Shown: in pieces, positions 1 to 64,000 of the stretch | Layout of the letters: every line of letters starts with the position of its first letter | Numbering within the stretch: the stretch's first letter is position 1 | NCBI GenBank assembly: GCA_040751795.1 | Contig: JBFMHR010000003.1 | Span: 264,421 to 328,420, forward strand | DNA length: 64,000 bases | Origin: Thermoplasmatota archaeon | Lineage (GTDB): Archaea > Thermoplasmatota > Thermoplasmata > UBA10834 | Reading direction: 5' to 3' | The notes under the pieces: model-generated | Told to the model about the DNA's origin: nothing | Databases searched by the model: none | What the model saw: only the letters and a program-made list of their open reading frames with translations | Position numbers and translations under genes: made by a program

Positions 1-20
1 TTGAACGGGTCAACCCCGCC

Positions 21-2858
21 ATGGAGAGGTGGTATCCAGGCTCCGCGCCCCTGGTTGGCAAGAGGTGCTACGAGGCCTACCGCTCCCGGTCCTCCCCGTG
101 TCCAGTCTGTCCGGTGGTCAACACCTTCAAGTCCGGGAGGCCGTGCTCGCAGCGCCTCGCGAAGATGGGCCCGGACGGCGAGGACGCGGGATGGCTCGAG
201 GTCCACAGCTTCCCGGTCATCGATGGCCGGACCGGGGAGGTCGAGCAGGTCATCGAGTACCTGAGGGACGTGACCGAGCAGGAGGCCGCCAAGGACTCCT
301 CCCAGATGAGCGAGCTCAGGTACAGGGCCCTCACCGACATCGCCAGCGACGGCGTCCTGGCCGTGGACCGGGCGGGGAAGATCGTCTTCTCGAGCCCCCG
401 AGTGACGGAGATCCTCGGGTATCTGCCGGAGGAGGTCGTGGGCGCCCCCTTCCAGTCGCTGGTCGACAGGGAGTGGCTGAGCGGGCCCGGGTCCGGGGCG
501 CTCCACAAGGCGCTGGAGGGGCGCGAGCGAATCGAGATGAGGTTTGCGCGGAAGGACGGGACGCGGGCGGACGTGGTGGTGTCGTCGTCCCCGGTGTCCT
601 CGGACCGCGGCGTCTTCGACGGCGCGATCGTCGCCATCGCCGACGTCGGCGGGCTGAGGGCGGCCGCCCGCGGGATCACGTTCTCGGAGGACAGTTACAC
701 CAGGGTGTTCCAGACGTCACCGCAGATGATCATGATCGCGCGCGTCTCGGACTCGGCGATACTGGAGGCGAACGACTCCTTCGCCAAGGCCACGGGGTAC
801 GCTCACGGACAGATGGTAGGCAGGAGCTTCAAGGAGCTCGGCATCGTGTCCGAGGACCTGGCCGCGCGCATCGAGCGCGCGCTCGTCGAGACGGGGCTGA
901 TCTTCGACATGGAGGCGGTCATGCACGCCGCCTCCGGAAAGGATATCCCGGTGAGGCTGTCCGCCTACAGGCTCCGTCTCGAGGGGGAGGAGTGCAGCGT
1001 CTTCCTATCCTGCGACATCTCGCTCGTCGAGAAGGGGTCCCACGAGATGGAGCACGAGAGGGATGTGCTGAAGGCCGTCCTGGAGTCGGCCCCCGACGGC
1101 ATCCTGATAGCGTCCCTCGACGGCACGATCGTCGAGTGCAACGCCGCATTCCGCTCGCTGCTCGGGGGCATCCCAAAGGAACATCTCGTCGGCAGGAGCG
1201 CCTACGCCCTGCTGGGCGAGAGCGAGGCCGCACTCGCCAAGAGGATCGAGGAGAAGCTGGTGCACGAGGGCATGGTGAGGGGGGTCGGCTTCACGTTCAA
1301 CCGCAGCGACGGGATATCCGTGGACGCGGAGGTGTCCGCGGCGCTGGTCCGGGGCGCCAGGGGGAAGCCGTTGTACTACGTGGCCGCCGTGCGCGACATG
1401 ACCGACGAGAAGAGGTACCGTGTCTCCCTCGAGAAGGCGCTCAGCGAGCGCAGGCAGATGGAGGCCATCATCGAGAGCAGCCAGGCCGTCGCCATAAGGT
1501 GGCTCGAGGAGCCGGGGTGGCCCGTGGACTACGTCTCGGAGAACGTCAGGAAGTTCGGCTACGAGGCGGCCGAGCTCACCTCCGGCGCCGTCGAGTTCCC
1601 GTCCATAATCCACCCGGACGACAGGGACCGTGTGGTCGCCGAGGCGGGGAGGTTCCTGGAGCAAGGGTCGGATGAGTTCGAGCAGGAGTACAGGATAGTC
1701 TCCCCCGAAGGGAAGGTCGCATGGATATACGACAGGACGACCGTCCTGAGGCGACCGGACGGCAGCGTGGAGGCGTGCCAGGGCGTCCTCGTCGACGTCA
1801 CGGAGATGAGGGATGCCCTGGACAGGCTGTCGCGGACGGAGAGCCAGCTGGCCCTCTTCATGGACTATTCCCCCGTCATGAAGTTCATGAAGGACCGCTC
1901 GGGCAGGTACGTCTACGTGAACAGGAAGCTCTGCGAGGCGGTCGGCATATCCCCTGAGGAATGGCTGGGGAAGACCGACCTGGAGATATTCACCCCCGAG
2001 ACGGCGAAGGGCCTGGCAGACGGCGACAGGACGGTGTTCGAGACGCGCCAGTTCGGGCTGTTCAACGAGGTCATCCCGATGAAGGGCAGGCCGCGCGAGT
2101 TCCTCACCTACAAGTTCCTGGTCCCGAACACGGCCGGAGGGGACGACCTGCTGGCGGGTGTGTCGGTCGACCTGACCGAGGAGAGGAGCAGCGAGAGGGC
2201 CCTGAGGGCGGCGAACGACAAGCTCGAGCTCCTCGGCAGCATGACGCGCCACGACATCGCGAACCAGCTGGCCGTGCTCACCGCCAGGGTGGAGATAGCA
2301 CGCATGGGGGAGACAGACCCGGTGAGGCTCGCATCGTTCAACGAGATGCTCGCATCGTCCAACGCCATACAGGGCCTCCTCAACTTCGCATCCGAGTACC
2401 AGGAGATCGGGTCGAGGGAGCCGGCCTGGATCCCCGTGAGGCTGGCCTTCGCCGCCGGGGTGATAGGGCTCCCCATGCAGGGGGTGCGGGCGGACGTCGA
2501 CGTGGGCGGCCTCGAGGTGTTCGCCGACCCGATGTTCGAGAGGGTCTTCAGGAACCTCGTGGACAACTCCCTGAGGCACGGGGAGAAGGTCTCGAGGGTG
2601 AGGCTGAGCGCTCGCCCCGACGGGAAGGACGTGGTCCTGGTGTACGAGGACGACGGGGTGGGCCTCTCGGCCGAGGCGAAGGCGCGCGTCTTCGAGAAGG
2701 GCTTCGGGAGGCACACGGGGCTCGGCATGTTCATGGTGCGCGGGGTCCTCGCGCTCACCGGGATGGAGATACGCGAGACGGGCGAGGAGGGTTCCGGGGC
2801 GAGGTTCGAGATACGGGTCCCCGAAGGCCGCTTCAGGGACCATGCCGGGAAGGGTTAA
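21..2858 (+). CDS. Multi-PAS domain sensor histidine kinase (possibly 5'-truncated by the window edge)
   Basis: 945-aa ORF with several PAS-like repeats. A HisKA-like H-box (MTRHDIANQLAVL) is followed by a C-terminal HATPase_c signature (DDGVGL...GLGMFMVRG). Codon usage matches neighbouring genes. Confidence 0.8.
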   Translation: MERWYPGSAPLVGKRCYEAYRSRSSPCPVCPVVNTFKSGRPCSQRLAKMGPDGEDAGWLEVHSFPVIDGRTGEVEQVIEYLRDVTEQEAAKDSSQMSELRYRALTDIASDGVLAVDRAGKIVFSSPRVTEILGYLPEEVVGAPFQSLVDREWLSGPGSGALHKALEGRERIEMRFARKDGTRADVVVSSSPVSSDRGVFDGAIVAIADVGGLRAAARGITFSEDSYTRVFQTSPQMIMIARVSDSAILEANDSFAKATGYAHGQMVGRSFKELGIVSEDLAARIERALVETGLIFDMEAVMHAASGKDIPVRLSAYRLRLEGEECSVFLSCDISLVEKGSHEMEHERDVLKAVLESAPDGILIASLDGTIVECNAAFRSLLGGIPKEHLVGRSAYALLGESEAALAKRIEEKLVHEGMVRGVGFTFNRSDGISVDAEVSAALVRGARGKPLYYVAAVRDMTDEKRYRVSLEKALSERRQMEAIIESSQAVAIRWLEEPGWPVDYVSENVRKFGYEAAELTSGAVEFPSIIHPDDRDRVVAEAGRFLEQGSDEFEQEYRIVSPEGKVAWIYDRTTVLRRPDGSVEACQGVLVDVTEMRDALDRLSRTESQLALFMDYSPVMKFMKDRSGRYVYVNRKLCEAVGISPEEWLGKTDLEIFTPETAKGLADGDRTVFETRQFGLFNEVIPMKGRPREFLTYKFLVPNTAGGDDLLAGVSVDLTEERSSERALRAANDKLELLGSMTRHDIANQLAVLTARVEIARMGETDPVRLASFNEMLASSNAIQGLLNFASEYQEIGSREPAWIPVRLAFAAGVIGLPMQGVRADVDVGGLEVFADPMFERVFRNLVDNSLRHGEKVSRVRLSARPDGKDVVLVYEDDGVGLSAEAKARVFEKGFGRHTGLGMFMVRGVLALTGMEIRETGEEGSGARFEIRVPEGRFRDHAGKG

Positions 2859-3564
2859 GATGCCCGAAACCCCTGGCGACGGGGGGACCATGGCAGGGGA
2901 GAGACACGCCGGAGGACGGCCGGGGCGCCGACTGAGGGTGCCCCGGAGGGTTATCGAGGCGGAGGCGTCGTGGGTCTCGTTCACCGTCCTCTTCTTCTGC
3001 ACCGTCTACGTGGTGCTCAAGGTCGACCTGATGTGGTCGGTCTTCGGCATCGCCGCGATGTCCCTCTACGCCCTCCCGATCGTCTCCACCCGGGACCCGT
3101 TCCAGGCCCTGCCGTGGGAGATGACCCTGCTCCTCTCCTCCCCGATAGTGCTGCACATCCTCGAGAGCTCCCGCACCCTCAGCGAGAGCTTCGCATGGTG
3201 GGACGACTTCACCTCCCTCTCGTTCGCGTTCTCGTTCGCGACGATAGGGTTCCTGCTGACGCTCGAGCTCCACATGTACACGGAGGTCAGGATGAACAGG
3301 GCCTTCTCCGTGTTCTTCGTCGTCGTGTTCACCATGGCCGTGTCGGGGTTCTGGCAGATCGGCGAGTACCTCAGCGACGTCCTGTTCGACACTGACAACA
3401 TCGCCTCCGGTGCCCAGGTCATGGAGGAGTTCCTCTGGGTCACGGCCGGGGGCCTCGCCATGGGCCTCGCGTACGGCGCGTACATGAAGGCCATGCCCCT
3501 GTCCAGGCGGCAGGTCCTGGGCCTCGTACATTTCTGGGAGGTGCCCGCGTGGAGGAGAAGCTGA
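2842..3564 (+). CDS. Polytopic membrane protein, paralog A of a tandem pair; start codon uncertain
   Basis: Hydrophobic helices throughout. Shares motifs with the downstream gene: FTMAVSGFWQIGEY versus FTMAMGVSWELMEY, and GLAYGAYMKA versus VASYGAYYLEH. Confidence 0.5.
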   Translation: MPGRVKMPETPGDGGTMAGERHAGGRPGRRLRVPRRVIEAEASWVSFTVLFFCTVYVVLKVDLMWSVFGIAAMSLYALPIVSTRDPFQALPWEMTLLLSSPIVLHILESSRTLSESFAWWDDFTSLSFAFSFATIGFLLTLELHMYTEVRMNRAFSVFFVVVFTMAVSGFWQIGEYLSDVLFDTDNIASGAQVMEEFLWVTAGGLAMGLAYGAYMKAMPLSRRQVLGLVHFWEVPAWRRS

Positions 3565-4250
3565 GGCTGATGTCCCGCGGGATGCAGGCGGGGATGTTGG
3601 GCGTCGTCGTGGGCGGCCTCGTGACGGACAACCTCACCTGGATCCCGGCTGCGGTCGCCTCCCTGGCCATCTCCGAGGTTCCGTCCCTTCTGAGGCGCGA
3701 CCTGAGCATCGTGCTCCCGGTCGAGCTCAACCTGTGGATCGTCCTCGCCCTCTTCCTCCACGTGGTGGGCGGCGTCTCGGGCTTCTACGACTCCCTTCCG
3801 GGGTGGGACCATCTCACCCATGCGATGTCCTCCTCCCTGGTCGCCGCACTGGCCTTCGTCGCAGTCGTCGCCCTGGACAAGTACGTGGAGTCGATATACC
3901 TGCCGTCCGGGTTCCTCGCGCTCTTCATACTCATCTTCACGATGGCCATGGGCGTGTCCTGGGAGCTCATGGAGTACTCCTTCGACTCGGTCGCCGGCAC
4001 CTACATGCAGTACTCCCTCTCGGACACGATGCTCGACCTCCTCTTCGACTGCTTCGCCGGCTTCGTGGTCGCATCCTACGGCGCATACTACCTCGAGCAC
4101 ACGAAGAGGGACCACTTCGTGGAGTCGCTCCAGCTGGACGCGGCGAGGGACAGGATCGCAGCGGCGATAAGGGCCTCCAGGGCCGGGGTCAGCGGCGCCC
4201 CGCCCCTCGGAGGGCTTCCTCCGCCCTCCGGAGGTCCTCCTTCGAGTTGA
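3549..4250 (+). CDS. Polytopic membrane protein, paralog B
   Basis: 233-aa hydrophobic ORF homologous to the upstream ORF. It overlaps that ORF by 16 nt in another frame. Its C-terminal tail converges on mobA. Confidence 0.55.
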   Translation: MEEKLRLMSRGMQAGMLGVVVGGLVTDNLTWIPAAVASLAISEVPSLLRRDLSIVLPVELNLWIVLALFLHVVGGVSGFYDSLPGWDHLTHAMSSSLVAALAFVAVVALDKYVESIYLPSGFLALFILIFTMAMGVSWELMEYSFDSVAGTYMQYSLSDTMLDLLFDCFAGFVVASYGAYYLEHTKRDHFVESLQLDAARDRIAAAIRASRAGVSGAPPLGGLPPPSGGPPSS

Positions 4251-4803
4251 CGTTCCAGAAGCTGAGGAGCTGCCCGTCCACGGCCCGGAGCTCGTCCTCT
4301 CCGACCCTCAGCAGGTCCATTCTCGCCAGGGCGTCCGCGACCTTCCCCCTCCCCGACGCGAGCTCCTCGGCGAAGGCCGCGAGCCCGGCCCCCCTCATGT
4401 AGACCGCCACCAGCGGCTCGAGGTACCCCCGGACCACCGGGACCGCCCCGTCCCTCCCGGCGGCCCGGCGGGCGAGGAGGGCCACGATGTCAGGCCTCAG
4501 GAACGGGACATCGCACGGGGCGACCGCCACGGAGCCGTGCCTCGCCTCCCTGAACGCGTTGCGCAGCCCCTCCAGCGGTCCCCTCCCGGCGGCGCGGTCC
4601 TCGACGACCGCGACCCCATGGCCGAGGACGCGCCGGTACTCGGGCCCGCGGCCCGGCCCGACGGCGACAGTGATGTCGTCCGCCACCTGGGAGAGTGCGT
4701 CCAGCACGCTCAGGACCATGGGGCGGCCGCAGAGCTCGACCAGCCCCTTCTCCCCCCCCATGCGGCTCCCGGCCCCGCCGGCCAGGACCACTCCCGAGAG
4801 CAT
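4189..4803 (-). CDS. mobA: Molybdenum cofactor guanylyltransferase MobA
   Basis: N-terminal LAGGAGSRMG nucleotide-binding motif. Length of 204 aa is typical of MobA. Confidence 0.8.
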   Translation of the reverse strand: MLSGVVLAGGAGSRMGGEKGLVELCGRPMVLSVLDALSQVADDITVAVGPGRGPEYRRVLGHGVAVVEDRAAGRGPLEGLRNAFREARHGSVAVAPCDVPFLRPDIVALLARRAAGRDGAVPVVRGYLEPLVAVYMRGAGLAAFAEELASGRGKVADALARMDLLRVGEDELRAVDGQLLSFWNVNSKEDLRRAEEALRGAGRR

Positions 4804-4922
4804 GCCGACAGGTATCCGGGTGGCTCGTAATCAACCTATCCGGCGGAGCGCACGCCGATGGAGCCAGCAGGCGGAAGGTATTACTACCTCCGACCTGTTC
4901 CGCAGGTTTGAGGAGCGGGTCC

Positions 4923-5969
4923 ATGGCCAAGGTGACGATGGCCCAAGGGGCGGGCGGCGAACGGATGCAGGAGTTCATCCGCGAGTTCGTGCTGAAGGAG
5001 CTCGAGCACGACTTCGGCGAGATCCCCCTGGGCGCCCTCGACGACGCGGCGGTCGTGGACGGCATCGTGTTCACCACGGACACCTACACCGTCAAGCCGC
5101 TCTTCTTCCCGGGAGGGGACATAGGCCGCCTCGCGGTCGCGGGCACCGTCAACGACCTGTCCGTGATGGGCGCGGCCCCGGTGGCCCTCTCCTGCGCGAT
5201 GGTCATCCAGGAGGGTTTCCCGACCGACGACCTCCACACGATCATGAAGAGCCTCAGCTCGACCGCCAGGTCAGCCGGGGTGAGGATCGTCACGGGCGAC
5301 ACGAAGGTCGTCGAGAAGGGGGCCGTCGACGGCCTGTTCATAAACACGAGCGGCATCGGGAGGCGCTCCCCGCACCTGGACCGCAACATCGCGGAGGTCA
5401 GGAGGTCGAGGGGCTTCAGGTGGGAGTGGCCCAACGACTCCGGCGTCGCCGACGGCGACATCATCATCGCGTCAGGGCCGATCGGGAACCACGGCGTGGC
5501 GCTCCTCTCCTTCAGGGAGGGCTACGGGTTCGACACCGTCGTCAAGAGCGACGCGGCCCCGCTGAACCACCTCGTCGCGGAGGCGCTGAAGGTGGGGGGA
5601 GTCACCTCCATGAAGGACCCGACCAGGGGCGGCCTCGCGAACCTGCTCAACGAGTGGTCGGAGAAGTCCTCCGTAGGGATCAGGGTCAGGGAGGAGGACA
5701 TCCCGATGGACGGCCCCGTCCTCGCCGCCTGCGAGATGCTGGGGATAGACCCCCTCGAGGTCGGCAACGAGGGCAAGGTAGTCTTGGCCGTGGTCCCGGA
5801 GAAGGCGGAGGCGGTCCTCGAGGCGATCAGGGCCGTCCCTGAGGGGTCGAGGGCCGCGATCATAGGCGAGGCGAGGAAGGACATCCGCGGCGTGATGATG
5901 GAGACGCACACTGGCGGGAAGAGGGTGCTGGAGCCGCCGGTGGGCGACCCGGTCCCGAGGATCTGCTAG
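4923..5969 (+). CDS. hypE: Hydrogenase maturation factor HypE (carbamoyl dehydratase)
   Basis: AIR-synthase-like fold with N-terminal AQGAGGERMQEF and the diagnostic C-terminal ...PRIC. Start chosen at ATG 4923 within the longer listed ORF. Confidence 0.85.
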   Translation: MAKVTMAQGAGGERMQEFIREFVLKELEHDFGEIPLGALDDAAVVDGIVFTTDTYTVKPLFFPGGDIGRLAVAGTVNDLSVMGAAPVALSCAMVIQEGFPTDDLHTIMKSLSSTARSAGVRIVTGDTKVVEKGAVDGLFINTSGIGRRSPHLDRNIAEVRRSRGFRWEWPNDSGVADGDIIIASGPIGNHGVALLSFREGYGFDTVVKSDAAPLNHLVAEALKVGGVTSMKDPTRGGLANLLNEWSEKSSVGIRVREEDIPMDGPVLAACEMLGIDPLEVGNEGKVVLAVVPEKAEAVLEAIRAVPEGSRAAIIGEARKDIRGVMMETHTGGKRVLEPPVGDPVPRIC

Positions 5970-6481
5970 GCACTGCGCCTGACGAACTCGCGTTCTATCA
6001 TGTCCACTATGGCCGGGAGGCTGGCCGCCACCCTCGGGGTGAGCCCCTCGCGGAAGTTGTCGACGTCCTCGGCCTCTATGGCCACGAAGAACACCTCCTT
6101 CGGCATCCTGTCGGGCACGACCTGCCTCCCCATGGCCAGGGCCGTGGGGATGTTGAAGCCGTGGGGCGAGGTCCCGTGGACGGTCCTCCGGAAGTCCTCC
6201 TCCGTGAGTATGTAGTGGTCCCCCGGGGTGCCCCCCCTCGTCTGTATCGCGTCGATTATGACCACCCTGTCGTGGTCGAGGACCATGTCGAGGAGCTCGA
6301 GCCCGCTCGCCGGGAGCTCCTCTATCGACACGCCCTCCAAGCCCCGCTCCATGAGCATCCTGGCGGCGTATATCCCGACGCCGTCGTCAGAGAGCACGGG
6401 GTTCCCGACTCCCACGATGAGGGTCTTCACGGGCAAGGGTAGCACCTCATGCGTATTCATCCTGTCGGGGTGGAAAATCAT
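5966..6481 (-). CDS. [NiFe] hydrogenase maturation endopeptidase (HycI/FrhD/HoxW family)
   Basis: LIVGVGNPVLSDDGVGIYAARML motif. Lies immediately downstream of mvhA on the same strand. Confidence 0.8.
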   Translation of the reverse strand: MIFHPDRMNTHEVLPLPVKTLIVGVGNPVLSDDGVGIYAARMLMERGLEGVSIEELPASGLELLDMVLDHDRVVIIDAIQTRGGTPGDHYILTEEDFRRTVHGTSPHGFNIPTALAMGRQVVPDRMPKEVFFVAIEAEDVDNFREGLTPRVAASLPAIVDMIEREFVRRSA

Positions 6482-6515
6482 GGATGCGAGGGGCTCCCGC
6501 CCCTCGAGAGGTTTC

Positions 6516-8030
6516 TCAGAAGTTCCTGAGCTTCTCCGCGACCGAGCCGTCCGCCTTCCTGACGGTCACCTCTAGCGCCGGCCCGCCGTTCAGCGAGTGC
6601 GTGCCGCAGGAGTTGCAGGGGTCGTAGCACCTGAAGGCCATCTCGACCTTGTTGAGCAGCCCCTGCGAGACCATCCCGTTGTGGATGAGCGCCTTGGCCG
6701 CCTGCTTCACGCTCGTGTTCATGGCCGCGTAGTTGTTGGTCGTCGCGACGATCATGTTGATCTTGGTGCACAGGCCGTCCTTGTCGGAGGCGTAGTGGTG
6801 TATCAGCGTGCCCCTCGGGGCCTCGCATATGCCCACGCCCTCCTTGGGCGGGTTCCACGGCCCCCTGGTGTCGTCGCTGGTGATGCTCTTGTCCCTCGCG
6901 AGCTCGAGCATGCGCTCGGTGGCGTACTGGAGCTCTATCACGCGCGCCCAGTGGTACGCCAGGGTGTGGTGCACCGGCCCGGTGACGCCCAGGTCCCTCA
7001 TGGTCTTCTTGAACGCCTCGTACTCGGCCTGCGCCAGGGGGGTCGTGTAGCCCTCGCAGACGTTGATCCTGCCGAGCGGTCCGACCCTGTATATGCCGCT
7101 GGAGGGGCCGGTGGTGAAGCCGTTCCAGCCCACGTTCTTGAGGTAGGGCATCTTCATGTAGGTCCAAGGCTCGACGTGCTCCGCTATGACGTCCAGGTAC
7201 TCGCTGGGCTTGAACTTCACGACCTGCTTGCCCTTCTGGTCGACCACCCTTATGTCGCCGTCGTAGAACTGGCTCTTGTTGTTCTTGTCGACCATGCCCA
7301 TGTAGTAGGTCTCGAGGTAGTATGCGTCCTGGTTGAGCACCAGGCCGAGGTAGTCCTTGTTCGCGAGCACGACGTCGTGGAAGAGCTTGATGGTGAACTT
7401 GCCGAACTCGACGCAGCTCTTGGCCATCTCCTCCATCTGCGCGCGCTCCTCCTCGGAGATCTGCTTCGAGACGCCCCCGGGGAGGCCGAACACGGGGTGC
7501 GTCGCCCTGCCCCCGATGATCTCCTGGATCTTCTGGCCGTAGGAGCGGTGCTTGATGACCTCGGCGCCGATCGGGACGCCCACGGCGTCGACGACCCCGA
7601 GGACGTTCCTCTTGTTCGACGGGGCCGACGGCCCGAGGACGAAGTCCGCGGCCGCGAGGGCGTAGAAGTGGGCTATGTGGCTGTGCGTGTACTGCCCCAT
7701 GTAGAAGAGCTCCCTGAGCTTCTTCGCCGTGGCGGTCGGCTCTGCGCTGAACACGGCGTCCAGGGCCTTGGTGGACGCTATGTGGTGGGCCGCCGGGCAC
7801 ACGCCGCAGAGCCTGTTCGTCAGGACGGGCAGCTCCTGCACGTGCCTGCCTATGCAGAACCTCTCGAAGCCCCTGAGCTCCGGGATCTGCATGTAGGCGT
7901 TGGAGACCTCCCCCTTGTCGTCAAGGAATATCTCTATCTTGCCGTGCCCCTCGAGCCGCGTCACGGGGTCGATCGTGATCTTCTTCTCCGTCGTCTTCAC
8001 CGGTGTGTCGTTGATGATCGGTCCTGCCAT
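6516..8030 (-). CDS. mvhA: F420-non-reducing [NiFe] hydrogenase large subunit MvhA
   Basis: N-terminal RLEGHG...RxCGVC Ni-binding motif. C-terminal DPCNSCGTH is followed by a protease-cleavable extension. Length 504 aa. Confidence 0.9.
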   Translation of the reverse strand: MAGPIINDTPVKTTEKKITIDPVTRLEGHGKIEIFLDDKGEVSNAYMQIPELRGFERFCIGRHVQELPVLTNRLCGVCPAAHHIASTKALDAVFSAEPTATAKKLRELFYMGQYTHSHIAHFYALAAADFVLGPSAPSNKRNVLGVVDAVGVPIGAEVIKHRSYGQKIQEIIGGRATHPVFGLPGGVSKQISEEERAQMEEMAKSCVEFGKFTIKLFHDVVLANKDYLGLVLNQDAYYLETYYMGMVDKNNKSQFYDGDIRVVDQKGKQVVKFKPSEYLDVIAEHVEPWTYMKMPYLKNVGWNGFTTGPSSGIYRVGPLGRINVCEGYTTPLAQAEYEAFKKTMRDLGVTGPVHHTLAYHWARVIELQYATERMLELARDKSITSDDTRGPWNPPKEGVGICEAPRGTLIHHYASDKDGLCTKINMIVATTNNYAAMNTSVKQAAKALIHNGMVSQGLLNKVEMAFRCYDPCNSCGTHSLNGGPALEVTVRKADGSVAEKLRNF

Positions 8031-8036
8031 CTCATC

Positions 8037-9050
8037 TCACCCCTTCCTCTTGCGCTCCTTGACGGTCCTCCTCAGAGGGGACTTCGGGAGCGTGAACGCA
8101 TAGAAGGTCCCGAGCGGGTCCTTGACCTGCATCATCATTTCCATTATCTGCTCCTCATTTAACTTTGACTCCGAATCCGTGATGTTGAGGAGGGACGAGA
8201 CGGCGCTCAGCATGCTCGCGCCCTGGTCCGTCACGGCCTTGGTCGGTCCCATGCAGCCCCTGCAGGGCATGTTCGCGTTCGGGCACATGGCGCCGCAGCC
8301 CGCCCTCGTCGCAGGGCCGATGCATATGATGCCCTGGTCGAGGAGGCACTTCTTCGGGTCCGCCTTGATCTCGTACGACTGGTAGATCTTGTCTATGCGC
8401 CTGTTCTTCTCGACCCTCTCCCTCTTGCACTCGTCGCACAGGGTCTTGTCGCTCGCTATGACCGTCCCCTTCGGGGGCAGCGGCGCCCCCTGCGTCACGT
8501 GCTTCGCGACCACGTCGACAGCCAGGGCGATCAGGTTCGTGGTCGGCGGGCAGCCCGGCATGAAGTAGTCGACGTCGACCACCTCCTCCAGGGTCTTGAC
8601 GTCGTCGTAGAACCTGGGCAGCTCGAGCTCGCCCTCGGGCACCTTCGTGTGCTCCTGGGGGTACGTGCCGGCCTTGTTGTCCGTGGACTGGGTCTTCTTG
8701 TACACGGTCTCGAAGACCTCCTCCCTGTTGGTGACGTTGCCCAGGCCGGGCGTGCCGCCGAAGCAGGCGCACGAGCCGAAGCTGATCAGCACGACCGACT
8801 TCTGCCTCAGGACCTTCGCCACGTGCTCGTTCTCGCTGTTCCTTATGGCGCCGTTGTAGAACGACACCGTGATCGACTTGTCGGGCATCTGCTCGATCTC
8901 GTGCAGCTTGCCGTCGAACCCTATCGGCCAGAACACGACGTCCGCTATCGCGTGGACGTCCAGGATCTTGGCGTCGATGTCCAGGAGCGCGACGTCGCAG
9001 CCGCCGCACCCTGCCCCCCAGTACTGCGCGATCTTGATCTTCTCAGCCAT
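8037..9050 (-). CDS. mvhG: [NiFe] hydrogenase small subunit MvhG
   Basis: Cys-rich small-subunit motifs (GCGGCDVA, GSCACFGG, GPATRAGCGAMCP). Sits upstream of the large subunit. Confidence 0.9.
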   Translation of the reverse strand: MAEKIKIAQYWGAGCGGCDVALLDIDAKILDVHAIADVVFWPIGFDGKLHEIEQMPDKSITVSFYNGAIRNSENEHVAKVLRQKSVVLISFGSCACFGGTPGLGNVTNREEVFETVYKKTQSTDNKAGTYPQEHTKVPEGELELPRFYDDVKTLEEVVDVDYFMPGCPPTTNLIALAVDVVAKHVTQGAPLPPKGTVIASDKTLCDECKRERVEKNRRIDKIYQSYEIKADPKKCLLDQGIICIGPATRAGCGAMCPNANMPCRGCMGPTKAVTDQGASMLSAVSSLLNITDSESKLNEEQIMEMMMQVKDPLGTFYAFTLPKSPLRRTVKERKRKG

Positions 9051-9051
9051 C

Positions 9052-9435
9052 TCAGTTCACCTCTCCTGCACCCGTCTTCTTCAGCAAGGCCGCGTACTGA
9101 GGCGACTGGCCCTTCATCCCCGCCTGCTCGATGAGCCTCCACTTCTTGAGGGCGATGATGTGCCTGACGATCTCCGGCTTAGGTATGCCCGTGGCGTCGT
9201 GCAGCTCGTGCACGGTCCTCAGGCCCCGCTCCATCTCCATCAGGAGCGAGTTCCTCTCCAGGTCCACCGCTGCAGCCTTCTGCACGATGAAGCTGTACCT
9301 CGCGTCGGTGATCGCCTCGCCGAAGACGTTGCCGGATGTGGTGAGCTGCCCCTTCTTCCCGAGGAGCCACCTCACCCGCTCGCCCTCGACGGTCCTCCTG
9401 GCCGCCTCTATCCTGGCCTTCCTGTCCATCCTCAT
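9052..9435 (-). CDS. Small winged-helix-like protein (domain X), free-standing homolog of the C-terminal half of the MvhD fusion at 12916..13707
   Basis: 127 aa. LERNSLLMEMERGLRTVHELHDATGIPKPEIVRHIIALKKWRLI aligns with FERSLILELSRGRARSVKELGQIMDVPTDRVLRHIVALRQKNMI of the fusion protein. ATGA overlap with mvhD upstream. Confidence 0.6.
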   Translation of the reverse strand: MRMDRKARIEAARRTVEGERVRWLLGKKGQLTTSGNVFGEAITDARYSFIVQKAAAVDLERNSLLMEMERGLRTVHELHDATGIPKPEIVRHIIALKKWRLIEQAGMKGQSPQYAALLKKTGAGEVN

Positions 9436-9884
9436 TCACCACCTCGCATCGGTGATGGTCCAAGTTCGTTTATCGTCTCGGTGAACTCCGTGATGGTCTT
9501 CTGGAACTTCTCGCCTTCACCGGCGGAGATCCACTCGAGCCTCAGCCTGTCCGGGTCGTAGCCGAACTGCTGTATCAGCATCTTCAGGAGGGCTATCCTC
9601 CTGCGGGTCCTGTAGTTCCCCCCTATGTAGTGGCAGTCCGCCGGGTGGCACCCCGCGACGAGTATGCCGTCCGCGCCCTTCTTGAACGCCCTCAGGACGA
9701 ACTCCGGGTCCACACGGGCCGAGCACATCACCCTGATGACCCTGAAGTAGGGCGGCATCTGCAGCCTGCTCACGCCCGCGAGGTCCGCGCCCGCGTACGA
9801 GCACCAGTTGCAGCAGAACACGATTATCTTCGGCTCGAACGCGTGCTCGGCCGCACCGTGCGCCTCCTTCGCCTCGCTGCTCAT
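9432..9884 (-). CDS. mvhD: Hydrogenase iron-sulfur subunit MvhD ([2Fe-2S])
   Basis: FCCNWCSYAGADLAG ... GCHxxDCHY motifs. 150 aa. ATGA overlaps with genes on both sides. Confidence 0.85.
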   Translation of the reverse strand: MSSEAKEAHGAAEHAFEPKIIVFCCNWCSYAGADLAGVSRLQMPPYFRVIRVMCSARVDPEFVLRAFKKGADGILVAGCHPADCHYIGGNYRTRRRIALLKMLIQQFGYDPDRLRLEWISAGEGEKFQKTITEFTETINELGPSPMRGGE

Positions 9885-12800
9885 CCCTTCACCTCCTGCT
9901 TCTTCGGCTGCTCAAGCGCAGCATCGATCATCGCCAGTATCTGCTCGTCCCTGAAGCCCTTCTGCGTCAGGGCCCCCGCAGGGCACGCGCCCACGCAGGC
10001 GCCGCAGCCCTTGCACAGCCCCACGTTGACGCTGACCATCTTCTTCTTCGGGTCGTCCTTGTGGGGCACGATGTCCAGCGCCTTGTACTCGCAGGTCGGG
10101 ACGCATATGCCGCAGCCGTCGCACAGGCTCTCGTCGACGCTCGCGACTATGCCCTCCGCCTCGAGGGTCGTCTTCGACAGGACGGTCATCGCCCTCGCGA
10201 CGGCCGCCAGGGCCTGGGATATGCTCTCGTCCACGAACTTCGGCCCGTGCGCCAGCCCCGCGAGGTACACGCCCTCGGTGGCGAAGTCGACCGGCCTCAG
10301 CTTCATGTGCGCCTCGAGGAAGAAGCCCTCCTTGGTCAAGGGCACCTTCAGCATCGGCGCGAGCTCCTCGGCGTCGTGCTGCGGCCTGGTGCCTGACGCG
10401 AGGACGAGGTAGTCGGGCCTGAGGACCAGCAGCTTGCCGGTGTCCTCCTCGGTCACCTTGACCTCCAGCTTCCCGCCCTTGTCCTCCACGACGGGCTTCT
10501 TCTCGTCGTCGAACCTGACGAACTTGACGCCCTTCTGCGAGGCCTCCTTGTAGTACTTCTCCCTGAAGCCGTAGGTCCTGATGTCCCTGAACAGGACGTA
10601 GACCTCCGCCTCCGGGTCCTTCTCCTTGACCTTCGTGGCGGCGGTCATCGTGCCCGTGCAGCACACGCGCGAGCAGTTCGGGTGGTCTCCCTCCCTGGAG
10701 CCGACGCACTGTATGAAGGCGTACGACTTCCCCTTGGCCTCGCCCTTCTTGAGCATCTCCTTGAACTCGAGCAGGGTCTTGACGTTCTTGCTCTTCCCGT
10801 AGAGGTACTCGCCCTCGGGCCTGTGCTCCTGCCCGCCGACCGCGAGTATGACAACGCCGTGCTCGACCTCCTTGCCGTCGGCGAGGGTGGTCTTGAAGTT
10901 CCCGACGTACCCCTCGATGTTCTTGACCTTGGCCCCGAGGTGCACGGTTATGTTCTTCTCCGCCCTGACCTCGGCCTCGAGCCTCTTCACGTGCTCCATC
11001 GGGTCGTCGCCGGAGGGCAGGTAGTGCAGCTTCCTCAGGTTGCCCCCGAGCTCCTTCTCCTTCTCCACGAGGTGGACCTTCACGCCCTGCCTGGCGAGCT
11101 CGAGCGCGGCCACCATGCCGCTCACGCCCCCGCCTATGACCAGGGCCTGCTGGTTCACCTTGATGGTGAGGTTCTCGAGCGGCTCCAGGAGCTTCGACTT
11201 GGCGATGGCCATCCTGACGAGGTCCTTGGCCTTCTTGGTGGCGGCCTTGGGCTCGTGCATGTGGATCCAGGAGCACTGGTCCCTGATGTTCGCCATCTCG
11301 AAGAGGTAGGCGTTGAGCCCGGCCTCCCTGATGGTGTTCTGGAACAGCGGCTCGTGGGTCCTGGGCGTGCAGCTCGCGACCACGACCCTGTTGAGCTTGT
11401 GCTCCTCGACCTTGCCCTTGATGCGCTCCTGCGCGTCCTGGGAGCAGGTGTAGAGGTTCTGCTCGGCGTAGACCACGCCCGGCAGCGTCTTGGCGTACTC
11501 CATGACCTCGGGCACATTGACGACGCCGCCGATGTTGATGCCGCAGTGGCACACGAACACGCCGATCCTCGCCTCCTGCCCGCCGACGTCCTTCTCCTTG
11601 GGGTACTCCTTCTTGGTGACGAGCGTGCCCCTGGCGGAGGCTATCTCCGTCCCGGCCCTGGCCGCGGCCCCGCTCGCCTCGGCGACCGTCATGGGTATGT
11701 CCTTGGGGGACGAGAACGCCCCGCTCACGAACACCCCCGGCCTCGAGGTCTCGACCGGGGTGAACACCCCGGTCTGGCAGAAGCCGTCGTCGTTGAGGCG
11801 GAACTTCATGACGCGGCTCAGCGCCTCCGCGTCGGAGGCAGGCGTCAGCCCGACTGCGAGCACCACGAGGTTGAAGACCTCCTCCTTCGGCTCGCCGTCC
11901 TCGGTGTACTTGAGTATGAGGTTCTTGGTCTTCGGGTCCTCGCTGACCGCGGCTATCCTCGACCGGACGAACCTGATCCCGTACTCGTCCTTGGCGCGGT
12001 TGTAGTACTCGTCGAACTGCTTCCCGAACGCCCTCAGGTCCATGTAGAATATCGAGGGCTTGATGTTGCCGCCGTGCTCCTTGGCTATGATGGCCTCCTT
12101 GACGGAGTACATGCAGCACACGCTGGAGCAGTACTCGTTCCCGCAGTGCTCGTCCCTCGAGCCCACGCACTGTATGAAGGCGATCTTCTCGGGTATGTCG
12201 CCGTCGGAGGGCCTCAGGACGGTGCCGAAGTACGGCCCGGTCGCGCTCAGCATCCTCTCGAACTCGATGCTCGTCACGACGTTCTGGTACACGCCGTACC
12301 CGTACTCGGGCTTCAGGCGCGCGTTGAACTCCTCGAAGCCGGGCGAGACTATGATCGACCCGACCTGGATCTCGAACACCCTCTCCTTCTGGTCGTACGC
12401 GACGGCCTTGGCCTTGCACTCCTCGGCGCATATGCCGCAGCCGATGCACCTCTCCGGGTCTATGGAGTAGACCAGCGGCACGGCCTGGGGGTAGCGCACG
12501 AATATGGCCTTGCGGACCTTCGTGCCCTCGTTGTACTCGTCCACGGTCTCGATGGGGCACTTCTGCGCGCAGCTGCCGCAGCCCGTGCACTTGGTCTCGT
12601 CGACCCTGAACGCCCTCTGCTTGACCGTGACGGTGAAGTTGCCCGCCTGCCCGTCCACTATGGCTATGTCCGCGTTCGTTATCAGCTGGATGTTGTGGTG
12701 CCTGCCCGTCGCGACGAGCTTGGGCGCCATGATGCACATGGCGCAGTCGTTGGTCGGGAAGGTCTTGTCCAGCTGGGCCATGACCCCGCCGATGCTCGGC

Positions 12801-12916
12801 TGCTTCTCCACCAGGTACACCTTGTACCCGGAGTCGGCCAGGTCCAGCGCGGACTGGAGGCCGGATATGCCCCCGCCCACGACCATGACGGCGCCGACCT
12901 TGTCAGTTGCGGCCAT
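9881..12916 (-). CDS. hdrA: Large heterodisulfide reductase subunit A: extra N-terminal FAD/thioredoxin-reductase-like module fused to a complete HdrA
   Basis: About 1011 aa. Residues 1-430 (VVGGGISGLQ, ferredoxin CxxCxxCxxxCP) are paralogous to the free 431-aa protein at 15582..16877. Residues ~450-1012 are a standard HdrA: RIGVFVCHCG Fe-S N-domain, second GGGVSG FAD motif, inserted and C-terminal 2x[4Fe-4S] domains. An alternative GTG start lies 3 nt upstream. Confidence 0.9.
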   Translation of the reverse strand: MAATDKVGAVMVVGGGISGLQSALDLADSGYKVYLVEKQPSIGGVMAQLDKTFPTNDCAMCIMAPKLVATGRHHNIQLITNADIAIVDGQAGNFTVTVKQRAFRVDETKCTGCGSCAQKCPIETVDEYNEGTKVRKAIFVRYPQAVPLVYSIDPERCIGCGICAEECKAKAVAYDQKERVFEIQVGSIIVSPGFEEFNARLKPEYGYGVYQNVVTSIEFERMLSATGPYFGTVLRPSDGDIPEKIAFIQCVGSRDEHCGNEYCSSVCCMYSVKEAIIAKEHGGNIKPSIFYMDLRAFGKQFDEYYNRAKDEYGIRFVRSRIAAVSEDPKTKNLILKYTEDGEPKEEVFNLVVLAVGLTPASDAEALSRVMKFRLNDDGFCQTGVFTPVETSRPGVFVSGAFSSPKDIPMTVAEASGAAARAGTEIASARGTLVTKKEYPKEKDVGGQEARIGVFVCHCGINIGGVVNVPEVMEYAKTLPGVVYAEQNLYTCSQDAQERIKGKVEEHKLNRVVVASCTPRTHEPLFQNTIREAGLNAYLFEMANIRDQCSWIHMHEPKAATKKAKDLVRMAIAKSKLLEPLENLTIKVNQQALVIGGGVSGMVAALELARQGVKVHLVEKEKELGGNLRKLHYLPSGDDPMEHVKRLEAEVRAEKNITVHLGAKVKNIEGYVGNFKTTLADGKEVEHGVVILAVGGQEHRPEGEYLYGKSKNVKTLLEFKEMLKKGEAKGKSYAFIQCVGSREGDHPNCSRVCCTGTMTAATKVKEKDPEAEVYVLFRDIRTYGFREKYYKEASQKGVKFVRFDDEKKPVVEDKGGKLEVKVTEEDTGKLLVLRPDYLVLASGTRPQHDAEELAPMLKVPLTKEGFFLEAHMKLRPVDFATEGVYLAGLAHGPKFVDESISQALAAVARAMTVLSKTTLEAEGIVASVDESLCDGCGICVPTCEYKALDIVPHKDDPKKKMVSVNVGLCKGCGACVGACPAGALTQKGFRDEQILAMIDAALEQPKKQEVKG

Positions 12917-13707
12917 CACTGCTCACCTCCGATGACGATGGTCTTGTATGTTGGAGTGAACCCCTCCGGGTGCTCCATCGCTATCATGTTCTTCTGCCTC
13001 AGGGCGACGATGTGCCTCAGGACCCTGTCCGTAGGGACGTCCATGATCTGCCCCAGCTCCTTGACGGACCTGGCCCTGCCCCTGGACAGCTCGAGGATGA
13101 GGCTCCTCTCGAACTCCTCCTCCGTCGAGGCGTCTATGATCTTGTCGAGCTCCGCCGGGTCCAGCTTGTTGCCGTAGGCGTTGCCCTTGTTGACCAGGTT
13201 CAGCTCCCTGCCGACGAGCGCCTTGAGCCTGAAGGTCTCCGACGCGCCGTCCGCTGCGGCCACCCTGTCGCCCAGCCTCTGGTCCTTCCTGACCTTGCTC
13301 GGGCCGAGCCTCCTTATGTTCTCGGTGAACTCGGTCACGACCTTGGAGAACTTCTCCCCCTCGGACGCGGAGACCCACTCCAGCCTGAGCCTCTCGGGCT
13401 CGAGCCCGCTCTCCTCGAGCAGGCGCTTCATCAGCCTCACGCGCTTCTCGGTGTAGTAGTTCCCGGAGATGTAGTGGCAGTCGCCTATGTGGCAGCCGCC
13501 CAGGAGCACGCCGTCCGCCCCGGCCCTGAATATGTCGAGGACGAGGTGGGGGCTGATCCTGGTCGAGCACATGACCCTCACGGCCCTTATGTTCGTGGGG
13601 TACTGGTACCTGCTGACCCCGCACAGGTCGGCGCCCGCGTACGAGCACCAGTTGCACAGGAACCCTATGATCTTCGGCTCGAACTCCGCCTTGGGTGCGT
13701 CGGCCAT
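12916..13707 (-). CDS. MvhD domain fused to C-terminal winged-helix-like domain X
   Basis: The N-terminal ~140 aa are MvhD (FLCNWCSYAGADL, GCHIGDCHY). The C-terminal ~115 aa are homologous to the free-standing ORF 9052..9435. Confidence 0.8.
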   Translation of the reverse strand: MADAPKAEFEPKIIGFLCNWCSYAGADLCGVSRYQYPTNIRAVRVMCSTRISPHLVLDIFRAGADGVLLGGCHIGDCHYISGNYYTEKRVRLMKRLLEESGLEPERLRLEWVSASEGEKFSKVVTEFTENIRRLGPSKVRKDQRLGDRVAAADGASETFRLKALVGRELNLVNKGNAYGNKLDPAELDKIIDASTEEEFERSLILELSRGRARSVKELGQIMDVPTDRVLRHIVALRQKNMIAMEHPEGFTPTYKTIVIGGEQ

Positions 13708-13710
13708 GGC

Positions 13711-15585
13711 TCACACCTCCTCCTGGAGCGCGGCCTTCGCCTCTGCGAGCAGCTGCGCGTCGGTGTAGTTGGTCATGGTTATCGCGCCCTCGGGGCAGGT
13801 CGCGCCGCAGCAGCCGCAGCCCTTGCACGCCGCCACGATGACCTCCGCCAGGCCCTTGTCGTTCTTCCTGAGCGCGCCGTACGGGCACACCTCTATGCAG
13901 GTTCCGCACCCGGTGCACCTGGTCTCGTCGACGACCGAGGTCAGCGCCTCGGCCTGGACGTAGCCCTTGGCCATCGGGATCGCGGCCCTCGAGGCCGCGG
14001 CCGAGCCCTGCGTGACCGCCTCGGTTATGTCCGCCGGGCCCTTGCAGGTCCCGGCGACGTATATGCCGTCGGTGGCGAAGTCGACCGGCCTCAGCTTCAC
14101 GTGCGCCTCCAGGAAGAAGCCCTCCTGGCCCAGCGGCACCTTGAGCATCTTGGACAGCTCGCCCGCGTCCGGCTGCGCCACGAGCGGGGTCGACAGGACG
14201 ACCATGTCGACGGGCATCGTCCTCTCGAGCTTCAGGGTCTCGTGGAAGTACGTGACCTTCAGCTGGTTGTCCTCCATGAAGACCTTGGGCAGGTGGTCGA
14301 GGGTGTACCTGTTGAACTTGACCCTCTTCTCCCTGGCCTTGTTGTAGGTGAGCTCGTGCTCCACGCCGTAGGCCATGACGTCCCTGTTGAACACGGTGAC
14401 CTCGATCTTCTCCGACGGCCCGAGCTTGACCTCCTCGGCCTCGCCCTCGGCCTCGCCGCGCCCGCGCCTCCTGCGCCTGCGCTCGAGGATCTCGTCGGTC
14501 GCCTTCTTCTCGACGGGGATCTTCTCGACGACGGTCCCGGCCTTCTCCATGACCCCGAGCATGTTCTCGTAGTTGTCCACGATGTTGATGGCGTTCTTGA
14601 TGGCGACGTTGCAGCAGATCCTGGAGCAGTAGGACATCTTCTGGCCCCTGGACCCGACGCACTGTATGAACGCCACGCTCTTGAGCTTCGGGAGGGTCTT
14701 CTTCTTGCACAGGATCTCGAACTCCGTCAGGGTGACGACGTTAGGGTACTGGTTGTAGCCGTACAGGCCCTCGGGGACGAACTCCAGCGCACCGGTGGCG
14801 ACGACTATCGTGCCGACCTTGAACTTCTTCCCCTCGCCCCCCTTGGGGGCGATGACGACCTCGTAGTTGCCTATGAAGCCGTCGATGCTCTTGACGGTCG
14901 AGTTCAGGTGCAGCGTGATGTTCTTGTGCCCCTTGACCTTGTCTATCAGGGGCTTTATGGTGTCCGTCGCGCCCTTCTCGGTGACGTAGAGGTTGTTCAG
15001 GAGCCTGACGAAGCCCCCGAGCTCCCCCTCCCTCTCGACGAGGTGCACGGGGAAGCCCATGTCGGCCAGCGAGGCCGCGGCGGTCATCCCGCTGACGCCG
15101 CCGCCAATGACCAGCCCGACCGGCTCGACGTCGACCTTCGCCTCCTCCTGGGGCTTTAGCAGCCTGGCCCTCGCGACGCCCATGCGGATCAGGTCCTTGG
15201 CCTTCTTCGAGGCGAGGTCCTTCTCCTTCATGTGCACCCACGAGCAGTGCTCCCTGATGTTCACGAACGTGAACAGGTACTTGTTGAGGCCGGCGCCCTC
15301 GCAGGTCGCCTGGAACAGGGGCGCGTGCGTCCTGGGCGTGCAGCTCGCCACTATGACCCTGTTCAGGTTGTGCTTCCTGATGGCCTCCCTGATGCTGCCG
15401 AGCCCGTCCTCCGCGCAGGTGTACATGTTCTGGGTCGCGTACACCACGTCGGGGAGCGTCTTCGCGTAGTCCGCCACGGTGGGGACGTCCACGAACCCGC
15501 CTATGTTGCTCCCGCAGGAGCAGACGAACACGCCTATCCTCGGCTTGTCGACCTCGTTGACCTTGTTCTCAGCCATGTCGCTCAT
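13711..15585 (-). CDS. hdrA: HdrA, complete-HdrA module (the C-half of a split large HdrA)
   Basis: Begins MSDMAENKVNEVDKPRIGVFVCSCG. The ATG overlaps the TGA stop of the upstream 431-aa gene (ATGA). Carries FAD-binding GGGVSG, an inserted ferredoxin and a C-terminal 2x[4Fe-4S] ferredoxin domain. Confidence 0.85.
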   Translation of the reverse strand: MSDMAENKVNEVDKPRIGVFVCSCGSNIGGFVDVPTVADYAKTLPDVVYATQNMYTCAEDGLGSIREAIRKHNLNRVIVASCTPRTHAPLFQATCEGAGLNKYLFTFVNIREHCSWVHMKEKDLASKKAKDLIRMGVARARLLKPQEEAKVDVEPVGLVIGGGVSGMTAAASLADMGFPVHLVEREGELGGFVRLLNNLYVTEKGATDTIKPLIDKVKGHKNITLHLNSTVKSIDGFIGNYEVVIAPKGGEGKKFKVGTIVVATGALEFVPEGLYGYNQYPNVVTLTEFEILCKKKTLPKLKSVAFIQCVGSRGQKMSYCSRICCNVAIKNAINIVDNYENMLGVMEKAGTVVEKIPVEKKATDEILERRRRRRGRGEAEGEAEEVKLGPSEKIEVTVFNRDVMAYGVEHELTYNKAREKRVKFNRYTLDHLPKVFMEDNQLKVTYFHETLKLERTMPVDMVVLSTPLVAQPDAGELSKMLKVPLGQEGFFLEAHVKLRPVDFATDGIYVAGTCKGPADITEAVTQGSAAASRAAIPMAKGYVQAEALTSVVDETRCTGCGTCIEVCPYGALRKNDKGLAEVIVAACKGCGCCGATCPEGAITMTNYTDAQLLAEAKAALQEEV

Positions 15586-16877
15586 CCCCCCGCCTGGGCC
15601 ATGGCCTCGACCGCCTTCGCGGCCGCGCTCGAGCCCTGGGCGACCGCCTCGGGTATGTCCGCCGGGCCGGCCGCGTACCCCGCGAGGTACACGCCGGGCT
15701 TGACGGTCCTGCCCGGGCCGAGGATCCTGTCCGCAGACTCCAGGAACCCGAACTCGTCGACCTTCAGCCCGAGTATCTTCGCCAGCTCGGCCGTCTCCTT
15801 CCTGGGCACCAGCGTGGTGGCCAGGACGACGAGGTCGAACTCCTCGGACTGCTGCCTGCCGCCCACGTCGTACACGACGACGGGGTTGTGTGTGTCCGGG
15901 TTCTCCTGGACCGTGGCGTCGGAGTTGATGTACCTGACGCCGTAGTCGCGCTTGGCCCTCTCGACGTACTCGTAGAAGCCCTTGGCGCAGGCCCTCATGT
16001 CCTTGTAGAATATGGTGGACTCGATGTCGTCGTAGTGCTCCCTCGCCAGCATCGACTCCTTGGTCGAGTGCATGCAGCACACGGCGCAGCAGTACGGGTG
16101 CCCGACCTGCGGGTTCCTCGAGCCGACGCACTGTATGAACGCCATCTTCTTCGGCCTCTCCTTGTCGGAGCGCCTCTGGATGTGGCCGTGGGTCGGGCCC
16201 GCGGCGTTGATCATCCTCTCGTACTCCATCGCCGTGAAGACGTTGGGGTACCGGCCGTAGCCGTACTCCGTGGACGGGGTCGGGTCCCAGACGTCGAAGC
16301 CGGTGGCGACTATGATCGCGGCGACCTCTATCTCCAGGACCTGGTCCTTCATCTCGTAGTTGATGGCGCCCCTCTTGCAGACCTTCATGCAGTTTCCGCA
16401 CTTGTCCTTGGTCAGCTTGAGGCAGTGCTCCTTGTCGATGGTCATGACCCTGGGGACGGCCTGCATGAACGGGATGTATATCGCCTTCCTCGTGGTGAGG
16501 CCCATCTCCCAGTCGTTGACGACCTTGCTCGGGCACTTCTCGAGGCACTCCCCGCAGCCGGTGCACTTGGTCTCGTCGACGTACCGGGCCTTCTTGAGCA
16601 CCTTCACCTTGAAGCTGCCGACGCTCCCCTCGACGCCGATCACCTCAGAGTAGGTGATCACATTGGTGTTCGGGTGGCTGAAGCAGTCGGCCATCTTGGG
16701 CGCCAGTATGCATATAGAGCAGTCGTTCGTAGGGAAGGTCTTGTCCAGCTGGGCCATCCTCCCACCGATGCTGGGGGTCTTCTCGACCAGATGGACGATC
16801 AGTCCCTTGTCCGCCAGGTCCAGCGACGCCTGTATCCCGGCGACTCCCCCTCCTATCACCATAACCGCCTTCTCCAT
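15582..16877 (-). CDS. HdrA-like FAD-dependent oxidoreductase module (the N-half of a split large HdrA)
   Basis: 431 aa: VIGGGVAGIQASLDLA, DKTFPTNDC, one ferredoxin CTGCGECLEKCP. Paralogous to residues 1-430 of both large HdrAs. Lacks the RIGVxVCHCG N-domain and the C-terminal ferredoxins. Confidence 0.85.
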   Translation of the reverse strand: MEKAVMVIGGGVAGIQASLDLADKGLIVHLVEKTPSIGGRMAQLDKTFPTNDCSICILAPKMADCFSHPNTNVITYSEVIGVEGSVGSFKVKVLKKARYVDETKCTGCGECLEKCPSKVVNDWEMGLTTRKAIYIPFMQAVPRVMTIDKEHCLKLTKDKCGNCMKVCKRGAINYEMKDQVLEIEVAAIIVATGFDVWDPTPSTEYGYGRYPNVFTAMEYERMINAAGPTHGHIQRRSDKERPKKMAFIQCVGSRNPQVGHPYCCAVCCMHSTKESMLAREHYDDIESTIFYKDMRACAKGFYEYVERAKRDYGVRYINSDATVQENPDTHNPVVVYDVGGRQQSEEFDLVVLATTLVPRKETAELAKILGLKVDEFGFLESADRILGPGRTVKPGVYLAGYAAGPADIPEAVAQGSSAAAKAVEAMAQAGG

Positions 16878-17085
16878 TCAAAGTCCTCCACGAGTCCTAA
16901 ACGATGGTTCCCCTAGTCTACGCCTCACTCGGCTCCGTGATCCTGAACTCAAGGGGTTTGCGCGCCCTGCCGGGCCCCTCTCCGTAACCTTTCCTCTGTA
17001 TTATCTGTTTCGTTGGACGGGCGACGAGTGTCGCGCCCCCGGACCTCACGTCCGTGCGGATATCGTCGGCCGGCAGGCGTCCGCG

Positions 17086-17529
17086 TCACTTGGCCGAAAG
17101 GACCTCCTTCGCCTCGGTGTCCTTCTGGATCTCCGTGACCTTGACCTTGAAGGGGGCCTTCTTCCTGCCTTGCATCCCCTCGGACGCGAACCTCTGGCAG
17201 TTCGGGTATGTGCAGGGGGTGCACTTCTTGTCCTTGCACGACAGCTCTATGAGCACGAGCCTGTCCCTGGTGTCCGCGGCCCCGGTGACCGGCTTCCTGA
17301 CCTCGAACATCTTGGTCATCCGCGTCTCGTAGGGCTTCTTCTTCGGCTCTATCCTGGCGAACCTCTGGCAGTTCGGGTAGGTGCACGGGTCGCACTTCTT
17401 GTCCTTGCACGACAGCTCGATCAGCAGGACCCTGTCGCCCTGCCCCTTCGCCTGGGCCGCCTCCTTGGCGTCCTTCTCCTTCTTCTCCGTCTTCGGTGTC
17501 ATCCTAACAGTCCTTCGCGTTTCATTCAA
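17086..17529 (-). CDS. Small basic Cys-rich protein with an internal tandem duplication (2 x C-x5-C-x2-C-x4-C)
   Basis: Contains LIELSCKDKKC(D/T)PCTYPNCQRFA twice, 57 aa apart. The underlying ~81-nt DNA segments at 17187..17267 and 17358..17438 are about 89% identical. Lys-rich composition in a GC-rich genome. Overlaps the stop of the upstream gene. Confidence 0.55.
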   Translation of the reverse strand: MNETRRTVRMTPKTEKKEKDAKEAAQAKGQGDRVLLIELSCKDKKCDPCTYPNCQRFARIEPKKKPYETRMTKMFEVRKPVTGAADTRDRLVLIELSCKDKKCTPCTYPNCQRFASEGMQGRKKAPFKVKVTEIQKDTEAKEVLSAK

Positions 17530-19087
17530 GCTGCTCAGCGATGGCGACGCTGAGGTCCTTGATCGGTATGTCGACCTGCTCCTTGGGCACCTGGGTCTTG
17601 TTCTCCTGGACGCAGGAGAGGTGTATGAGGCACTTGTAGCACCCCGTCACGAGGCACTCTGCCCCCGTCCTCTTGGCCTCCTTCAGCCTCTCGACCTGCA
17701 GCCTCCTGGAGGTCTCGTCGCAGGTGGCCCATGCGCTCACGCCGCAGCAGAGGGCCTTGTCCCGGACGTTCTCCATCTCCAGGATCTGCGTGCCCTTGGA
17801 GGCGGTCAGGGCGCTCCTGGGCTGGTCGTATATGCCCATGTGCCTGCCGAGCCTGCACGAGTCCTGGAAGGTGAGCTTCCGGGCGCTGTCCTTCAGCCTG
17901 AGCCTGCCCTCCTTGACCAGGTCGTCCACGAACTCCGAGATGTGGACCATCTCGAAGGGGTGGTCCCCGGCCAGCTCCTGGTAGTCCAGGTCGAACGTGC
18001 GCATGCACTCGGGGCACGAGAAGACGACCTTCTTGGCCCCCGAGGCCTTTATGACCTCGAGGTTCTTCTTCATCAGCTTCTGGAGCGCCGCCTCGTCCCC
18101 CGTCCAGTTGAGGTCGTGCCCGCAGCAGACCTCGTCGTTGCTGACGGCCGGGACAATGCCCGCCCTGTTCATAATCTTTACGACCGCCCGGGGTATGCCA
18201 GACAGGTCCAGCTTCCTCTCCTTGAATATCGCGTCGAAGTACGGCGCGCAGCCCGTGAAGAAGAAGACCTCGCCCTTGTCGGCTATCTTGAGTTCGGGGG
18301 TGACCCAGCTGAGCCTGTCCTGCTTGAAGCTCCCGTGGGCCATGATCCTCATCACGCCCTGCATGAGCCCGCCCTGGGAGCAGGCGGGGTCGTTCTCGAG
18401 GGCGACGGCCTCGCCCCTGAGGCCCCGTATGAACCCGGAGTAGTCGACCTTGTACGGGCACATGGAGTTGCACTGCTCGCAGGTGACGCAGGTCCATATG
18501 TCCTTGTCCTTAGAGAGGTTGCCCACCTGCCCCTCGGTCGCCCTCAGGACTATGGTCCTCGGGGCGAACTCGGTGTTGTACTTGGCGACGGGGCAGACGG
18601 TGGTGCACTTCCCGCACTCGACGCAGTCGAAGGCCCCCGTGTCCTCGATGAGCGCGTCTATGCGCTGCTTGAGGGTGTCGGGGTTCCTGGTGGCCCTCTT
18701 CACCTTGGGCATCGGGTTGGGGCCGAGCGCCCTGACCTGCTCGGTGAACTCCTTCATGGTCGCGGCGAACTTCTGGCCCTCCGAGGCGGAGATCCACTCC
18801 AGCCTCATCCGGTCCCTGCCCACGCCGAGCCTGTCGAGGACCTCCTTCACGGACTCCATCCGCTTCTCCGCCTCGACGTTCCCGGATATGTAGTGGCAGT
18901 CGCCAATGTGGCACCCGGCGACGAGCACTCCGTCCGCGCCGAGCTCGAGCGCCCTCACGATGAAGTAAGGCTCGACCCTGCCGGAGCACATCACCCTTAT
19001 GACGCGCGCGTTGGGCGGGTACTGCATCCTGCCCACGCCCGCGAGGTCCGCGCCCGCGTACGAGCACCAGTTGCAGCAGAAGGCCAC
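17522..19087 (-). CDS. MvhD-domain / HdrD-like (HdrC + HdrB) fusion protein; start codon uncertain (GTG at 19087 or CTG at 19118 overlapping the hdrA stop)
   Basis: N-terminal FEPNIVAFCCNWCSYAGADLAG...GCHIGDCHY (MvhD). Two CxxCxxCxxxCP motifs (HdrC-like). C-terminal Cys-rich CCG-type domains (CCGHDL..., ALCCGVSAWATC..., TGCYKC) as in HdrB/HdrD. No ATG or TTG lies between the hdrA stop and the conserved FCC motif. Confidence 0.75.
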   Translation of the reverse strand: MAFCCNWCSYAGADLAGVGRMQYPPNARVIRVMCSGRVEPYFIVRALELGADGVLVAGCHIGDCHYISGNVEAEKRMESVKEVLDRLGVGRDRMRLEWISASEGQKFAATMKEFTEQVRALGPNPMPKVKRATRNPDTLKQRIDALIEDTGAFDCVECGKCTTVCPVAKYNTEFAPRTIVLRATEGQVGNLSKDKDIWTCVTCEQCNSMCPYKVDYSGFIRGLRGEAVALENDPACSQGGLMQGVMRIMAHGSFKQDRLSWVTPELKIADKGEVFFFTGCAPYFDAIFKERKLDLSGIPRAVVKIMNRAGIVPAVSNDEVCCGHDLNWTGDEAALQKLMKKNLEVIKASGAKKVVFSCPECMRTFDLDYQELAGDHPFEMVHISEFVDDLVKEGRLRLKDSARKLTFQDSCRLGRHMGIYDQPRSALTASKGTQILEMENVRDKALCCGVSAWATCDETSRRLQVERLKEAKRTGAECLVTGCYKCLIHLSCVQENKTQVPKEQVDIPIKDLSVAIAEQLE

Positions 19088-19113
19088 TATGTTCGGCTCG
19101 AAACGCTCCTCGG

Positions 19114-22100
19114 TCAGGCGCCCACCTCCTCGTCCTTCCCCTCGGGCGCGAGGAGCGCCTCGAGCATGGTCATGATCTGGTCGGTCTTGAAGTGCTTCGG
19201 CCTTATCGCCCTGGAGCAGCACGCGACCGCGCAGGAGCCGCAGCCCTTGCACAGAGCCTCGTTGATCTTCGACTTGAACACCCCTGGCGAGACCTCCTCG
19301 ACCCTGGGCGCCCCGTACTCGCACAGCTCCTCGCACCTGCCGCATGCGATGCACTTCTCGGGGTCTACCTCCGAGACGACGCCCTCCGCCTCGATGAACG
19401 GCTTGGACAGGACCGTGTTGACCCTGGCGGCCGCCGCAAGGGCCTGGGATATGCTCTCGTCTATGAGCCTCGGGGAGTGCGCCAGGCCGCAGAGGAATAT
19501 GCCGTCGGTGGCGAAGTCGACCGGCCTCAGCTTCATGTGCGCCTCGAGGAAGAAGCCCTCCCTCGTCAGCGGGACCTTGAGCATCTGGGCCAGGTCCTTG
19601 TTGTCAGGGTTGGGCCTGACGGCCGCGTTGAGGACCAGGTAGTCGGGCCTGATGGTCACGGTCTGCTCTATGAACTGCTCGTCCACCTCGACGGTGAGGT
19701 GGCCCCCGTGCTCGCTCACCCTCGGGGGCGACGAGGGGTCGTACCTCAGGAACACCACGCCGAGCCTCGCGGCCTCGTTGTAGTTCTCCTCCCTGAAGCC
19801 GAAGGTCCTGATGTCCCTGTAGAGGACGTACACGGCCGTCCCCGGGTGGTCCTGCTTGATCTTCATCGCGTTGGCCATGGCCGTGGAGCAGCAGATCCTG
19901 GAGCAGTTGGGGTGCTCCTCGTCCCTCGAGCCGACGCACTGGATTATGACCACGCTCTTCGCCTTGAAGTCCTTGCCCGAGACCATCTCCCCGAGGTCGG
20001 TCTGCCTGATGACCTTCGGGTCCTTCCCGAAAAGGTACTGCTCGGGCTCGTGCTCGACGGCCCCCGTCGCCACGACTATGGCGCCGTGCTGGACCTTCTC
20101 CCCGCTCCCGAGGGTGGTCTCGAAGTTGCCGATGTAGCCCTTGACCTCGGCCACGGTGTCCTCCAGGTGGACCTTGATCCTCGGGTCCCCCATGACCTCC
20201 TTCTCCAGCTTCCTGAAGGTCTCCTGGGGGTCGACCCCTATGAGGGTGCGGTGTATCCGCCTGAGGTGGCCGCCGAGGTGCTTGCTCTTCTCCACGACGT
20301 GCACGTCGAAGCCGCTCCTGGCGATCTCCAGGGCGGCGGTCATGCCGCTCAGGCCGCCCCCAATGACGAGCGCGGACTGGGTGACGGGTATCCTGGGCTG
20401 CGGGAGCGCCTCGAGCGTGGCCGCCTTGGCGACGGCCATGCGGACCAGGTCCTTGGCCTTCTCCGTCGCGCGCTCCGGCTCCCTCCTGTGCACCCACGAG
20501 CACTGGTCCCTGATGTTGGCCATCTCGAACAGGTACTTGTTCAGGCCCGCCTCCTTCACAGTGTTCTGGAAGAGCGGCTCGTGGGTCCTGGGGGTGCAGC
20601 TCGCGACCACGACCCTGTTGAGGTCGTGCTTCTCGATGGTCTCCCTGATCTTCTTCTGGGTGTCCTGCGAGCAGGTGTAGAGGTTCTGCTCAGCCACGAT
20701 CACGTGCTGGAGAGTCTTGGCGTACTCCATGACCTCCGGCACGTCCACGACCGAGCCGATGTTGATGCCGCAGTGGCAGACGAAGACGCCGATCCTCGGC
20801 TCCTTGCCCGCGACCTCCTTCTCCTTGGGGTACTCCTTCTTTGTGACGAGTGTCCCCCTGCTCTCCGAGAGGAGCGCCGCCGCCTTGCCGGCGGCGCCGC
20901 TGGCCTGCGCGATCGAGTCGGGGATGTCCTTGGGCCCGGAGAACGCGCCGCACACGTAGACGCCGGGGACGGATGTCTCAACCGGGGACAGCTCGTCCGT
21001 CTCGCAGAAGCCGAACTTGTTGAGGTCGACGCCCAGCACCTTGGCGAGCGCGCCCGTCGCCTCCGGCGGCCTCGCGCCCGCCGAGAGCACCACGAGGTCG
21101 AACGCCTCCTCGGCGATGTCGGCCCCCTCGAGGTAGCTGAGGATGACGTTGCCCGTGGCAGGGTCCTCCTGCAGCTTGGATATCCTGTTGTTCCTGAGGA
21201 CGCGGACGCCGTACTCGTTCTCCGCGCGCATCAGGTATTCCTCGAACTCCTTGCCGAAGGCCCGCGTGTCCATGAAGAAGATGGCCGTGTCGAGGCCCGG
21301 GACGTGCTCCTTGCCGATGACGGCCTGCTTGAGGGCGGCCATGCAGCAGTAGGAGGAGCAGTAGGTGTTCCCCGTCTGCGCGTCCCTCGAGCCGACGCAC
21401 TGGACGAAGGCGATCTTCTTCGGGACGTCGCCGTCCGAGGGGCGGATCACATGCCCCTCCGTCGGGCCCGACGCGCTCAGCATCCTCTCGAACTCGATGT
21501 TGGTCAGGACGTTGGCGTACACCCCGTGCCCGTACTCCGCCTTCTTCGACGCCTCGAAGACGTCGTAGCCGGGGCTGAGGATGATCGAGCCCACCTCGAC
21601 GACCTCCTCCTTGTCCGGCTTCTCGGAGTAGCTGATGGCCTTCGCCTCGCAGAATTTCTCGCAGATGCCGCAGCCGATGCAGAGGCCCCTGTCTATGGTA
21701 TAGACCAGGGGCACGGCCTGGGGGAAGGGCACGTAGATGGCCTTGGCCGGCGCGAGCTCCCTGTCGAAGGCGTTCAGCCCCTCGACCGGGCAGTGCTCCG
21801 CGCAGACGCCGCAGCCCGTGCACTTCTCCTCGATGATGTACCTGGAGCGCCTGGTGAGGGTGACCTTGAAGTCGCCGGCCTTCCCGTCGACCTTCTTGAG
21901 CTCCGCGTTGGTGAGCATGGTGATGTTCTCGTGCCTGCCCGTGGCTACGAGCTTGGGGGACACGATGCACATGGCGCAGTCGTTGGTCGGGAAGGTCTTG
22001 TCCAGCTGGGCCATGGTGCCGCCTATGCTGAGGCCGGCCTCGAGTATGTACACCTTGAAGCCGGAGTCGGCGAGGTCCAGGGCCGCCTGTATGCCGGCGG

Positions 22101-22149
22101 GGCCGCCGCCCACGACGAGGACGGCGCCGACCTTCTTGTGCTCTGCCAT
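19114..22149 (-). CDS. hdrA: Large heterodisulfide reductase subunit A (second copy of the tandem-module architecture)
   Basis: 1011 aa. Same arrangement as 9881..12916, about 60-70% identical to it by eye. Two GxGxxG FAD motifs, RIGVFVCHCG, several 4Fe-4S motifs. Confidence 0.9.
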   Translation of the reverse strand: MAEHKKVGAVLVVGGGPAGIQAALDLADSGFKVYILEAGLSIGGTMAQLDKTFPTNDCAMCIVSPKLVATGRHENITMLTNAELKKVDGKAGDFKVTLTRRSRYIIEEKCTGCGVCAEHCPVEGLNAFDRELAPAKAIYVPFPQAVPLVYTIDRGLCIGCGICEKFCEAKAISYSEKPDKEEVVEVGSIILSPGYDVFEASKKAEYGHGVYANVLTNIEFERMLSASGPTEGHVIRPSDGDVPKKIAFVQCVGSRDAQTGNTYCSSYCCMAALKQAVIGKEHVPGLDTAIFFMDTRAFGKEFEEYLMRAENEYGVRVLRNNRISKLQEDPATGNVILSYLEGADIAEEAFDLVVLSAGARPPEATGALAKVLGVDLNKFGFCETDELSPVETSVPGVYVCGAFSGPKDIPDSIAQASGAAGKAAALLSESRGTLVTKKEYPKEKEVAGKEPRIGVFVCHCGINIGSVVDVPEVMEYAKTLQHVIVAEQNLYTCSQDTQKKIRETIEKHDLNRVVVASCTPRTHEPLFQNTVKEAGLNKYLFEMANIRDQCSWVHRREPERATEKAKDLVRMAVAKAATLEALPQPRIPVTQSALVIGGGLSGMTAALEIARSGFDVHVVEKSKHLGGHLRRIHRTLIGVDPQETFRKLEKEVMGDPRIKVHLEDTVAEVKGYIGNFETTLGSGEKVQHGAIVVATGAVEHEPEQYLFGKDPKVIRQTDLGEMVSGKDFKAKSVVIIQCVGSRDEEHPNCSRICCSTAMANAMKIKQDHPGTAVYVLYRDIRTFGFREENYNEAARLGVVFLRYDPSSPPRVSEHGGHLTVEVDEQFIEQTVTIRPDYLVLNAAVRPNPDNKDLAQMLKVPLTREGFFLEAHMKLRPVDFATDGIFLCGLAHSPRLIDESISQALAAAARVNTVLSKPFIEAEGVVSEVDPEKCIACGRCEELCEYGAPRVEEVSPGVFKSKINEALCKGCGSCAVACCSRAIRPKHFKTDQIMTMLEALLAPEGKDEEVGA

Positions 22150-22150
22150 G

Positions 22151-22609
22151 TCAGACCCCCTCCCCGTAGATCGGGCCGAGCCTCTGGAGCTCGGCGACCA
22201 TCTCCTTCACGACGTTCGCGAACTTCTGCCCCTCGGAGCCCGCTATCCACTCGATCCTGAACCTCTGCGCCTCTATCCCCGCGTCCTCGAGGAACGATGA
22301 CAGGAAGTCGCCGCGCATGGCGGCCTTCTCGTTGCCGTTGATGTAGTGGCAGTCCGCCGGGTGGCACCCGGCGACTATGACGCCGTCCGCCCCGAGCTCG
22401 AAGGCCTTGAGCACGAAGGCAGGGTCCACCCTCCCGGAGCACATGACCCTGACTATCCTCACGTTCGGGGGGTACTGTATCCTGGTCGTACCGGCGAGGT
22501 CGGCCCCCGCGTACGAGCACCAGTTGCAGCAGAAGGCCACGATCCTCGGCTCGTACCCGGCCTGCTCCTCGGCCGCCTCGTGCTTCTTCGCGTGCGTGGT
22601 CACGGTCAC
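22151..22609 (-). CDS. mvhD: MvhD-type [2Fe-2S] subunit (standalone, GTG start overlapping the hdrB stop as GTGA)
   Basis: EPRIVAFCCNWCSYAGADLAG, GCHPADCHY. 153 aa. Confidence 0.8.
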   Translation of the reverse strand: MTVTTHAKKHEAAEEQAGYEPRIVAFCCNWCSYAGADLAGTTRIQYPPNVRIVRVMCSGRVDPAFVLKAFELGADGVIVAGCHPADCHYINGNEKAAMRGDFLSSFLEDAGIEAQRFRIEWIAGSEGQKFANVVKEMVAELQRLGPIYGEGV

Positions 22610-23523
22610 GACCCCCTGAGCTTCCGCAGGAGCGAGTGGGCCGACACGTGGTGCGTGTCGAAGCCCAGCGAGATCGGGTCTATGCCCATGGCGAGCGCCT
22701 GGAACTGGGAGACGTGCATCACGGGGATGCCGTCCTTGGAGAAGGCCTTCTGGGCGTTGTCGAACTGGAGGAGGCAGAACGGGCAGCCCGTGACGACGCA
22801 GTCCGCGCCCACGGCCCCGATCTTCCTGCACTTGTCCTCGGTGAGCGAGTTGGCCAGGTCCACGACGTGCGACCTCACGCCGCCGCCCGCGCCGCAGCAG
22901 TCGAGCTTGTCGTCGTAGTCCACGCTCGTCGCGCCGCACGCCTCGACTATGTTGTCCAGGAGGACGGGGTTGTTGGGGTCGTCTATGGTCCTGCTCTCGG
23001 TCGGCCTGAGGTAGTGGCAGCCGTAGTGGACCGCGACCCTGATGTTCTTCAGCGGCCGCTTCACCTTCGCCTGGATGGCCTCGATCCCGATGTCCTTGGC
23101 CATGAGCTCGATGTAGTGCCGGACGGTGACGGGCTCGAAGACCCTCCTCTTCCCCTCGCTCTTCTTCGGCACGCCGGTGTACTTCTTGCCGACCTGCGCC
23201 AGGACCCTGTTCACCTTGCCCATGCTCTTCGGGTCCTTGAGGTACTCGGTGGCCTTCATGAGGGACGTCAGGCAGCCGTTGCAGACCGTCAGGATGTCCC
23301 TCCTCTCGTCCTGCGCCAGGACGAGGTTCCTCGCCGCGAGGAGCAGCCAGGTCTCCTTGTCGGTGGAGTAGAATATCCCCGGGACGGGGCAGCACGAGAA
23401 CTCGGGTATGTCCTTGACGTCGAGGTCGAAGCCGTCCTTGCCGCAGACCCATCTCACGGCGTACTCGATGCCCGGGTACCTGTTGGGTATGACGCACCCG
23501 AAGAAGTAGGCGTAGGACGTCAC
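22606..23523 (-). CDS. hdrB: Heterodisulfide reductase subunit B
   Basis: Two CCG domains (CCPVPG..., CCGAGGG...CPFC). GTG start preceded by GGAGGTG. 305 aa. Confidence 0.9.
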   Translation of the reverse strand: MTSYAYFFGCVIPNRYPGIEYAVRWVCGKDGFDLDVKDIPEFSCCPVPGIFYSTDKETWLLLAARNLVLAQDERRDILTVCNGCLTSLMKATEYLKDPKSMGKVNRVLAQVGKKYTGVPKKSEGKRRVFEPVTVRHYIELMAKDIGIEAIQAKVKRPLKNIRVAVHYGCHYLRPTESRTIDDPNNPVLLDNIVEACGATSVDYDDKLDCCGAGGGVRSHVVDLANSLTEDKCRKIGAVGADCVVTGCPFCLLQFDNAQKAFSKDGIPVMHVSQFQALAMGIDPISLGFDTHHVSAHSLLRKLRGS

Positions 23524-24104
23524 GGGTTCACCTCCGACTCGATGCCGATGAGCTTGTCGTACTTGGAGGCGTGGACGAGGACGCCGATCTCCCTGAGGAC
23601 GTTCTTGAAGCCCGGGCTGAACGTGTGGATCTCGCCGAGGCCCAGCTCCTTCCTTATCTTGTTGATCTCCTCGTCGGGCTTGACGCTCTGGCCGTACCTG
23701 ACCAGGTTGGTGGCCGCGACCTTTATGAACGGCGGTATGACGCCCTCGCGGACGGCGATGTGCCTCAGCGCGATCATGACCTCGGCCGGGTTGATGTCGG
23801 CGGGGCAGTGCTCGTAGCACCTGTAGCACGTGGCGCAGACCCACCTGGTGCCGAGCGTGTAGTTCTTCAGCCCGAACTGGCAGAACTTCATGATGCTCCT
23901 GGTCTTGTAGTCGATCTTGAGGCTGATGGGGCACACGCCGGTGCAGTTGCCGCACTGGAGGCAGGTCATGACGTCCTTGCCGCTGTACTTCTTGATCTCC
24001 TTGGCGAAGCCGGGCTCCAGCTGGGACTCGTCGATGACCTTCTCCTCGACCAGCTCCTCCTTGAGCCCGCTGATGAAAGTCTTCTCGACCTCTCCCATGC
24101 TCAC
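23520..24104 (-). CDS. hdrC: Heterodisulfide reductase subunit C
   Basis: Two [4Fe-4S] motifs: CLQCGNCTGVCP and CATCYRCYEHCP. 194 aa. Confidence 0.9.
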   Translation of the reverse strand: MSMGEVEKTFISGLKEELVEEKVIDESQLEPGFAKEIKKYSGKDVMTCLQCGNCTGVCPISLKIDYKTRSIMKFCQFGLKNYTLGTRWVCATCYRCYEHCPADINPAEVMIALRHIAVREGVIPPFIKVAATNLVRYGQSVKPDEEINKIRKELGLGEIHTFSPGFKNVLREIGVLVHASKYDKLIGIESEVNP

Positions 24105-26188
24105 ACCTCCGCCCCGGCCTTCTTCTTGGCCGCCCTAGGGTGCCCGTTCGCGGACAGGGCCGCGACGAGCTCCGAGCATATCTGGTCGTCGGTGAACTGC
24201 CTGGCGGTGATGGCCGTCTGCGGGCACGAGGCCGCGCAGGTGCCGCAGCCGTGGCACAGGGCCTCTATGATCCTGGCCCTGGTCCTCCCCTCCTCGTTCT
24301 GGAAGAGCTCGGGGGCGCCGTACGGGCACAGCTCCGTGCACAGGCCGCACCCGACGCACAGCGACTCGTCTATCTGGACCGTTATGGGCTCGACCCTGAC
24401 CTTGCCGGTGAGCATCAGCGCCGCCGCGGACGACGCGGCCGCCTTGGCCTGGGCCACGGAGTCGGGGATGTCCTTCGGCGCCTGCGCGCACCCGGCCAGG
24501 AAGACGCCGTCCGTGGCGGTGTCGACCGGCCTGAGCTTCGGGTGCGCCTCGGCGAAGAACCCGTCGGCGCTGACCGGGAGGCTGAGGATCTTGCCGATGC
24601 GCTTGCTCCCCTCGGACGGGAGCAGCCCCACGGAGAGGACGACCAGGTCGAACTGCCTCTCGGTGATCTTGTTCAGCAGGGTCTCCTCGGCCCTGATCAT
24701 TATGCTCTTGGTCTCGGGGTCCTGGCTCAGCTTCGCCGGCCTGCCCCGGATGAACTCGACCCCGAACTCCTCCCTCACCCTGTGGTAGAGCTCCTCGAAG
24801 CCCTTGCCGAACGCCCTGATGTCGTTGTAGTAGACCGCTATCTCGGTCTCGGGCTCGTGCTCCTTGATGATCTGGGCGTTCTTGATGGCGTACATGCAGC
24901 AGACGCGGGAGCAGTAGTTCCTGTCGATCTTCTTGTTCCTGGACCCGACGCACTGTATGAACGCCACGCGCTTCGGGACCTTCTTGTCCGAGGGGCGTAT
25001 GAGGTGCCCGCCGGTCGGGCCGGAGGCGTTGAGGAGCCTCTCCAGCTCCAGGGCGGTGATGACGTTCTCGTACTCCCAGTACTTGTAGACGCCCTTCTTC
25101 ATGGGCACGTATGTCTCGAAGCCGGTCGCGACGATGATCGTGCCGACCTTGAGGTCGAGGACCTCGTCCTCCATCTTGTGGTCGATGGCCTTGTTGGCGC
25201 ACTCCTTGACGCAGAGGAGGCACTTGCCGCTCTTGAAGTGCAGGCAGTTCTCCTTGTCGACGGTGTACTTGAGGGGCACGGCCTGCGGGAAGGGGACGTA
25301 TATGGCCTTCCTCTTGCCGAAGCCCATGTCGAACTCGTTCTCCACCTTCACGGGGCAGACCTCGGCGCAGACGCCGCAGCCGACGCACTTGTCCTCGTGC
25401 ACGAACCTGGCCTTGCGCCGGACCTTGACGTCGTAGTTGCCGATGTAGCCCTTGACGTCCTCGACCTCGGAGTAGGACAGGAGGGTGACGTTGGGGTGCC
25501 TGGCGAGCTCGACCATCTTCGGGGCGAGTATGCAGATCGCGCAGTCGCCCGTGGGGAAGGTCTTGTCCAGCTGGGCCATGACGCCCCCGATGCTCGGCTT
25601 GGACTCGACCAGGTAGACCTTGAAGCCCATGTTGGCGAGGTCGAGCGTGGCCTGTATGCCGGCGACGCCGCCTCCAACGACCAGCGCCTTGGGCTCGACC
25701 GGCACCTCCCTCGACTCCAGGGGGGCGAGCCTCGCGGCCTTCGAAACCCCCATGCGGACGAGGTCTATGGCCTTCTCGGTGGCCTTCTCCTTCTCCTGGT
25801 TGTGGACCCAGGAGCACTGCTCCCGGATGTTGACCATGTGGAGCACATACGGGTTCAGGCCGGCCCTCTGGATGCAGGCCCTGAAGGTCGGCTCGTGCAT
25901 CCTGGGTGAACAGGACGCGATGACGACGCGGTCGACGTTGGCCTCCTTGATCGCCTTGACGATCTCCTCCTGGCCTAGGTCGGAGCACGTGTACTTGTTG
26001 TCCCTGGCGACGACGACCCCGGACATCTTCGCCGCCTCCTCGGTGACCTTCGGGCAGTCCACCACTCCAGCTATGTTGCTGCCGCAGTGGCACACGAAGA
26101 CCCCGATCCTGGGCGTGGTCGTCTCGGCTTGGGTTGTCTTTTCCGTGCTTGTCAAAGGTTCCTCTTTCAGAGGCTCGGGCGACCCCAT
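24101..26188 (-). CDS. hdrA: Heterodisulfide reductase subunit A (standard single-module form)
   Basis: PRIGVFVCHCGSNI N-domain, GGGVAGIQ FAD motif, inserted and C-terminal ferredoxin domains. Start taken at ATG 26188, preceded by GGAGGGGG. The longer ORF reaching 26260 has no support. Confidence 0.88.
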   Translation of the reverse strand: MGSPEPLKEEPLTSTEKTTQAETTTPRIGVFVCHCGSNIAGVVDCPKVTEEAAKMSGVVVARDNKYTCSDLGQEEIVKAIKEANVDRVVIASCSPRMHEPTFRACIQRAGLNPYVLHMVNIREQCSWVHNQEKEKATEKAIDLVRMGVSKAARLAPLESREVPVEPKALVVGGGVAGIQATLDLANMGFKVYLVESKPSIGGVMAQLDKTFPTGDCAICILAPKMVELARHPNVTLLSYSEVEDVKGYIGNYDVKVRRKARFVHEDKCVGCGVCAEVCPVKVENEFDMGFGKRKAIYVPFPQAVPLKYTVDKENCLHFKSGKCLLCVKECANKAIDHKMEDEVLDLKVGTIIVATGFETYVPMKKGVYKYWEYENVITALELERLLNASGPTGGHLIRPSDKKVPKRVAFIQCVGSRNKKIDRNYCSRVCCMYAIKNAQIIKEHEPETEIAVYYNDIRAFGKGFEELYHRVREEFGVEFIRGRPAKLSQDPETKSIMIRAEETLLNKITERQFDLVVLSVGLLPSEGSKRIGKILSLPVSADGFFAEAHPKLRPVDTATDGVFLAGCAQAPKDIPDSVAQAKAAASSAAALMLTGKVRVEPITVQIDESLCVGCGLCTELCPYGAPELFQNEEGRTRARIIEALCHGCGTCAASCPQTAITARQFTDDQICSELVAALSANGHPRAAKKKAGAEV

Positions 26189-26324
26189 GGTTCCCCCTCC
26201 TACTCGACTTGCCGCGTCGAAGTGCCGGATGGCCCGAGTGACCCCGCGGGAAGGCACCATTTCCTGCCGACTGGCGCTCCCACTCAGACCAGGTGTCGGA
26301 CGAGTGCAGATAATAAAGAGGTGC

Positions 26325-26334
26325 TTAATATAGG
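26325..26334 (-). promoter_or_regulatory. Putative TATA box (CCTATATTAA) for the hdrA-hdrC-hdrB-mvhD-hdrA operon
   Basis: AT-rich element about 137 nt upstream of the hdrA start, in an otherwise GC-rich intergenic region. Only a sequence pattern. Confidence 0.3.
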
Positions 26335-26620
26335 TTTCGTTGCGCGTCTTTCGAAAAACGCAGGCCTCCAGGCGATAATCGTTAAAGTTGCCGTGGCGGG
26401 TTGTAGGTTCAATTTCAGCGATGGGCTCAGAATTTCGAAAATCGTATAATTGACGTTTCTCGTTGCCCCCTTTCGCAACGAACCTGCGCCCGCCATCGTG
26501 AGGCGGACGTCCTGTAAAGAGTTTTCTGAGGCCGTGTTCCCGGGTGCCAAGGCCCGGGCGACGGCCTTCGTACCTTCTGCCCGTAAGGCGCCGCGGCCAT
26601 GTGCCCCGCGCCTGCCGCCC

Positions 26621-27703
26621 TCAGGCCCCCTTCTTCCGGTACCTGTGGGCGATGTAGCAGCTCCCCTCGCGGGACACCATGCAGGGGCCCATTGGGGTCG
26701 CAGGGGTGCAGGCGTTGCCGAACAGGGGGCACTCCTCGCTCGTCAGGATGCCTCGCAGCATCTCCCCGCACCTGCAGCCCTCCACCTCGCCGTACTCCTT
26801 CTCCTCCACGGGCCTGAGCAGGTCCTCGAACCTCCGCCTCGCGTCGTGCGCCTCGAACCTGCGCCTCAGGGCGAGCCCGCTGCCTGGTATGATCGGGAAG
26901 CCCCTCCAGAGGACGTCGGACGGCTCGAACACGTCGTCAATCGCCTTCACCGCCGTCGGGTTCCCTTCGCGGTGGACCACCCTGGTGTACTCGTTCTCGA
27001 CCTCAGCCCTGCCCTCCTGGACCTGGCGGGCCAGCATGTACACGGCCATGAGGAGGTCGAGCGGCTCGAAGCCCGCGACGACCTGCGGGATCTTGTACTG
27101 CTTGGACAGGAACTCGTACGGCTTCGTGCCGATGATGGTGCTCACGTGCCCGGGCTGGATCATGCCCTGGAGCCTCACCTCCCCCATGCCGGCGATGGCC
27201 GCCAGAGCGGGGGGCACGGTCCTGTGGCAGCTGATGACGGAGAAGTTGTCGGGCGGGTCGGAGAGGACCGCCGAGGCGGTCGTCGGCGCCGTCGTCTCGA
27301 ACCCGATGCCCATGAAGACCACCTCCTTCCTCGACCTCCTCGCGAGGGCGACGGCATCGTCCACGCCGAACACTATGTGCACGTCCGCCCCTTCGGCCTT
27401 CGCATCGTTGAGTGAGCCCTCCTCGCCCGGGACCTTCATGACATCGCCGAAGGCCGCGACGGTGACGCCCGCCCTGGCAAGGGCGAGCACCTCCTCCACC
27501 TCCTTGGGCGGCGTGACGCAGACGGGGCACCCTGGCCCCTGCCTTATGTCGACGCCGACGCGCCTGAACTCGGTGTCGAGCCCGAACCTCATCAGGGTGT
27601 CCTGGTGGGTCCCGCAGACGTGCATGACCGTGAGGTCGAGCCCCATGGATTCGAGCCTGTCGAGGACCTTCCTCGATGTCTCCCTGTCCCTCAGCTTATA
27701 CAT
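26621..27703 (-). CDS. hypD: Hydrogenase maturation factor HypD
   Basis: CGTHQD, GPGCPVC and FETT motifs, plus C-terminal Cys motifs. 360 aa. Confidence 0.9.
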   Translation of the reverse strand: MYKLRDRETSRKVLDRLESMGLDLTVMHVCGTHQDTLMRFGLDTEFRRVGVDIRQGPGCPVCVTPPKEVEEVLALARAGVTVAAFGDVMKVPGEEGSLNDAKAEGADVHIVFGVDDAVALARRSRKEVVFMGIGFETTAPTTASAVLSDPPDNFSVISCHRTVPPALAAIAGMGEVRLQGMIQPGHVSTIIGTKPYEFLSKQYKIPQVVAGFEPLDLLMAVYMLARQVQEGRAEVENEYTRVVHREGNPTAVKAIDDVFEPSDVLWRGFPIIPGSGLALRRRFEAHDARRRFEDLLRPVEEKEYGEVEGCRCGEMLRGILTSEECPLFGNACTPATPMGPCMVSREGSCYIAHRYRKKGA

Positions 27704-28070
27704 CCGGCACCACGACCCTGAGGTTCTTCACGGTGCATTCCCTCCCGCCAGAAATCCTGGCGAGCCCGCCGCACTTAGGGCACTCGAGTATGGGGACAGA
27801 CCGGTGAGGCGTGTCCTCGGAGGGGGACATGGCCCCCCTGAACCCGCAGTCGCACTCGATGGTCCCCTTGACTGGGACGATTGTCAGCTTCGACCCCTTG
27901 AGGATGCTGTCCTTGGTGAGCACCTCGTAGGCGAACCTGAGCTGCTCCTCGCCGAGCATGGTGAACTCCCCGAGCTCGAGGACCACCTCCTCGACCCTCT
28001 CGGCCTTCCACTTCCTGGCCTCATCGACGATGCCATCGACCATCTGGCTCATGACGGAGAACTCGTGCAT
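27696..28070 (-). CDS. hypA: Hydrogenase nickel incorporation protein HypA
   Basis: MHEFS N-terminus and a CxxC...CxxC zinc site. 124 aa. Confidence 0.85.
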   Translation of the reverse strand: MHEFSVMSQMVDGIVDEARKWKAERVEEVVLELGEFTMLGEEQLRFAYEVLTKDSILKGSKLTIVPVKGTIECDCGFRGAMSPSEDTPHRSVPILECPKCGGLARISGGRECTVKNLRVVVPDV

Positions 28071-28073
28071 CGC

Positions 28074-28301
28074 CTAGGCCCCCGTGTCCCCCTGCGAGAG
28101 GAGCTGCCGGAACAGATCCAGGGTCTTCTCGGCATCCTCCCTGTCGAGTATCTCTATGGCGTAGCCGGCGTGGACGATGACGAAGTCCCCGACCTTCGCG
28201 TCGACGAGCGACACGTTGGCGGTCCTGGTCACGCCGCCGAAGTCGACGGTCGCCATCACGCCGTCTATGGACTTGACCTCGGCTGGGACGGCAAGGCACA
28301 T
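28074..28301 (-). CDS. hypC: Hydrogenase assembly chaperone HypC
   Basis: Characteristic MCLAVP N-terminus. 75 aa. Confidence 0.85.
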   Translation of the reverse strand: MCLAVPAEVKSIDGVMATVDFGGVTRTANVSLVDAKVGDFVIVHAGYAIEILDREDAEKTLDLFRQLLSQGDTGA

Positions 28302-28336
28302 CGGACGGTCAGTATGTGGGTCCCGTTGATAAACAT

Positions 28337-30544
28337 TTAGCCGAGCCGCGCGCCAGCTATCGCGTTCTGGCCGGTCGATATCCCGCCGTCCCCGTTGGGG
28401 ACCCTCTCATCCCCGACGAACTCGAGCCCCCTCGCCTCGACCGCCTGCTTCACCCACGCGGTCACGGGCCCGCTGAACGACACGCCGCCGGTGAGGCCAA
28501 CCTGTCTCAGCCCCTCCGACGAGGCGCGGTCACAAGCCCGGTCCGCGAGTCCCGAAACGAGCGTCTTCACGAACGATGCGGCTGCGTCCGCCCTCTCCCG
28601 GTCGGACTCGGGTTTGAGCCCCATGAGCTGCGACAGCATCGGCACGGTCTGGGCCACTTCCACCTTCCCGTCCATCCTGAACTCCAGGTCGAAGAGTACG
28701 TCGGGCCTCCCCGCCTCCAGCCACCTCTCGAGCTTGATCGCCGGCTCGCCCTCGTAGGTCCTCCTGCAGCAGACGCCCAGGATGCACGAGACCGCGTCGA
28801 GGACGCGGCCCATGCTCGAGGCCGTCACGCTCCTCGGGAGCATCTTCGCGTAGATGTCTGCGGCCTCCCCGTCGACCATCGTCGGCTCCATCCCCGCCAT
28901 GAGCTGCACTGCGGTGACGACCCTCCTAGGATCGGTCACAGCCCTGTCACCGCCGAGTAGCGGGATACCCTGGAGGGTCCCGAACCGCACATAGCCGTCG
29001 TAGTCCGCGACCATGCTCTCCCCCCCCCACGAGGTCCCGTCGTCGCCGTAGCCAGTGCCGTCCCAGGTGAGGCACGCGAGCGGCCCATCGATGCCCCTGT
29101 CTATCTTGAGCGCGGCCGCGTGCGCGTGGTAGTGCTGCGTCTCGAACATCGGGCAACCGAACTCCTTCGCGAGCCTGCGCGCTACGATGCGGGTCGAGTA
29201 CCTCGGGTGCTTGTCGAGGCCTATGGCCTCGACCTCCTTCACTCCGAGCAGCCTCGCGAGGTGGTGGACCGCGTCGTCGAGGTACTGCAGCGTAGGGTGC
29301 TGCTGCGACTCGCCGACGTACTGTGTCAGGAACACCTCGCCGTTCCTGCTGACCGAGCCGGTGACGTCCCACTGGGCCCCGACACCGACCACGGAGCGCC
29401 CGTGGTTCGCCTTGATCGGGACGGGGACGAACCCCCTGGACTTGCGCGTGAAGTTGGTCAGCCCGGAGTTGACCTTGACGACCGTGTCGTCGCACCGGTG
29501 GATGATCCGCCTGTTGTGCAGGAGGTAGGCGTCGAGCCCCAGCTCGAACGCCTTCTCGTTCTCGACCACCATCGGCTCGCCCGGCGGGTTGGCCGAGGTC
29601 ATTATCACCCCGTCGGCCCTGAGGTGCCTGAACATGAGCAGGTGCGCTGCGGAGTAGGGGAGCATGACGCCGACGTTGCCGAGGCCGGGCGAGACCTTCT
29701 CCAGCTCCTCGGCCCTCTCCGGCCTCTTGCGCAGAAGGACAATCGGGCGCTGCGGGGATGTCAGGAGCACCCGCTCCTGGTCGCCAACGGCGGCGTATTC
29801 CTCGACGGTGCGGAGGTCCCGCATCATGACCGCGTAGGGCTTGTCACCGCGCCGGTAGACCTTCCTCAGCCTCGGGGCGTTCGAGAGGGTGCAGACTATG
29901 TGCATGCCGCCCCACCCCTTGAGGAGGCCGACGGAGCCGCCGTCCACCCTCTTCGCGAACTCCTCGAACGGGTCGCCCGGGACGACGTCCCGGGCGTTAT
30001 CATATAACGTGTACGTAGGGCCGCATGCCGGGCAGGACAGGGTCTGCGCGTGGAACCGCCGGTCCTCGGGCGACAAGTACTCCCCGTGACACGACGGGCA
30101 TGGGGGGAAGTCCGACATGCTCGTCCTCGCCCTGTCGAACGGCACATCTGCAATGACGGTGAACCTCGCCCCGCACTCCGTGCAGTTGGTGAAGGGGAAG
30201 AGGTGCCTCCTGTTCCCCTCCTCGTTGAAGTCGTCGGCGCATCGCTGGCATATCGCGGTGTCGGTCGGGATGAGGGACACTCTCCTCCCATCTGTGCTCT
30301 CCGCGATTCTGAACTCCCCGAGCTCTTCCTCGGTGTCCTCGATGTCCGCCCGGTCGATCCTGGCCAGCGACGGCAGCGCCTCCCTTAGGCGCCGGAGGAA
30401 CTCCTCGGCGTCCCTGTCGACGTGGACCTCGACGTTGGAGCCGTTGTTCAGGACGTACCCCTTCAGGCCCATGGCCTTCGCGACCCTGAACACGGTGGGC
30501 CTGAAGCCGACCCCCTGGACTACGCCGTACACGGTTACCTTCAT
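28337..30544 (-). CDS. hypF: Carbamoyltransferase HypF
   Basis: Acylphosphatase domain (VQGVGFR), two CxxC...CxxC zinc fingers, YrdC-like and Kae1-like domains. 735 aa. Confidence 0.9.
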   Translation of the reverse strand: MKVTVYGVVQGVGFRPTVFRVAKAMGLKGYVLNNGSNVEVHVDRDAEEFLRRLREALPSLARIDRADIEDTEEELGEFRIAESTDGRRVSLIPTDTAICQRCADDFNEEGNRRHLFPFTNCTECGARFTVIADVPFDRARTSMSDFPPCPSCHGEYLSPEDRRFHAQTLSCPACGPTYTLYDNARDVVPGDPFEEFAKRVDGGSVGLLKGWGGMHIVCTLSNAPRLRKVYRRGDKPYAVMMRDLRTVEEYAAVGDQERVLLTSPQRPIVLLRKRPERAEELEKVSPGLGNVGVMLPYSAAHLLMFRHLRADGVIMTSANPPGEPMVVENEKAFELGLDAYLLHNRRIIHRCDDTVVKVNSGLTNFTRKSRGFVPVPIKANHGRSVVGVGAQWDVTGSVSRNGEVFLTQYVGESQQHPTLQYLDDAVHHLARLLGVKEVEAIGLDKHPRYSTRIVARRLAKEFGCPMFETQHYHAHAAALKIDRGIDGPLACLTWDGTGYGDDGTSWGGESMVADYDGYVRFGTLQGIPLLGGDRAVTDPRRVVTAVQLMAGMEPTMVDGEAADIYAKMLPRSVTASSMGRVLDAVSCILGVCCRRTYEGEPAIKLERWLEAGRPDVLFDLEFRMDGKVEVAQTVPMLSQLMGLKPESDRERADAAASFVKTLVSGLADRACDRASSEGLRQVGLTGGVSFSGPVTAWVKQAVEARGLEFVGDERVPNGDGGISTGQNAIAGARLG

Positions 30545-30553
30545 CGGCTACCC

Positions 30554-31228
30554 CTACAGCCCGAGCGCGGACACGAGCTCGTCCAACCCCCTGCCGCGCC
30601 TCGTGTCCATCATTATGACCTTGGCCCCGGGGTTGATCCTCCTCGCGTCCCTCTCGAGTATCCTCGGATCGACGCCCATCGCCTCCGCGAGGTCGACCTT
30701 GTTGATGACTATGATGTCCGAGAACGCGAATATCGGCGGGTGCTTCCTGACCATGTCGTCGCCCTCCGTGACGCTGATGACCACGACGCGCACGTGCGAG
30801 CCGACGGGGAAGTCGACGGGGCAGACCAGGTTGCCCACGTTCTCAATGAAGAGGTAGTCCAGCTCCTCCAGGGGGAGGTCCTCGAGAGCGTGGTCCACCA
30901 GGTGGGCGTCGAGGTGGCACTCCTTCCCCGTGTTGATGTTCGCGGCGGGTATGCCGTGCGATACGAACCTCTGGTAGTCGTCGTCGCCCGAGACGTCCCC
31001 CGCGATGGCCGCCGCCCTCTTGCCCTTGGACCTCAGGTGGTCCACGAGCTTCTCGATGATCAGGGTCTTGCCGGAACCGATGGCCCCTAGGAAGTCGAAC
31101 GCCCTGATGCCGTGCTCGTCGAGGAGGGCCCGGTTGTGGTCGGCGATGTGCCGGTTCTCGGAGAGGATGTCCTTCTCCATCTCGACCGTGACGACCTTGT
31201 GCATGCCCGTGAATCCGGCCTGGCCCAT
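30554..31228 (-). CDS. hypB: Hydrogenase nickel incorporation GTPase HypB
   Basis: P-loop GAIGSGKT. ENVGNLVCP metal-binding motif. Confidence 0.9.
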   Translation of the reverse strand: MGQAGFTGMHKVVTVEMEKDILSENRHIADHNRALLDEHGIRAFDFLGAIGSGKTLIIEKLVDHLRSKGKRAAAIAGDVSGDDDYQRFVSHGIPAANINTGKECHLDAHLVDHALEDLPLEELDYLFIENVGNLVCPVDFPVGSHVRVVVISVTEGDDMVRKHPPIFAFSDIIVINKVDLAEAMGVDPRILERDARRINPGAKVIMMDTRRGRGLDELVSALGL

Positions 31229-31292
31229 TAATATTTTGGCCCGGCGGGCCCGTGCGCCGTCGCGACGCGTGAGTTAAAAGGATGGGAGGGGG

Positions 31293-32708
31293 CTACTTGC
31301 CCCTCTCCTTCTTCTCCTCAACTGGTTTCTCCTCTTCCTCGACGGCCCTGGTGACCTTGGCCTTCAGCTCCTTGTTCTCGTCGAGGACGCCTGTGAGGAC
31401 GCCCATGATGTCCTTGAAGCCGAGGTCGTTCGGCCTCGCGAGCCTGTTCAGGACGGACATGGCGGAGCTGTCGCTTGCGACGCTCATGCTCTCGATCATC
31501 TGCCCGAGGTCGAAGCCCGCCCTCGCGCTGCTGCCGCCCGCGAACACCTTGAGGTCCGCGCTGCTGAGCGCCTTGGCGGTCTCTATGCCGATCTCCTTCT
31601 GCATGTCGACCAGCTTCTCGGCCACGAGGGCCCTGATGGCCTCGGGGCCGAACCTGTTGAGGGCGTCCTGGAGCTTCATCTTGGCCTCGGCATCGGCGAG
31701 ACCCCTCTCCCTGATGGGGGACGCCTCACCCTTCGCCTTCTCGGTCAGGTAGATCCTGTCGCCCTCACCGTCGAGCCTCTTCTGCTCCTTGTTGATCTCC
31801 TCGACCTCCTTGTTCTGGTTGGCGACGACGAGGGCCTTCTGCTTCATGATCTCGGCCATCTTGACCTCTTCGACCCTGACGACCTCGTACTGCTCGGCGA
31901 CGGCGACCTTCTGCTGCTCGGCGACGGCCTTGTCCTTCTCCTGCTCCCTCTTGGCCACCTCCTCGTCCCTGCGGATCTCCCGCTTCTTGGCCTCCTCGTC
32001 CGTCTCCGCCTCCTTGAGCCTGGCGATCTTCCTCTGCTCGGCGTTCTTCTGGCGCGCCTCGCTGTTGATCTGCTCCTCGATGATGGAGGAGATGTCCTTG
32101 ATCACGTGCGGGGGCTCCTCCTCGCCGTACTCGGCCTTGGTCGGGTCCTTGAAGTCCACCAGCTCGATGTCCTTGAGGTCTATGCCCCAGTGCTGGATGG
32201 CCTCCCTCAGGGAGGGGGTCACCGTCTCGATGATGTCCTCCCTGTTGTTGATGATCTCCCTGATTGTCTTCTTGGTGCACGCGTCCCTGGTGGTCGCCAT
32301 CACAATCTGCGCCACCTGCTGCTCGAGCTCGTGGATGTTGCCCCCGAACCTCTGGGCGGCCTTCACCGGCTCCGTCACAGCGACGTACGTGATGATGTTG
32401 CAGAGGAACCTCGCCCTGTCGATGTCGAACGACATGAAGTTCGCGACATCGATGGTGATCATCCTGAGCGGGACCCTGTGGACCGTCATGCCCAGCCCGA
32501 ACAGGAAGAACCAGCTCGGGATCTTGAAGTACGCAGCCTTGCCCACAGTGTTGTACTCCTTGTGCGGCGAGAGCACGCGCATCTTGCCCTTCTGGATCAC
32601 GACGTCGACGTAGTCCGCGGGGACGATGGTGTACATCGCCGCGAAGATCGCGAACAGCAGCAGGATGCTGAAGAGGATGATCAGTATGAGCATCCAGGTC
32701 TCGATCAT
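31293..32708 (-). CDS. SPFH/band-7 (flotillin-like) membrane protein
   Basis: N-terminal TM helix, SPFH domain, long Glu/Lys-rich coiled coil. 471 aa. Confidence 0.85.
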   Translation of the reverse strand: MIETWMLILIILFSILLLFAIFAAMYTIVPADYVDVVIQKGKMRVLSPHKEYNTVGKAAYFKIPSWFFLFGLGMTVHRVPLRMITIDVANFMSFDIDRARFLCNIITYVAVTEPVKAAQRFGGNIHELEQQVAQIVMATTRDACTKKTIREIINNREDIIETVTPSLREAIQHWGIDLKDIELVDFKDPTKAEYGEEEPPHVIKDISSIIEEQINSEARQKNAEQRKIARLKEAETDEEAKKREIRRDEEVAKREQEKDKAVAEQQKVAVAEQYEVVRVEEVKMAEIMKQKALVVANQNKEVEEINKEQKRLDGEGDRIYLTEKAKGEASPIRERGLADAEAKMKLQDALNRFGPEAIRALVAEKLVDMQKEIGIETAKALSSADLKVFAGGSSARAGFDLGQMIESMSVASDSSAMSVLNRLARPNDLGFKDIMGVLTGVLDENKELKAKVTRAVEEEEKPVEEKKERGK

Positions 32709-32956
32709 GCGCTCACCTTCTTCATCGCGGTCAGGACGAGCGTCCCGTCGTACAGCCGCCCCGCGATCATCCGGTGCGGCAGTAGGGTGACGATGTCCTC
32801 CTTCTCGACGTAGATGTCCTTGCCGTCGTTCAGGTCCCTGTACGCGCTCTCCAAGTCCTCGATCGTGCGGAAGATGATCCTGTCCCCCTTGGCCTTGTCG
32901 CCAAGGATGAGCTCCTCTACGGAGTAGATCTTCTTCCCCTCCGGGCTCTGTCTCAT
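32705..32956 (-). CDS. Small soluble hypothetical protein translationally coupled (ATGA overlap) to the flotillin gene
   Basis: 83-aa ORF with a 4-nt overlap. No recognisable motif. Confidence 0.45.
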   Translation of the reverse strand: MRQSPEGKKIYSVEELILGDKAKGDRIIFRTIEDLESAYRDLNDGKDIYVEKEDIVTLLPHRMIAGRLYDGTLVLTAMKKVSA

Positions 32957-33099
32957 GGTACCAATTCCCCCAGCTTCATTTCCTGGCGCGGCGCCTAGCT
33001 GCCGCGCCTTCTGGCCTCAAGAACGTCGTCGACCTTTATTAACACAGAGGGTGGGAATCCGTGCATCGGCTGCGCCGGAGCTGGCACATCAGCGCCCCC

Positions 33100-33528
33100 T
33101 CATATCCTGGAGCCGATGAGGAAGAGCTGGGGCAGGGATCCGACGAGGGCTGTCAGGAAGATCAGGGCAATGGCGAGGACGAAGTGCATCGTCACGATGG
33201 AGACGATGATCGAGATTGCGAGGACAACCAGGGACACGACCCAGACCGCCGTGAACTTGACCGCCTTCCGCCCGGGCGAGCCGCCGATCCAGGGGAAGTC
33301 GTTCAGGAAGTCGTCCCTGCCCTCCGCGCGCTGCATCTTGCGGATCATGTGCTCGCTGGGCGGCCTGGAGAGGAGCCACGCTCCGCACCTGGGGCAGTTC
33401 GTCCCCCGTTGGTTGAAGCCAATCCGCTTCTCGCACTTGGGGCACCGCAAGTCCTCAGCTCCGTCGTCGTATGATAGCAGGTGGCGCCTCATGAACCCTT
33501 CTGACCGGTCATGGCCCGTCAGATCCAT
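33100..33528 (-). CDS. Zinc-ribbon (CPKC...CPRC) membrane protein
   Basis: N-terminal CxxC-x14-CxxC followed by two hydrophobic helices. Start at ATG 33528. Overlaps the upstream small membrane ORF by 10 nt. Confidence 0.5.
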   Translation of the reverse strand: MDLTGHDRSEGFMRRHLLSYDDGAEDLRCPKCEKRIGFNQRGTNCPRCGAWLLSRPPSEHMIRKMQRAEGRDDFLNDFPWIGGSPGRKAVKFTAVWVVSLVVLAISIIVSIVTMHFVLAIALIFLTALVGSLPQLFLIGSRI

Positions 33529-33824
33529 CTGTCGGAAGGGTAGGAGTCCTTGTGGAGGACCAGGGACACGAGGGCGAAGGCGATCACGAAGTTGAAGAAC
33601 ACCAGGAAGAAAGTGACGATGTACCCGCCCGACATGAAGGGGTTGTCGAACTCCTCTTCTGCCCACGGGACGACCCAGATGAGGACCAGGGCGTCCGCGA
33701 CCACGGTGGCCAGGGCCGCCACCGCGGCGATGGCCATCCGCCTTCCCCGCTCCTCATCGTCCGCGGCGAAGTCATCCTTCAGTTTCGGCTCCTCGGAGCT
33801 CATCATCCTCTGGGAGGTGAGCAT
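33519..33824 (-). CDS. Small membrane protein
   Basis: 101 aa with two hydrophobic segments. First gene of the flotillin-containing run. Confidence 0.4.
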   Translation of the reverse strand: MLTSQRMMSSEEPKLKDDFAADDEERGRRMAIAAVAALATVVADALVLIWVVPWAEEEFDNPFMSGGYIVTFFLVFFNFVIAFALVSLVLHKDSYPSDRWI

Positions 33825-33932
33825 GCCTGCGCTACAACTATGTTGCGGGACTTGGCGCCCGCAGGGTTGATAACGGCGGACCGGGATTCGGCGAGTCGCC
33901 AGGGTTTCCCGTGGCTGAGGGGCAGGACCGTC

Positions 33933-34871
33933 ATGAGTGTGAGGTTCAGGAAGTACGACCCCGCGCTAGATTTCCTCGGGGTCCGGAAGATGCTGGTGGA
34001 AACGTTCGACGCATTCGACAGGCCCCTGAACTGGCGGATCGAGAGATGGAACTACGCCAGGCACTTCGAGGCCCCATACCTCTGCCGGGACGAGGAGATC
34101 ACTCCGGAGAAGAGCCGCGACGCCATCCGGTTCTGGGAAGCCTCCGTGGGGATATGGGAGGACGAGGAGGACGGGGTCGTCGGGGCGGTCCACACTGAGC
34201 ATCCCGCGCTCGGGGACGCGTTCATCCAGAGGCACCCTAGGCATCTGGACCTACTCGGGGACATGCTGGACTACGCGGAGTCGCACCTGGCAGACAGGGG
34301 GAGGGGAGTGCTCAGGACATTCGTCTACGAGCACGACAGGGACATGCTGTCCCTGGTGGAGGCCCGCGGCTACAGGAAGATCGAGGAGGACTGGGACTAC
34401 GACCAGGAGATCTCCGTGAGGGACCTGCCCCTTCCGGACCTGCCGAGCGGGTATTCGATAGTCTCGATGGCCGAGATGGACGACCTCGAGGCGAGGGGGC
34501 GGGCGTTCGGCCTGGGCTTCGACCATCCAGAGCCGATCCACTGGGCGCCCGTCCACGTCTACGAGGAGCTCCAGCGCGCTCCCGACTACAGGAGGGGCCT
34601 CGACCTGTGCGCGGTCGCACCTGACGGAGAGATCGCCTCGTTCTGCATTGTGTGGTACGACACCCGCAACAGGATAGGAGTCCTCGAACCGGTCGGGACG
34701 GTCCCGCGGCACAGGAAGATGGGGCTGGCGAAGGCGGTGATATCCGAGGGGGCGAGGCGGATCGCGGCCATGGGCGCCGAGAGGTTGATAGTTGGCGGAG
34801 GTCAGGAGTACTATGGGAAGATGGGATTCCGGAAGACCCACACCTGCTTCGGATGGACGAAGACCATCTGA
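33933..34871 (+). CDS. GNAT-family N-acetyltransferase
   Basis: C-terminal acetyl-CoA binding signature (RHRKMGLAKAV...). Start at ATG 33933, taken from the longer listed ORF. Confidence 0.65.
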   Translation: MSVRFRKYDPALDFLGVRKMLVETFDAFDRPLNWRIERWNYARHFEAPYLCRDEEITPEKSRDAIRFWEASVGIWEDEEDGVVGAVHTEHPALGDAFIQRHPRHLDLLGDMLDYAESHLADRGRGVLRTFVYEHDRDMLSLVEARGYRKIEEDWDYDQEISVRDLPLPDLPSGYSIVSMAEMDDLEARGRAFGLGFDHPEPIHWAPVHVYEELQRAPDYRRGLDLCAVAPDGEIASFCIVWYDTRNRIGVLEPVGTVPRHRKMGLAKAVISEGARRIAAMGAERLIVGGGQEYYGKMGFRKTHTCFGWTKTI

Positions 34872-35231
34872 TCATACCGTCGCGACCGCCATCCGCCTCG
34901 GAATGCTGCCTGGTCCGGGGAACTCTGCAGCTGGTCGGGCGAGATGTGCCTATGAATGGGGCAGAGGGATTCAAGCTCCTGCAGAGCCAATGTGTCCGGA
35001 GCCTGAGGAAATCAAGCGGGACTTCGTACGGGGACGACCCGTTTGAGTCCTCCGCTACCCCCCCTCATCGCCATCAACGAGATCGATCTGCGCCTGAAGG
35101 TTGATCGCCTCAGGCCGGCACGGCAAGCCCCCTTAGATGGACAGCCGCCCAGCAGTAGGCATGTGTCCGACAACTTTAAAGTTCACATACATAATGGGAT
35201 ATATCCGATAATTATTCATATTAGTGGCACA

Positions 35232-35861
35232 ATGAGATATATTGTGACATTCCGACTGAACGGACACGGACTCCCGCGTTACATTCGAGAGGGGGACAAG
35301 GTCGAGCGCATCTATCGGGTACTGCTGAGCAGACGCGGGGCGGGCCAGACGTGGTATCGTATCGCCAAGGCAGCTGATGTGAGCTACGGCTGGGCCCATC
35401 ACATCTTGCAGAACTTGGAGCGCGACGGCCTGATTGATGGGTCAAGGGTAATCGAGCCCCGATCACTGTTCTTGAAGTGGGCGCGGAGAAGGGATCGCAG
35501 GCTATTTCGAGAATACAACATCCAGGAGCCAGATGAACTCATCTCCGAATCGAAACTCGACCACGCATTCACTGGCTACTTCGCCGAGAACCACCTGGGT
35601 CGGTACCTGTTCCCGCGTTTGCGGGAATTCTACGTCAAGGCGGATGACAGAATGAAGTGGCATCAGCTCCTCACGAGGCATGGATATGTAGGCAGGGGGA
35701 ACACGCTGGTTCTCCTGGCCGACGACCATGTGTTCTTCGAAAGACAGAATGTCGACGGCTACCCTCTTGTGTCTACACAGCAGCTGATTGCCGACCTTTA
35801 CCGCACTGGGGCTGAGTGCGCAGAGGCAGCTGACATCTTGGTCTCGAAGGTCTACCCATGA
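35232..35861 (+). CDS. AbiEi-like antitoxin / wHTH transcriptional regulator (type IV toxin-antitoxin, inferred)
   Basis: N-terminal winged helix (ERIYRVLLSRRGAGQTWYRIAKAADVSYGWAHHILQNLERDGLI). 4-nt overlap with the downstream nucleotidyltransferase gene. Local GC is markedly lower than the surroundings. Confidence 0.5.
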   Translation: MRYIVTFRLNGHGLPRYIREGDKVERIYRVLLSRRGAGQTWYRIAKAADVSYGWAHHILQNLERDGLIDGSRVIEPRSLFLKWARRRDRRLFREYNIQEPDELISESKLDHAFTGYFAENHLGRYLFPRLREFYVKADDRMKWHQLLTRHGYVGRGNTLVLLADDHVFFERQNVDGYPLVSTQQLIADLYRTGAECAEAADILVSKVYP

Positions 35862-36658
35862 CCGTACCGCTCTATGATCCGCAGGAAACCGATGCGGCAT
35901 TGACAGCCCTTGGGGAACTCTCGAGGTCGTTGCCAGAACCATTCCTCCTCATGGGTGGATGGGCCGTCTACCTCACCGTCAATGAGTCCTTCAGCAGAGC
36001 ACACGGATCGCCGTATCTCGGTTCCCGGGACATCGACGTATGCTTTCACGTCGAACCCGATCAGACCGTGGAGGCTCTGCGTACCAGCACGTTCGCCAAG
36101 GCCTTGAGCATCGTCAGAGAGGCTGGCTATACACCCCACGGCTCCTTCCGATTCTGCAAGGTGATCCGCAGAGTCGACGGAATGGTTCTGACCGAGGAGG
36201 CAGCGAAGAGGCATCCGCTCCACGAGACCTCCTACCTTTACGTCGATATGATGGTGGACAACGTACATCCGCAACACAAGCACATCTTCAGATGCGACCC
36301 GCTCGATGAACCCCTGGCGGCTCGTGTGTTCGAAAGCGGTGAGGTTGTCCGGCGATCATTGGGGGACTTCAGAGTCCACACTCCTGCTCCGGCGTCCCTG
36401 CTCGCCACAAAACTGAGGTCTATTCCCAAGCGACAACTGGATGACAAGCTCTGGAAGGATGCATGCGATATCTACTCTCTCATATGGCATTCATCGGAGG
36501 ACTATTCGTCAATACTCGCGAAGGTGAGGAAGGAGTATCCCGATGGTTGCTCGGCGGCGCGTGGGGCGATGACGGATGAGGTCGTGGCTCGGGCCGCCCA
36601 TCATATCGGAATCGGGGACGATGAGTTCGCGAGCGTTGTCGATCTCCTGGATGGATGA
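35858..36658 (+). CDS. AbiEii/DUF1814-like nucleotidyltransferase (putative toxin)
   Basis: MGGWAVYL...GSRDIDVCFHV matches the GG-x-AL...R-x-S-x-D-x-D pattern of nucleotidyltransferase-fold toxins. Confidence 0.55.
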   Translation: MTVPLYDPQETDAALTALGELSRSLPEPFLLMGGWAVYLTVNESFSRAHGSPYLGSRDIDVCFHVEPDQTVEALRTSTFAKALSIVREAGYTPHGSFRFCKVIRRVDGMVLTEEAAKRHPLHETSYLYVDMMVDNVHPQHKHIFRCDPLDEPLAARVFESGEVVRRSLGDFRVHTPAPASLLATKLRSIPKRQLDDKLWKDACDIYSLIWHSSEDYSSILAKVRKEYPDGCSAARGAMTDEVVARAAHHIGIGDDEFASVVDLLDG

Positions 36659-36754
36659 CGCGACGCTTTCCGCAGACATCCTCCAGACTCCGCCTGGGCA
36701 GCATGCCCGAAGCCGGAGGATTTCAGACGACGCCATGCCCGGCACCCCCGGTGC

Positions 36755-36760
36755 AAAAAA
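36755..36760 (-). terminator. Oligo-T tract (TTTTTT) downstream of tRNA-Trp
   Basis: T6 run about 47 nt 3' of the tRNA on the minus strand. Archaeal terminators are typically oligo-T. Confidence 0.3.
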
Positions 36761-36806
36761 CCCCTTGATTTCTCGGACCGATGACTATACTGGCTATGCC
36801 TAGGAG

Positions 36807-36981
36807 TGGGGGCAGAGGGATTTGAACCCCCATCGACGGGTTTCCTCCACGCGGAGAGCGACTCCGCGCGTTCTACGGACTATGGGTCATCGCTCCAGTT
36901 ACTCATCACTGGTCAGCAAACCCAACGGAAATCATTCCCATAACTGGAGCCCGTAAGGATACCAGGTTACCCCATACCCCC
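36807..36981 (-). tRNA. tRNA-Trp (anticodon CCA) with a 102-nt intron at the canonical 37/38 position; the intron carries box C/D-like motifs
   Basis: Exons fold by hand. Acceptor GGGGGUA/UGCCCCC with discriminator A. T-arm GGGGG-UUCAAAU-CCCUC. Anticodon stem ACGGG/CCCGU, loop CUCCAG. Intron contains GUGAUGA and CUGA, and CTGGAG complementary to the anticodon-loop CTCCAG (BHB-like). No encoded CCA. Confidence 0.75.
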
Positions 36982-37181
36982 AGAGTGGTTTGGACGCCGG
37001 GGAGCCTACTTCTTCCTCAGCTTCTGAGCTCTCTTCCGTCTCCTCATCTTCTTCTTGCGCCACTTCCATCGCTGCTTGCCGCGCTTCTTCCAGGCACGTG
37101 AGCTCCTCTTCATCGGTCAGACTCCCTCGCGTCTTTTGGGCGTACAACGCCCCCCTTTTATATGTCTTTTGGAGGCCAAGG

Positions 37182-37305
37182 CGGGCCGGTCGGGACTTTC
37201 GGGCGCTTCGGGCGCCTTTCGAACCCGAGACCACTGGCTTGCCTCACCGCCCCTTAAGGGGCGGATTAGAAGGCCAGTGCTATATCCTGACTAAGCCACC
37301 GGCCC
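37182..37305 (-). tRNA. Candidate tRNA-Arg (anticodon UCU) with two putative introns (27 nt at 37/38, about 22 nt in the T-loop)
   Basis: Perfect 7-bp acceptor GGGCCGG/CCGGCCC. D-arm GCUUAGUCAGGAUAUAGC. Anticodon stem CUGGC/GCCAG, loop CUUCUAA. T-stem UCGGG/CCCGA encloses UUCGAAA plus a GGCGCCCGAAGCGCC hairpin insert. Confidence 0.4.
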
Positions 37306-37440
37306 ACGCCTGGCCTCGGTGTAGAAGAGCCGCCGCCGTATTAAAGCTTGGTTGCAGGCCCGGCGCCCAAGGCGATAGTGCTCTAGCTCCCTGGCTCCGG
37401 GGTTACATTAAAAGCGATGCACAGCCCTCAAGGTGGTCGG

Positions 37441-38223
37441 ATGGCCGCGATAGAGATATTCGAACTCAAGAAGACCGACCTCCGCAACGCCGTGGTAATA
37501 GACGGCTTCCCGAGCGTGGGCCTGGTCAGTTCCATAGTGGCGAACTACCTGATAGCGCTCCTGAAGATGGAGTACGTCGCGGTCATGGACTCCGACCTGT
37601 TCCCGACGGTGTCCCTCATCAGGGACTCGGAACCGCTCGGGCCCGCGCGCGTATACGCACGCCCCCGCCTCAAGGACGGGGAGCAGCAGGTCGTCGTCTT
37701 CTCGACCGAGATACAGCCCTCAGCGCAGCTCCTCAGGCCCCTGGGGACGGCGATCATAGACTTCGCCATCGCCCAGCGCTGCAGGCTCGTGATATCCGCG
37801 GGCGGCCTGATCGTGGAGAGGGGAGAGGACGAGGCCGGCCAGGAGGAGGAGATCGGCGAGGTCGCCGTCTACGGCACCGGCAGCACGGACGCGGCCCAGG
37901 AGCTCCTGAAGGAGGCCGACGCGGAGCCGTTCCTCGAGGGCGTGATCTCCGGCACCGCGGGGGTGCTGCTCAACGAGGGCAAGAGGAGGCAGGTCGACGT
38001 CATCACCCTCCTCGCGGAGGCAAGGCCCGACGTCGCAGACGCCAGGGCGGCCGCGCTGATACTCGCGGCCATTGACCAGATGGTCCTCCACATGAACCTC
38101 AACGTCGAGCCGCTGTGCAAGGAGGCGGAGAGGCTAGAGGCGCAGCTGAAGGTGCTGCACAAGGACGCCGCGCGCCAGAGCAGGGGGCAGTCACCCAACA
38201 ACAAGGTCGAGGGGTACTACTAG
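37441..38223 (+). CDS. PAC2-family protein (proteasome assembly chaperone-like, PbaA/PbaB family)
   Basis: VVIDGFPSVGLVSSIVANYL motif typical of the PAC2/COG1938 family. 260 aa. Confidence 0.5.
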   Translation: MAAIEIFELKKTDLRNAVVIDGFPSVGLVSSIVANYLIALLKMEYVAVMDSDLFPTVSLIRDSEPLGPARVYARPRLKDGEQQVVVFSTEIQPSAQLLRPLGTAIIDFAIAQRCRLVISAGGLIVERGEDEAGQEEEIGEVAVYGTGSTDAAQELLKEADAEPFLEGVISGTAGVLLNEGKRRQVDVITLLAEARPDVADARAAALILAAIDQMVLHMNLNVEPLCKEAERLEAQLKVLHKDAARQSRGQSPNNKVEGYY

Positions 38224-38437
38224 GCCCAATCAATTCGCTCAGGGTGCCGGACCGTGAACCAGAGCTGTCGGGGCAGGCCCGTGGATGTCATCCGCTCTCC
38301 GCTGGGCTGCATGCAGGAGCGCGGTTCCAGGCCCGTCTGGGTGCCGCCGCGTCACGTTTCATATAGCTGGGCGGAGTTCCGTTGACGTGCCCGAGTGACG
38401 CCGACCAGAGTATGCGGCCATCCTGCGGTTCGGCCGG

Positions 38438-39628
38438 GTGCGCCTCCATCTAGGTGAATCGATGATCGAGTGGATCTACAACGCGCTCATAGTGTTGTTC
38501 GTGATCGCGTGGGTCCTGGCGGTGAAGAGGCCCGGTGCGCTCCGGTTCCTCGCCCCTCTCGCATCCAGGAAGAAGGTCACCCTCGCGATGGCGTGGACCC
38601 TCTTCCTCGCGTTGGCGCTCACCTTCGTCATCTCGTTCGATTACATGGAACAGAGCCACGACATCGATGATGCTGTAGAGGCAGCCGTCGAGAGCTACCT
38701 AGAAGGGACGAACCCCTACACAGACCCCGTGGTGCCGCGGTTCAAGGAGATGGGGCACTTCGTCCTCTTCGGCGGGCTCGGCGACGGCGAGATCGAGTGG
38801 GCCTACGGGCCCTACAACTACCTTCCTGTTGACTTGCTGTTCTACGCTGCGTCGTACGAGGCGATGGGGGGTCTGGGTTCCCCATACTGGTTCGTCCTGA
38901 CGAACCTGCTGCTGTCGTCATTCGCCCTCGCGCTCCTCAACAGGCTCCTGAAGGTGGATTGGCTGTTGTACGCCCCCGCCGCGGGTTGCATCGTCCTCTT
39001 CCTCGCCTTTGACAATACCAGCCTCACGCTCCTCCTGATGGTCGCCGCGGTGGTCGCCAGGGAACAGCTGCGTGCGCACCGCGAGGTCGCATCCCTTGTC
39101 CTCCTGGGGGTCGCATCCCTGACGAAGGTGTTCGCAGGCATCCCGTTCGTGTGCTTCCTCCTGCGCGACATTCAATGTGCGCTGAAGGCGAGGGACTGGC
39201 GGTCGCTGGCCCAGACCGGTGCCGCCGCGGCGGCCTGCGGACTGCTGGCCTTCCTCGTCATATATCCTTTCGGGACTTCCGACGTCCTCGACTCGACCGT
39301 CTTCATATACTCCAGCGGCGAGGAACGCGAGGACAGGCCCATGGGGGGCACGCTGCTCAGCGAACTCCCCCTGGATAGCGACTACTACTCCGTGATCAGC
39401 ATCGCGTCCATCGTCGCCGCCCTTGCCGTCAGCCTCCGCTTCAAGAACCTCAACGACAGGGTCCTCATCGTCTCCATGGCCGTCCTGCTCGTGTCCGTGA
39501 AGAGCACGTTCGCCCCGTTCTCGGTGGTCGCGCTCTTCATCGTCCTGCGCGCCAGAGGGATCACCCTCGGCGGCAAGGGGGAGGTCGCTCCACCGGCCCC
39601 TGGAGAGGCCGTCAGGCCCCCGTCGTGA
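38438..39628 (+). CDS. Polytopic integral membrane protein (possible glycosyltransferase-like), function unknown
   Basis: At least 9 predicted TM helices, about 396 aa. Confidence 0.55.
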   Translation: MRLHLGESMIEWIYNALIVLFVIAWVLAVKRPGALRFLAPLASRKKVTLAMAWTLFLALALTFVISFDYMEQSHDIDDAVEAAVESYLEGTNPYTDPVVPRFKEMGHFVLFGGLGDGEIEWAYGPYNYLPVDLLFYAASYEAMGGLGSPYWFVLTNLLLSSFALALLNRLLKVDWLLYAPAAGCIVLFLAFDNTSLTLLLMVAAVVAREQLRAHREVASLVLLGVASLTKVFAGIPFVCFLLRDIQCALKARDWRSLAQTGAAAAACGLLAFLVIYPFGTSDVLDSTVFIYSSGEEREDRPMGGTLLSELPLDSDYYSVISIASIVAALAVSLRFKNLNDRVLIVSMAVLLVSVKSTFAPFSVVALFIVLRARGITLGGKGEVAPPAPGEAVRPPS

Positions 39629-39797
39629 TGCCGACGGACGCCGTACCCTTACACGCGCCCGGCCGTAACCTGTTCGGGGCCCGAAGGTCGGCGCGGATGC
39701 CCATGCTGCCCACCCCGTTCTTCCTAAAGTAATATCTATTGTTTCAACCATCCGCAACAGAAGCGATGTTTAATCGCACGAACTTCGAGGTGTTCCG

Positions 39798-41135
39798 ATG
39801 GTAGCGCAAAAAGCTTCAATCAAGACCGAGGTCCCCGGCCCCAAGTCCGTGGAGCTCGGCAAGCTGCGGGAGAAGTACCTGTCGAAGGGAGTCGGCATAG
39901 TCGCCCCGGTGTACATCGAGAAGGCCGAAGGGTCCCTCCTGTACGACGTCGACGGCAACGTCTTCATCGACATGGGGAGCGGGATAGGCGTCAACAACGT
40001 GGGCAACAGGCCCCCGGAGGTCGTGGCGGCGGTCAAGGCCCAGGCGGACAAGTTCCTCCACCTGTGCTTCCAGGTCACCCCGTACGAGAGCTACCTCCGC
40101 CTCGCCCAGAAGCTCGCGGAGTCCGCGCCAGGCAAGGGTTTGACGAAGTCGGTCCTGTACAACTCGGGCGCCGAGGCGGTGGAGAACTCCGTCAAGATCT
40201 CGAGGCACTACACGAAGAAGCCGGCGGCCTTCTCGTTCGTCCACGCGTTCCACGGCCGGACCATGATGGCCATGGCCCTGACCTCGAAGGAGATGCCCTA
40301 CAAGGCGGGGTTCGGGCCGCTGCCGGAGACCTACAAGGTCGAGTTCGCCTACTGCTACAGGTGCCCCCTGAACATGACGTACCCGTCCTGCGGCGTCGCC
40401 TGCGCGGACAAGATCGACGAGACGTGGTCGAAACCCCAGTTCCAGGGCAAGGTCGCGTGCCTAATAGGTGAGCCGATCGCGGGCGAGGGCGGTTTCATCG
40501 TCCCGCCCAAGGAGTTCTTCGCGAAGGTCACCAAGATCTGCAGGAAGCACGGTGCCGTGTACATAGACGACGAGATCCAGACCGGCGCCGGGAGGACGGG
40601 CAGGATGTGGTGCGTCGAGCACTGGCCTGGCGTCGAGCCGGACATGCTGGTCAGCGGCAAGGGCATAGGCGGAGGGTTCCCGGTGTCCGCCACCACGGGC
40701 AAGCCGGAGATCATGGACGCGCCGCAGGTCGGCGGCCTGGGCGGCACGTTCGGAGGCAACCCGGTCGCGTGCTCCGCGGCCCTGGCCCAGTGGCCGGTGA
40801 TCGAGAAGGCGTTGAAGAACGTCCCGAAGGTGAACGCCTACATGACGAGGAGGCTCTCCGAGCTGCAGAAGCGCTTCCCCATCATCGGCGACGTCAGGGG
40901 CATGGGCGCGATGATGGCCGTCGAGCTGGTCAGCGACCCGAAGGCCAAGACCCCGGCCGTCAACGAGACCAAGGCGATCAAGGCCGCGGCGCTGAAGAAG
41001 GGCCTCCTGCTCCTGACCTGCGGCACCTATGACAACGTCATAAGGATGCACCCGTCGATGGTGATGCCGCCGGAGGTCCTCGAGCAGGCGATGGACATCC
41101 TCGAGGCCAGCTTCGCCGAGGCCGTCAAGGCGTAG
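39798..41135 (+). CDS. Class-III PLP-dependent aminotransferase (4-aminobutyrate/acetylornithine aminotransferase family)
   Basis: GSGIGVNNVGN, DEIQTGAGRTG, and a PLP-lysine region SGKGIGGGFP. 445 aa. Confidence 0.85.
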   Translation: MVAQKASIKTEVPGPKSVELGKLREKYLSKGVGIVAPVYIEKAEGSLLYDVDGNVFIDMGSGIGVNNVGNRPPEVVAAVKAQADKFLHLCFQVTPYESYLRLAQKLAESAPGKGLTKSVLYNSGAEAVENSVKISRHYTKKPAAFSFVHAFHGRTMMAMALTSKEMPYKAGFGPLPETYKVEFAYCYRCPLNMTYPSCGVACADKIDETWSKPQFQGKVACLIGEPIAGEGGFIVPPKEFFAKVTKICRKHGAVYIDDEIQTGAGRTGRMWCVEHWPGVEPDMLVSGKGIGGGFPVSATTGKPEIMDAPQVGGLGGTFGGNPVACSAALAQWPVIEKALKNVPKVNAYMTRRLSELQKRFPIIGDVRGMGAMMAVELVSDPKAKTPAVNETKAIKAAALKKGLLLLTCGTYDNVIRMHPSMVMPPEVLEQAMDILEASFAEAVKA

Positions 41136-41282
41136 GCGCCCAGGCGCCCGAAACCCTTCTCAAACCCCCTCTTTGCTTCTCCAGGCGATGCCCCCTCAGG
41201 GACGGCCACCGGCCCGCCCCCTGTGCGAAACTATAAAATATACTTTCATTATTTCAAGTTGGCTTTAACGGAGGCACACGAG

Positions 41283-42233
41283 ATGTCATCGAAGGGCATG
41301 AGCAAGACCTCCAGGACGGTCTGGACCGTCCTGGTAGTGGCACTGACGGGCGTTGCAGCGTTCACCGGCGGGTACTTCGTCGGCGCGATGGTGGCCGACA
41401 CCGACGACGGTTTCACCGTCGTCGACGACTACGGCAGGACTGTGACCCTCGACGCGATACCCGAGAGGATCATCTCGATAGCGCCGTCGCCGACCGAGAT
41501 ACTGTTCGCCATCGGCGCCGGCCCCCAGATCGTCGGGGTGGACAACTACAGCGACTACCCCGAGGCGGCGGTCTCGCTCCCCAAAGTGGGCGACTACACC
41601 CTGAACCTCGAGGCGGTCGCGTCGCTCCAGCCGGACCTCATCGTGGGAGGCGACCTCGTCCCCCTGGCGCAGCTGGAGCAGCTGGAGGCGCAGGGGATAC
41701 CGTACGTCCTCCTCGCTGACAGGACCCTCGAGGACGTCCTGAAGACCATAAGGCTCGCAGGCGTCATCACTGGCCACGTCGCCGAGGCCGACGCGGTCGC
41801 GGACGCCCTCTCGGAGAGGATAGACGCGGTCAAGGAGAAGACCCTAGACCCCGGCGTCGTCAAGCCCAGGGTGTACATCGAGTACGACGAGTTCATGGGC
41901 CTCTGGACATACGGTCCAGGGTCCTTCGGGGACGACCTCATCATGGCCGCGGGCGGCATCAACATAGCGCACAACACGAGCTCGGAGTACCCGATGGTCG
42001 AGAGCGAGTTCGTCATCGCGCAGAACCCCGAGATCATCGTATACACCACCGGGCCCTGGTCGACCCTCAACGAGGACACCTACATCAACCGGCCCGGCTG
42101 GGACGTGATCGACGCGGTCGTCGACGGGGACATATACGGCATGGACGCGAACCTGATCAGCAGGTACGGGCCGAGGATAGTGGACTGCCTCGAGATGCTC
42201 GCGGAGATCATCCACCCAGAGCTGTTCGAGTGA
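41283..42233 (+). CDS. ABC transporter substrate-binding protein (Fe3+-siderophore/cobalamin, BtuF/FhuD-like)
   Basis: N-terminal signal/TM anchor. ISIAPSPTEILFAIGAGPQIVGVDNYSDYPE is typical of class III periplasmic binding proteins. Confidence 0.75.
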   Translation: MSSKGMSKTSRTVWTVLVVALTGVAAFTGGYFVGAMVADTDDGFTVVDDYGRTVTLDAIPERIISIAPSPTEILFAIGAGPQIVGVDNYSDYPEAAVSLPKVGDYTLNLEAVASLQPDLIVGGDLVPLAQLEQLEAQGIPYVLLADRTLEDVLKTIRLAGVITGHVAEADAVADALSERIDAVKEKTLDPGVVKPRVYIEYDEFMGLWTYGPGSFGDDLIMAAGGINIAHNTSSEYPMVESEFVIAQNPEIIVYTTGPWSTLNEDTYINRPGWDVIDAVVDGDIYGMDANLISRYGPRIVDCLEMLAEIIHPELFE

Positions 42234-42243
42234 GCAGGAGCCG

Positions 42244-43344
42244 GTGATGCACCCTGGGAAGGGAGAGGCCGAGTCCGCGGGCGTGGACTTCCCGAGGCTC
42301 ATGAGGCGGAGGTTCGTATGGCTCGTCAGCCTCGCGGCCGGGCTGGCCGCGTCGGTGATCGCGGCGGTCCTCGTGGGCACCCTCGGGCCCATCGGCCCGG
42401 GCATCCCCGAATACATCTCCTTCAGGGAGGCCATCGGGGCCATCTTCCTCCAGCAGGGGGACTGGCCCTCCTACTTCTCTGACGTGTTCTGGGACGTGCG
42501 GATCCCCAGGGTCCTGCTCGCGGCGGCGGTAGGCGCGTCGCTCGCGTGCGCCGGCACCGCGATGCAGGCCGTGTTCAGGAACCCCATGGCCGACCCCTAC
42601 ATAGTAGGCGTGTCGTCCGGCGCATCAGTCGGAGCGGTCGTGGCCGGCCTGATGGGGTTCGCGACAATCGCGGTGATCGGCGCGCTGATAACCCCTGCGC
42701 TGGCGTTCACGACCGCGCTCCTCACGGTCTTCGTGGTCTACTCCCTGGGCGTCGTCGGGGGGAAGGTGTACGTCAACACCCTCCTCCTCTCAGGGGTCGC
42801 GGTCGCCGCGTTCCTCGGCGCCGTGGTCTCCGTGCTGATTTACTTCGCGGGCCAGCAGTACCACAGGATAATCTTCTGGCTCCTCGGGAGCCTTTCGCTC
42901 GCGTCGTGGTCGGCGTTCGCGGTGGTCGCGATCGCCGCCGCGATCGGGATAGTCCTAGTGTTCATATCGAGCAGGGACTTGAACGCCCTGCTCCTCGGCG
43001 AGGAGACCGCCCACAACCTCGGCGTCGACCCGGAGGGCCTCAAGACACTAATGCTGGTCGTGGCCGCGGTGATGACGGCGGCCGCCGTCGCGTTCACGGG
43101 CGTCATAGGTTTCGTCGGCCTGATCATACCGCACATGGTCAGGCTCGTGGTCGGGGCGGACCACCGCATCCTCGTCCCCGCGGCGACCATGTCGGGGGCG
43201 ATATTCCTGATCTGGGCGGACACGGCCGCCAGGACGATCATCGCCCCCACCGAGCTGCCGGTGGGCATCATCACGGCCCTCTGTGGAGGGCCGTTCTTCC
43301 TCTACCTCCTCAGGAGGAACCGGCTGGCGGGTGAGGACCGATGA
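42244..43344 (+). CDS. ABC transporter permease (FecCD/BtuC family)
   Basis: About 10 TM helices with a conserved FecCD signature region. Adjacent to the binding protein and the ATPase. Confidence 0.85.
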   Translation: MMHPGKGEAESAGVDFPRLMRRRFVWLVSLAAGLAASVIAAVLVGTLGPIGPGIPEYISFREAIGAIFLQQGDWPSYFSDVFWDVRIPRVLLAAAVGASLACAGTAMQAVFRNPMADPYIVGVSSGASVGAVVAGLMGFATIAVIGALITPALAFTTALLTVFVVYSLGVVGGKVYVNTLLLSGVAVAAFLGAVVSVLIYFAGQQYHRIIFWLLGSLSLASWSAFAVVAIAAAIGIVLVFISSRDLNALLLGEETAHNLGVDPEGLKTLMLVVAAVMTAAAVAFTGVIGFVGLIIPHMVRLVVGADHRILVPAATMSGAIFLIWADTAARTIIAPTELPVGIITALCGGPFFLYLLRRNRLAGEDR

Positions 43345-44597
43345 GGCTGGAGGTGAAGGGGCTCTCCTACTCATTCGGGGACAAGAAGGTCCTGAAGGAC
43401 GTGTCCTTCGAGGTCAGGCCGGGGGAGTTCATGGGGCTCATGGGCCCCAACGGCTCGGGGAAGACGACGCTCCTCCGCTGCATCATGAACTACCTCGGGC
43501 CCCCCGAGGGCTCGGTCCTCATTGACGGCCATGAGCTGCAGGGCTGCCCCCCCGAGAAGCTGGCCCGCACATTCGCGGTGGTGCCCCAGAGCTCCTCGAC
43601 CGACTTCACGTTCTCCGCGTACGACATAGTGATGATGGGTCGCATCCCCCACAGGGCCAGCAAGTTCGCGGGCCCGTCGAGGGAGGACGCGGACGCCGTC
43701 AGGGGCGCCATGGAGAGGACCCGCACGTGGGCCATGGCGAGCAGGCCCTTCTTCGCCCTGAGCGGCGGGGAGAGGCAGAGGGTGATCATAGCCAGGGCGG
43801 TGGCCCAGCAGCCGGAGGCCTTCCTTCTGGACGAGCCCACGGTCTACCTCGACATCAACGGACAGCTCGAGGTCATGGACCTCATCAGGAGCCTCAACGA
43901 GGAGGAGGGCCTCACGGTCATCGCGGTCCTGCACGACGTGAACGTCGCCGCGCGGTACTGCGACAGGATAGCCCTCCTGAGCAACGGGTGGCTCGAGGCC
44001 ATCGGCCCGCCGGCCGAGGTTCTCACACCTGGGGTCATACAGAGCGTGTACGGCGTGGAGGTCGCCGTGAGGAAGGACCCGTTCACGGACGCGGTCTACG
44101 TGATGCCGCGGTCATCGGTCGCGCCGGCGCCCAGGCACGGGCGCAGGGTGCACGTCCTGTGCGGCGGCGGGGCCGGAGGCCCCGTCCTGAAGGCGATCGC
44201 GGATGCGGGATACGGCGTGTCGACCGGGGTGTTGAACGTCCTGGACTCCGACTTCGAGAACGCCAGGGACCTGCACATACCGGCCGTCCCGGAGGCCCCT
44301 TTCGCCGCCGTGAGCGACGCGGCGCACGAGGAGAACCTGAGGCTGATAGGCGAGTCGGAGACGGTCGTGGTGTCGCCGTTCCCCGTCGGGCCAGGCAACT
44401 TCAGGAACATCGAGGCGGCGGAGCACGCCCTCCGCTCGGGCAAGAGGGTAGTGGTCCTCATGCCCGGCGACCCGTCCTCCGTGGACTTCGTCGGCGGGAG
44501 GGCCGCCGAGGCCATCAAGGGTTTGATTAGGTCGGGAGCGATTGAGGTCAAGAGCCTCGACGAGGCGCTGAAGCGCCTCCACGGGCCGGACGGGTGA
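43341..44597 (+). CDS. ABC transporter ATP-binding protein with an approximately 150-aa C-terminal extension
   Basis: Walker A GPNGSGKTT, signature LSGGERQR, Walker B LLDEPT. Residues ~265-418 (VHVLCGGGAGGPVLKAIADAGYGV...VVLMPGD) form an extra domain of unknown function. Confidence 0.85.
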   Translation: MRLEVKGLSYSFGDKKVLKDVSFEVRPGEFMGLMGPNGSGKTTLLRCIMNYLGPPEGSVLIDGHELQGCPPEKLARTFAVVPQSSSTDFTFSAYDIVMMGRIPHRASKFAGPSREDADAVRGAMERTRTWAMASRPFFALSGGERQRVIIARAVAQQPEAFLLDEPTVYLDINGQLEVMDLIRSLNEEEGLTVIAVLHDVNVAARYCDRIALLSNGWLEAIGPPAEVLTPGVIQSVYGVEVAVRKDPFTDAVYVMPRSSVAPAPRHGRRVHVLCGGGAGGPVLKAIADAGYGVSTGVLNVLDSDFENARDLHIPAVPEAPFAAVSDAAHEENLRLIGESETVVVSPFPVGPGNFRNIEAAEHALRSGKRVVVLMPGDPSSVDFVGGRAAEAIKGLIRSGAIEVKSLDEALKRLHGPDG

Positions 44598-45400
44598 CGG
44601 GGTTGAAGGAGAGGCCTCTGAGGGACCTGAAGCGCAACACGGAGATGCTGATCCTGGTGGGGCTCATAAGGTCGCCCTCGGCCAGGCTCAGGGACGTCGC
44701 GGAAGGGCTCGGCATCACCGTGCAGGCGGTCAGCCAGTACACGAACCAGATGCGCAAGGAAGGGCTCCTCCTCGAGCGCAAGGGCCTCCTCAGGCCCAGC
44801 AGGAAGGGCATGCAGGCCCTGCAGGAGCACTTCTCCAGCATCAAGCAGGACGTGGACGAGATCCTCAGGGGCATAAGCGTCGTGGACAGGTGCGTCGCCG
44901 TCGCCGGCACGCCGGTCAGGAAGGGGTCCCCTGTCGGTCTCGCCATGGAGGACGGGATGATGATGGCCTTCGCCGGCGCGAAGAGCTCATCCACCGGTGT
45001 CGCCCTGGAGGACGCCGAGGAGGGGGACGACGTGCTCGTCGGGCGGCTGGAGGGCATACTCGACATGGACCTCGGCAAGCTCCTGGTGCTGGAGGCACCG
45101 TCGGAGCTGGACGGGGGCTCCAAGGCCGCCGACATCGGGCAGGCCAGGCAGAAGGTGGAGGACTTCTCCCCGGGCCTTCTCGCAGCCGGCGACACCGTCG
45201 GGGCGGCCCTGCTGATGAAGGCCAGCGGGGAGATGCTAACGCTCCACGCGCCAGTGGAGTCCGCGATGAGCGCCCTGAGCAAGGGCGTCGACGTGGTCTA
45301 CTGCGGGACCAGGGAGTCCTGCGAGCTGATGATCGAGGCGGTGGCGAAGCTCAAGGCGGACACGGGCTACGACATCAAGTGGCGGACCTTCAGACTGTGA
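44594..45400 (+). CDS. Winged-helix transcriptional regulator with an uncharacterised C-terminal domain
   Basis: N-terminal wHTH (ARLRDVAEGLGITVQAVSQYTNQMRKEGLL). 4-nt overlap with the ABC ATPase gene. Confidence 0.5.
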   Translation: MTGLKERPLRDLKRNTEMLILVGLIRSPSARLRDVAEGLGITVQAVSQYTNQMRKEGLLLERKGLLRPSRKGMQALQEHFSSIKQDVDEILRGISVVDRCVAVAGTPVRKGSPVGLAMEDGMMMAFAGAKSSSTGVALEDAEEGDDVLVGRLEGILDMDLGKLLVLEAPSELDGGSKAADIGQARQKVEDFSPGLLAAGDTVGAALLMKASGEMLTLHAPVESAMSALSKGVDVVYCGTRESCELMIEAVAKLKADTGYDIKWRTFRL

Positions 45401-45442
45401 TTTTCAGGTGGCAGGGCTAAATCCCGCCATTCGGATTCACCC

Positions 45443-46021
45443 GTGGTGAGCGCGGTGGATGTGGCAGGTGCCGTGGAGGCAAGGAGGGCCAAGAGGGTCC
45501 TGTCCGAGCGTGCAGTCGAGGACGAGAAGGTGCGGGCTCTCGCGGAGGCGGCGCGCCTCTCCGCGTCCTGCTTCAACAACCAGCCATGGAGGCTGGTGTT
45601 CTGCAGGGGCGAGGGGGCCCTGGAAGCCGTCAAGGGGGCGCTGTCCAAGGGGAACGCGTGGGCGACGAGGTCACCCCTAATCATAGCCGTGGCGGCGAGG
45701 CCGCCCGACGACTGCCAGCTCAGCGACCGCAGGGACTACTTCCTCTTCGACTGCGGGCTCGCGATTGGCCAGCTGGAGCTCGCGGCCACGGCGATGGACC
45801 TAATCGCCCACCCGATCGCCGGCTTCGACCCACTGAAGGTGAAGGCCGCCCTGGGGATACCTGAGGACCACACGGTGATAACCCTCGTGATATGCGGCTA
45901 CCCCGGGACCGACGATTCGCTGCTCTCCGACAAGCAGAGGGAGGCCGAGAGGTCCCGGCCAGAGAGGAAGCCCCGGGGGGAGAATCTCTTCGCGGACGGG
46001 TGGGGCCGCCCCCTCGCCTGA
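45443..46021 (+). CDS. Nitroreductase-family protein
   Basis: Resemblance to the nitroreductase fold (RxS...FNNQPWRLVF, dimeric flavoprotein family). 192 aa. Confidence 0.65.
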   Translation: MVSAVDVAGAVEARRAKRVLSERAVEDEKVRALAEAARLSASCFNNQPWRLVFCRGEGALEAVKGALSKGNAWATRSPLIIAVAARPPDDCQLSDRRDYFLFDCGLAIGQLELAATAMDLIAHPIAGFDPLKVKAALGIPEDHTVITLVICGYPGTDDSLLSDKQREAERSRPERKPRGENLFADGWGRPLA

Positions 46022-46080
46022 CCCCGGCAAGGCATATATCGGGCCTGTGACCATCGGGAGGCAGTCCGGAGGCTGTCCAG

Positions 46081-47016
46081 ATGATGCGGTTCTACGTTGT
46101 CGAGGCCGGTGAGCTGAAGAGGGTCGAGACCGCGCAGATGCGCGAGGTCCTCTGGATCGACCTCGTGGCGCCGTCCCCGGAGGAGGTCGAGGAGCTCCAC
46201 AGGGAGTTCGGCATCGACCTCCAGGACATCGCGGACTGCCTCGACCCGAACGAGCGCTCCAGGATAGAGGTCGAGGAGAGGTACGATCTCCTCGTCCTGC
46301 GCAGCCTGCTGGCCGACGAGCGCGCCCCGGACAGGATCCAGACGATGCCCATCGGCATCATATCCACGAAGGACCAGATCATCACCGTCCGGATAGGGGC
46401 CTCGTTCCATGCGGAGGACGTCTGCTCCGACATGAAGAGGAGGCCCCGCCTCGAGACGAAGGAGGACCTCTTCCTCGCCCTCGTGAGGCGCGTCCACCGC
46501 GACATGGAGAGGACCGTGAGGCCGATGGAGCGCAGGATAGGCGCCATCCAGGAGACTATCCTCCACGCCAAGAGCGCGGAGGTCGCGCACAGCGCCTTCG
46601 CCCTGAGCAACGGGCTCATCCTCCTCAACACGGCCCTGCTGTCGAACATGAACGCCATCTCCCTGCTCCCCCGCATGAAGCAGCTGCACATGACCAAGGA
46701 GCGGCTCGACCTGGCGGAGGACATCGAGAACGACGTGGCGCAGCTCTACGAGATGACCACGATCTACCGGGAGATCATGTCCAACATCCTGAACGCCTAC
46801 GAGACGGCCGTCTCGAACAACCTGTCGTTCATAATGAAGACCCTCACCACTATCAGCCTGATCCTGATACTGCCCACCCTGGTGGCCAGCCTGTACGGCA
46901 TGAACGTCGACCTCCCGTTCCAGGGGGACCCGAACGCCTTCTGGTTCGTCATCGGCGTCTCAGCGGTCTGCGTCGCGGGGCTCTGGGTGCTCTTCCGCCT
47001 CAAGAGGATCCTCTGA
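46081..47016 (+). CDS. corA: Magnesium transporter CorA
   Basis: C-terminal two TM helices with the YGMNVDLPF (GMN) motif. 311 aa. Confidence 0.85.
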   Translation: MMRFYVVEAGELKRVETAQMREVLWIDLVAPSPEEVEELHREFGIDLQDIADCLDPNERSRIEVEERYDLLVLRSLLADERAPDRIQTMPIGIISTKDQIITVRIGASFHAEDVCSDMKRRPRLETKEDLFLALVRRVHRDMERTVRPMERRIGAIQETILHAKSAEVAHSAFALSNGLILLNTALLSNMNAISLLPRMKQLHMTKERLDLAEDIENDVAQLYEMTTIYREIMSNILNAYETAVSNNLSFIMKTLTTISLILILPTLVASLYGMNVDLPFQGDPNAFWFVIGVSAVCVAGLWVLFRLKRIL

Positions 47017-47125
47017 CCTCGGTCCCCACCGCGGGGACGGCCCCGGCCGGCGGGCCTCCATGGCTTACCCAGGCGGGGGTGCCAGCACATGTATTTAACA
47101 CCGGGATGTCATATCCAGCATCAGA

Positions 47126-47422
47126 GTGGCCATGGTCTCCGCGGTCGACGTGTCGATGGGGCTCCTGTTGGGCGTCTCAGCGTTCCTGCTGGTGCTCTCC
47201 CTCGTGTCGTACAGGAGGAGCGGGATCCGCTCCGTGCTCCTCCTGTCGGAGGGCCTCTCGGTGCACGTAGTGGTCACATCGCTGCTCATCGGGCTAGGAT
47301 ACACCACGGACTGGCTCGATAAGGTCGACGGGACCCTGATGGCCGTGGCCGACGCGGTCATCCTCCTCTCCGTGGTTCTCCTGGGGCACTTCGGAGGTAG
47401 GCCCGGTGCCGGACCCTCTTGA
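47126..47422 (+). CDS. Small membrane protein
   Basis: 98 aa with three hydrophobic segments. Overlaps the start of the downstream regulator. Confidence 0.4.
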   Translation: MAMVSAVDVSMGLLLGVSAFLLVLSLVSYRRSGIRSVLLLSEGLSVHVVVTSLLIGLGYTTDWLDKVDGTLMAVADAVILLSVVLLGHFGGRPGAGPS

Positions 47423-47981
47423 GCTGGCCAGCAGGAAGAAGATATTCGAGTGCGTCAGGGGCAGCCCTGGCATACACTTCAGGGAGATCCAGCGCCGCAC
47501 CAACCTGCCCATCGGGGTCCTGGAGTACCACCTGAACTACCTCGTGGACCACTCGTTGCTGTCGCTGGACAAGCAGGAGAGCTTCTCGAGGTACTTCCCG
47601 AGCGGCCAGGTCAGCGCCGACAAGCAGCGGATACTGTCCGCCCTGAGGCAGGAGATCCCCCGCGGCATCATCCTCTACCTGATGGGCCACCCGGGGGCGA
47701 CGCACGGGGAGGTCCTGAGCAACTTCACCATATCCGGGGGGACCCTCTCGTACCACGTGAAGAAGCTCGTGTCGAGGGGCGTGGTGAAGCTCGACAAGGT
47801 CGGCCGCGAGTCGAGGCTGACCGTGATAGACCCGGACAAGGTGGCGGACCTGCTGATAATCTACAGGCGCACATTCCTGGACAAGCTGGTCGACGACTTC
47901 GTGGCCATGTACGTCGAGAACAAGGGCAGGGCCGTCCCGGCGGAGCAGTCCTCAGAACCAGGCGCCGACAGGACCGGGTGA
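47406..47981 (+). CDS. Tandem winged-helix (ArsR-like) transcriptional regulator
   Basis: Two HTH-like repeats (IHFREIQRRTNLPIGVLEYHLNYL and THGEVLSNFTISGGTLSYHVKKL). GTG start. Confidence 0.55.
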   Translation: MPDPLELASRKKIFECVRGSPGIHFREIQRRTNLPIGVLEYHLNYLVDHSLLSLDKQESFSRYFPSGQVSADKQRILSALRQEIPRGIILYLMGHPGATHGEVLSNFTISGGTLSYHVKKLVSRGVVKLDKVGRESRLTVIDPDKVADLLIIYRRTFLDKLVDDFVAMYVENKGRAVPAEQSSEPGADRTG

Positions 47982-47988
47982 GCCCGGC

Positions 47989-49218
47989 TCACTTGCCCCT
48001 GTAGTACCTGTTCTTCTCGAGCACGACCGTGTCGCTCTGGTCGTCCTTCGAGGCCCTCCTCGCGGCCACCGCGAGGCCGGCCCCGCCGGCCGCGACGAGC
48101 CCGATGAGTATGCCCGCGACCGTCGACATCGCGGAGGTCCCTATGATGTTCCCGTCAGGGAGGTCCACCACGGCCCCGCCGCCAGGGCTGGGGAAGAGCC
48201 CGATGCTGGGGTCGTGCGTTATCTGGAGCGTCGACTCGTCCACTGGGGCCGACAGGTAGACCTTGAGCGCCTCGCCGTCGGTCCTGTAGTAGGTCTTGAG
48301 GTCCTCGAAGGTGTCGCCCGCAACCACCGTGCTGAGGCACTCCGGCGCCCACGAGAAGAAGCTGGTCTCGTTGGTCTCCAGGAAGGCGAACAGCTGCTTG
48401 AACTGGCTCCTGTGCTGGAACGAGTGCATTATCAGGTCGCCGTCGACGGTCGTCTCGTTGACGTCGGGGTCGCTCGTGCTCACTTCGTCGCTCTGGAACC
48501 CCTCGAAGACGTACTGCTCGTCCATCGCCGTGGGGGTGAAGTTGCCGAACTCCATCATCATCAGCCCGATGTCGAGGGCCAGGTGGTCCGCGTCGATGGG
48601 GGTGTTGATGTCGACCGTGATGTCGAACTTCAGCTCCGTGGAGCCGTTGACCGGGTAGAGCCCCTCGTCTATGGCCCCGCCGAACGTCGACGAGAAGTTG
48701 GACGAGGATATGACGAAGTCCACGGTCACCTCGGCCCAGTCCTCGATGATCACGATGCCGGGCGTCCCCGGTTCGGGGTTCCCGTCCTCGAAGGCGATCC
48801 TCTTGTTCATGGACACAGAGGAGTGCATGGAGAAGTAGGCCGTTGATGTCCCGTCCCCTTCGTCCACTATCTCGGGGACGTCTGAGGTCCAGGTGGCGTG
48901 CTCCATGGACGCGTGGTAGGGCACCTCGTCCAGGATCAGCCCGGCCTCCGCGCTCTCGTTGTAGCCGAGTATCGAGGAGAACACGAACCCGTAAGAGCGG
49001 TTGTCGGGCGAATCGTCCTCCATGATCGCGGCAGCGGGGAAGAGCGTGGATATCGCGATGCTCATGTTGTCGGTGGAGAGCACGACGTAGCCCTCCTCGA
49101 CCTCGTAGGAGATGTCCCCGTCCTCGGCGGAGGCGGGAGCCGTGGCTGCGAATTGGAGCAGCAGTGCCAGCGTCAGGGACACTGCTAGGATAGTAAGGGC
49201 CCCCGATCTTTTCCTCAT
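47989..49218 (-). CDS. Secreted/surface glycoprotein with a C-terminal TM anchor
   Basis: Signal peptide (MRKRSGALTILAVSLTLALLL). At least 8 N-x-S/T sequons. C-terminal hydrophobic helix plus a basic tail (AARRASKDD). Confidence 0.6.
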   Translation of the reverse strand: MRKRSGALTILAVSLTLALLLQFAATAPASAEDGDISYEVEEGYVVLSTDNMSIAISTLFPAAAIMEDDSPDNRSYGFVFSSILGYNESAEAGLILDEVPYHASMEHATWTSDVPEIVDEGDGTSTAYFSMHSSVSMNKRIAFEDGNPEPGTPGIVIIEDWAEVTVDFVISSSNFSSTFGGAIDEGLYPVNGSTELKFDITVDINTPIDADHLALDIGLMMMEFGNFTPTAMDEQYVFEGFQSDEVSTSDPDVNETTVDGDLIMHSFQHRSQFKQLFAFLETNETSFFSWAPECLSTVVAGDTFEDLKTYYRTDGEALKVYLSAPVDESTLQITHDPSIGLFPSPGGGAVVDLPDGNIIGTSAMSTVAGILIGLVAAGGAGLAVAARRASKDDQSDTVVLEKNRYYRGK

Positions 49219-49504
49219 CGTGATAGCATCATCATGTTGGCCTTTATTAAGCAATTTGGTACACAGCTCGAAATGCCGAGGCGCCGCGGCGTCCATTCGG
49301 AGAGGGCCCGCACCCCCGCCCTTCGGCCGCCGCCTTCCGGTCGGTAAACGCCGCAAATATAACTGGAGTCCTCAGGGCGTACTGACCTCATCGGTTAACA
49401 ATGTTATACATTGGTGGGGGTTTAACTACGTCCAGGAACGTAGTCGGTCCAGCACCCTTGGCACGGTGCTTGACATAGGAGAGAATAGGGGAGGAACAAG
49501 AGAC

Positions 49505-50326
49505 ATGCACTACAAGAGAGCATCAGCGATGCTCGCGGTCGCCCTGATGGCGTTCGTGCCGTTCGGGATGATCGTGAGCGCAGCGGAGGAACCAGCGACA
49601 CCGATGCCCTTCACCGCACCAGGTGAAGTGACCCCCGGGATCGCCGACCCGAACATGGAGTACGCGGTGTACTTCGCCGACAACATGGCCTTCACCCCGC
49701 AGTGGAGGCTCGGCAACCTCGTGAGGGTCGAGACGATGGTCCTGAAGGCCTTCGAGACGAACGCCGACGGCCTCGTGAACGCCTCGGACATACCCGTTGC
49801 GGTGAACACCAACATCACGTCGGGCGTGGTGTACGACCAGGCCGCCCTCCTTGGGAACCCGGACAACATCCTCTGGACATGGATGGTATCCGTCCCTTCG
49901 ATAACCGTGACCATGACCGGTGAGAAGGGCGACGTGCACACGTTCGCCTCCGACTTCACCGACGGGATATCGGACGCGGACCTCGTGACCAGGGAGACGA
50001 ACAAGGCCGGCCATCTGATCTACGGCTTCCTCTGGGACACCGAGGGCGCCACTGTGCTCGGCGGCGTGTACAGGGTCTCCGTGGACATCGGGAGCGCATA
50101 CCCGGTGACAATGGCCGTCAGGAGCCTGGTCGTCGCGGAGGATGCGGACCCGATAGGGTACGAGGAGCTGCCTGCTGGGACGCTCGACGCGTTCGTATCG
50201 GGCACCGGCGGAGTCGTCGGTGACGATGCGTACATCTACCTCGGCGTCCTGATCGCCAAGGGCGGCAGCTCGGGCGGCGGCGGTGGCAACGGCGGCAGTG
50301 GCGGGGGCCACGGCCGCGGCAGATGA
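49505..50326 (+). CDS. Secreted protein, tandem paralog 1, with a Gly-rich C-terminal tail
   Basis: Signal peptide. YAVYFADNM..PQWRLGNLVR(V/I)ETMVLK and NKAGHLIYGFLWDT are shared with the downstream paralog. Tail GGSSGGGGGNGGSGGGHGRGR. Confidence 0.6.
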   Translation: MHYKRASAMLAVALMAFVPFGMIVSAAEEPATPMPFTAPGEVTPGIADPNMEYAVYFADNMAFTPQWRLGNLVRVETMVLKAFETNADGLVNASDIPVAVNTNITSGVVYDQAALLGNPDNILWTWMVSVPSITVTMTGEKGDVHTFASDFTDGISDADLVTRETNKAGHLIYGFLWDTEGATVLGGVYRVSVDIGSAYPVTMAVRSLVVAEDADPIGYEELPAGTLDAFVSGTGGVVGDDAYIYLGVLIAKGGSSGGGGGNGGSGGGHGRGR

Positions 50327-50532
50327 GGGGACCTCCTCAGACCGCACGAAACCACATCAAACCCGTTCAGCGTTTTCCTTAGTCCTTGCCGTCACTGACA
50401 CCGGGCGCGCGCACGCGACTTAACGCCGATATTTTGAATATTGAACTATCCATATATAAATACCACCGACGACCTACTGCGCGCTGCGCCAGGGGCAACA
50501 CTGGCGCATGACGAACGGGGGAGACATCTGAG

Positions 50533-51450
50533 ATGAAGTACAGTAGGGGAACAGCCATGGCTGTTGTCGCCATCTTGGCGATCATGCCATCGGCTTGGCT
50601 TGTGAGCGCGCATGAGGAGACCAGCCCACTGCCCATAACGCCTGCGGACTCCGCACCTGGCTACGCCGTGTATTTCGCAGACAATATGGTGTACGGCCCG
50701 CAGTGGCGCCTCGGCAACCTCGTGAGGATCGAGACGATGGTGCTGAAGCTTGACGACTACAACAATGACGGGCTCGCGAACGCTCTGGACCTACCGCTGG
50801 AGGTGAATGGGACGGTGGACCCGACAGACGACGTCGTGTACACCCAGACGGCTCTGATCGGGGACCCGTTGCTCCTGCTCGGGACGTACATGGTCTCGGC
50901 GCCGGAGATACTCATAACGATACAGAGCGACGAGCGCGGCCCGTACAGGTTCTATGGCATGTTCGATGACTCCGGCACCTATGTGCCGGTGCTGGACGGG
51001 GAAGGGGCAGGCGCCCTGACCCGGGAGATCAACAAAGCCGGCCACCTGATATACGGCTTCCTCTGGGACACATCCGCCGAGGACGTGACCGTTGGACGCT
51101 ACAGCGTATCGGTCCAGCTGCCTCCAGCATATCCGATATCGATAGCCATAAGGAACTACTACGTGAGCGAGGACATCGACGGCGACGGCGAGCAGGGGGA
51201 GCGTCTGCCTGGCCCACCGACCGAAGAGGTCCCGCCGGACTACTTCCTCGAGCTCGACGCGGTCACGGACCCGGTCCTGACCGGCCAGGGCGGCGTGGAT
51301 GCAGCGGCCAATGCGGCTTTCATCTACCTTGGCGAGATCATCCTCGGAGGCGGGAGCGGCACGGGCGGGGACAACGGCGGGGAGAACGGCAACCCCGACT
51401 CCGGAGGCAATCAGAACGGCCTCCTGGGGAACCGTCACGCGCACAAGTGA
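50533..51450 (+). CDS. Secreted protein, tandem paralog 2
   Basis: Same conserved blocks as 49505..50326. Gly/Asn-rich tail. AT-rich promoter-like sequence upstream. Confidence 0.6.
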   Translation: MKYSRGTAMAVVAILAIMPSAWLVSAHEETSPLPITPADSAPGYAVYFADNMVYGPQWRLGNLVRIETMVLKLDDYNNDGLANALDLPLEVNGTVDPTDDVVYTQTALIGDPLLLLGTYMVSAPEILITIQSDERGPYRFYGMFDDSGTYVPVLDGEGAGALTREINKAGHLIYGFLWDTSAEDVTVGRYSVSVQLPPAYPISIAIRNYYVSEDIDGDGEQGERLPGPPTEEVPPDYFLELDAVTDPVLTGQGGVDAAANAAFIYLGEIILGGGSGTGGDNGGENGNPDSGGNQNGLLGNRHAHK

Positions 51451-51660
51451 GGGCCGATGAGGGCGCGCGGACAGACCGCCGGCACGCCCTCCCTCAAACC
51501 ATTTCCACCCTCTTTTCCTTTTGAATCCTGCGACGTCTGGCTATGATGCAATGAGGATTGTGCTAGCATTTGATTCTTGTACCACAAACCACTTATCAAG
51601 TGCCCCGTGTTGGTCGATTCAGAAACGGCGAGACCGTTTCCGAAGAGAAGGTGAGGTAAG

Positions 51661-51921
51661 ATGATATCGAAGGTATGGATCGCGCTGGCACTCGGCGCCG
51701 CGTTCATGGTCGGCGGAGTGGCCGTCGTATCGGCCGCGGGCAACATGAACGGCGACTGTGACCAGATCCAGGACCAGCTCAAGGACGGCACTGGCGACAA
51801 CTGCCAGGACGAGACCCTAGAGGACGGCACGTGCGACTCGTGCAACGACTACGACTGGGACTTCCTCTACGGCGAGACCGAGCTGGAGCCCCCGTATCAG
51901 TCTGCATGTGGACAGGAATAA
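51661..51921 (+). CDS. Small secreted acidic Cys-rich protein (6 Cys, DG-repeat)
   Basis: Signal peptide followed by about 60 aa. Two D-G-T-(G/C)-D-x-C-x-D-E/Y units. SD-like GAGGTAAG upstream. Confidence 0.5.
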   Translation: MISKVWIALALGAAFMVGGVAVVSAAGNMNGDCDQIQDQLKDGTGDNCQDETLEDGTCDSCNDYDWDFLYGETELEPPYQSACGQE

Positions 51922-52084
51922 CCGCATAGTCATCTGCAAAGGGTCTCCCCTAAGTCTCCTTTGTGTCAAGGGCCGCGGTTTCCTGCCCACACAACCTTTT
52001 TCCCATCCTCCGTCCCGCGACGTGCGGGAACTGGCCCAGGGGCCGGCAGCGGCGCCCTGGGCGGACAATTTTTTATCACCCATC

Positions 52085-53392
52085 ATGCCATACTCCCCGA
52101 CCATGAGGATCGATTCGAGGCTCGTCAAGAGGATCCGCAAAGAATTCCCGGCCGCCGAAGCGGACCCCGCCGGCCGCCCGCGCGCCTTCCTGGACAACGG
52201 TGCTGGCACGCTCGTGACGATGCGCAGCGCGGAGCGCGAGGCCATGGCGAGGATTGACTGGTGTGCGAACGTCGGGAACCTGTTCCCCGAGTCGCTGGGG
52301 GCGGAGGAGACCATCCTCGAGGGCAGGCAGGCGGTGTCAGATCTGCTCGGCGCGAGCGGCCCCGACACCATCCTGTCGGGGGAGTCCGCGACATCGCTCC
52401 TGTTCAACCTCAGCTACGCGATGGGGCGCGAGTTCACAGGCGAGGAGAACGTCGTCACCACTGGCTACGAGCACTACACCAACATCAACCCGTGGGTCGA
52501 GCTGGGCGAGGAGGAGAGGATAATGCAGCTCCGGTTCGCGGAGTTCGACCGCGACACCGGCCGCATAGACCTCGAGACGCTGTCGGACCTGGTCGACGGG
52601 GACACGAAGGTCGTGAGCGTCAGCGCGGCCTCGAACGTCCTCGGGACCAGGACCGACCTGAAGGAGGTCGGGAAGATCGCCAGGGACGCCGGGGCGTACT
52701 TCATCGTGGACGCGGTCCACCACATCGCCCATGGCGCGACCGACGTCAGGGCGATCAAGTGCGACGCACTCGTGTTCTCAGGCTACAAGCTCTTCTCCAG
52801 GCACGGGAGCTTCATGTACCTGAGCCCGGAGCTGATCGAGGGGCTCACCCCGTACAAGGTCCTCCCCTCGCCCAAGCACGGGCCGGAGAAGTGGGAGTGG
52901 GGCACGCGCGACCAGGCGATGTTCGCCGCGGCCGCCGGCGCCATAGACTACGTCGCATGGGTCGGGGATCCCTCCGCGAAGAGGCCCCCGTCCCCCGGCA
53001 AGCAGAGGCGCGCGAGGCTCCTGGAGGCGTTCGAGGCGATCGAGGAGTACGAGAAGACCATCTCGGACCTGGTCCTGAACGGCCGGGGCAAGCTGAGGGG
53101 GCTGCTGGACATCCCTGGCCTGACGCTCTACGGGCCGCCCGACACCAGGGGCAAGATGGGCCGGGACCCGACCTTCTCGTTCAAGGTCGACGGATGGGAC
53201 GACCGGAAGCTGTCGAAGCTGCTGTGGGACAAGTACGCCTTGGCGGTGGGCGCGGAGGACTACTTCTCCCGGGTGCCGGCCCTCTACGAAGCCGAGACGA
53301 TGCTCAGGGCGACCTTCGTCCACTACAACACGGAGCAGGAGGCCATGTCCCTCCTGAGGGCGCTGAACGAGGTGGCCGAGAGGAGGCGCTGA
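52085..53392 (+). CDS. Class-V aminotransferase / cysteine desulfurase-like PLP enzyme
   Basis: Fold-type I signature. Putative PLP-lysine in FSGYKLFSRHGS. Start chosen at ATG 52085 within the longer ORF. Confidence 0.7.
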   Translation: MPYSPTMRIDSRLVKRIRKEFPAAEADPAGRPRAFLDNGAGTLVTMRSAEREAMARIDWCANVGNLFPESLGAEETILEGRQAVSDLLGASGPDTILSGESATSLLFNLSYAMGREFTGEENVVTTGYEHYTNINPWVELGEEERIMQLRFAEFDRDTGRIDLETLSDLVDGDTKVVSVSAASNVLGTRTDLKEVGKIARDAGAYFIVDAVHHIAHGATDVRAIKCDALVFSGYKLFSRHGSFMYLSPELIEGLTPYKVLPSPKHGPEKWEWGTRDQAMFAAAAGAIDYVAWVGDPSAKRPPSPGKQRRARLLEAFEAIEEYEKTISDLVLNGRGKLRGLLDIPGLTLYGPPDTRGKMGRDPTFSFKVDGWDDRKLSKLLWDKYALAVGAEDYFSRVPALYEAETMLRATFVHYNTEQEAMSLLRALNEVAERRR

Positions 53393-53681
53393 GAGCCGCG
53401 TCGGCGGGGAGCTGGATGGTCACTAGCCGGGTCAACGCTATAAAGAGCTGTCGGCATCTGGCTATCCCCGAAACCCTTCTAATTCCGTTCCACCTTTTGA
53501 AACTTGCACCACAATGGGTATAGGTGCCATCGTCCGCTCAGCGTTCGAAGCGCAGTTAGGGCGACAAGGGGACTCCGAGCCTCTAAGGCTCCAGATTCGT
53601 CGTCTCGCGGTTGCGCAGGAAGACCCGGTCGGTCGGCAGGGGTCGCATCCTCGCCGAGGGCCAGGGGAAGAGGTGAAGAAC

Positions 53682-54410
53682 ATGGAGAGGAAGTTCGAGA
53701 GTGAGCTGGCAGGGCAGATCGCCCGGCGCCACAGGAACCCGCTGAAGGGCAGGATGAATGTCCTGCTGGCGGCCTTGGTGTCGTGCGTGGTCATGGTCGC
53801 CGCGGCAGCCGCCGTCCTGTCGATGCAGGCGAGCGCGAGCCTGGGCGGGCCGACGGAATATGTGAGCGTGTTCTCCAACGAGGACTACCTCATCAACCTA
53901 GACGGCACCGTGGCATACAAGGAGTACGCCGACGGCGAGGTGGTCGATGACACGTTCCTCGTGAAGAGGAACTCCGAGCTCAAGTGGACCGAGTTCGACA
54001 CGCCTGGCCTATCGACGGTCGACTACACGAAGGTCGTGTACTCGGTCAACGTGAAGCTGAGGGACATATCCTCGTTCGCCGACGGAGTCGGCGGGATGGT
54101 CGTGGCGGACCTGGCGGTCGCCGGGTTCGTGCAGTACAGCCCGTGGATATCCTCCACGAACGTCTGCGTCAACGGGGTCGAGGTCTCGGCATCGGCGGGC
54201 ATAACGCTGGGCACGCTGCCGTACATGACGACCTCGTTCGACGCGGCGACGGGCACTCTGAGCGCCCAGGTCATCCTCCCGACGGACATCACGTACAACA
54301 ACGACGACGTGGTCTCGATCTTCGTGATGTTCAAGACGGTCGAGGTAGACCTCGTTATCTCGGGCAGCGAGATCGGGTTCCCGGACTACCAGGTCACGAC
54401 CGAGGGTTGA
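53682..54410 (+). CDS. N-terminally membrane-anchored extracellular protein
   Basis: Short basic N-terminus, one TM helix (VLLAALVSCVVMVAAAAAVL), then a beta-rich Thr/Val-rich domain. SD GAGGTGAAG. Confidence 0.55.
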   Translation: MERKFESELAGQIARRHRNPLKGRMNVLLAALVSCVVMVAAAAAVLSMQASASLGGPTEYVSVFSNEDYLINLDGTVAYKEYADGEVVDDTFLVKRNSELKWTEFDTPGLSTVDYTKVVYSVNVKLRDISSFADGVGGMVVADLAVAGFVQYSPWISSTNVCVNGVEVSASAGITLGTLPYMTTSFDAATGTLSAQVILPTDITYNNDDVVSIFVMFKTVEVDLVISGSEIGFPDYQVTTEG

Positions 54411-54576
54411 GACATCCTCCTGAGTGCCGAGGCACTCAAAACCCCAACGGGCCCTGGAGACTGAGCGTCCCCAGGGCCGGCAGATTTTCCGAGTCCCACG
54501 ATGAGCCGGGCTGCGATGCCAGTGGGATTAAAAGTGGGAAGGAGGCCACGGGGCCTCCGTTTGATCGGGTTTGCGC

Positions 54577-56052
54577 CTACTTCTTGTTGTAGTACTTCGA
54601 CCAGTCGCCCGGCTGCGAGCCCTTGCTCCTCTCGTAGGAGCCACGGTCGCCCCTCCCGGGCTTCTTCCCGGAGGATGAGACGGCCGCGATCGCGACGACT
54701 ATCAGCACTATCACGACCGCCCCGACCAGCAGCAGGAACACCGGCAGTTTGGTCGTCGTGTCGGCGTTGACGTCGACGAGCGCCTCGGACGAGTAGACCG
54801 GGTCGTGTATGATGCTGTCCCCGCCGGGGAACACCATCGCGCCGAGCGCCACGAAGCCGGTGAAGACCTGCAGCTCGCCGGCGACCTTCGCCCACGCCAT
54901 CACCCTGTGGCCGGCCATGATCTGCACCTTGACCAGCTCGGGCTCTCCGTCGACGGTGACGCTGTCGACCCACGTCAGCTGCCCTATGTCGGTGAGGTCT
55001 GTCCCGAAGGTCAGCCTGGTCTGCGTGAGCTGCCTCGGCCTGATGAGGTCGCCCGTGGTCTCGTTGACCTCGAGCTCACCCTCGACCGACGCGCAGTTCA
55101 TCACGCCGACCTGGTTGGTGTAGGTCAGCATCTTCATCTCCATCCATGTCGCCATGAGCGGGGAGACGAAGTTGCCCACGAGGCTGTGGAACTCGATCAG
55201 GACGGCCGGGTTCGTGTTGTTGGGGTCGTAGTCCCAGCCCTGGATCTCCTGGTCCCACTTGACGTCGTACTTCATGATCTTGCCCTCGGCCTGGAGGGGC
55301 TCGAGCCTCTCCGCGCTCATGAAGAGCATCTTCCCGAGCGGCCCGCTCGTGACCGTCACCCTCCATTGCGGGAGGGAGACGTTGTCGTACTGGGCGAGGT
55401 CCGCCGTCAGGTGGAAGGTCAGGGTCAGCTCGTTGAGCATGTCGTCGCCGGTGTCCGCCTCGGCGGACTCGTCGACGAGCTCGTAGGGCAGGTCGGTCGC
55501 CGTCAGGCTGAAGTCCCAGGCCCGGCTCTCCTCCGTCCCGGTCTCGATGACCTCGGAGGCGTCCCACGAGGTGTTGAGGTCGACCTTCTTGTAGGCCGTC
55601 TCCTCGTACGCGTAGTCGAGGAACTTGCCGTCCTCGTAGGTCCTGGTGTAGTTCACGAGCCCGTCGTCGTCCGAGTCGTTGAACTCGAGCATCGAGTCGA
55701 GCTTCACTGCGTACATCGTGTACACCTTGACCGTCGCGTTCTCCTCGATCATCTCGCCGTCCATGTTGTACACCTGGGCGAGCCCGAGGTACCGCGCCTT
55801 GATGGTCACGAAGTACACGGCGTTCTCGTTGTCCTCTGTCCCCCAGACGATGCCGAACGCAGCGTCCGTGCCGAACTTGACGAAGAAGTGGTCCCCGCCG
55901 CCGAGCACCTCGGTGGCGCCGTCCTCCGTCTCGATCTGGTCATCCAGGGCGACGACCTCTGCAGCCGCCTGTGCAGGCACTGCGAGCACGCCCATGACCA
56001 TCATGAGCACCGCCGTCACCGCGAATGTCGCGATTGCCTTCATTCCTTTCAT
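54577..56052 (-). CDS. Surface glycoprotein with a signal peptide and a C-terminal TM anchor
   Basis: Signal peptide ...AVPAQAAAE. Multiple N-x-S/T sequons. C-terminal TM plus a basic tail. AAGGAG SD. Confidence 0.65.
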   Translation of the reverse strand: MKGMKAIATFAVTAVLMMVMGVLAVPAQAAAEVVALDDQIETEDGATEVLGGGDHFFVKFGTDAAFGIVWGTEDNENAVYFVTIKARYLGLAQVYNMDGEMIEENATVKVYTMYAVKLDSMLEFNDSDDDGLVNYTRTYEDGKFLDYAYEETAYKKVDLNTSWDASEVIETGTEESRAWDFSLTATDLPYELVDESAEADTGDDMLNELTLTFHLTADLAQYDNVSLPQWRVTVTSGPLGKMLFMSAERLEPLQAEGKIMKYDVKWDQEIQGWDYDPNNTNPAVLIEFHSLVGNFVSPLMATWMEMKMLTYTNQVGVMNCASVEGELEVNETTGDLIRPRQLTQTRLTFGTDLTDIGQLTWVDSVTVDGEPELVKVQIMAGHRVMAWAKVAGELQVFTGFVALGAMVFPGGDSIIHDPVYSSEALVDVNADTTTKLPVFLLLVGAVVIVLIVVAIAAVSSSGKKPGRGDRGSYERSKGSQPGDWSKYYNKK

Positions 56053-56224
56053 CTCCTTACCGCCTCATTGCCGAGGCCTCTCTGGACATGACGAGGCCGT
56101 CCCGGGGTATATGAACCCTGAGCACGGTTTTGCAGCCGATTTGCACCCCCTTCGCACGTCCTCGGACCGCCCGCGAGACCCCTGCGAAAGGGGTATTAGG
56201 GAGCCATCCCGTTCGAGGTCCCGT

Positions 56225-58981
56225 ATGCCACGCCCAGCGGTGTCGCAGAACGAGCGCCTGCTCCTGCACCTGCTCGAGATGGACGCCCACAGGGACGAGC
56301 CGGAGGTGCCCATGGGCGCCAGCCAGGAGGGCATAGCGAACCGCCTGGGTACGCAGGTCCACAATGCCTCGCGCGCCCTCTCCGGGCTGGAGTCGGAGGG
56401 CCTGGTAATGGACCGGCTGGCCCACGTCCGGGGCGCCCCCAAGAGGCGCAGGGCCTACTTCCTGACCGACAAGGGCCACCGCGCTGCGGGGAAGGTCAGG
56501 GACGGCCTCCTCCGGTCGAAGGTGGTGTTCGAGGAGCGAGGGCGCGCCGAGGAGATGCCCCTGGGGGAGGCGCTGAAGCGCATCAAGGCGTCGGCCGGCT
56601 CCGTCGGGGGCTTCCTCGACCTCGTCGACATGGCGCGGGGCGCCGAGGTGCTCAGGTCGGAGGACGTCTCGCGCAGGCTCTCCCCGTCGGCGCGCCCAGA
56701 GAGGTTCGCGGAGGCGGCCTCCGGCAGGCCCAAGGTGTCCGCGTTCTTCGGCCGGGAGGCGGAGAAGAGGGCGGTCCTCGGCCACATAGCGGGCGACTCG
56801 TCGGTGATGCTGATCTGGGGCATACCCGGCATCGGCAAGACATCGCTCTCCTCCAGGGTCTTCGACGAGCTCTCCGGCCACCATCACCTCTTCTGGTACT
56901 CGTTCCATCCATGGGACACGGAGGAGCACTTCATGTCGGTCCTCTCGAGGTTCCTCGAGTCGGCCAACCGCACGTCGACGGCGGAGGCGGTCAGGCGCGG
57001 CGCCGCCTCGGGGGACCTGTTCGCCCCGGTCGCCAGCGACCTGGCGGCGCTCGACGCCGTCATCTTCCTCGACGACGTCCAGAAGGCCTCGCAGAGGCTC
57101 GCGATGACCGTCGCGCTGCTGCTGGAGGCCGTGAGGTCTTCGGGCAGGTGCAAGGCGGTGCTCATGTCAAGGGAGCTCCCCCCGTTCTTCTCCAGGACGG
57201 GGGAGGGGAGCCTCACCCTGGAGCTCTCCGGGCTCGACCATGCGTCCGCGAAGAAGTTCGCGGAGAGCGCCAGGGCGAAGGACCCAGTCCTCGCCGCCGA
57301 CGCGAGCCGCGGCCACCCGCTCCTGCTGAGCCTCATGTCGCGGAGCGGCGTCGGCGAGTCCCGCGGGGACGTCCTGTCCTTCATGGACCGCGAGGTCAGC
57401 AGGTCTCTCCCCCCTGAGGAGCGGGGGATGCTGGAGCTCCTCTCCATCTTCAGGCACCCGGTCCCCCCTGAGGCGATACTCGGCTCCGGCGACTCCGCCT
57501 TGGTGGGCCTGAGGGAGAAGGCCCTGGTGGTCGAGGAGGAGGGGGGCGTCTGGACGCACGACATCCTGAGGGAGTTCTTCGCCTCGCGGCTGAGCCCCGA
57601 GTCGAGGGCCGCCCTGCACGGGAGGGCCGCGAGGTACTGCGAGGGCAGGGAGGGCTCGGACTGGTCGCTGGAGAGCCTGTACCACTACGTCCAGGCCGGC
57701 GACTTCGCCGCTGCCAGGCGCGTGTCCGTCAGGGACTTCGAGGGGATGTCCGAGGAGTTCCCGCAGGAGACGCTCGATTGCCTGCAGCAGGTCCACGCGC
57801 ACTCCGACCCCGGCCCAGAGACGGCGGACCTGCTCTTCCGCATGGCCGGCCTGAGCGAGTCCCTCGGAGACGACGCCTCCGCGACCAAGCACTACGGGTC
57901 GTGCCTGGCACTCCTCCCCGCCGAGGGCAGCTCCGAGAAGAGGGCCCTGGTGCTCGAGTCCCTCGGGAAGCTGAAGACCCGGGCGGAGGAGTGGGCGGAG
58001 TCCTTCGCAGCCCACGAGAAGGCGCTGAGGATCTACCAGGAGTCGGGCGACGCCGAGGGCCAGGTCAGGGAGTGGCTGAACATCGGCGGGGCCCACAGGA
58101 AGCACGGCGACCACGCGAAGGCGAGGGACGCCTACTCGGAGGCGCTCTCCATAGCCACGAAGAGGGAGGACAGGGCGGCCCAGGCCGCGTGCGTGAACAA
58201 CGTCGCGTTGCTGGACTGGGACGAGGGGATGCTGAAGGACGCAGAGGCCCGGCTCAAGGAGTCGGTGAGGCTCGCGCACGCGGTGCGCGACCATAGGGGC
58301 GAGGCCGTGGGGCTGGAGAACCTGGCGGAGCTCCTCAGGACCCAGGCGCGCCTGTCCGAGATGACCGCGCTGATGCGTGAGTCGTCCGAGGCCTTCCGAC
58401 GGGCGGGGGAGATCGAGGAGTACAAGAGGCTCCAGGCTGCCTGCGCGGAGTCCATGGACCTGCAGGGGAAGGGCGACGAGGCGATCGCCCTCTGCAGGGA
58501 CGCCCTCTCGGACCCGGAGCTGAGGAGGCGCGTCGGCCTCCTGAGGAGGCCGTCGCGGTACGACCGCGGCGACGTCGCCCTCTCCATGACGCTCATCGGC
58601 CTGCTCAGGTCCTCCGGGGACCTGAAGGGTGCGGAGGCCGAGATAGGCCGGCTCGTCCAGATGGCCGAGTCATCGGACGACCATGAGCTCCGTGCCAAGG
58701 CCAGGGTCGAGCTCTCCCTCGTGAGGGAGGGCTCCGGCGACCTCGACGGCGCCTCCCGCGAGCTCGCCGCCGCGGAGTCCATCCTCAGGTCCCTGGGCGA
58801 CAGGCGCGGCCTCGTCGCTGTGCACATCCTGCTGGGCAACATCGCCGAGAAGAGGGGGGACTACGACGCCGCCCGCGCACAGTACTCGGAGGCGGTCAGG
58901 CAGGCCGAGTCGCTCGGCGACGGGGCGGCGCTGGCGTCCGCGGCGGGGAACCTGGAGTCCCTGGACGCGCCTGCCAGGTGA
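56225..58981 (+). CDS. STAND-class NTPase regulator: N-terminal wHTH, P-loop ATPase, C-terminal TPR repeats
   Basis: wHTH (IANRLGTQVHNASRALSGLESEGLV). Walker A GIPGIGKTSL and Walker B VIFLDDVQ. About 400 aa of TPR-like helical repeats. Confidence 0.75.
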   Translation: MPRPAVSQNERLLLHLLEMDAHRDEPEVPMGASQEGIANRLGTQVHNASRALSGLESEGLVMDRLAHVRGAPKRRRAYFLTDKGHRAAGKVRDGLLRSKVVFEERGRAEEMPLGEALKRIKASAGSVGGFLDLVDMARGAEVLRSEDVSRRLSPSARPERFAEAASGRPKVSAFFGREAEKRAVLGHIAGDSSVMLIWGIPGIGKTSLSSRVFDELSGHHHLFWYSFHPWDTEEHFMSVLSRFLESANRTSTAEAVRRGAASGDLFAPVASDLAALDAVIFLDDVQKASQRLAMTVALLLEAVRSSGRCKAVLMSRELPPFFSRTGEGSLTLELSGLDHASAKKFAESARAKDPVLAADASRGHPLLLSLMSRSGVGESRGDVLSFMDREVSRSLPPEERGMLELLSIFRHPVPPEAILGSGDSALVGLREKALVVEEEGGVWTHDILREFFASRLSPESRAALHGRAARYCEGREGSDWSLESLYHYVQAGDFAAARRVSVRDFEGMSEEFPQETLDCLQQVHAHSDPGPETADLLFRMAGLSESLGDDASATKHYGSCLALLPAEGSSEKRALVLESLGKLKTRAEEWAESFAAHEKALRIYQESGDAEGQVREWLNIGGAHRKHGDHAKARDAYSEALSIATKREDRAAQAACVNNVALLDWDEGMLKDAEARLKESVRLAHAVRDHRGEAVGLENLAELLRTQARLSEMTALMRESSEAFRRAGEIEEYKRLQAACAESMDLQGKGDEAIALCRDALSDPELRRRVGLLRRPSRYDRGDVALSMTLIGLLRSSGDLKGAEAEIGRLVQMAESSDDHELRAKARVELSLVREGSGDLDGASRELAAAESILRSLGDRRGLVAVHILLGNIAEKRGDYDAARAQYSEAVRQAESLGDGAALASAAGNLESLDAPAR

Positions 58982-58998
58982 CCCCGGGCCGTCCCGCC

Positions 58999-59910
58999 TC
59001 ACCCGGTCCTCTGCAGGAACTCGGCGATGCCGAAACCTATCTTGCCGGCGATCGTGTACCTCGCCAGCGCCTCGTTCATCGTCGCGAGCGCCTTCCCCTC
59101 GGGGGACACGTGGTGCAGGTCCACCTTCCTGACCACGGACCCGAAGACCCTGTGGCTCCCGCCCTCGGAGTCGCGGAGGGTCATGTCGAACGACTTGATG
59201 TTCCTGCCGGAGTCCGCGTTGACGTTCAGGTCTGCGCCCGTCACCGGGACGTTCCTCCCGTCCGCGAAGACGAAACCGGCGTGGACGGTCCCTTCCTCGG
59301 TGACGAGCTTGGTCAGGTTGAACGCGTGCGACTCGGAGAACTGGCAGGTCAGCCATGTCCACCCCTTGGGCGCCCCCCAGTCCCTGGCGCCCCACGAGTG
59401 GTCCCTCTCCCCGAGGGCGCTGACCTCGAAGTCGTCGAGGCCGGTCGAGAGCCTCCCGGTGAGCCTTCCCACCTGCTCCATATGCTCCGAGGCGACCTCC
59501 CTGGACGCGCGCTCCCCGTGCGCGGACACGCACTCGCGGTAGTCGAAGACCTCGTTCAGCGCCTCGAACCGCAGGTCGAGCTCCACGTGGCTCTTCCTGG
59601 CCTTCCTCTCAGTGGTCCTCTCCATGCCGCCGCTGAACGACAGCCTCCAGCTCCTCTCCGGTTCGAGGAGCTCGAACCTGAGCCCCTTCGCCTGTATTGT
59701 CGGGCCGTCGAAGGGGACGGAGTCCTTGAGCCCCACCACGGAGCCGTCGGGCATCATGAAGTAGCAGAACACCTCCTTCAACCCGAGGTTGGGCTTGAGC
59801 CCGACCCTCATGAACCCGCACAGGTCCTTCGCGCGGTCGTAGAAGTTGAAGTAGAAGCTCTCGCTCCAGTGCCGGTGCTCCCCGAACGGGTGTACCACGT
59901 CCGCGTGCAT
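58999..59910 (-). CDS. Hypothetical protein (Trp-rich, possibly a CrtC/AttH-like beta-barrel fold)
   Basis: 303-aa ORF with consistent codon usage (HSWGARDWGAPKGWTW). 4-nt gap to the downstream PEP-utilizing enzyme gene. Confidence 0.45.
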   Translation of the reverse strand: MHADVVHPFGEHRHWSESFYFNFYDRAKDLCGFMRVGLKPNLGLKEVFCYFMMPDGSVVGLKDSVPFDGPTIQAKGLRFELLEPERSWRLSFSGGMERTTERKARKSHVELDLRFEALNEVFDYRECVSAHGERASREVASEHMEQVGRLTGRLSTGLDDFEVSALGERDHSWGARDWGAPKGWTWLTCQFSESHAFNLTKLVTEEGTVHAGFVFADGRNVPVTGADLNVNADSGRNIKSFDMTLRDSEGGSHRVFGSVVRKVDLHHVSPEGKALATMNEALARYTIAGKIGFGIAEFLQRTG

Positions 59911-59913
59911 GTC

Positions 59914-62538
59914 TCAGCCCTCCTGTATCAGTATCGTCCCCTCGTTCCCGTCCACCGTGACCCTCTGCCCGGTCCTCAGCATCCTAGTGGCCCCCATGAC
60001 CGCCGTCACCGCGGGGATCCCGTACTCCCTCGACACCACTGCCCCGTGGGAGAGGATCCCGCCCGTCTCCGTCACCAGGCCCCCGAGCTTGGAGAACACG
60101 GCGGTCCAGCCAGGATCGGTGTTCGACGTCACGAGGATCTCCCCCTCGAGCAGCTCCGAGACCTGCTCGATGGAGCTGACCACCCTGACCGTCCCTGTCA
60201 CCACCCCGGGGCTCGCGGACGTGCCCGTGATCCTCACCGCGCCCTCGCGGACCGCGACGGTGTCGTCGAACTCGTGGTCGCCGCGGAGGAACTTGGGGGG
60301 CAGCACGTCCTTGTAGGCCTCGAAGTCCCGCCTCCTCTGCGCCACGGGGGCGGCGACGGCCTCGGCGTCACCGCCGTGCGCGATCGCGAAGACCTCCTCC
60401 TTGCTGAGGAAGAACACGTCGGTGGGGTCCGGGAGGACGCCCCTCTCATGGAACCTGCGCCCGAACTCGAGGAAGAGGCGCCTCTGCCTCGCTATCTGGT
60501 GGTCCAGGTAGAAGCGCTGGTTCTCGCGGAACGTGAGGTAGGTCTGCGCGTAGCCCATGACGGTCTTCAGGGCCAGCCTCCTGGCGAATCCCCACCTCAT
60601 CCTCGACACCCTGCCCAGGATGTCCTTCTCCGCGGCCGTCCTCTCCGCCCTCTTCCTCCGTTCCAGCTCCTCGAGGTCCAGGTTGCTGGAGCCGGCGAGC
60701 GACTTGACCACGTCGACGACGAGGGAGGGGTCGTCCCTCCACCTCGGGAAGAATATCTCCCTCGTGTGGGACCGGTGTCCGTACTCGTCGATGAATCTCC
60801 CGAGCTCGCGGGCGAAGCCGCCCATCTCCCCGTCGGTTGCGAGCCGCGCCAGGAACTCCCGCGACGACAGGGTCCCGAGGGCCCTGAGCACCCTCTCGTC
60901 CCCCCTCGCCGACCTGGCGAGAGCGGCGAGGGCGATGTTGGTCTTGATCGTCTTGTTGTCCTCCAGCCCGGAGATGAGCTTGGCGTAGAGCGCCCCCGAC
61001 CTGTCGCCGAGCCAGTCCGCGAGCCACCTCTTCAGCATGAGGTTCGTCCCTATGCTGTGGGTGACCATCCCGTACCTGATCAGCCTGTAGTGCTTCAGGT
61101 AGGCCCTCTCCATGGCCCTGAACTCGTCGACCAGCTGCCCGTCCGAGAGCCCGCCGAGGTCGAGGGAGTCGAACCTCCCCATCTGGCGGAGGAATCCGGC
61201 GGCCCACTCCCGGTACGCCCTGTCGGTCCTGGGTATCATCCCGTCGGGGTCCAGGAGGGCGACCCTGACCTCCGCCCAAAGCCTCCTCACCGCCCTGGTC
61301 CTCGCGCCGGCTATCCTGGCCTGGTCCGCCTCGGGGAAGTAGTTGAGGAGCTCCTTGGTGCGCGAGAAGCGCGGGTTGTAGGTGAAGACCTCCTCGAGGA
61401 CGGCCGAGCTGAAGTAGACGTGCCCCTTGTGCACCCTGATCAGGTCGCCCTCGGTCAGGTCCCTGTAGCCCATGACCCTCGCGCCCTCGTGGTTGACGAT
61501 GTCGGTCAGGTACGAGCCGAGGAGGGAGAAGAACAGCGGGGACGTGACGTCGGCCCAGTACTCGTCTCCGTACGCCCTGGTCCAGAGCGCGCCCTCCCCA
61601 CTTCGGGAGGCAGTCACGGGCCTGGACTGGAGGACGAACACCCTGTCGCCCTCGATGGCCCACTCGATGTCCTGGGGCCCGCCGAAGTGCCCCTCGATCC
61701 TGGTGCCGATGTCCACCAGCAGCCTCAGCTCCGCGTCCGAGACGGAAGGGACAGTGCGGTCCTCCTCGCGGACCTCCGAGACGGCGCTCCCGCCGGGGCT
61801 GAGGAGGACCTGCTTCGCCTTGTCGTTGATGGCCCTGCTGACCACCTCCCCGGACCGCCTGTCGCACTCGAACCTGTCCGGGGTGACGAGCCCGGAGGCG
61901 ATCGCCTCGCCCAGGCCCCAGCTGGCCTCGATGAGCATCCTGTCGCTCCGGCCCCTCACCGGGTCGACGGTGAAGAGTATCCCGGAGGACCTCGCGTCGA
62001 CCATCCGCTGCACCACGACGGCGATCCCGTGCCGGAGGTGGTCCACGCGCGAGTCGTCCCTGTACGCGATGGCCCTCTCGTTCCAGTACGACGCCCAGCA
62101 GCGCTTGACCATGTGCGGGACGTCCGCCGTGGGCACGTTCAGGTAGGAGTCGAGCTGCCCCGCGAAGGAGGCGTCCTCGAGGTCCTCGGAGACCGCCGAC
62201 GACCTCACCGCCCATAGCGCGTCCGGGCCCGCGCGCGAGAGCTCCCCGAGGATGGCCCCGGAGAGCCCTTCGTCGGCTCCCGCGGAGGCGATCATCCCCT
62301 TGACCCTCCGGGACAGCTCCGACGGCCGCCCGGTCCCGGCGCCCCCGAGCAGCTCCGCGACGGCGTCGCGCAGGCCCGTGGACCGCATGAACGCGTCGTA
62401 CTCCCCGACAGGTATCACTATGCCGTCGGGGACTGGGAAGCCCGCGGACACGAGCCTGTGGAGGTTCGCGGCCTTCCCGCCGACGGTCAGAGTGTCGACC
62501 CCCCCGAGCTCGGAGAGGCGCATGCACCGGTCGGTCAT
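59914..62538 (-). CDS. PEP-utilizing enzyme family protein (PEP synthase / rifampicin-phosphotransferase-like architecture)
   Basis: N-terminal PPDK_N ATP-grasp nucleotide-binding domain. C-terminal phospho-His mobile domain (TGGILSHGAVVSREYGIPAV). No PEP-binding TIM barrel. 874 aa. Confidence 0.8.
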   Translation of the reverse strand: MTDRCMRLSELGGVDTLTVGGKAANLHRLVSAGFPVPDGIVIPVGEYDAFMRSTGLRDAVAELLGGAGTGRPSELSRRVKGMIASAGADEGLSGAILGELSRAGPDALWAVRSSAVSEDLEDASFAGQLDSYLNVPTADVPHMVKRCWASYWNERAIAYRDDSRVDHLRHGIAVVVQRMVDARSSGILFTVDPVRGRSDRMLIEASWGLGEAIASGLVTPDRFECDRRSGEVVSRAINDKAKQVLLSPGGSAVSEVREEDRTVPSVSDAELRLLVDIGTRIEGHFGGPQDIEWAIEGDRVFVLQSRPVTASRSGEGALWTRAYGDEYWADVTSPLFFSLLGSYLTDIVNHEGARVMGYRDLTEGDLIRVHKGHVYFSSAVLEEVFTYNPRFSRTKELLNYFPEADQARIAGARTRAVRRLWAEVRVALLDPDGMIPRTDRAYREWAAGFLRQMGRFDSLDLGGLSDGQLVDEFRAMERAYLKHYRLIRYGMVTHSIGTNLMLKRWLADWLGDRSGALYAKLISGLEDNKTIKTNIALAALARSARGDERVLRALGTLSSREFLARLATDGEMGGFARELGRFIDEYGHRSHTREIFFPRWRDDPSLVVDVVKSLAGSSNLDLEELERRKRAERTAAEKDILGRVSRMRWGFARRLALKTVMGYAQTYLTFRENQRFYLDHQIARQRRLFLEFGRRFHERGVLPDPTDVFFLSKEEVFAIAHGGDAEAVAAPVAQRRRDFEAYKDVLPPKFLRGDHEFDDTVAVREGAVRITGTSASPGVVTGTVRVVSSIEQVSELLEGEILVTSNTDPGWTAVFSKLGGLVTETGGILSHGAVVSREYGIPAVTAVMGATRMLRTGQRVTVDGNEGTILIQEG

Positions 62539-62644
62539 GGTATCGGCGTCGGCCGGCGCCAGTCCGCGACAACGTGGCCCCGGCCAGGCCAGTGCCGTGA
62601 ACCGGTTGCGGGGTGATAAACTGTTCCATCCGACGCGGGCCGGC

Positions 62645-63115
62645 CTACCTCCACCGGCGCACGCTGAGGCGGAGTATGTCCGTCCCCCTAAGCTCGGCGA
62701 CCAGCCTGTTGTCGCCGTCGACCACGGGCAGGTCGTTCAGGTGGTGGTCTACCATCAGCTGCGTGGCGTGCACCAGGAGCTCGTCGCGGGCGACCCTGAT
62801 CGGCTTAGCCATCACCTGGTTCACCCTCTCGTCGGCTATCTCCGCGAGCATCCTCAGGAACGAGGTCATCCCGGCGGGCCTCACGCCGAGCATGTACCCG
62901 GCGTGCCTGAGGAGGACCTCCTGCGTGACCGTCCCGGCGAGGCGGCCCTCCCCGTCCACCACGTACACCTTGTGGCTCGCGCTCTCCTCTATCATCGCCT
63001 CCACCGCCTCGCGGAGCGTCGCGTCCGTGCGCACGGTGACGGGCCCCGAGACCGCCTCGGCCCTCTCGAGGACCTCCGACACCCTGATCTCGCCGACAGG
63101 CTTGTCCTCCACCAT
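62645..63115 (-). CDS. CBS-domain pair protein
   Basis: Two CBS-like repeats. 156 aa. Confidence 0.7.
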   Translation of the reverse strand: MVEDKPVGEIRVSEVLERAEAVSGPVTVRTDATLREAVEAMIEESASHKVYVVDGEGRLAGTVTQEVLLRHAGYMLGVRPAGMTSFLRMLAEIADERVNQVMAKPIRVARDELLVHATQLMVDHHLNDLPVVDGDNRLVAELRGTDILRLSVRRWR

Positions 63116-63131
63116 CAGACCCCCTCCGGGC

Positions 63132-63986
63132 CTACTCCCTCTTGATCATGACCTCCATCTGCGGGTACGGGACCTCGATGTCGGCATCCGTCAGCTTGTT
63201 GTAGATCTCCTCGACCAGCCGGTCCCTCGCCTCCACGCGGGCCGAGTTGTCGTTGACCCAGCATATGACCTTGAAGGCCAGGGCGGAGTCGCCCATGCTG
63301 TCGAAGAGTATCAGGGGCTTGCGGCTCTCATCCGTGAGGAGCGAGTAGGGCGAGGCCTCGATGGCGCTCATGATCGCCTTCCGCACCTTCCTCGGGTCGG
63401 AGCCGTAGGCGACGTTCACGTCGACGTTGACCCTGGCCGGGTCCGAGACGTTGCTCACGCGGATGATCTTGTCGTTCACCAGCTTGTTGTTGGGGAGGGA
63501 GATCACCGTCGCGTCGGAGTACCTGTACAGCCTGCAGGTCCTGAGGCCTATCCTCCGGACCTCGCACCAGTCGCCGTCTGAGAGGATGATCATGTCCCCC
63601 TCGGCGAACGGCCGGTCGAGGAGGAGGAACACGCCGCTGAAGAAGTTGGAGAGCGTGTCCTGGGCGGCGAACGCGAGCACCATGGAGACGACTACGCCGC
63701 CCGCCACGAACATGGTGAGGTCCACGCTGAGCACATCGAGGACGTACCCGAGCGCGGCGAGCCCGATGACCACGACCCCGAGCTTCTCCACGACGGGGAC
63801 GAGCACGTCGTCGATGTTGCTGGTGGTCTTCTTGGCGATCATCTTGCCGTAGTACACGAGGATCTGCTTGAACAGCTTGTAGGCGAGGTAGAATATGACG
63901 AGGACCACGACCACGCTGTAGAGCGACAGGACGAGGTCCCTCATGTCCAGCGGGAAGTGCATGTGGAGCGCGTCGAGGGAGTTCAC
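63132..63986 (-). CDS. Mechanosensitive channel MscS family (N-terminus may lie beyond the window)
   Basis: Three TM helices followed by the MscS beta-domain. Conserved pore-lining helix region AQDTLSNFFSGVFLL. Confidence 0.75.
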   Translation of the reverse strand: MNSLDALHMHFPLDMRDLVLSLYSVVVVLVIFYLAYKLFKQILVYYGKMIAKKTTSNIDDVLVPVVEKLGVVVIGLAALGYVLDVLSVDLTMFVAGGVVVSMVLAFAAQDTLSNFFSGVFLLLDRPFAEGDMIILSDGDWCEVRRIGLRTCRLYRYSDATVISLPNNKLVNDKIIRVSNVSDPARVNVDVNVAYGSDPRKVRKAIMSAIEASPYSLLTDESRKPLILFDSMGDSALAFKVICWVNDNSARVEARDRLVEEIYNKLTDADIEVPYPQMEVMIKRE

Positions 63987-64000
63987 GACGCCGAACGCGA

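Follow-up and report, generated by a model that had tools for sequence, protein, structure and literature searches.

A probable AbiE/MenAT-type toxin-antitoxin pair in a low-GC islet at an archaeal tRNA-Trp gene

An islet of about 1.85 kb and low GC content adjoins the tRNA-Trp gene of a Thermoplasmatota archaeon, within the 64-kb stretch of genomic DNA analysed here (hereafter the window). The genes on either side of it are core genes, syntenic with those of relatives. Between these only two credible genes were found, ORF-A and ORF-B, which overlap by 4 nt (ATGA), confirming the gene content and overlap given in a first-pass annotation of this DNA (a wHTH protein and a nucleotidyltransferase, NTase). 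The features of the locus, with the evidence for them, are:

34947..34977, + strand: distal att-like copy of the 3' trailer and 3' end of tRNA-Trp, forming the left islet boundary, with the exact 14-mer at 34958-34971 (repeat search, shuffles, alignment)
34975..35040, + strand: arm R1, ~65 nt, presumed element-side att arm (alignment, blastn)
35164..35182, + strand: distal promoter-like unit, box TGTCCGAC at 35164-35171 and TATA-like TTTAAAGT at 35175-35182 (sequence reading)
35202..35220, + strand: proximal promoter/operator-like unit, box TATCCGAT at 35202-35209 and TATA-like TATTCATA at 35213-35220
35244..35861, + strand: ORF-A, putative antitoxin and autoregulator, 205 aa from a conserved GTG
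35858..36658, + strand: ORF-B, putative toxin, NTase of the DUF1814/AbiEii superfamily, 266 aa (Pfam, motifs, AF2, Foldseek)
36670..36760, + strand: R2, degenerate second att+R unit in the toxin 3'-UTR (aligns with att+R units)
36806..36981, - strand: tRNA-Trp(CCA) with a 102-nt intron at ~36844-36945 (ARAGORN, introns allowed)

The low-GC islet first proposed at 35100-36760 is the lowest stretch of the window, with 56.8% GC against a window mean of 64.9% (z = -3.3). When the 64 kb were scanned in 1661-nt windows, 0.6% were as low, and the minimum for any window of that length starts at 35151. The segment 35161-35280, described as AT-rich by eye, measures 39.2% GC over its 120 nt, and the lowest 120-nt window (38.3% GC; 0.08% of such windows are as low) also starts at 35151. 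Over the genes the fall in GC is moderate (53-59%); it is steep at the promoter alone. Composition is therefore atypical by GC, as in genomic islands.

Detection of the tRNA depended on allowing for its intron, and neither default ARAGORN nor Rfam at the gathering threshold reported a tRNA here; the calls of ARAGORN at a lowered threshold were obvious noise and were disregarded. The tRNA-Trp gene and the same intron are kept in 16 PAC2-anchored relatives and in L005. Its 3' end (36806-36830) faces the islet, with 148 nt separating it from the stop codon of the toxin gene, and constitutes the proximal att copy and the right islet boundary. A perfect 14-nt direct repeat, GGGGCAGAGGGATT, occurs at 34958-34971 and at 36809-36822, the latter being the tRNA 3' end; when the window was shuffled 100 times, this 14-mer matched 0.05 times on average and never as often as the two times observed. 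Because the repeat marks both ends, the islet is taken to span ~34947-36806, slightly wider than first drawn, although its location stands. The islet thus sits at a tRNA 3' end and is flanked by a repeat of that end, as in tRNA-integrated islands, and both the tRNA call and the repeat bear out its earlier placement on the 3' side of tRNA-Trp.

In many relatives an R1-like arm lies with the distal att copy irrespective of which cargo is present, and R1 could be aligned with the corresponding segments of L005, L004, L110, L098 and L090/L010. The second unit, R2, is read from its sequence as a putative scar of another integration at the same tRNA. The possibility that arm R and the att copy form a pseudo-tRNA was dropped, as beyond the T-arm the sequence is unlike a tRNA body. 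Elsewhere the distal att copy is better kept, with 19 of 20 positions in L005 and 18 of 20 in L004, and includes the tRNA trailer. The pair is present at tRNA-Trp in the window, L004, L005 and L010/L090, and absent from L098, L101-L104 and L110 despite their common tRNA-Trp-PAC2 synteny. Extra cargo of 1.5 kb and 7 kb lies between an R2-type unit and the tRNA in L005 and L010/L090; the 7-kb insert of L090, situated between the pair and the tRNA, encodes an ice-binding-like protein, an HTH-PAS-GAF regulator and proteins of unknown function, and no integrase. Likewise, in line with the earlier note that the islet lacks one, no integrase was found in the 64-kb window or in the PAC2-anchored loci by tblastn with the archaeal integrase of L008 as query.

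The pair recurs in unrelated genomic contexts, among them beside that integrase in L008 and within TA/defence islands in L006, and in 64 of 79 loci it is richer in AT than the flanking DNA. Its synonymous divergence (dS) equals that of the flanking core genes, which points to an old acquisition inherited vertically since, and such vertical inheritance holds for this sub-clade. The horizontal acquisition originally suggested is accordingly supported by the repeats, presence/absence and GC, with the amendment that it is old, and the foreign signal rests on those three features rather than on recent transfer. It could be argued that no foreign islet exists, the GC dip being due only to weakly expressed genes and an archaeal promoter rich in AT, and the repeat being a coincidence: GC falls furthest at the promoter (39%), the repeat in the window is just 14 nt, and the pair is as diverged in dS as its neighbours. 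However, both coding regions, at 56-58% GC, are likewise below the 65% of the window, with the same offset across the loci counted above, the repeat is beyond chance and longer in relatives, trailer included, and the pair is missing from relatives of identical synteny and turns up in unrelated surroundings. This reading is scarcely tenable and already largely refuted; the relatives show no uniform inheritance of the pair in a GC-typical context. It is plausible that the islet is the remnant of a larger element.

The core of the 39%-GC stretch is the proximal promoter unit, in which the TATCCGAT box sits at the BRE position; the distal box, TGTCCGAC, has two mismatches to it. In homologous loci two boxes recur 37-38 nt apart, with the consensus ATATATCCGATAnnTnTAAATA, each followed by a TATA box. 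The exact TATCCGAT box was found in 14 of 79 loci at a fixed distance from the start (background, 0.004 per 200 nt). Judging from these patterns, the boxes may be candidate operators or simply a strong BRE.

For ORF-A, the GTG at 35244 is a more likely start than the alternative ATG at 35232, which would give 209 aa. In the 209-aa numbering, about residues 26-70 form a TrmB-like wHTH, found in 27 of 31 antitoxin members, and residues 72-209 an NTase-like domain, a fold layout that is that of AbiEi antitoxins. Where the canonical DxD would be expected, the C-terminal domain has [D/E]132-x-Y134, a loss that suggests an inactive NTase-like domain. A D164-[D/E]-H166 turn is conserved in ORF-A. The only non-HTH Pfam family touched by ORF-A was AbiEi_2 (PF09952, which we take to be COG4861), with a sub-threshold score (16.9 bits, cut-off 21) over model positions 1-137 of 143 and residues 72-203; beyond it, Pfam gave no match to COG5340-type AbiEi families. 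AbiEi_2 was matched by 5 of 31 antitoxin members at E <= 0.05 (best 2.6e-4). The PADLOC AbiEi model reached E = 0.042 with ORF-A and matched 2 of the 31 members at E <= 0.01.

ORF-B, in which the GSRDIDV motif of the first reading is seen as LGSRDIDV, matched Pfam PF08843 (AbiEii) with 23.0 bits (E 8.9e-5), a margin of 0.5 bits over the cut-off of 22.5; this was the sole family matched in the toxin clade, by 26 of 35 members at E <= 0.01 (best 3.2e-7). DUF1814 motifs have been described as hG[G/S]-x-DhD with an Arg in motif II (motifs I and II), K...R (III) and +DxxD (IV), with a motif III of the form KLxAaxxR in COG4849 (Dy et al. 2014, PMC3985639). ORF-B carries G33-G34 (I), S56-R57-D58-I-D60 (II), a further D130, K185-L-R-S-I-P-K-R192 (III) and K200-D-A-C-D204 (IV), and motif III reads K-[L/I]-x-[S/A]-[I/V/F]-x-x-R across the clade. 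Across the unique homologs, the Asp triad (D58, D60, D130), whose conservation was an explicit check on the first reading, and the remaining DUF1814 motif residues show no variation (72 of 72). Equally invariant is S56, two residues ahead of D58 and placed by the AF2 model (pLDDT 93) on loop 50-57, which precedes strand 58-63. Its position corresponds to AbiEii T65-x-D67, MenT3 S78 and MenT1 T39, and a Ser/Thr is strictly conserved in COG2253 and COG4849 (PMC11375011), making S56 a candidate phospho-acceptor at the position of the DUF1814 family.

The top Foldseek matches of the ORF-B model were 5UVD (2e-6) and MenT1 (8AN5/8AN4, 4-5e-5, prob 1.0), the likeness to MenT1 being moderate (TM 0.42/0.55); MenT3 and MenT4 were not among the matches at E <= 0.001. 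The fold of ORF-B is the pol-beta NTase fold known from DUF1814 toxins, its catalytic and family-specific motifs are all intact, and NCBI names the protein 'AbiEii/AbiGii toxin family'. The PADLOC AbiE models did not match ORF-B, and the AbiEii models among them matched at most 4 of 35 toxin members, all weakly. NCBIfam gave no match for either protein, and phmmer and profile searches of both against PDB sequences returned nothing meaningful, the matches to Sec18 and PARP9 being judged chance. An assignment to HEPN-MNT, in which an NTase antitoxin is paired with a HEPN toxin, was rejected, as no HEPN partner is present and both proteins point to AbiE/MenAT.

The antitoxin gene lies upstream of the toxin gene in 87 of 89 loci, the remaining two being cut by contig ends, and the pairwise identities of the two proteins correlate (r = 0.93). 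Both genes are under purifying selection (dN/dS 0.09-0.17; 0.11-0.14 for ORF-B). The nearest neighbours of the pair belong to 90 different Pfam families, with no third partner. Members of the clade were found in 161 species representatives of archaea, ranging from DPANN to Asgard, with a patchy spread across archaeal phyla. One may ask whether the pair is a TA module at all, or a wHTH regulator with an NTase of non-toxic cellular or resistance function, such as ANT/Lnu-like modification or regulated tRNA 3'-end processing. Antibiotic NTases and CCA-adding enzymes have the pol-beta fold too and turn up in the weaker part of the structural matches, and the genes have been stably inherited for long under purifying selection. 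Against this stand AbiEii as the only sequence family matched, the invariance of the DUF1814-specific motifs III and IV and of the predicted phospho-acceptor Ser, and the AbiEi architecture of the partner; the short overlap, strict pairing, patchy archaeal spread, low GC and variable context are moreover typical of TA modules, as is a location in TA/defence islands (L006) or beside an integrase (L008). We regard a non-toxic function as quite improbable.

Within the AbiE superfamily, the DUF1814 NTase and the AbiEi architecture bear out the AbiEi/AbiEii-like pair initially proposed, and membership of the canonical COG5340-COG2253 group does not hold. By its sequence features the pair appears to be a divergent archaeal clade resembling the sister pair COG4861-COG4849. 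In contrast to the AbiE systems of Streptococcus agalactiae and Lactococcus lactis (COG5340-COG2253), it has no significant sequence match to COG5340-type AbiEi families, separates motifs I and II by 23 residues instead of the 15 of AbiEii, carries a motif III of COG4849 type (KLxSIxxR) and mostly escapes the PADLOC AbiE models; its host is archaeal, with a BRE/TATA promoter. The predicted COG4861-COG4849 pairs (Dy et al. 2014) similarly have a wHTH regulator gene followed by a DUF1814 NTase with a KLxAaxxR-type motif III, although the AbiEi_2 match of ORF-A is sub-threshold. MenT1 (Rv0078A) of Mycobacterium tuberculosis, a COG4849 tRNA-3'-end NTase toxin and the second-best solved structure after 5UVD, has the motif set and phospho-acceptor position in common with ORF-B (T39 and S56, respectively). 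It nevertheless differs in its length (~190 aa, without the C-terminal helical extension of the 266-aa ORF-B), in its small antitoxin MenA1, which has no wHTH, and in sequence (15% identity). The literature searched holds no experiment on this archaeal clade or on any COG4861-COG4849 pair.

A parallel in setting is PygAT of Pyrococcus yayanosii, an archaeal pair of AbiE type located at the end of the low-GC island PYG1 nearest the tRNA; this island is integrated in a tRNA 3' end with direct repeats at its borders; its AbiEi-AbiEii genes lie beside tRNA-Gln in the orientation seen here (PMC5126054), with the toxin 3' end facing the tRNA. PYG1, however, measures 21.4 kb and has a working integrase and 43-bp repeats, compared with 1.85 kb, no integrase and a 14-nt exact repeat in the window, and PygT and PygA belong to COG2253 and COG5340/DUF4095, respectively.

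Taken together, we find it quite probable that the locus holds a two-gene AbiE/MenAT-type TA module that was cargo of an element integrated in the tRNA-Trp 3' end and has outlived the rest of it. The 'type IV' label of the first-pass annotation is outdated, AbiE/MenAT being now described as type VII (bioRxiv 10.64898/2026.01.19.700257). By analogy with AbiEii and MenT1/3/4, ORF-B freed of its antitoxin would add nucleotides to the 3'-CCA end of tRNAs, which would block aminoacylation and translation and lead to growth arrest. The C-terminal domain of ORF-A would cover the active-site face of the toxin, acting by occlusion and/or by inducing auto-phosphorylation of S56 in the type VII manner, and its wHTH would act as repressor of the operon by way of the two TATCCGAT boxes, each at the BRE position of one of the tandem TATA units. 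The mRNA is probably leaderless, with its 5' end at the GTG at 35244. The module may serve the post-segregational stabilisation of the islet and/or abortive-infection defence, and addiction would account for the pair being repeatedly the sole surviving cargo between tRNA-derived repeats.

Such repeat-bounded islets containing only the pair were found at four tRNA genes, namely tRNA-Trp (1851 and 2067 nt), Val(CAC) (1883-2048 nt), Val(GAC) (~1760 nt) and Glu (1646 nt), and tRNA genes are enriched 9-fold within 600 nt of the pair (p = 6e-8). Their similar sizes, this enrichment and the serial small insertions at tRNA-Trp with an arm R common to all could indicate that a unit of ~1.6-2.1 kb, made up of promoter, antitoxin, toxin and short arms, is itself a minimal integrase-less integrative cassette moved in trans, and not what is left of a larger decayed island, carried to different archaeal tRNA 3' ends by resident tRNA-targeting tyrosine recombinases and made persistent by addiction. 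We consider this unlikely. Islets at different tRNAs are homologous only in promoter and genes, without a common att arm; between the window and L001, DNA homology covers 35198-36654, that is, the promoter and genes only. About 70 of 84 pair loci are not adjacent to a tRNA, L008 and PYG1 hold the pair within larger integrase-bearing elements, no excised or circular form is known, and the decay of larger islands with retention of an addictive TA pair gives the same pattern. If the cassette reading were true, the unit would be among the smallest site-specific mobile units in archaea. No relative of the pair was found in IMG/VR viral contigs.

We read the pair as genuine but unexceptional, probably a mobile module for addiction or defence that belongs to a sparsely studied archaeal branch of a known family, and the locus does not overturn current understanding. 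Most of what is known of DUF1814 NTase toxins (AbiEii, MenT) comes from a small number of bacteria; the window adds a well-preserved archaeal case, in which no catalytic or predicted regulatory residue is lost. Most of the archaeal clade escapes PADLOC, a standard tool for defence annotation, so surveys of immune systems may be counting too few AbiE-type systems in archaea. At tRNA-Trp, moreover, the locus records a hotspot of integration where small insertions have followed one another, and the recurrent outcome, with nothing but the TA pair left as cargo, is a natural illustration of addiction-driven persistence.

The stretch at 35100-36760 had a GC content of 56.8%, compared with 64.9% for the window on average (z = -3.3 in the GC profile of the window), and the minimum-GC 1661-nt window of the whole 64 kb began at 35151, bearing out the GC drop seen by eye in the first-pass annotation. 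Its AT-rich segment, 35161-35280, was likewise confirmed (39% GC, at most 1 point above the lowest 120-mer in the window). Two ORFs occupied the whole stretch and overlapped by the sequence ATGA, as expected from the wHTH gene and GSRDIDV-containing NTase gene with 4-nt overlap described at first pass. Neither ARAGORN at default settings nor Rfam at its gathering threshold found a tRNA in the window; with introns allowed, ARAGORN detected a tRNA-Trp(CCA) whose 3' end points toward the toxin gene, 148 nt away, placing the islet at the 3' side of this tRNA as originally proposed. The initial finding is real and its interpretation correct in outline.

Features of the islet and its tRNA
35164-35171: box TGTCCGAC of the distal promoter unit, with TTTAAAGT
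35202-35209: box TATCCGAT of the proximal promoter unit, with TATTCATA
35232 or 35244 to 35861: ORF-A, putative wHTH antitoxin gene
35858-36658: ORF-B, putative NTase toxin gene, encoding LGSRDIDV
36806-36981, minus strand: tRNA-Trp(CCA) with a 102-nt intron

Pfam AbiEii was the sole family matched by ORF-B (23.0 bits, cut-off 22.5); 26 of 35 aligned clade members matched it individually and none matched any other family. DUF1814 toxins are defined by four motifs, with hG[G/S]-x-DhD and an Arg in motif II for motifs I/II, KLxAaxxR for motif III in the COG4849 branch and +DxxD for motif IV (Dy et al. 2014, PMC3985639). The motif residues of ORF-B (G33-G34; R57-D58-I-D60; K185-L-R-S-I-P-K-R192; K200-D-A-C-D204) and D130 were invariant in 72/72 unique homologs from many archaeal phyla, which includes the Asp triad (D58, D60, D130) on which the first-pass NTase reading had been made to depend. 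Also invariant was S56, located in the AlphaFold model (pLDDT 93, pTM 0.91) on the loop ahead of the catalytic strand, two residues N-terminal to D58; this position corresponds to the auto-phosphorylated residues AbiEii T65, MenT3 S78 and MenT1 T39, and a Ser/Thr is reported to be strictly conserved there in COG2253 and COG4849 (PMC11375011). The solved structures closest to the model were the DUF1814-like 5UVD (2e-6) and MenT1 (4-5e-5), with moderate TM-scores of 0.42/0.55; sequence-only searches of the PDB gave no match. By every sequence and structure criterion tested, and with a narrow score margin, ORF-B belongs to the DUF1814 toxin superfamily.

ORF-A contains a TrmB-type wHTH, seen in 27 of 31 members, and its residues 72-203 gave a full-length, sub-threshold match to Pfam AbiEi_2 (16.9 bits, cut-off 21). 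Beck et al. 2020 report Rv2827c, adenylyltransferases and 5UVD as the matches of AbiEi itself; the AbiEi antitoxin structural signature, a wHTH plus an NTase-like domain, is therefore reproduced in ORF-A. The DxD position is replaced by [D/E]132-x-Y134, with the Tyr invariant, and the NTase-like domain is therefore probably inactive. In AbiEi and MenA3 a loop extends into the active site of the toxin, and the conserved turn A-D164-[D/E]-H166 of ORF-A is a candidate for its counterpart.

By analogy, the pair would work like AbiE/MenAT. [quoted passage not shown] In contrast with canonical COG5340-COG2253 AbiE, ORF-A falls outside the antitoxin sequence family and the pair outside the PADLOC AbiE models, which recognised at most 4/35 toxins and 2/31 partners. 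By resemblance to the 2014 description, the pair would fit best the sister pairing COG4861-COG4849, already noted then (Dy et al., PMC3985639); a literature search for experimental work on this pairing found no study.

A scan of species-representative genomes returned 161 loci, nearly all archaeal (Thermoplasmatota, Methanomassiliicoccales, Methanoregula, Methanocella, Methanosarcinales, Halobacteria, Thaumarchaeota, Bathyarchaeota, DPANN and Asgard). The only "bacterial" locus, L021, lies on a 3.1-kb contig binned as Proteiniphilum sp. and shares its pair and its integrase (95-99% identical) with the archaeal L008; the contig is probably archaeal and mis-binned, rather than a case of the pair in a bacterium. 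The end of the ORF-A homolog abutted the NTase gene start in 87 of 89 fetched loci, the other two being cut by contig ends, the pairwise identities of both proteins were correlated (r = 0.93) and dN/dS was 0.09-0.17 for antitoxin and toxin alike. The 132 nearest neighbouring ORFs fell into 90 Pfam families, with occasional mobile-element marks; no family recurred beyond one lineage, so the module has no third component. A search of IMG/VR found no relative. In the P0066 loci L006/L007, the pair is part of a TA/defence-like island that also contains a HepT-MNT pair, three AAA_14/DUF4143 ATPases and, on the opposite strand, a 125-aa AbiEii fragment.

The segment with 39% GC corresponds to the promoter. 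The consensus ATATATCCGATAnnTnTAAATA is common to homologous loci of several orders, usually in two copies spaced 37-38 nt apart, and the exact octamer occurred in 14/79 upstream regions (background 0.004 per 200 nt). Because the box occupies the expected BRE position, it could be a strong BRE, a putative operator in competition with TFB, or both. The GTG at 35244 lies ~25-32 nt downstream of the proximal TATA, and the ATG at 35232 is absent from Methanomassiliicoccales loci, though the surrounding DNA is conserved; these observations favour a predicted leaderless mRNA and the 205-aa start of ORF-A, which is also the PGAP start.

The tRNA-Trp intron (36844-36945, minus strand, 102 nt) contains a box C/D sRNA-like unit (AUGAUU, CUGA, GUGAUGA, guide GUAACUGGAGCG, AUGA), with an Rfam sR3 match at 36885-36939 (E = 0.007), and was kept at 99-102 nt in 16 related loci anchored on PAC2, a core gene neighbouring tRNA-Trp. 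The guide GUAACUGGAGCG can base-pair with the anticodon loop/intron junction, C34 facing the fifth base from box D. The same arrangement is known where a euryarchaeal tRNA-Trp intron guides 2'-O-methylation of the tRNA that contains it. A second tRNA, Arg(TCT), at ~37190-37305 (minus strand), escaped ARAGORN, and its Rfam score is only 20.8 bits. Its 27-nt anticodon-loop intron is present in the window, L005 and L090 and absent in L093 and L100, and its T-loop insert of ~21 nt folds into a hairpin, compensatory changes being seen in 5/5 loci; this tRNA has a non-canonical second intron and a presence/absence polymorphism. The 200-nt spacer between the two tRNAs gave weak box C/D sRNA-like Rfam matches at 36988-37140 (minus strand; sR30, E = 0.45, sR36 and sR14), and a 100-aa ORF overlapping both (36932-37234) is probably spurious.

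A perfect 14-nt repeat joins 34958-34971 to 36809-36822 within the tRNA-Trp 3' end; the 14-mer had a mean of 0.05 matches in shuffled windows, and the two observed were reached in 0/100 shuffles. This distal att copy is better kept in relatives (L005, 19/20; L004, 18/20), where it takes in the tRNA 3' trailer, with a common ~65-nt arm, R, after it; the toxin 3'-UTR contains a second, degenerate att+R unit. The synteny tRNA-Trp-PAC2-aminotransferase is conserved among PAC2-anchored loci, with variable content downstream of the tRNA.

Content downstream of tRNA-Trp in the window and related loci
Window, L004: pair only
L005: pair and a 1.5-kb gene
L010/L090: pair, then a 7-kb insert without integrase
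L098: pair absent; att+R just 104 nt from tRNA-Trp
L101, L102: pair absent; no additional att copy detected
L103: pair absent; att copy at 3.4 kb
L104: pair absent; partial tRNA copy at 0.9 kb
L110: pair absent; two att copies bounding islets of 558 nt and 985 nt

The tRNA-Trp site is a serial-integration hotspot. In relatives the tRNA-Trp 3' part occurs in further direct copies (L104, 1700-1818; L110, 1581 and 2566; L103, 3921), up to 138 nt long and extending into the intron, which bound 0.5-3.4-kb islets without TA pair; integration at tRNA-Trp is thus recurrent in the clade. The insert of L090 (400-7380; L010 is the same genome), between the pair and tRNA-Trp, has 54% GC vs 61%. It codes for an ice-binding-like protein (PF11999, E 1.5e-72) and an ArsR-HTH/PAS/GAF regulator, along with several secreted or membrane proteins of unknown function; a search of it for an integrase found none.

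Between the window and L005 the pair has diverged at synonymous sites by 0.82 and 1.05, values within the 0.46-1.26 spanned by flanking core genes, and its GC follows host GC, 6-8 points below; the pair was therefore acquired long ago and has been vertically inherited since then in this sub-clade. Horizontal acquisition, as first proposed, agrees with the low GC, the att repeat and the patchy presence among syntenic relatives, but the core-like divergence does not indicate a recent transfer.

Across loci, the pair was AT-richer than its flanks in 64/79 cases (mean 4.3 points), and tRNA gene density within 600 nt of it was 9-fold that of the more distant parts of these loci (p = 6e-8), or roughly 5-fold with related tRNA-Val loci counted as one event. 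Pair-only, repeat-bounded islets occurred at four tRNA genes: tRNA-Trp, tRNA-Val(CAC) (seven loci, with a repeat of up to 53 nt in L016), tRNA-Val(GAC) (weak) and tRNA-Glu. Mobilisation in trans of the pair as a minimal cassette is improbable, given that islets at different tRNAs have no common att arm. The pair of L008 comes after a tyrosine integrase adjoining tRNA-Thr, within a larger element, and in the 21-kb island PYG1 of P. yayanosii AbiEi-AbiEii occupies the tRNA-proximal end and the integrase the opposite one (PMC5126054). The simplest reading is island decay, in which islands would erode and the addictive pair would stay behind. The pair adds a member from an under-annotated archaeal clade to the known AbiE/MenAT-type systems.

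What the first reader, a model, noticed from the sequence alone, without database searches (positions are those of the whole stretch)
36807..36981. tRNA-Trp(CCA) interrupted by a 102-nt intron with box C/D-like motifs
Hand-folding gives a complete cloverleaf only after removing 102 nt between positions 37 and 38. The intron contains GUGAUGA (box C) and CUGA (box D) elements and a CTGGAG stretch complementary to the anticodon loop. In some Euryarchaeota the tRNA-Trp intron is a box C/D guide RNA that directs 2'-O-methylation of C34 and U39 of its own tRNA. This locus appears to be another instance.
Basis: partly seen in the sequence, partly recalled or inferred. Interest (0 to 1): 0.55.

Follow-up and report, generated by a model that had tools for sequence, protein, structure and literature searches.

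The report
tRNA-Trp intron encoding a methylation guide
This is a real archaeal tryptophan-tRNA gene whose 102-base intron carries a small guide RNA predicted to direct methylation of two sugars in its own anticodon arm, a device known since 2000-2001, so it is a correct but ordinary find in an uncultured Thermoplasmata lineage.

Summary
A tRNA-Trp(CCA) gene lies on the minus strand at 36981->36807. A 102-nt intron sits between positions 37 and 38 (36943->36842).

The intron carries a complete dual-guide box C/D sRNA:
- terminal box C AUGAUUU and box D AUGA;
- internal D' CUGA and C' GUGAUGA;
- two 12-nt guides.

By the N+5 rule the D guide selects C34 (10 Watson-Crick pairs plus one G.U). The D' guide selects C39, not U39. 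Both duplexes run across the splice junctions, so the substrate is the unspliced precursor.

The terminal boxes are the UGAUU(A/U)/AUGA variant already tabulated for Thermoplasma, Picrophilus and Ferroplasma.

The same architecture sits inside a tRNA-Trp intron in 116 of 129 fetched loci, almost all Thermoplasmatota. Compensatory changes occur in the tRNA stems, the C/D terminal stem, an extra intron hairpin and the guide-target duplexes.

A bulge-helix-bulge splice motif folds at the canonical register. It has one conserved mismatch, C34 opposite A or U.

Verdict: a new member of a known kind, of low interest. Side finds: a conserved L41e-tRNA-Trp unit, and a neighbouring tRNA-Arg(UCU) with two introns, one in the T-loop.

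The parts
36807..36981 (-). pre-tRNA-Trp(CCA) gene, 175 nt (73 nt after splicing); no encoded CCA
   Evidence: ARAGORN with introns, and the cloverleaf of the spliced sequence. Acceptor, anticodon and T stems are 100% paired with compensatory changes in 58 relatives.
36944..36981 (-). exon 1 (positions 1-37, with 17a); anticodon C34-C35-A36 at 36947-36945
36842..36943 (-). 102-nt intron at the canonical 37/38 position
   Evidence: Introns of 95-102 nt in the window clade and Methanomassiliicoccales, and of 66-73 nt in other Thermoplasmatota.
36807..36841 (-). exon 2 (A38 to A73); predicted methylation target C39 at 36840
36929..36935 (-). box C, variant AUGAUUU (canonical RUGAUGA); U at box position 6
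   Evidence: Sequence; cmscan alignment to sR3. The same UGAUU(A/U) variant is listed for Thermoplasma, Picrophilus and Ferroplasma and was part of the search pattern that returned all 119 genome loci.
36917..36928 (-). D' guide CCGUUGGGUUUG (12 nt); fifth nt upstream of D' pairs with C39; duplex spans the 3' splice junction
   Evidence: Pairing string x||||||.x||x. Guide n10 covaries with tRNA position 44 (A-U 32, G-C 17). Guide n3 U/C tracks the last intron nt A/G across classes. Duplex -11.0 kcal/mol; 3% of shuffled guides do as well.
36913..36916 (-). box D' CUGA
36903..36909 (-). box C' GUGAUGA; a 3-nt CCA spacer (36910-36912) separates it from D'
36891..36902 (-). D guide GUAACUGGAGCG (12 nt); fifth nt upstream of box D pairs with C34; duplex spans the 5' splice junction
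   Evidence: Pairing x||||||||||.. Positions n2-n11 are paired in 58 of 58 relatives, with G37-C changed to A37-U in L014 and L091. Guide n10 A/G tracks intron nt 2 U/C across classes. Duplex -18.9 kcal/mol; 0 of 2000 shuffled guides do as well.
36887..36890 (-). box D, variant AUGA (canonical CUGA); its A1 can pair with U6 of box C, replacing the canonical G6-C1 pair
   Evidence: Sequence; the same C and D variants occur together in published Thermoplasmata guides. That the two changes compensate each other is my inference from k-turn geometry.
36937..36940 (-). 5' strand (UGGG) of the terminal stem that closes the C/D k-turn; pairs with 36883-36886 (CCCA)
   Evidence: 97% of cells paired; two pairs with compensatory changes (G-C to A-U in 22 sequences).
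36883..36886 (-). 3' strand (CCCA) of the C/D terminal stem
36850..36868 (-). extra intron hairpin CGCGGAG-UCGCU-CUCCGCG; stem with a nearly invariant U(C/A)GCU loop; present only in the long-intron class
   Evidence: 6 of 7 stem pairs show compensatory changes in 58 sequences. The loop is conserved. The 66-73-nt introns of the short class leave no room for it.
36841..36849 (-). 3' half of the BHB: h' strand U95-G96, H strand G97-A98-G99-G100, and 3-nt bulge A101-A102|A38 holding the 3' splice site
   Evidence: Register taken from the H. volcanii hBHBh' drawing. In the 58-sequence alignment C32-G is paired in 58/58, U33 with G or A in 56/58 and C35-G in 58/58, while C34 opposite A or U is unpaired in 56/58. 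U2 with intron nt -7 is paired in 58/58 (UG 44, UA 14).
36941..36950 (-). 5' half of the BHB: H strand C32-U33-C34-C35, 3-nt bulge A36-G37|U1 holding the 5' splice site, h' strand U2-A3
37006..37113 (-). ribosomal protein L41e/eS32 gene (35 aa), ending 24 nt upstream of the tRNA; probable co-transcript
   Evidence: Match to L41e/eS32 chains of archaeal ribosome structures, E 0.0015. An L41e gene lies less than 200 nt upstream on the same strand in 103 of 117 loci. BRE/TATA-like AAAAGACATATAAAAGG at 37170-37154 and a T6 run at 36760-36755 (read by eye).

Best explanation
The locus is a functional archaeal tRNA-Trp(CCA) gene from an uncultured Thermoplasmata lineage. Its closest fetched relative is a Thermoplasmatota MAG at about 88% identity. 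Its 102-nt intron encodes a dual-guide box C/D sRNA.

Proposed pathway; the steps are inferred from sequence and from the H. volcanii and Pyrococcus systems.

1. The gene is probably transcribed with the upstream L41e mRNA, and the ends are trimmed.
2. L7Ae, Nop5 and fibrillarin assemble on the C/D k-turn and on the C'/D' k-loop. The k-turn forms from AUGAUUU and AUGA and is closed by the UGGG/CCCA stem.
3. The D guide pairs with G31-G37 plus the first intron nucleotides. This places C34 five nucleotides from box D for 2'-O-methylation.
4. The D' guide pairs with the last two intron nucleotides plus A38-G45. This places C39 for 2'-O-methylation.
5. Both duplexes include intron nucleotides, so methylation must precede splicing. 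It could act in cis or on a second precursor molecule in trans.
6. The RNA then refolds into a bulge-helix-bulge. Its parts are the anticodon stem, the bulge AA|A38, a helix C32-G, U33.G, C34xA, C35-G, the bulge A36 G37|U, and a 2-4 bp h' helix.
7. The splicing endonuclease cuts in both bulges and RtcB ligase joins the exons.
8. The product is a 73-nt tRNA with anticodon loop C-U-Cm-C-A-G-A and Cm39, plus a free and possibly circular intron sRNA.

In this clade and in Methanomassiliicoccales, h' opens into a three-way junction. One arm is the C/D module. The other is a covarying hairpin whose 3' strand runs straight into h' and H. I infer that this hairpin stacks on the short h' helix and extends it.
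For: tRNA and intron:
- ARAGORN with introns, and the spliced cloverleaf.
- The motif architecture is unique in the window and absent from 100 shuffles.

Box order and spacing:
- Two 12-nt spacers.

N+5 targets and duplex strength:
- C34 and C39 are selected.
- D duplex -18.9 kcal/mol, 0 of 2000 shuffled guides as good; D' duplex -11.0 kcal/mol, 3% as good.

Conservation:
- 10 of 10 syntenic metagenome loci carry the intron-containing gene.
- In 116 of 129 loci the pattern lies inside a tRNA-Trp intron.

Covariation in 58 distinct sequences:
- 94.8% of cells paired for the splicing fold against 43-58% when partners are slid; 17 pairs with double changes.
- The D guide duplex is 100% paired, with one compensatory pair. 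D' guide n10 covaries with position 44.
- Guide positions that face intron nucleotides covary with them across intron classes.

BHB register:
- Same rule as the published H. volcanii structure.
- U2 pairs with intron nt -7 in 58/58 sequences, against 30/58 for the alternative partner.

Literature:
- Intron-encoded guides for positions 34 and 39 of pre-tRNA-Trp occur in at least 29 archaea and are always intronic, and methylation must precede splicing (PMC2584109).
- Experimental basis in H. volcanii and Pyrococcus (PMC4090602; PMC7994747).
Against: - There are no expression, methylation or splicing data for this organism.
- The match to Rfam sR3 is below the gathering score (20.6 against 41).
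- Boxes C and D both depart from consensus.
- The D' duplex has an internal mismatch (n9) and a G.U pair, with only 6 contiguous Watson-Crick pairs.
- The BHB central helix has a C34xA mismatch. The drawn BHB fold scores -35 kcal/mol, against -70 for the best cloverleaf-constrained fold and -78 for the unconstrained minimum, which is not a cloverleaf. The BHB is therefore not what nearest-neighbour energies favour.
- Fibrillarin, Nop5, L7Ae and EndA were not looked for in the window.
- The rest of the genome could not be searched for a second tRNA-Trp.
Confidence: 0.9

Rival explanations
1. The gene is a decayed or disrupted tRNA-Trp pseudogene, and the C/D-like motifs in the inserted sequence are chance matches.
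For: Default ARAGORN and Rfam gathering thresholds find nothing here. Boxes C and D are non-consensus. The Rfam match is sub-threshold.
Against: The composite motif is absent from 100 shuffles of the window. The same gene, with intact cloverleaf and the same intron architecture, is present in 116 of 129 loci. Compensatory changes occur in the tRNA stems, the intron stems and the guide-target duplexes. The variant boxes are the published Thermoplasmata form.
Confidence: 0.02
2. The splice sites lie two nucleotides upstream, as ARAGORN places them (after C35 and after G100). The mature anticodon loop would then be CUCCAAA with A37 rather than CUCCAGA with G37.
For: ARAGORN prints 'gctcc-Intron-aaacc'. 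The run AAA at the 3' junction makes three registers give a 7-nt loop with anticodon CCA.
Against: Only the 37/38 register gives two 3-nt bulges flanking a 4-position helix next to the anticodon stem, as in the published H. volcanii hBHBh'. In that register C32-G and C35-G are paired in 58/58 sequences, U33 with G or A in 56/58, and U2 with intron nt -7 in 58/58. I checked the shifted registers by hand and they pair none of the required positions. ARAGORN does not model the BHB, and it misplaced the intron in L030, L035 and L037.
Confidence: 0.05
3. The intron sRNP acts strictly in cis on its own precursor, rather than in trans on another precursor molecule or as the excised intron.
For: Guides and targets are in one molecule. 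Both duplexes include intron nucleotides. The review literature recounts an initial cis proposal.
Against: Papers read here report that in vitro work in H. volcanii favours a trans-acting RNP and call the in vivo mode an open question. Sequence analysis cannot separate cis from trans: a trans substrate would also be an unspliced precursor.
Confidence: 0.3
4. The extra 3' hairpin of the long intron class is a decoy target. Its loop plus 3' strand (UCGCUC) pairs with the D guide and box D junction (GAGCGA), regulating guide access or the order of the two methylations.
For: There are six contiguous Watson-Crick pairs in the window, and 5-7 in all but two of 51 distinct long-class sequences, always centred on GCUC. 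The loop is nearly invariant while the stem covaries. L014 has a differently shaped hairpin that still contains AGCUCC, matching its own D guide GGAGCU.
Against: A match of this length arises in 6-9% of mononucleotide shuffles of the window-clade domain, and in about 25% for the 5-mers. L087 and L104 changed guide position n1 without a compensating change in the hairpin. The sequences are related, so this amounts to one or two independent observations. The real target duplex, at -18.9 kcal/mol, would out-compete it.
Confidence: 0.1

Closest known systems
tRNA-Trp intron box C/D guides of Thermoplasma acidophilum, T. volcanium, Picrophilus torridus and Ferroplasma acidarmanus (Grosjean et al. 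2008, PMC2584109, Additional file 4)
   Same: They have the same variant terminal boxes (C = UGAUUA, D = AUGA) with canonical D' CUGA and C' UGAUGA. Both guides are aimed at positions 34 and 39, and the D guide core is ACUGGA. Most genome loci fetched with this pattern are labelled Thermoplasmatota or one of its subgroups.
   Different: The loci fetched here that are labelled Thermoplasma, Thermoplasmataceae or Oxyplasma have short introns (66-73 nt) without the extra hairpin, and their D guides read UGGAAC, with an A opposite C32. The window has box C ending in U (AUGAUUU), a D guide fully matched to C32, and a 102-nt intron.
Haloferax volcanii pre-tRNA-Trp (103-nt intron), the experimentally characterised case
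   Same: The intron is at 37/38 with an hBHBh' motif, and its length is similar (103 against 102 nt). A dual-guide C/D sRNA methylates position 34 (Cm) and position 39. The guide duplexes include intron nucleotides, so methylation precedes splicing.
   Different: H. volcanii has degenerate boxes (GGACGA/CCGA) and targets U39. Its extra hairpin lies between D' and C', and its BHB central helix is perfect (CUCC/GGAG). Here the extra hairpin lies 3' of box D, position 39 is C, and the central helix carries a C34xA mismatch.
Pyrococcus sR50 (tRNA-Trp intron) and Rfam RF01133 sR3
   Same: The box order is C-guide-D'-C'-guide-D, with 12-nt guides containing GGGU and UGGAGC cores.
   Different: These are compact introns of about 60-70 nt with near-canonical boxes. 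The window scores only 20.6 bits against sR3, whose gathering score is 41.
Long-intron tRNA-Trp genes of Methanomassiliicoccales and Methanomethylophilaceae MAGs (fetched here)
   Same: Their introns are 95-101 nt with the same three-way layout: C/D module, covarying hairpin with a U(C/A)GCU loop, and an intron end of GUGGUGGAA (or GUAGUGGAA). The L41e gene lies directly upstream.
   Different: They have a different anticodon-stem sequence (GCGGG or GUGGG against ACGGG), a different D' guide 5' half and a different linker. I found no publication describing them in the held library.

Membership tests
Archaeal pre-tRNA-Trp intron-encoded dual-guide box C/D sRNA | Host gene is tRNA-Trp(CCA) with a single intron at 37/38 | tested here: met
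   ARAGORN with introns finds tRNA-Trp(cca) with a 102-nt intron. The spliced 73-mer gives a clean cloverleaf with A73 and G1-C72.
Archaeal pre-tRNA-Trp intron-encoded dual-guide box C/D sRNA | Boxes C, D', C', D in that order, with roughly 12-nt guides upstream of D' and D and a terminal stem | tested here: met
   AUGAUUU-12 nt-CUGA-CCA-GUGAUGA-12 nt-AUGA, flanked by UGGG/CCCA. C and D are the Thermoplasmata variants. The terminal stem covaries.
Archaeal pre-tRNA-Trp intron-encoded dual-guide box C/D sRNA | D guide complementary to the anticodon loop, with C34 opposite the fifth nucleotide upstream of box D | tested here: met
   10 Watson-Crick pairs plus one G.U; -18.9 kcal/mol; 0 of 2000 shuffled guides as good. 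100% paired in 58 relatives with one compensatory pair.
Archaeal pre-tRNA-Trp intron-encoded dual-guide box C/D sRNA | D' guide complementary to the 3' junction and anticodon stem, with position 39 opposite the fifth nucleotide upstream of D' | tested here: met
   Pairing x||||||.x||x with C39 at n5. n10 covaries with position 44. The target base is C39 here and U39 in H. volcanii.
Archaeal pre-tRNA-Trp intron-encoded dual-guide box C/D sRNA | hBHBh' splice motif at the exon-intron junctions | tested here: inconclusive
   Two 3-nt bulges, the h helix and an h' helix of at least 2 bp are present, and U2 pairs with intron nt -7 in every sequence. The 4-bp helix has one mismatch (C34xA). That mismatch is conserved in 108 of 117 Thermoplasmatota loci and is also seen in 15 of 88 canonical-box introns from metagenomes. 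The fold is not the energy minimum.
Archaeal pre-tRNA-Trp intron-encoded dual-guide box C/D sRNA | 2'-O-methylation at positions 34 and 39, and excision of the intron, in vivo | not testable with these tools
   This needs RNA from the organism or in vitro reconstitution.
Archaeal pre-tRNA-Trp intron-encoded dual-guide box C/D sRNA | Genome encodes L7Ae, Nop5, fibrillarin and the splicing endonuclease | not tested
   Only ten ORFs near the locus were scanned against Pfam, and none is one of these proteins. I expect them elsewhere in the genome, since as far as I know they occur in nearly all archaea.
Rfam RF01133 (sR3) | Score at or above the curated gathering threshold (41 bits) | tested here: not met
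   20.6 bits, E 0.007, full-length alignment over model positions 1-55. This shows resemblance, not formal membership of that Rfam family.

The most novel reading that the evidence does not exclude
The long-intron class shared by this clade and Methanomassiliicoccales may be a distinct architectural variant of the tRNA-Trp intron.

In this variant the C/D module is an insertion in a three-way junction. A separate covarying hairpin, with an invariant U(C/A)GCU loop, supplies the inner helix of the splice motif. Its loop would have a sequence-specific role, such as a protein contact or transient pairing with the D guide, that couples or orders methylation and splicing.

The near-universal C34 mismatch in the splice helix of Thermoplasmatota might belong to the same switch between the guide-bound and splice-competent folds.
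Probability: 0.2. Interest if true: 0.4.

Novelty: new member of a known kind. Interest (0 to 1): 0.2.

Why it matters
It matters little for new biology. Intron-encoded box C/D guides for Cm34 and Nm39 of tRNA-Trp have been known since 2000-2001. They are tabulated for at least 29 archaea, including Thermoplasma with the same variant boxes.

The practical value is for annotation:
- Default tRNA and Rfam scans returned nothing in this 64-kb window, although it holds two intron-containing tRNA genes.
- Uncultured Thermoplasmata MAGs will therefore tend to look as if they lack tRNA-Trp, and a tRNA-Arg, unless intron-aware tools are used.

The comparative set assembled here also documents three things:
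- a phylum-wide UGAUU/AUGA box variant;
- two intron length classes;
- a recurrent C34 mismatch in the splice helix.

These are small but usable facts for anyone studying how methylation and splicing are ordered.

Tried and rejected
- Default ARAGORN and Rfam at gathering thresholds found nothing. Only intron-aware ARAGORN and the Rfam E-value mode were informative.
- An exact-sequence look-up of the neighbouring PAC2 protein found no contig. The 35-aa L41e look-up worked.
- Three primary papers are not in the held library: Clouet d'Orval 2001 (PMC92551), Bortolin 2003 (PMC275556) and Singh 2008 (PMC2441990). I relied on reviews and on the Grosjean 2008 supplement.
- A literature search for Methanomassiliicoccales tRNA introns with sRNA returned nothing.
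- I considered three registers for pairing CUCC with the intron end GGAGGAA:
  - The perfect CUCC/GGAG register leaves a 4-nt bulge and would give an 8-nt anticodon loop. It is also lost in most relatives, which read GGUGG.
  - The UCC/GGA register chosen by RNAfold gives no BHB.
  - I kept the canonical register.
- I considered an intron at 38/39, using a UCCA/UGGA helix. I rejected it because it leaves G31 and C32 unpaired opposite the bulge.
- Alternative partners for U2 and A3 (extension of the C/D stem) and for U95 and G96 (extension of the hairpin) are possible but fit less well than h'.
- The decoy-target idea for the hairpin loop was not significant.
- Hard-constraint folding did not retain the BHB pairs, and the unconstrained minimum-energy fold is not a cloverleaf. 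Energies therefore say little here.
- Three apparent BHB outliers (L030, L035, L037) were ARAGORN misplacements of the intron, not real exceptions.
Full report
**What is there**

The region reads as a tRNA only on the minus strand. Default ARAGORN and Rfam at gathering thresholds report nothing anywhere in the 64-kb window. With introns allowed, ARAGORN finds one gene: tRNA-Trp(cca) at c[36806,36981] with a 102-nt intron. The in-silico spliced 73-mer gives a clean cloverleaf.

My numbering is as follows.
- G1 is at 36981.
- Exon 1 ends at G37, at 36944.
- The intron is 36943-36842.
- Exon 2 is 36841-36807, running from A38 to the discriminator A73.
- CCA is not encoded.

**The intron**

Read 5' to 3', the intron is:
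- UUA, then UGGG, then A;
- AUGAUUU (box C);
- CCGUUGGGUUUG (12-nt D' guide);
- CUGA (box D');
- CCA (spacer);
- GUGAUGA (box C');
- GUAACUGGAGCG (12-nt D guide);
- AUGA (box D);
- CCCA;
- a 14-nt linker;
- the hairpin CGCGGAG-UCGCU-CUCCGCG;
- UG-GAGG-AA.

The terminal boxes are variants.

In k-turn geometry, box C position 6 pairs with box D position 1. Here that pair is U-A instead of G-C. That the two changes compensate each other is my inference.

The same pair of variants (UGAUUA with AUGA) is listed for Thermoplasma acidophilum, T. volcanium, Picrophilus torridus and Ferroplasma acidarmanus. The source is the supplementary table of tRNA-Trp guides in Grosjean et al. 2008.

The permissive Rfam scan gives one notable hit. 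It is sR3 at 36885-36939 on the minus strand, 20.6 bits against a gathering score of 41, E 0.007, aligned over the full model length. The sR3 consensus carries the same guide cores (CGGGUCUG and UUGGAGC) as the published tRNA-Trp intron guides.

The composite architecture pattern occurs once in the window and never in 100 dinucleotide-preserving shuffles.

**Targets**

I used the rule shown in the published figure: the target is the nucleotide paired with the fifth guide nucleotide upstream of box D or D'.
- The D guide pairs with G31-C32-U33-C34-C35-A36-G37-U1-U2-A3-U4. That is ten Watson-Crick pairs plus one G.U, with C34 at the fifth position.
- The D' guide pairs with A101-A102-A38-C39-C40-C41-G42 and then C44-G45. 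C39 is at the fifth position, and there is a mismatch at guide position 9.

Duplex energies are -18.9 kcal/mol for D and -11.0 kcal/mol for D'. No shuffled D guide out of 2000 does as well. Three percent of shuffled D' guides do.

Position 39 is C here, as the D' guides of most non-halophile entries in the published table imply. It is not U as in Haloferax.

**Relatives**

An exact-sequence look-up of the 35-aa ORF just upstream returned ten syntenic metagenome loci. All ten carry tRNA-Trp with a 98-102-nt intron at the same place.

Almost all are labelled with one of these names:
- Thermoplasmatota, Thermoplasmata or Thermoplasmatales;
- Methanomassiliicoccales or Methanomethylophilaceae;
- broader archaeal labels such as Euryarchaeota or Methanobacteriota.

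Four carry bacterial names: one labelled Faecalibacterium, one Eggerthellaceae and one Bacteroides, plus L112, which is labelled Methanomicrobiales. Their tRNA-Trp genes match the Methanomassiliicoccales type, so I take them to be mis-binned or mislabelled contigs.

In 116 of the 129 loci the pattern lies inside an ARAGORN-called tRNA-Trp intron. Most of the others lie at or near a locus or contig end.

The closest fetched relative is a Thermoplasmatota MAG contig, L026, at about 88% identity over 3 kb. Other members of the window's clade are MAGs labelled Thermoplasmata archaeon UBA10834 and Euryarchaeota archaeon RBG_19FT_COMBO_56_21.

Introns fall into two length classes:
- 66-73 nt, in loci labelled Thermoplasmatales, Thermoplasma and Oxyplasma among others;
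- 95-102 nt, in Methanomassiliicoccales and the window clade.

**Covariation**

I aligned 58 distinct long-class precursors. On the splicing-competent fold, 94.8% of cells are paired, against 43-58% when the partners are slid by one to three columns. Seventeen pairs show changes on both sides.

Per element:
- The acceptor, anticodon and T stems are 100% paired, with compensatory changes.
- The C/D terminal stem has two compensatory pairs.
- The extra hairpin has six of seven pairs with compensatory changes, while its loop U(C/A)GCU is nearly invariant.

For the guide-target fold:
- The ten D-guide pairs are intact in all 58 sequences, with G37-C changed to A37-U in two.
- D' guide position 10 covaries with tRNA position 44 (A-U in 32, G-C in 17).

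Across the two intron classes:
- D guide position 10 (A or G) tracks intron nucleotide 2 (U or C).
- D' guide position 3 (U or C) tracks the last intron nucleotide (A or G).

The guides therefore read the unspliced precursor across both junctions. This agrees with the published conclusion that methylation must precede splicing.

**Splice motif**

The published H. volcanii hBHBh' fixes the register. The helix H is positions 32-35 against intron nucleotides -6 to -3. The bulges are 36, 37, i1 and -2, -1, 38.

Applied to the window:
- H is C32-G100, U33.G99, C34xA98 and C35-G97.
- The bulges are A36 G37|U1 and A101 A102|A38.
- h' is U2.G96 and A3-U95. U4.G94 and G5-C93 are also possible in this sequence.

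In the 58-sequence alignment:
- C32-G and C35-G are paired in 58/58.
- U33 pairs with G or A in 56/58.
- U2 pairs with position -7 in 58/58, as U.G in 44 and U-A in 14.
- C34 is unpaired in 56/58.

Across all Thermoplasmatota loci, 108 of 117 show the same single mismatch at C34 and only three have a perfect helix. Three apparent outliers were ARAGORN misplacements of the intron.

A metagenome scan for introns with canonical boxes gave 88 distinct precursors. Of these, 71 have a perfect helix and 15 have the same C34xA mismatch. The mismatch is therefore a recurrent natural variant. It is nearly fixed in this phylum and is not a defect of this locus.

Alternative partners for U2/A3 and for U95/G96 fit less well. 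Nearest-neighbour energies do not favour the BHB, and I give them little weight for a protein-bound RNA.

**Mechanism**

The mechanism is inferred by analogy with the characterised systems.
1. L7Ae, Nop5 and fibrillarin assemble on the k-turn and the k-loop.
2. C34 and C39 of an unspliced precursor are 2'-O-methylated, in cis or in trans.
3. The RNA refolds into the BHB.
4. The endonuclease and the ligase yield a tRNA with Cm34 and Cm39, plus a free intron sRNA.

In the long class the 3' strand of the extra hairpin continues directly into h' and H. The simplest role for the hairpin is to stack on the 2-bp h' helix and extend it. That would leave the C/D module as a side arm of a three-way junction.

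Why the hairpin loop is invariant remains unexplained. A decoy-target idea, with the loop pairing to the D guide, was not significant and showed no covariation.

**Comparison and verdict**

This is the known pre-tRNA-Trp intron guide system. It is reported in at least 29 archaea and is always intronic for tRNA-Trp. The window carries the Thermoplasmata box variant, in a lineage where I found no description.

It is a new member of a known kind, and interest is low. The long-intron architecture and the C34 mismatch are modest, specialist-level observations.

**Things noticed nearby**

- The ORF 24 nt upstream (37113-37006, minus strand) is ribosomal protein L41e/eS32. An L41e gene precedes tRNA-Trp on the same strand in 103 of 117 loci, mostly by 3-36 nt.
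- Upstream of the L41e promoter lies a second hidden gene, tRNA-Arg(UCU), at 37305-37182 on the minus strand. It has two introns:
  - 27 nt at 37/38;
  - 22 nt at 59/60 in the T-loop, with a perfect hBHBh'.
- The T-loop intron recurs in 31 loci, including Methanomassiliicoccales, with a covarying h' helix.
- Gene content downstream of tRNA-Trp differs between otherwise syntenic loci. In the window it includes an AbiEii-family protein.
- A sequence of about 80 nt directly after the tRNA is shared by a subset of loci.

Noticed in passing
window 37182-37305 (minus strand); introns at 37240-37266 and 37196-37217: There is a second hidden tRNA gene, tRNA-Arg(UCU), with two introns. One is 27 nt at the canonical 37/38 position. 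The other is 22 nt at 59/60 in the T-loop, with a perfect hBHBh' (H = UUCG/CGAA, bulges AA|A and AG|U, h' = GGCGC/GCGCC). After in-silico splicing ARAGORN calls a 75-nt tRNA-Arg(tct). ARAGORN and Rfam missed the unspliced gene. A T-loop intron of this kind recurs in 31 fetched loci, including Methanomassiliicoccales, with covarying h'; I confirmed the tRNA-Arg host only for the window and its syntenic metagenome loci. L007 and L010 lack the 37/38 intron. [quoted passage not shown]
   Followed up: partly
window 37006-37113 (minus strand) and the 24-nt spacer to 36981: A 35-aa ribosomal protein L41e/eS32 gene ends 24 nt upstream of tRNA-Trp. No TATA-like element lies between them. A BRE/TATA-like AAAAGACATATAAAAGG sits at 37170-37154 and a T6 run at 36760-36755. 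An L41e gene lies upstream of tRNA-Trp on the same strand in 103 of 117 loci, mostly 3-36 nt away. This suggests a conserved mRNA-tRNA co-transcript.
   Followed up: partly
window 36844-36847 opposite 36946-36949; loci L001-L129: The 4-bp helix of the tRNA-Trp splice motif has a mismatch at C34 (opposite A or U) in 108 of 117 Thermoplasmatota loci and is perfect in only 3. Among 88 canonical-box tRNA-Trp introns from metagenomes, 71 are perfect and 15 have the same mismatch. G is almost never found opposite C34 in this phylum.
   Followed up: partly
window 36850-36868 (minus strand); alignment A1 columns 125-143: The extra hairpin of the long intron class has a nearly invariant loop U(C/A)GCU on a freely covarying stem. 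The loop plus the adjacent stem reads GCUC(C), a copy of tRNA positions 31-35 and the complement of the D guide. The decoy idea was not statistically supported. In Methanomassiliicoccaceae the 3' strand (CCUCCCGU) resembles the anticodon-stem 3' strand closely enough to mislead ARAGORN.
   Followed up: partly
window 35043-36806; loci L001-L010 downstream of tRNA-Trp: Genes downstream of tRNA-Trp differ in every otherwise syntenic locus. In the window they include an AbiEii-family nucleotidyltransferase toxin homologue at 35858-36658 and an unassigned 272-aa ORF at 35043-35861. About 80 nt immediately 3' of the tRNA (TCCTAGGCATAGCCAG...AAGGGGTTTTTTG...) are shared by the window, L006, L009, L026, L036, L059 and L127. 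This looks like a tRNA-linked integration hot spot or variable islet.
   Followed up: no
loci L030, L066, L129 (genome contigs): Contigs filed under the bacterial names Faecalibacterium, Eggerthellaceae and Bacteroides salyersiae carry a Methanomassiliicoccales-type L41e-tRNA-Trp unit with the C/D intron. They are probably mis-binned archaeal contigs from gut metagenomes.
   Followed up: no

What the first reader, a model, noticed from the sequence alone, without database searches (positions are those of the whole stretch)
37182..37305. Candidate tRNA-Arg(UCU) with two introns, including a non-canonical insertion in the T-loop
A perfect 7-bp acceptor stem, D-arm and anticodon arm (UCU) are present. 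Completing the cloverleaf requires removing a 27-nt hairpin (CCGCCCC-TTAA-GGGGCGG) after position 37 and a 22-nt hairpin (GGCGC-CCGAA-GCGCC) from the T-loop. Multiple and non-canonical tRNA introns are known mainly from Thermoproteales and a few other archaeal lineages. Finding one here would be taxonomically notable. The same region was otherwise puzzling as a GC-rich hairpin-dense non-coding stretch.
Basis: inference. Interest (0 to 1): 0.6.

Follow-up and report, generated by a model that had tools for sequence, protein, structure and literature searches.

The report
Two-intron arginine tRNA gene, Thermoplasmata
This is a real arginine tRNA gene from an uncultured Thermoplasmata archaeon, interrupted by two short introns, one of them in the T-loop; that layout is rare in this branch of archaea, though its kind is already known, and standard tRNA finders miss it.

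Summary
On the minus strand, 37305→37182 encodes a pre-tRNA-Arg(UCU) with a 27-nt intron at the canonical site 37/38 and a 22-nt intron at 59/60 in the T-loop. Cutting at the two predicted bulge-helix-bulge (BHB) motifs gives a clean 75-nt tRNA-Arg(tct). ARAGORN and Rfam miss the gene as it stands. The window comes from an uncultured Thermoplasmata lineage. I parsed 39 syntenic alleles (PAC2 gene | tRNA-Arg | eL41 | tRNA-Trp). Their exons differ only at three D-loop positions, while the introns vary. The T-loop intron is present in 31 of 39 alleles and forms a strict 3-4-3 hBHBh' motif in every one. The anticodon-loop intron is present in 25. Eight alleles have no intron at all, and their sequence equals the predicted spliced product. 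One intron-free lineage is sister to a two-intron lineage with 99% bootstrap support, which points to precise loss of both introns. Position 59/60 is a known non-canonical site. tRNAscan-SE 2.0 already counts a few non-canonical and two-intron tRNA genes in Methanomassiliicoccales and Thermoplasmatales. This is therefore a new member of a known kind, rare for Euryarchaeota. Splicing itself is inferred, not shown.

The parts
37182..37305 (-). Complete pre-tRNA-Arg(UCU) gene, 124 nt: three exons and two introns
   Evidence: Sequence reading. In-silico splicing followed by ARAGORN gives tRNA-Arg(tct). MFE -64.8 kcal/mol, z = -3.7.
37267..37305 (-). Exon 1 (39 nt): acceptor 5' strand, D-arm, anticodon stem 5' strand, and loop up to A37. 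Anticodon UCU lies at 37270-37268.
   Evidence: Across 37 alleles it varies only at D-loop positions 16, 17 and 17a.
37240..37266 (-). Intron 1 (27 nt) at the canonical position 37/38. The central helix CUUC/GAGG is 4 bp, the 3' bulge is CA|A and the 5' bulge is UA|A. A U.U mismatch then precedes the 7-bp hairpin CCGCCCC-UUAA-GGGGCGG.
   Evidence: ARAGORN finds it on its own once the T-loop insert is removed. Geometry. It is absent in 14 of 39 alleles and has at least 17 distinct sequences, 20-27 nt long.
37218..37239 (-). Exon 2 (22 nt): A38, anticodon stem 3' strand, variable loop UGGUC, T-stem 5' strand UCGGG, and T-loop U54-A59.
   Evidence: Identical in all 39 reliable alleles.
37196..37217 (-). 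[quoted passage not shown] It forms a strict hBHBh' motif: T-stem (5 bp), bulge AA|A, central helix UUCG/CGAA, inner hairpin GGCGC-CCGAA-GCGCC, bulge AG|U.
   Evidence: Strict 3-4-3 motif in all 29 intron-bearing alleles scored by script and, by eye, in the two alleles. 27 distinct sequences in alignment A2, 21-23 nt. 99.2% of cells are paired and two pairs show double-sided changes.
37182..37195 (-). Exon 3 (14 nt): U60, T-stem 3' strand CCCGA, acceptor 3' strand CCGGCCC, discriminator G73. CCA is not encoded.
   Evidence: Identical in all 39 reliable alleles.
37339..37351 (-). BRE/TATA-like promoter element (CCAAGC-TTTAATA), ending 33 nt upstream of the tRNA's first base.
   Evidence: Conserved as CCAAGG/CCAAGC-TTTAATA (or TTTTATA) at the same distance in 36 of 36 alleles with enough upstream sequence, intron-free alleles included.

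Best explanation
This is the functional tRNA-Arg(UCU) gene of an uncultured Thermoplasmata archaeon. It is transcribed from a conserved BRE/TATA promoter as a 124-nt precursor carrying two protein-spliced archaeal introns. Each exon-intron junction pair folds into a bulge-helix-bulge motif: one in the anticodon arm (intron at 37/38) and one built on the T-stem (intron at 59/60). The archaeal splicing endonuclease EndA cuts after the second nucleotide of each 3-nt bulge. An RtcB-type ligase then joins the exons, giving a 75-nt tRNA with a normal UUCGAAU T-loop and CUUCUAA anticodon loop. While the T-loop intron is present, nucleotides 54-57 are held in the central helix. The D-loop/T-loop elbow and T-loop modifications therefore cannot form until that intron is removed. 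The T-loop motif is a strict 3-4-3 hBHBh', so it should be a substrate even for the narrow-specificity alpha'2 EndA reported for Thermoplasma and its relatives. What is shown here: the sequence anatomy, the motif geometry, conservation, the presence/absence polymorphism and the promoter. What is inferred: transcription, cleavage, ligation and the EndA type of this lineage.
For: (1) Removing both inserts gives a clean tRNA-Arg(tct). Removing only the T-loop insert lets ARAGORN find the 27-nt canonical intron itself. (2) The minimum-energy fold of the whole precursor contains both BHB motifs, z = -3.7. (3) Across 37 alleles from species-level MAGs and metagenome contigs, all in the order PAC2 | tRNA-Arg | eL41 | tRNA-Trp, the exons vary only at three D-loop positions. 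In the T-arm alignment, 14 of 23 T-intron columns vary and 0 of 36 exon columns do. Two further alleles fit the same pattern. (4) The T-loop intron is a strict hBHBh' motif in all 29 alleles scored by script and, by eye, in the two alleles. Changes in its helices keep pairing: U-A to U.G, G-C to G.U to A-U, and C-G to U.G to U-A. 99.2% of cells are paired, against 24-60% in shifted registers, and 0 of 500 shuffles reach the observed covariation score. (5) The variable nucleotides in the two bulges are exactly the intronic ones: the third nt of the 5' bulge (A/U) and the second nt of the 3' bulge (G/C/U). The exonic bulge nucleotides are invariant. (6) Eight natural alleles at the same locus have no introns and match the predicted spliced product base for base. 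(7) A conserved BRE/TATA element sits at about -33 in 36 of 36 alleles. (8) AGG and AGA codons are used in the window's genes. (9) Literature: 59/60 is a known archaeal intron site, and an ARMAN-2 59/60 intron was cleaved in vitro (PMC3239211; PMC4090602). Thermoplasma EndA is the alpha'2 type with narrow specificity (PMC6379350), and that type requires a strict 3-4-3 hBHBh' motif (PMC3239211).
Against: There is no RNA evidence, so splicing is inferred. I could not obtain the EndA gene of this lineage, so its subunit type and specificity are taken from the literature on relatives. Covariation in the T-loop intron is limited to two pairs with double-sided changes, because most stem positions are invariant. 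The shuffle control also ignores relatedness. The anticodon-intron BHB in the window copy is not perfect: a U.U mismatch opens the inner helix, which makes the 5' bulge effectively a 4x1 internal loop. I could not scan a whole genome of the lineage for a second tRNA-Arg(UCU) gene.
Confidence: 0.92

Rival explanations
1. The 22-nt T-loop insert is not removed. The RNA would then be a tRNA-like molecule, or a tRNA with an expanded T-arm, and only the anticodon-loop intron, if any, would be spliced.
For: There are no RNA data. Every genome-derived relative fetched keeps the insert, which could be read as selection for the insert itself.
Against: The insert is bounded by a strict EndA substrate in all 31 intron-bearing alleles. 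Its hairpin loop and the intronic bulge nucleotides vary freely, while the flanking T-loop residues are invariant. Intron-free alleles with the normal 7-nt T-loop sit at the same locus in close relatives, with 99% bootstrap support for the sister pair. An unspliced T-loop would lack the G18-U55 and G19-C56 elbow contacts. That last point rests on established tRNA structural knowledge.
Confidence: 0.04
2. This is a decaying tRNA pseudogene that has accumulated insertions, and the real tRNA-Arg(UCU) is encoded elsewhere.
For: ARAGORN and Rfam do not call it. I could not scan a whole genome for a second copy.
Against: The exons are essentially invariant across 39 alleles from lineages whose neighbouring protein has diverged to 72-95% identity, while the introns and flanks do vary. 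The promoter is conserved. The inserts sit exactly where BHB cleavage restores a perfect tRNA. The metagenome scan for intron-free copies returned six contigs: four keep the full gene order, one keeps the PAC2 neighbour, and one is too short to place. None shows a second locus.
Confidence: 0.02
3. These are chance GC-rich hairpins, or terminator or regulatory stem-loops, in the intergenic region between the PAC2 gene and the eL41 gene.
For: The region is GC-rich and dense in hairpins. A similar GGCGCC hairpin occurs by chance after another gene, at 41135-41153.
Against: Shuffled inserts form a strict BHB in 165 of 200,000 trials. The spliced sequence is a complete tRNA with all the universal residues. 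Conservation and the intron-free alleles argue against chance.
Confidence: 0.01

Closest known systems
[quoted passage not shown] 2011, PMC3239211), and crenarchaeal cases listed by Yoshihisa 2014 (PMC4090602)
   Same: The insertion site in the T-loop is the same, the introns are short (13-25 nt), and they are defined by a bulge-helix-bulge motif built on the T-stem. The ARMAN-2 tRNA-Pro T-loop introns also form a strict hBHBh' motif.
   Different: The host lineage here is Thermoplasmata, where relatives are reported to have a narrow-specificity alpha'2 EndA. ARMAN-2 has the broad-specificity epsilon2 enzyme and Crenarchaeota have the (alpha-beta)2 enzyme. The ARMAN-2 tRNA-Cys intron is a relaxed hBH motif, while this one is strict. 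The isoacceptor also differs: Arg-UCU here.
Multiple-intron tRNA genes of Thermoproteales (Sugahara et al. 2008 and Fujishima et al. 2010, as summarised in PMC4090602 and PMC8450103)
   Same: A single tRNA gene carries two BHB introns, one canonical and one non-canonical. Introns turn over between related species.
   Different: Thermoproteales average 0.84 introns per tRNA gene, often with relaxed motifs and with near-identical 'transposed' introns in different tRNAs. Here a BHB-aware scan of about 320 kb of lineage DNA found no other gene with a non-canonical intron. The two introns are also not alike in sequence.
Rare non-canonical and two-intron tRNA genes already counted in Euryarchaeota by tRNAscan-SE 2.0 (PMC8450103 Table S7): Methanomassiliicoccales have 6 non-canonical introns and 1 two-intron gene in 3 genomes, and Thermoplasmatales have 1 non-canonical intron in 5 genomes. 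M. kandleri and M. thermautotrophicus are listed for multiple introns in PMC4033280.
   Same: The broad taxon is the same (Thermoplasmata and relatives), and so is the phenomenon. One relative of the window's neighbouring gene is even labelled 'Methanomassiliicoccales archaeon'.
   Different: That table gives only counts, with no isotypes or positions. I could not establish whether any of those cases is this tRNA-Arg(UCU) 59/60 intron.
Canonical euryarchaeal tRNA introns at 37/38, including the tRNA-Trp intron that carries a box C/D guide RNA
   Same: Intron 1 of this gene is of this ordinary type. The neighbouring tRNA-Trp (36806-36981, minus strand) is the classic C/D-box case.
   Different: Intron 2 lies outside the anticodon loop. 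Intron 1 is polymorphic in presence and sequence within the clade.

Membership tests
Archaeal EndA-dependent (BHB) tRNA intron | Two 3-nt bulges on opposite strands separated by a 4-bp helix, with splice sites after the second nucleotide of each bulge | tested here: met
   T-loop intron: exact 3-4-3 geometry in all 29 intron-bearing alleles scored by script, and by eye in the two alleles. Anticodon intron: the 4-bp central helix and 3-nt 3' bulge are present in 22 of the 23 alleles scored by script, and L030 has one mismatch in the central helix; the two alleles also fit by eye.
Archaeal EndA-dependent (BHB) tRNA intron | Flanking helices h (outer) and h' (inner) that make a strict hBHBh' motif | tested here: met
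   T-loop intron: the outer helix is the 5-bp T-stem and the inner helix is 4-6 bp, directly adjacent, in every allele. Anticodon intron: the outer helix is present in every copy. The inner helix is directly adjacent (3 bp or more) in only 9 of the 23 alleles scored by script. The window copy has a U.U mismatch followed by 7 bp.
Archaeal EndA-dependent (BHB) tRNA intron | Removing the intron at the predicted sites restores a canonical tRNA | tested here: met
   ARAGORN calls a 75-nt tRNA-Arg(tct) after in-silico splicing. Natural intron-free alleles have the identical sequence.
Archaeal EndA-dependent (BHB) tRNA intron | Exons are conserved while intron sequence drifts, with pairing preserved | tested here: met
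   0 of 36 exon columns vary against 14 of 23 intron columns. 99.2% of cells are paired and two pairs show compensatory changes.
Archaeal EndA-dependent (BHB) tRNA intron | Actual cleavage by EndA and ligation by RtcB, with the spliced product present in cellular RNA | not testable with these tools
   No RNA data or enzymology are available here.
Archaeal EndA-dependent (BHB) tRNA intron | The genome encodes a splicing endonuclease whose specificity fits the motif | not tested
   No EndA gene lies in the DNA I could fetch. The alpha'2, narrow-specificity type is inferred from the literature on Thermoplasma and 'Cluster II' Euryarchaeota (PMC6379350, PMC5829648).
tRNA-Arg(UCU), class I elongator tRNA | Cloverleaf with a 7-bp acceptor stem, 5-bp anticodon and T stems, a 7-nt anticodon loop with U33 and anticodon UCU, and the universal residues U8, A14, G18G19, U54U55C56, A58 | tested here: met
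   ARAGORN cloverleaf of the spliced sequence and direct reading of the sequence. The D-stem has 3 Watson-Crick pairs plus U13.U22. A is present at position 20, an ArgRS identity element according to established knowledge.
Relaxed non-canonical introns (HBh', hBH, BHL) that need a broad-specificity EndA | One bulge is missing or altered, or a flanking helix is missing | tested here: not met
   The T-loop intron is non-canonical only in its position. Its motif is strict in every allele.
Thermoproteales-style transposed introns | Near-identical intron sequences inserted in different tRNA genes or positions | tested here: not met
   The T-intron consensus occurs only in this gene in 42 loci and the window. 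The one other match, at 41135-41153, is a plain hairpin with no tRNA context. The two introns of the gene are not alike. Only about 370 kb of lineage DNA could be searched.
Split or permuted tRNA gene | tRNA segments encoded at separate loci or in permuted order | tested here: not met
   All three exons are colinear and contiguous within 124 nt.

The most novel reading that the evidence does not exclude
The T-loop intron is not just tolerated but kept by selection in a lineage with a narrow-specificity endonuclease. It might act as an obligatory maturation checkpoint, because it blocks elbow formation and T-loop modification until it is spliced out. It might instead be the source of a stable excised RNA. 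Under this reading it is lost only when the whole gene is replaced by an intron-free copy. That would explain three observations. It is present in every genome-derived relative fetched. Its stem (GGCG/CGCC) is far more conserved than the anticodon intron. No allele lacks it while keeping the anticodon intron (0 of 39).
Probability: 0.12. Interest if true: 0.55.

Novelty: new member of a known kind. Interest (0 to 1): 0.35.

Why it matters
First, annotation. ARAGORN, even with anticodon-loop introns allowed, and Rfam at gathering threshold both miss the intron-bearing gene. It would therefore appear as a missing tRNA-Arg(UCU) in a widely sampled soil, sediment and groundwater Thermoplasmata clade unless a BHB-aware tool is used. 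Second, it goes against the textbook generalisation that euryarchaeal tRNA genes carry one intron at the canonical position (PMC4090602). It still fits the rule that narrow-specificity EndA enzymes need a strict BHB motif, because this intron is non-canonical in position but strict in motif. Third, the clade offers a clean natural series for studying tRNA-intron gain and loss. It has two-intron, T-only and intron-free alleles of one gene at one locus, including a 99%-supported sister pair that differs by both introns.

Tried and rejected
(1) ARAGORN in default mode, ARAGORN with -i, and Rfam at gathering threshold on the raw sequence all fail to call the gene. This is a tool limitation, not evidence against the gene.

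(2) Attachment-site or protection hypothesis: I searched viral contigs for the intron-free and intron-bearing 3' part of the tRNA and found no hits. The broken synteny in intron-free contig L028 is about 1 kb holding one ORF, with no duplicated tRNA end. There is no support, so I dropped the idea as an explanation. It is not disproved.

(3) Other hidden interrupted tRNAs: my own BHB-aware scan (4,838 candidates spliced and passed to ARAGORN) over the window and 29 loci found only this gene. The tRNA-Trp calls were artefacts from helices inside its long intron.

(4) Mobile or repeated intron: the T-intron consensus occurs only in this gene. The second window match, at 41135-41153, is an ordinary hairpin after a stop codon.

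(5) An outgroup to polarise gain versus loss: the PAC2 homolog search returned only relatives with at least 72% identity in its top 120. Polarity therefore rests on a midpoint-rooted, single-protein NJ tree with weak deep nodes.

(6) Exact look-ups of the window's aminotransferase and of the 100%-identical PAC2 hit P0001 found no contig on record. The source record could not be fetched.

(7) L040, labelled 'Methanomassiliicoccales archaeon', has an aberrant allele in the last ~100 nt of a short contig. I treated it as unreliable.

(8) The first bootstrap attempt timed out and was redone with a faster distance routine.

Full report
WHAT IS THERE

The finding's coordinates hold a tRNA gene on the minus strand, 37305→37182 (124 nt). 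Read 5'→3' it is: GGGCCGG UG GCUU AGUCAGGAUA UAGC A CUGGC CUUCUA | ATCCGCCCCTTAAGGGGCGGTGAGGCA | A GCCAG UGGUC UCGGG UUCGAA | AGGCGCCCGAAGCGCCCGAAAG | U CCCGA CCGGCCC G.

- ARAGORN in default mode finds no tRNA anywhere in the 64-kb window.
- Rfam at gathering threshold finds nothing.
- A permissive Rfam scan of the region gives only a partial tRNA match: 20.8 bits against a threshold of 29, model positions 8-63, closing the T-arm on the wrong CCCGA.
- ARAGORN with anticodon-loop introns allowed also fails on the raw sequence.

TEST OF THE OBSERVATION

- Removing the 22-nt T-loop insert alone lets ARAGORN call tRNA-Arg(tct) and find the 27-nt intron at 37/38 by itself.
- Removing both inserts gives a clean 75-nt cloverleaf.
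- Removing only the anticodon insert gives nothing.
- The minimum-energy fold of the intact 124-nt RNA (-64.8 kcal/mol, z = -3.7, 1 of 200 shuffles as good) contains both junction structures.

The T-loop junction is a textbook strict hBHBh' motif:

- Outer helix UCGGG/CCCGA, which is the T-stem.
- 5' bulge AA|A.
- Central helix UUCG/CGAA.
- Inner hairpin GGCGC-CCGAA-GCGCC.
- 3' bulge AG|U.

Cutting after the second nucleotide of each bulge restores the T-loop UUCGAAU. Shuffling the insert reproduces this geometry in 165 of 200,000 trials. The anticodon-loop junction has the central helix CUUC/GAGG and a clean 3' bulge CA|A. Its inner helix, however, opens with a U.U mismatch before 7 bp.

LINEAGE AND COMPARATIVE EVIDENCE

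The divergently transcribed neighbour (37441-38223, plus strand) is a PAC2-family protein. Its relatives in species-representative genomes are all uncultured Thermoplasmata or Thermoplasmatota MAGs at 72-95% identity. The same tRNA sits upstream of that gene in 20 of those loci, plus one that is cut by a contig end.

I obtained more alleles in three ways:

- A metagenome scan.
- An exact look-up of the adjacent eL41 mini-protein.
- Two of the most divergent PAC2 hits.

This gave 39 reliable complete alleles, which show the following:

- Exons 2 and 3 are identical in all of them.
- Exon 1 varies only at D-loop positions 16, 17 and 17a.
- The T-loop intron is present in 31 alleles, is 21-23 nt long, has 27 distinct sequences in alignment A2, and forms a strict 3-4-3 hBHBh' motif every time.
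- In the T-arm alignment, 14 of 23 intron columns vary and 0 of 36 exon columns do.
- The variable bulge nucleotides are exactly the intronic ones: the third nt of the 5' bulge and the second nt of the 3' bulge. The exonic ones never change.
- Helix changes keep pairing: U-A to U.G in the central helix, G-C to G.U to A-U at the second inner pair, and C-G to U.G to U-A at the fifth.
- Overall, 99.2% of cells are paired, against 24-60% for shifted registers, and 0 of 500 shuffles reach the observed covariation score.

With only 21 alleles, the shuffle control reached the observed score in 49 of 500 runs. Covariation is therefore supportive rather than decisive. The main evidence is the conservation pattern.

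The anticodon intron is present in 25 of 39 alleles. It is 20-27 nt long, has at least 17 distinct sequences, and these have a mean pairwise identity of 0.58. Its 3' strand always stays complementary to CUUC, as GAGG, GGGG, GGAG or GAAG, apart from one allele with GAUG.

NATURAL SPLICED-FORM CONTROLS

Eight alleles carry no intron at all: L024 to L029, L032 and L035. Six of them keep the PAC2 neighbour, and four keep the full order tRNA-Arg → TATA box → eL41 → tRNA-Trp. Their tRNA is identical, base for base, to the product predicted by BHB cleavage. This fixes both splice junctions without any RNA data.

No allele has the anticodon intron without the T-loop intron (0 of 39).

On an NJ tree of the PAC2 protein with 300 bootstraps:

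- Intron-free L026 is sister to two-intron L018, with 99% support and 92% amino-acid identity.
- Adding intron-free L024/L027 gives a clade with 72% support.
- Deeper nodes are weak, at 4-27%.

The T-introns of all lineages are homologous in position, length and stem. The simplest reading is therefore an ancestral T-loop intron with at least two precise losses that removed both introns together. The losses could have happened by recombination with a cDNA of the mature tRNA, or by allelic replacement from an intron-free relative. This step is inferred.

EXPRESSION SIGNALS AND NEED

- A BRE/TATA-like element (CCAAGG/CCAAGC-TTTAATA) ends about 30-34 nt upstream of the first tRNA base in 36 of 36 alleles.
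- AGG is the most used arginine codon (35 of 78) in five genes of the window, and AGA is also used (8 of 78).

MECHANISM

What is shown is the anatomy described above. What follows from established knowledge of archaeal tRNA splicing is this:

- EndA recognises the BHB motif independently of the mature tRNA domain and cuts within both bulges.
- An RtcB-type ligase joins the exons.

Thermoplasma acidophilum EndA is the alpha'2 type with narrow specificity (PMC6379350). 'Cluster II' Euryarchaeota are reported to encode only alpha'2 enzymes (PMC5829648), and these need a strict 3-4-3 hBHBh' motif (PMC3239211). The T-loop intron meets that requirement in every allele. This explains how a positionally non-canonical intron can persist in such a lineage.

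While the intron is present, nucleotides 54-57 are paired in the central helix, so the D-loop/T-loop elbow cannot form. In the red alga C. merolae, a T-arm intron blocks Psi55 formation by Pus4 (PMC9602550). By analogy, T-loop modification should follow splicing here too. I could not obtain the EndA gene of this lineage, so its type is inferred.

COMPARISON WITH WHAT IS KNOWN

- Position 59/60 is a listed non-canonical site (PMC4090602).
- It occurs in ARMAN-2 tRNA-Cys (relaxed motif, cleaved in vitro) and in ARMAN-2 tRNA-Pro (strict motif, with a second T-loop intron) (PMC3239211).
[quoted passage not shown] They list multi-intron genes in Euryarchaeota only for M. kandleri and M. thermautotrophicus (PMC4033280).
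- tRNAscan-SE 2.0 Table S7 (PMC8450103) counts 25 non-canonical introns and 7 two-intron genes in 144 euryarchaeal genomes. These include 6 non-canonical introns and 1 two-intron gene in three Methanomassiliicoccales genomes, and 1 non-canonical intron in five Thermoplasmatales genomes.

The kind is therefore known and has been counted in neighbouring orders. I found no description of this particular tRNA-Arg(UCU) 59/60 intron or of its clade-wide conservation. It is not a relaxed-motif intron, a transposed Thermoproteales-type intron, or a split or permuted gene.

VERDICT

This is a real, conserved, two-intron tRNA-Arg(UCU) gene. It is a new member of a known kind, rare for Euryarchaeota, and interesting mainly for two reasons. 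It is an annotation trap: ARAGORN called tRNA-Arg(tct) only in the 8 intron-free alleles within 372 kb. It also offers a tidy natural series for studying intron loss. Splicing, the enzyme type and the direction of intron change remain inferences. Interest is 0.35.

Noticed in passing
window 36806-36981 (minus strand): tRNA-Trp(CCA) with an intron of about 102 nt, called by ARAGORN only when introns are allowed. The intron carries box C/D-like elements: C' GUGAUGA, D' CUGA, and a terminal stem AUGGG/CCCAU. Read by eye, its guide stretches pair with the anticodon loop (N+5 rule points to C34) and with nucleotides 38-43 (points to position 39). This is the classic euryarchaeal tRNA-Trp intron guide RNA. 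It is present in 34 of the fetched loci.
   Followed up: partly
window 37006-37113 (minus strand), with a TATA-like box at 37154-37164: A 35-aa mini-ORF, MKRSSRAWKKRGKQRWKWRKKKMRRRKRAQKLRKK, lies between the two tRNA genes. It matches archaeal ribosomal protein L41e/eS32 (PDB 6sw9 chain 0, E = 0.0015), although Pfam and NCBIfam give no hit. The identical protein is listed in 160 blocks of the public collection. The gene order tRNA-Arg, eL41, tRNA-Trp is conserved across the clade.
   Followed up: partly
window 35043-36658 (plus strand), and the equivalent region of L030-L039: The genes just downstream of tRNA-Trp differ in nearly every syntenic locus. The window has an HTH protein plus a weak AbiEii-like nucleotidyltransferase (23 bits), which may be a type IV toxin-antitoxin pair. 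Other loci have HEPN, GNAT, HTH_3, ferredoxin or PAS proteins. This looks like a variable hotspot beside a tRNA gene.
   Followed up: no
window about 37306-37318 (leader) and 37171-37181 (trailer), minus strand: The 5' leader (…GAGGCCA…) and 3' trailer (…UGGCCUC…) of the tRNA-Arg precursor are complementary, and they change together between loci, for example GAUGCCA/UGGCAUC in L012 and L038. This suggests a leader-trailer helix extending the acceptor stem. I did not quantify it.
   Followed up: no
L040 (JAJRAL010000046.1, GCA_028679935.1), minus strand 2084-2180 (reverse-complement coordinates): This allele comes from a MAG labelled 'Methanomassiliicoccales archaeon'. It has several G→T and C→A differences in exon positions that are invariant elsewhere, and it lies within the last ~100 nt of a 3.8-kb contig. 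It is probably an assembly-end error, but a degenerate copy cannot be ruled out.
   Followed up: no
window 41135-41153 (plus strand): The hairpin GGCGCC-CA-GGCGCC followed by CGAAA, directly after the stop codon of the class-III aminotransferase gene, matches the T-intron consensus pattern. It has no T-loop or T-stem context. It is probably an ordinary 3' hairpin.
   Followed up: yes
L028, L032, L035 (Ga0172363, Ga0172366, Ga0172365 contigs): In these intron-free alleles, about 1 kb holding one extra ORF is inserted between tRNA-Arg and the eL41 promoter. There is no duplicated tRNA end and no integrase within the fetched DNA.
   Followed up: partly
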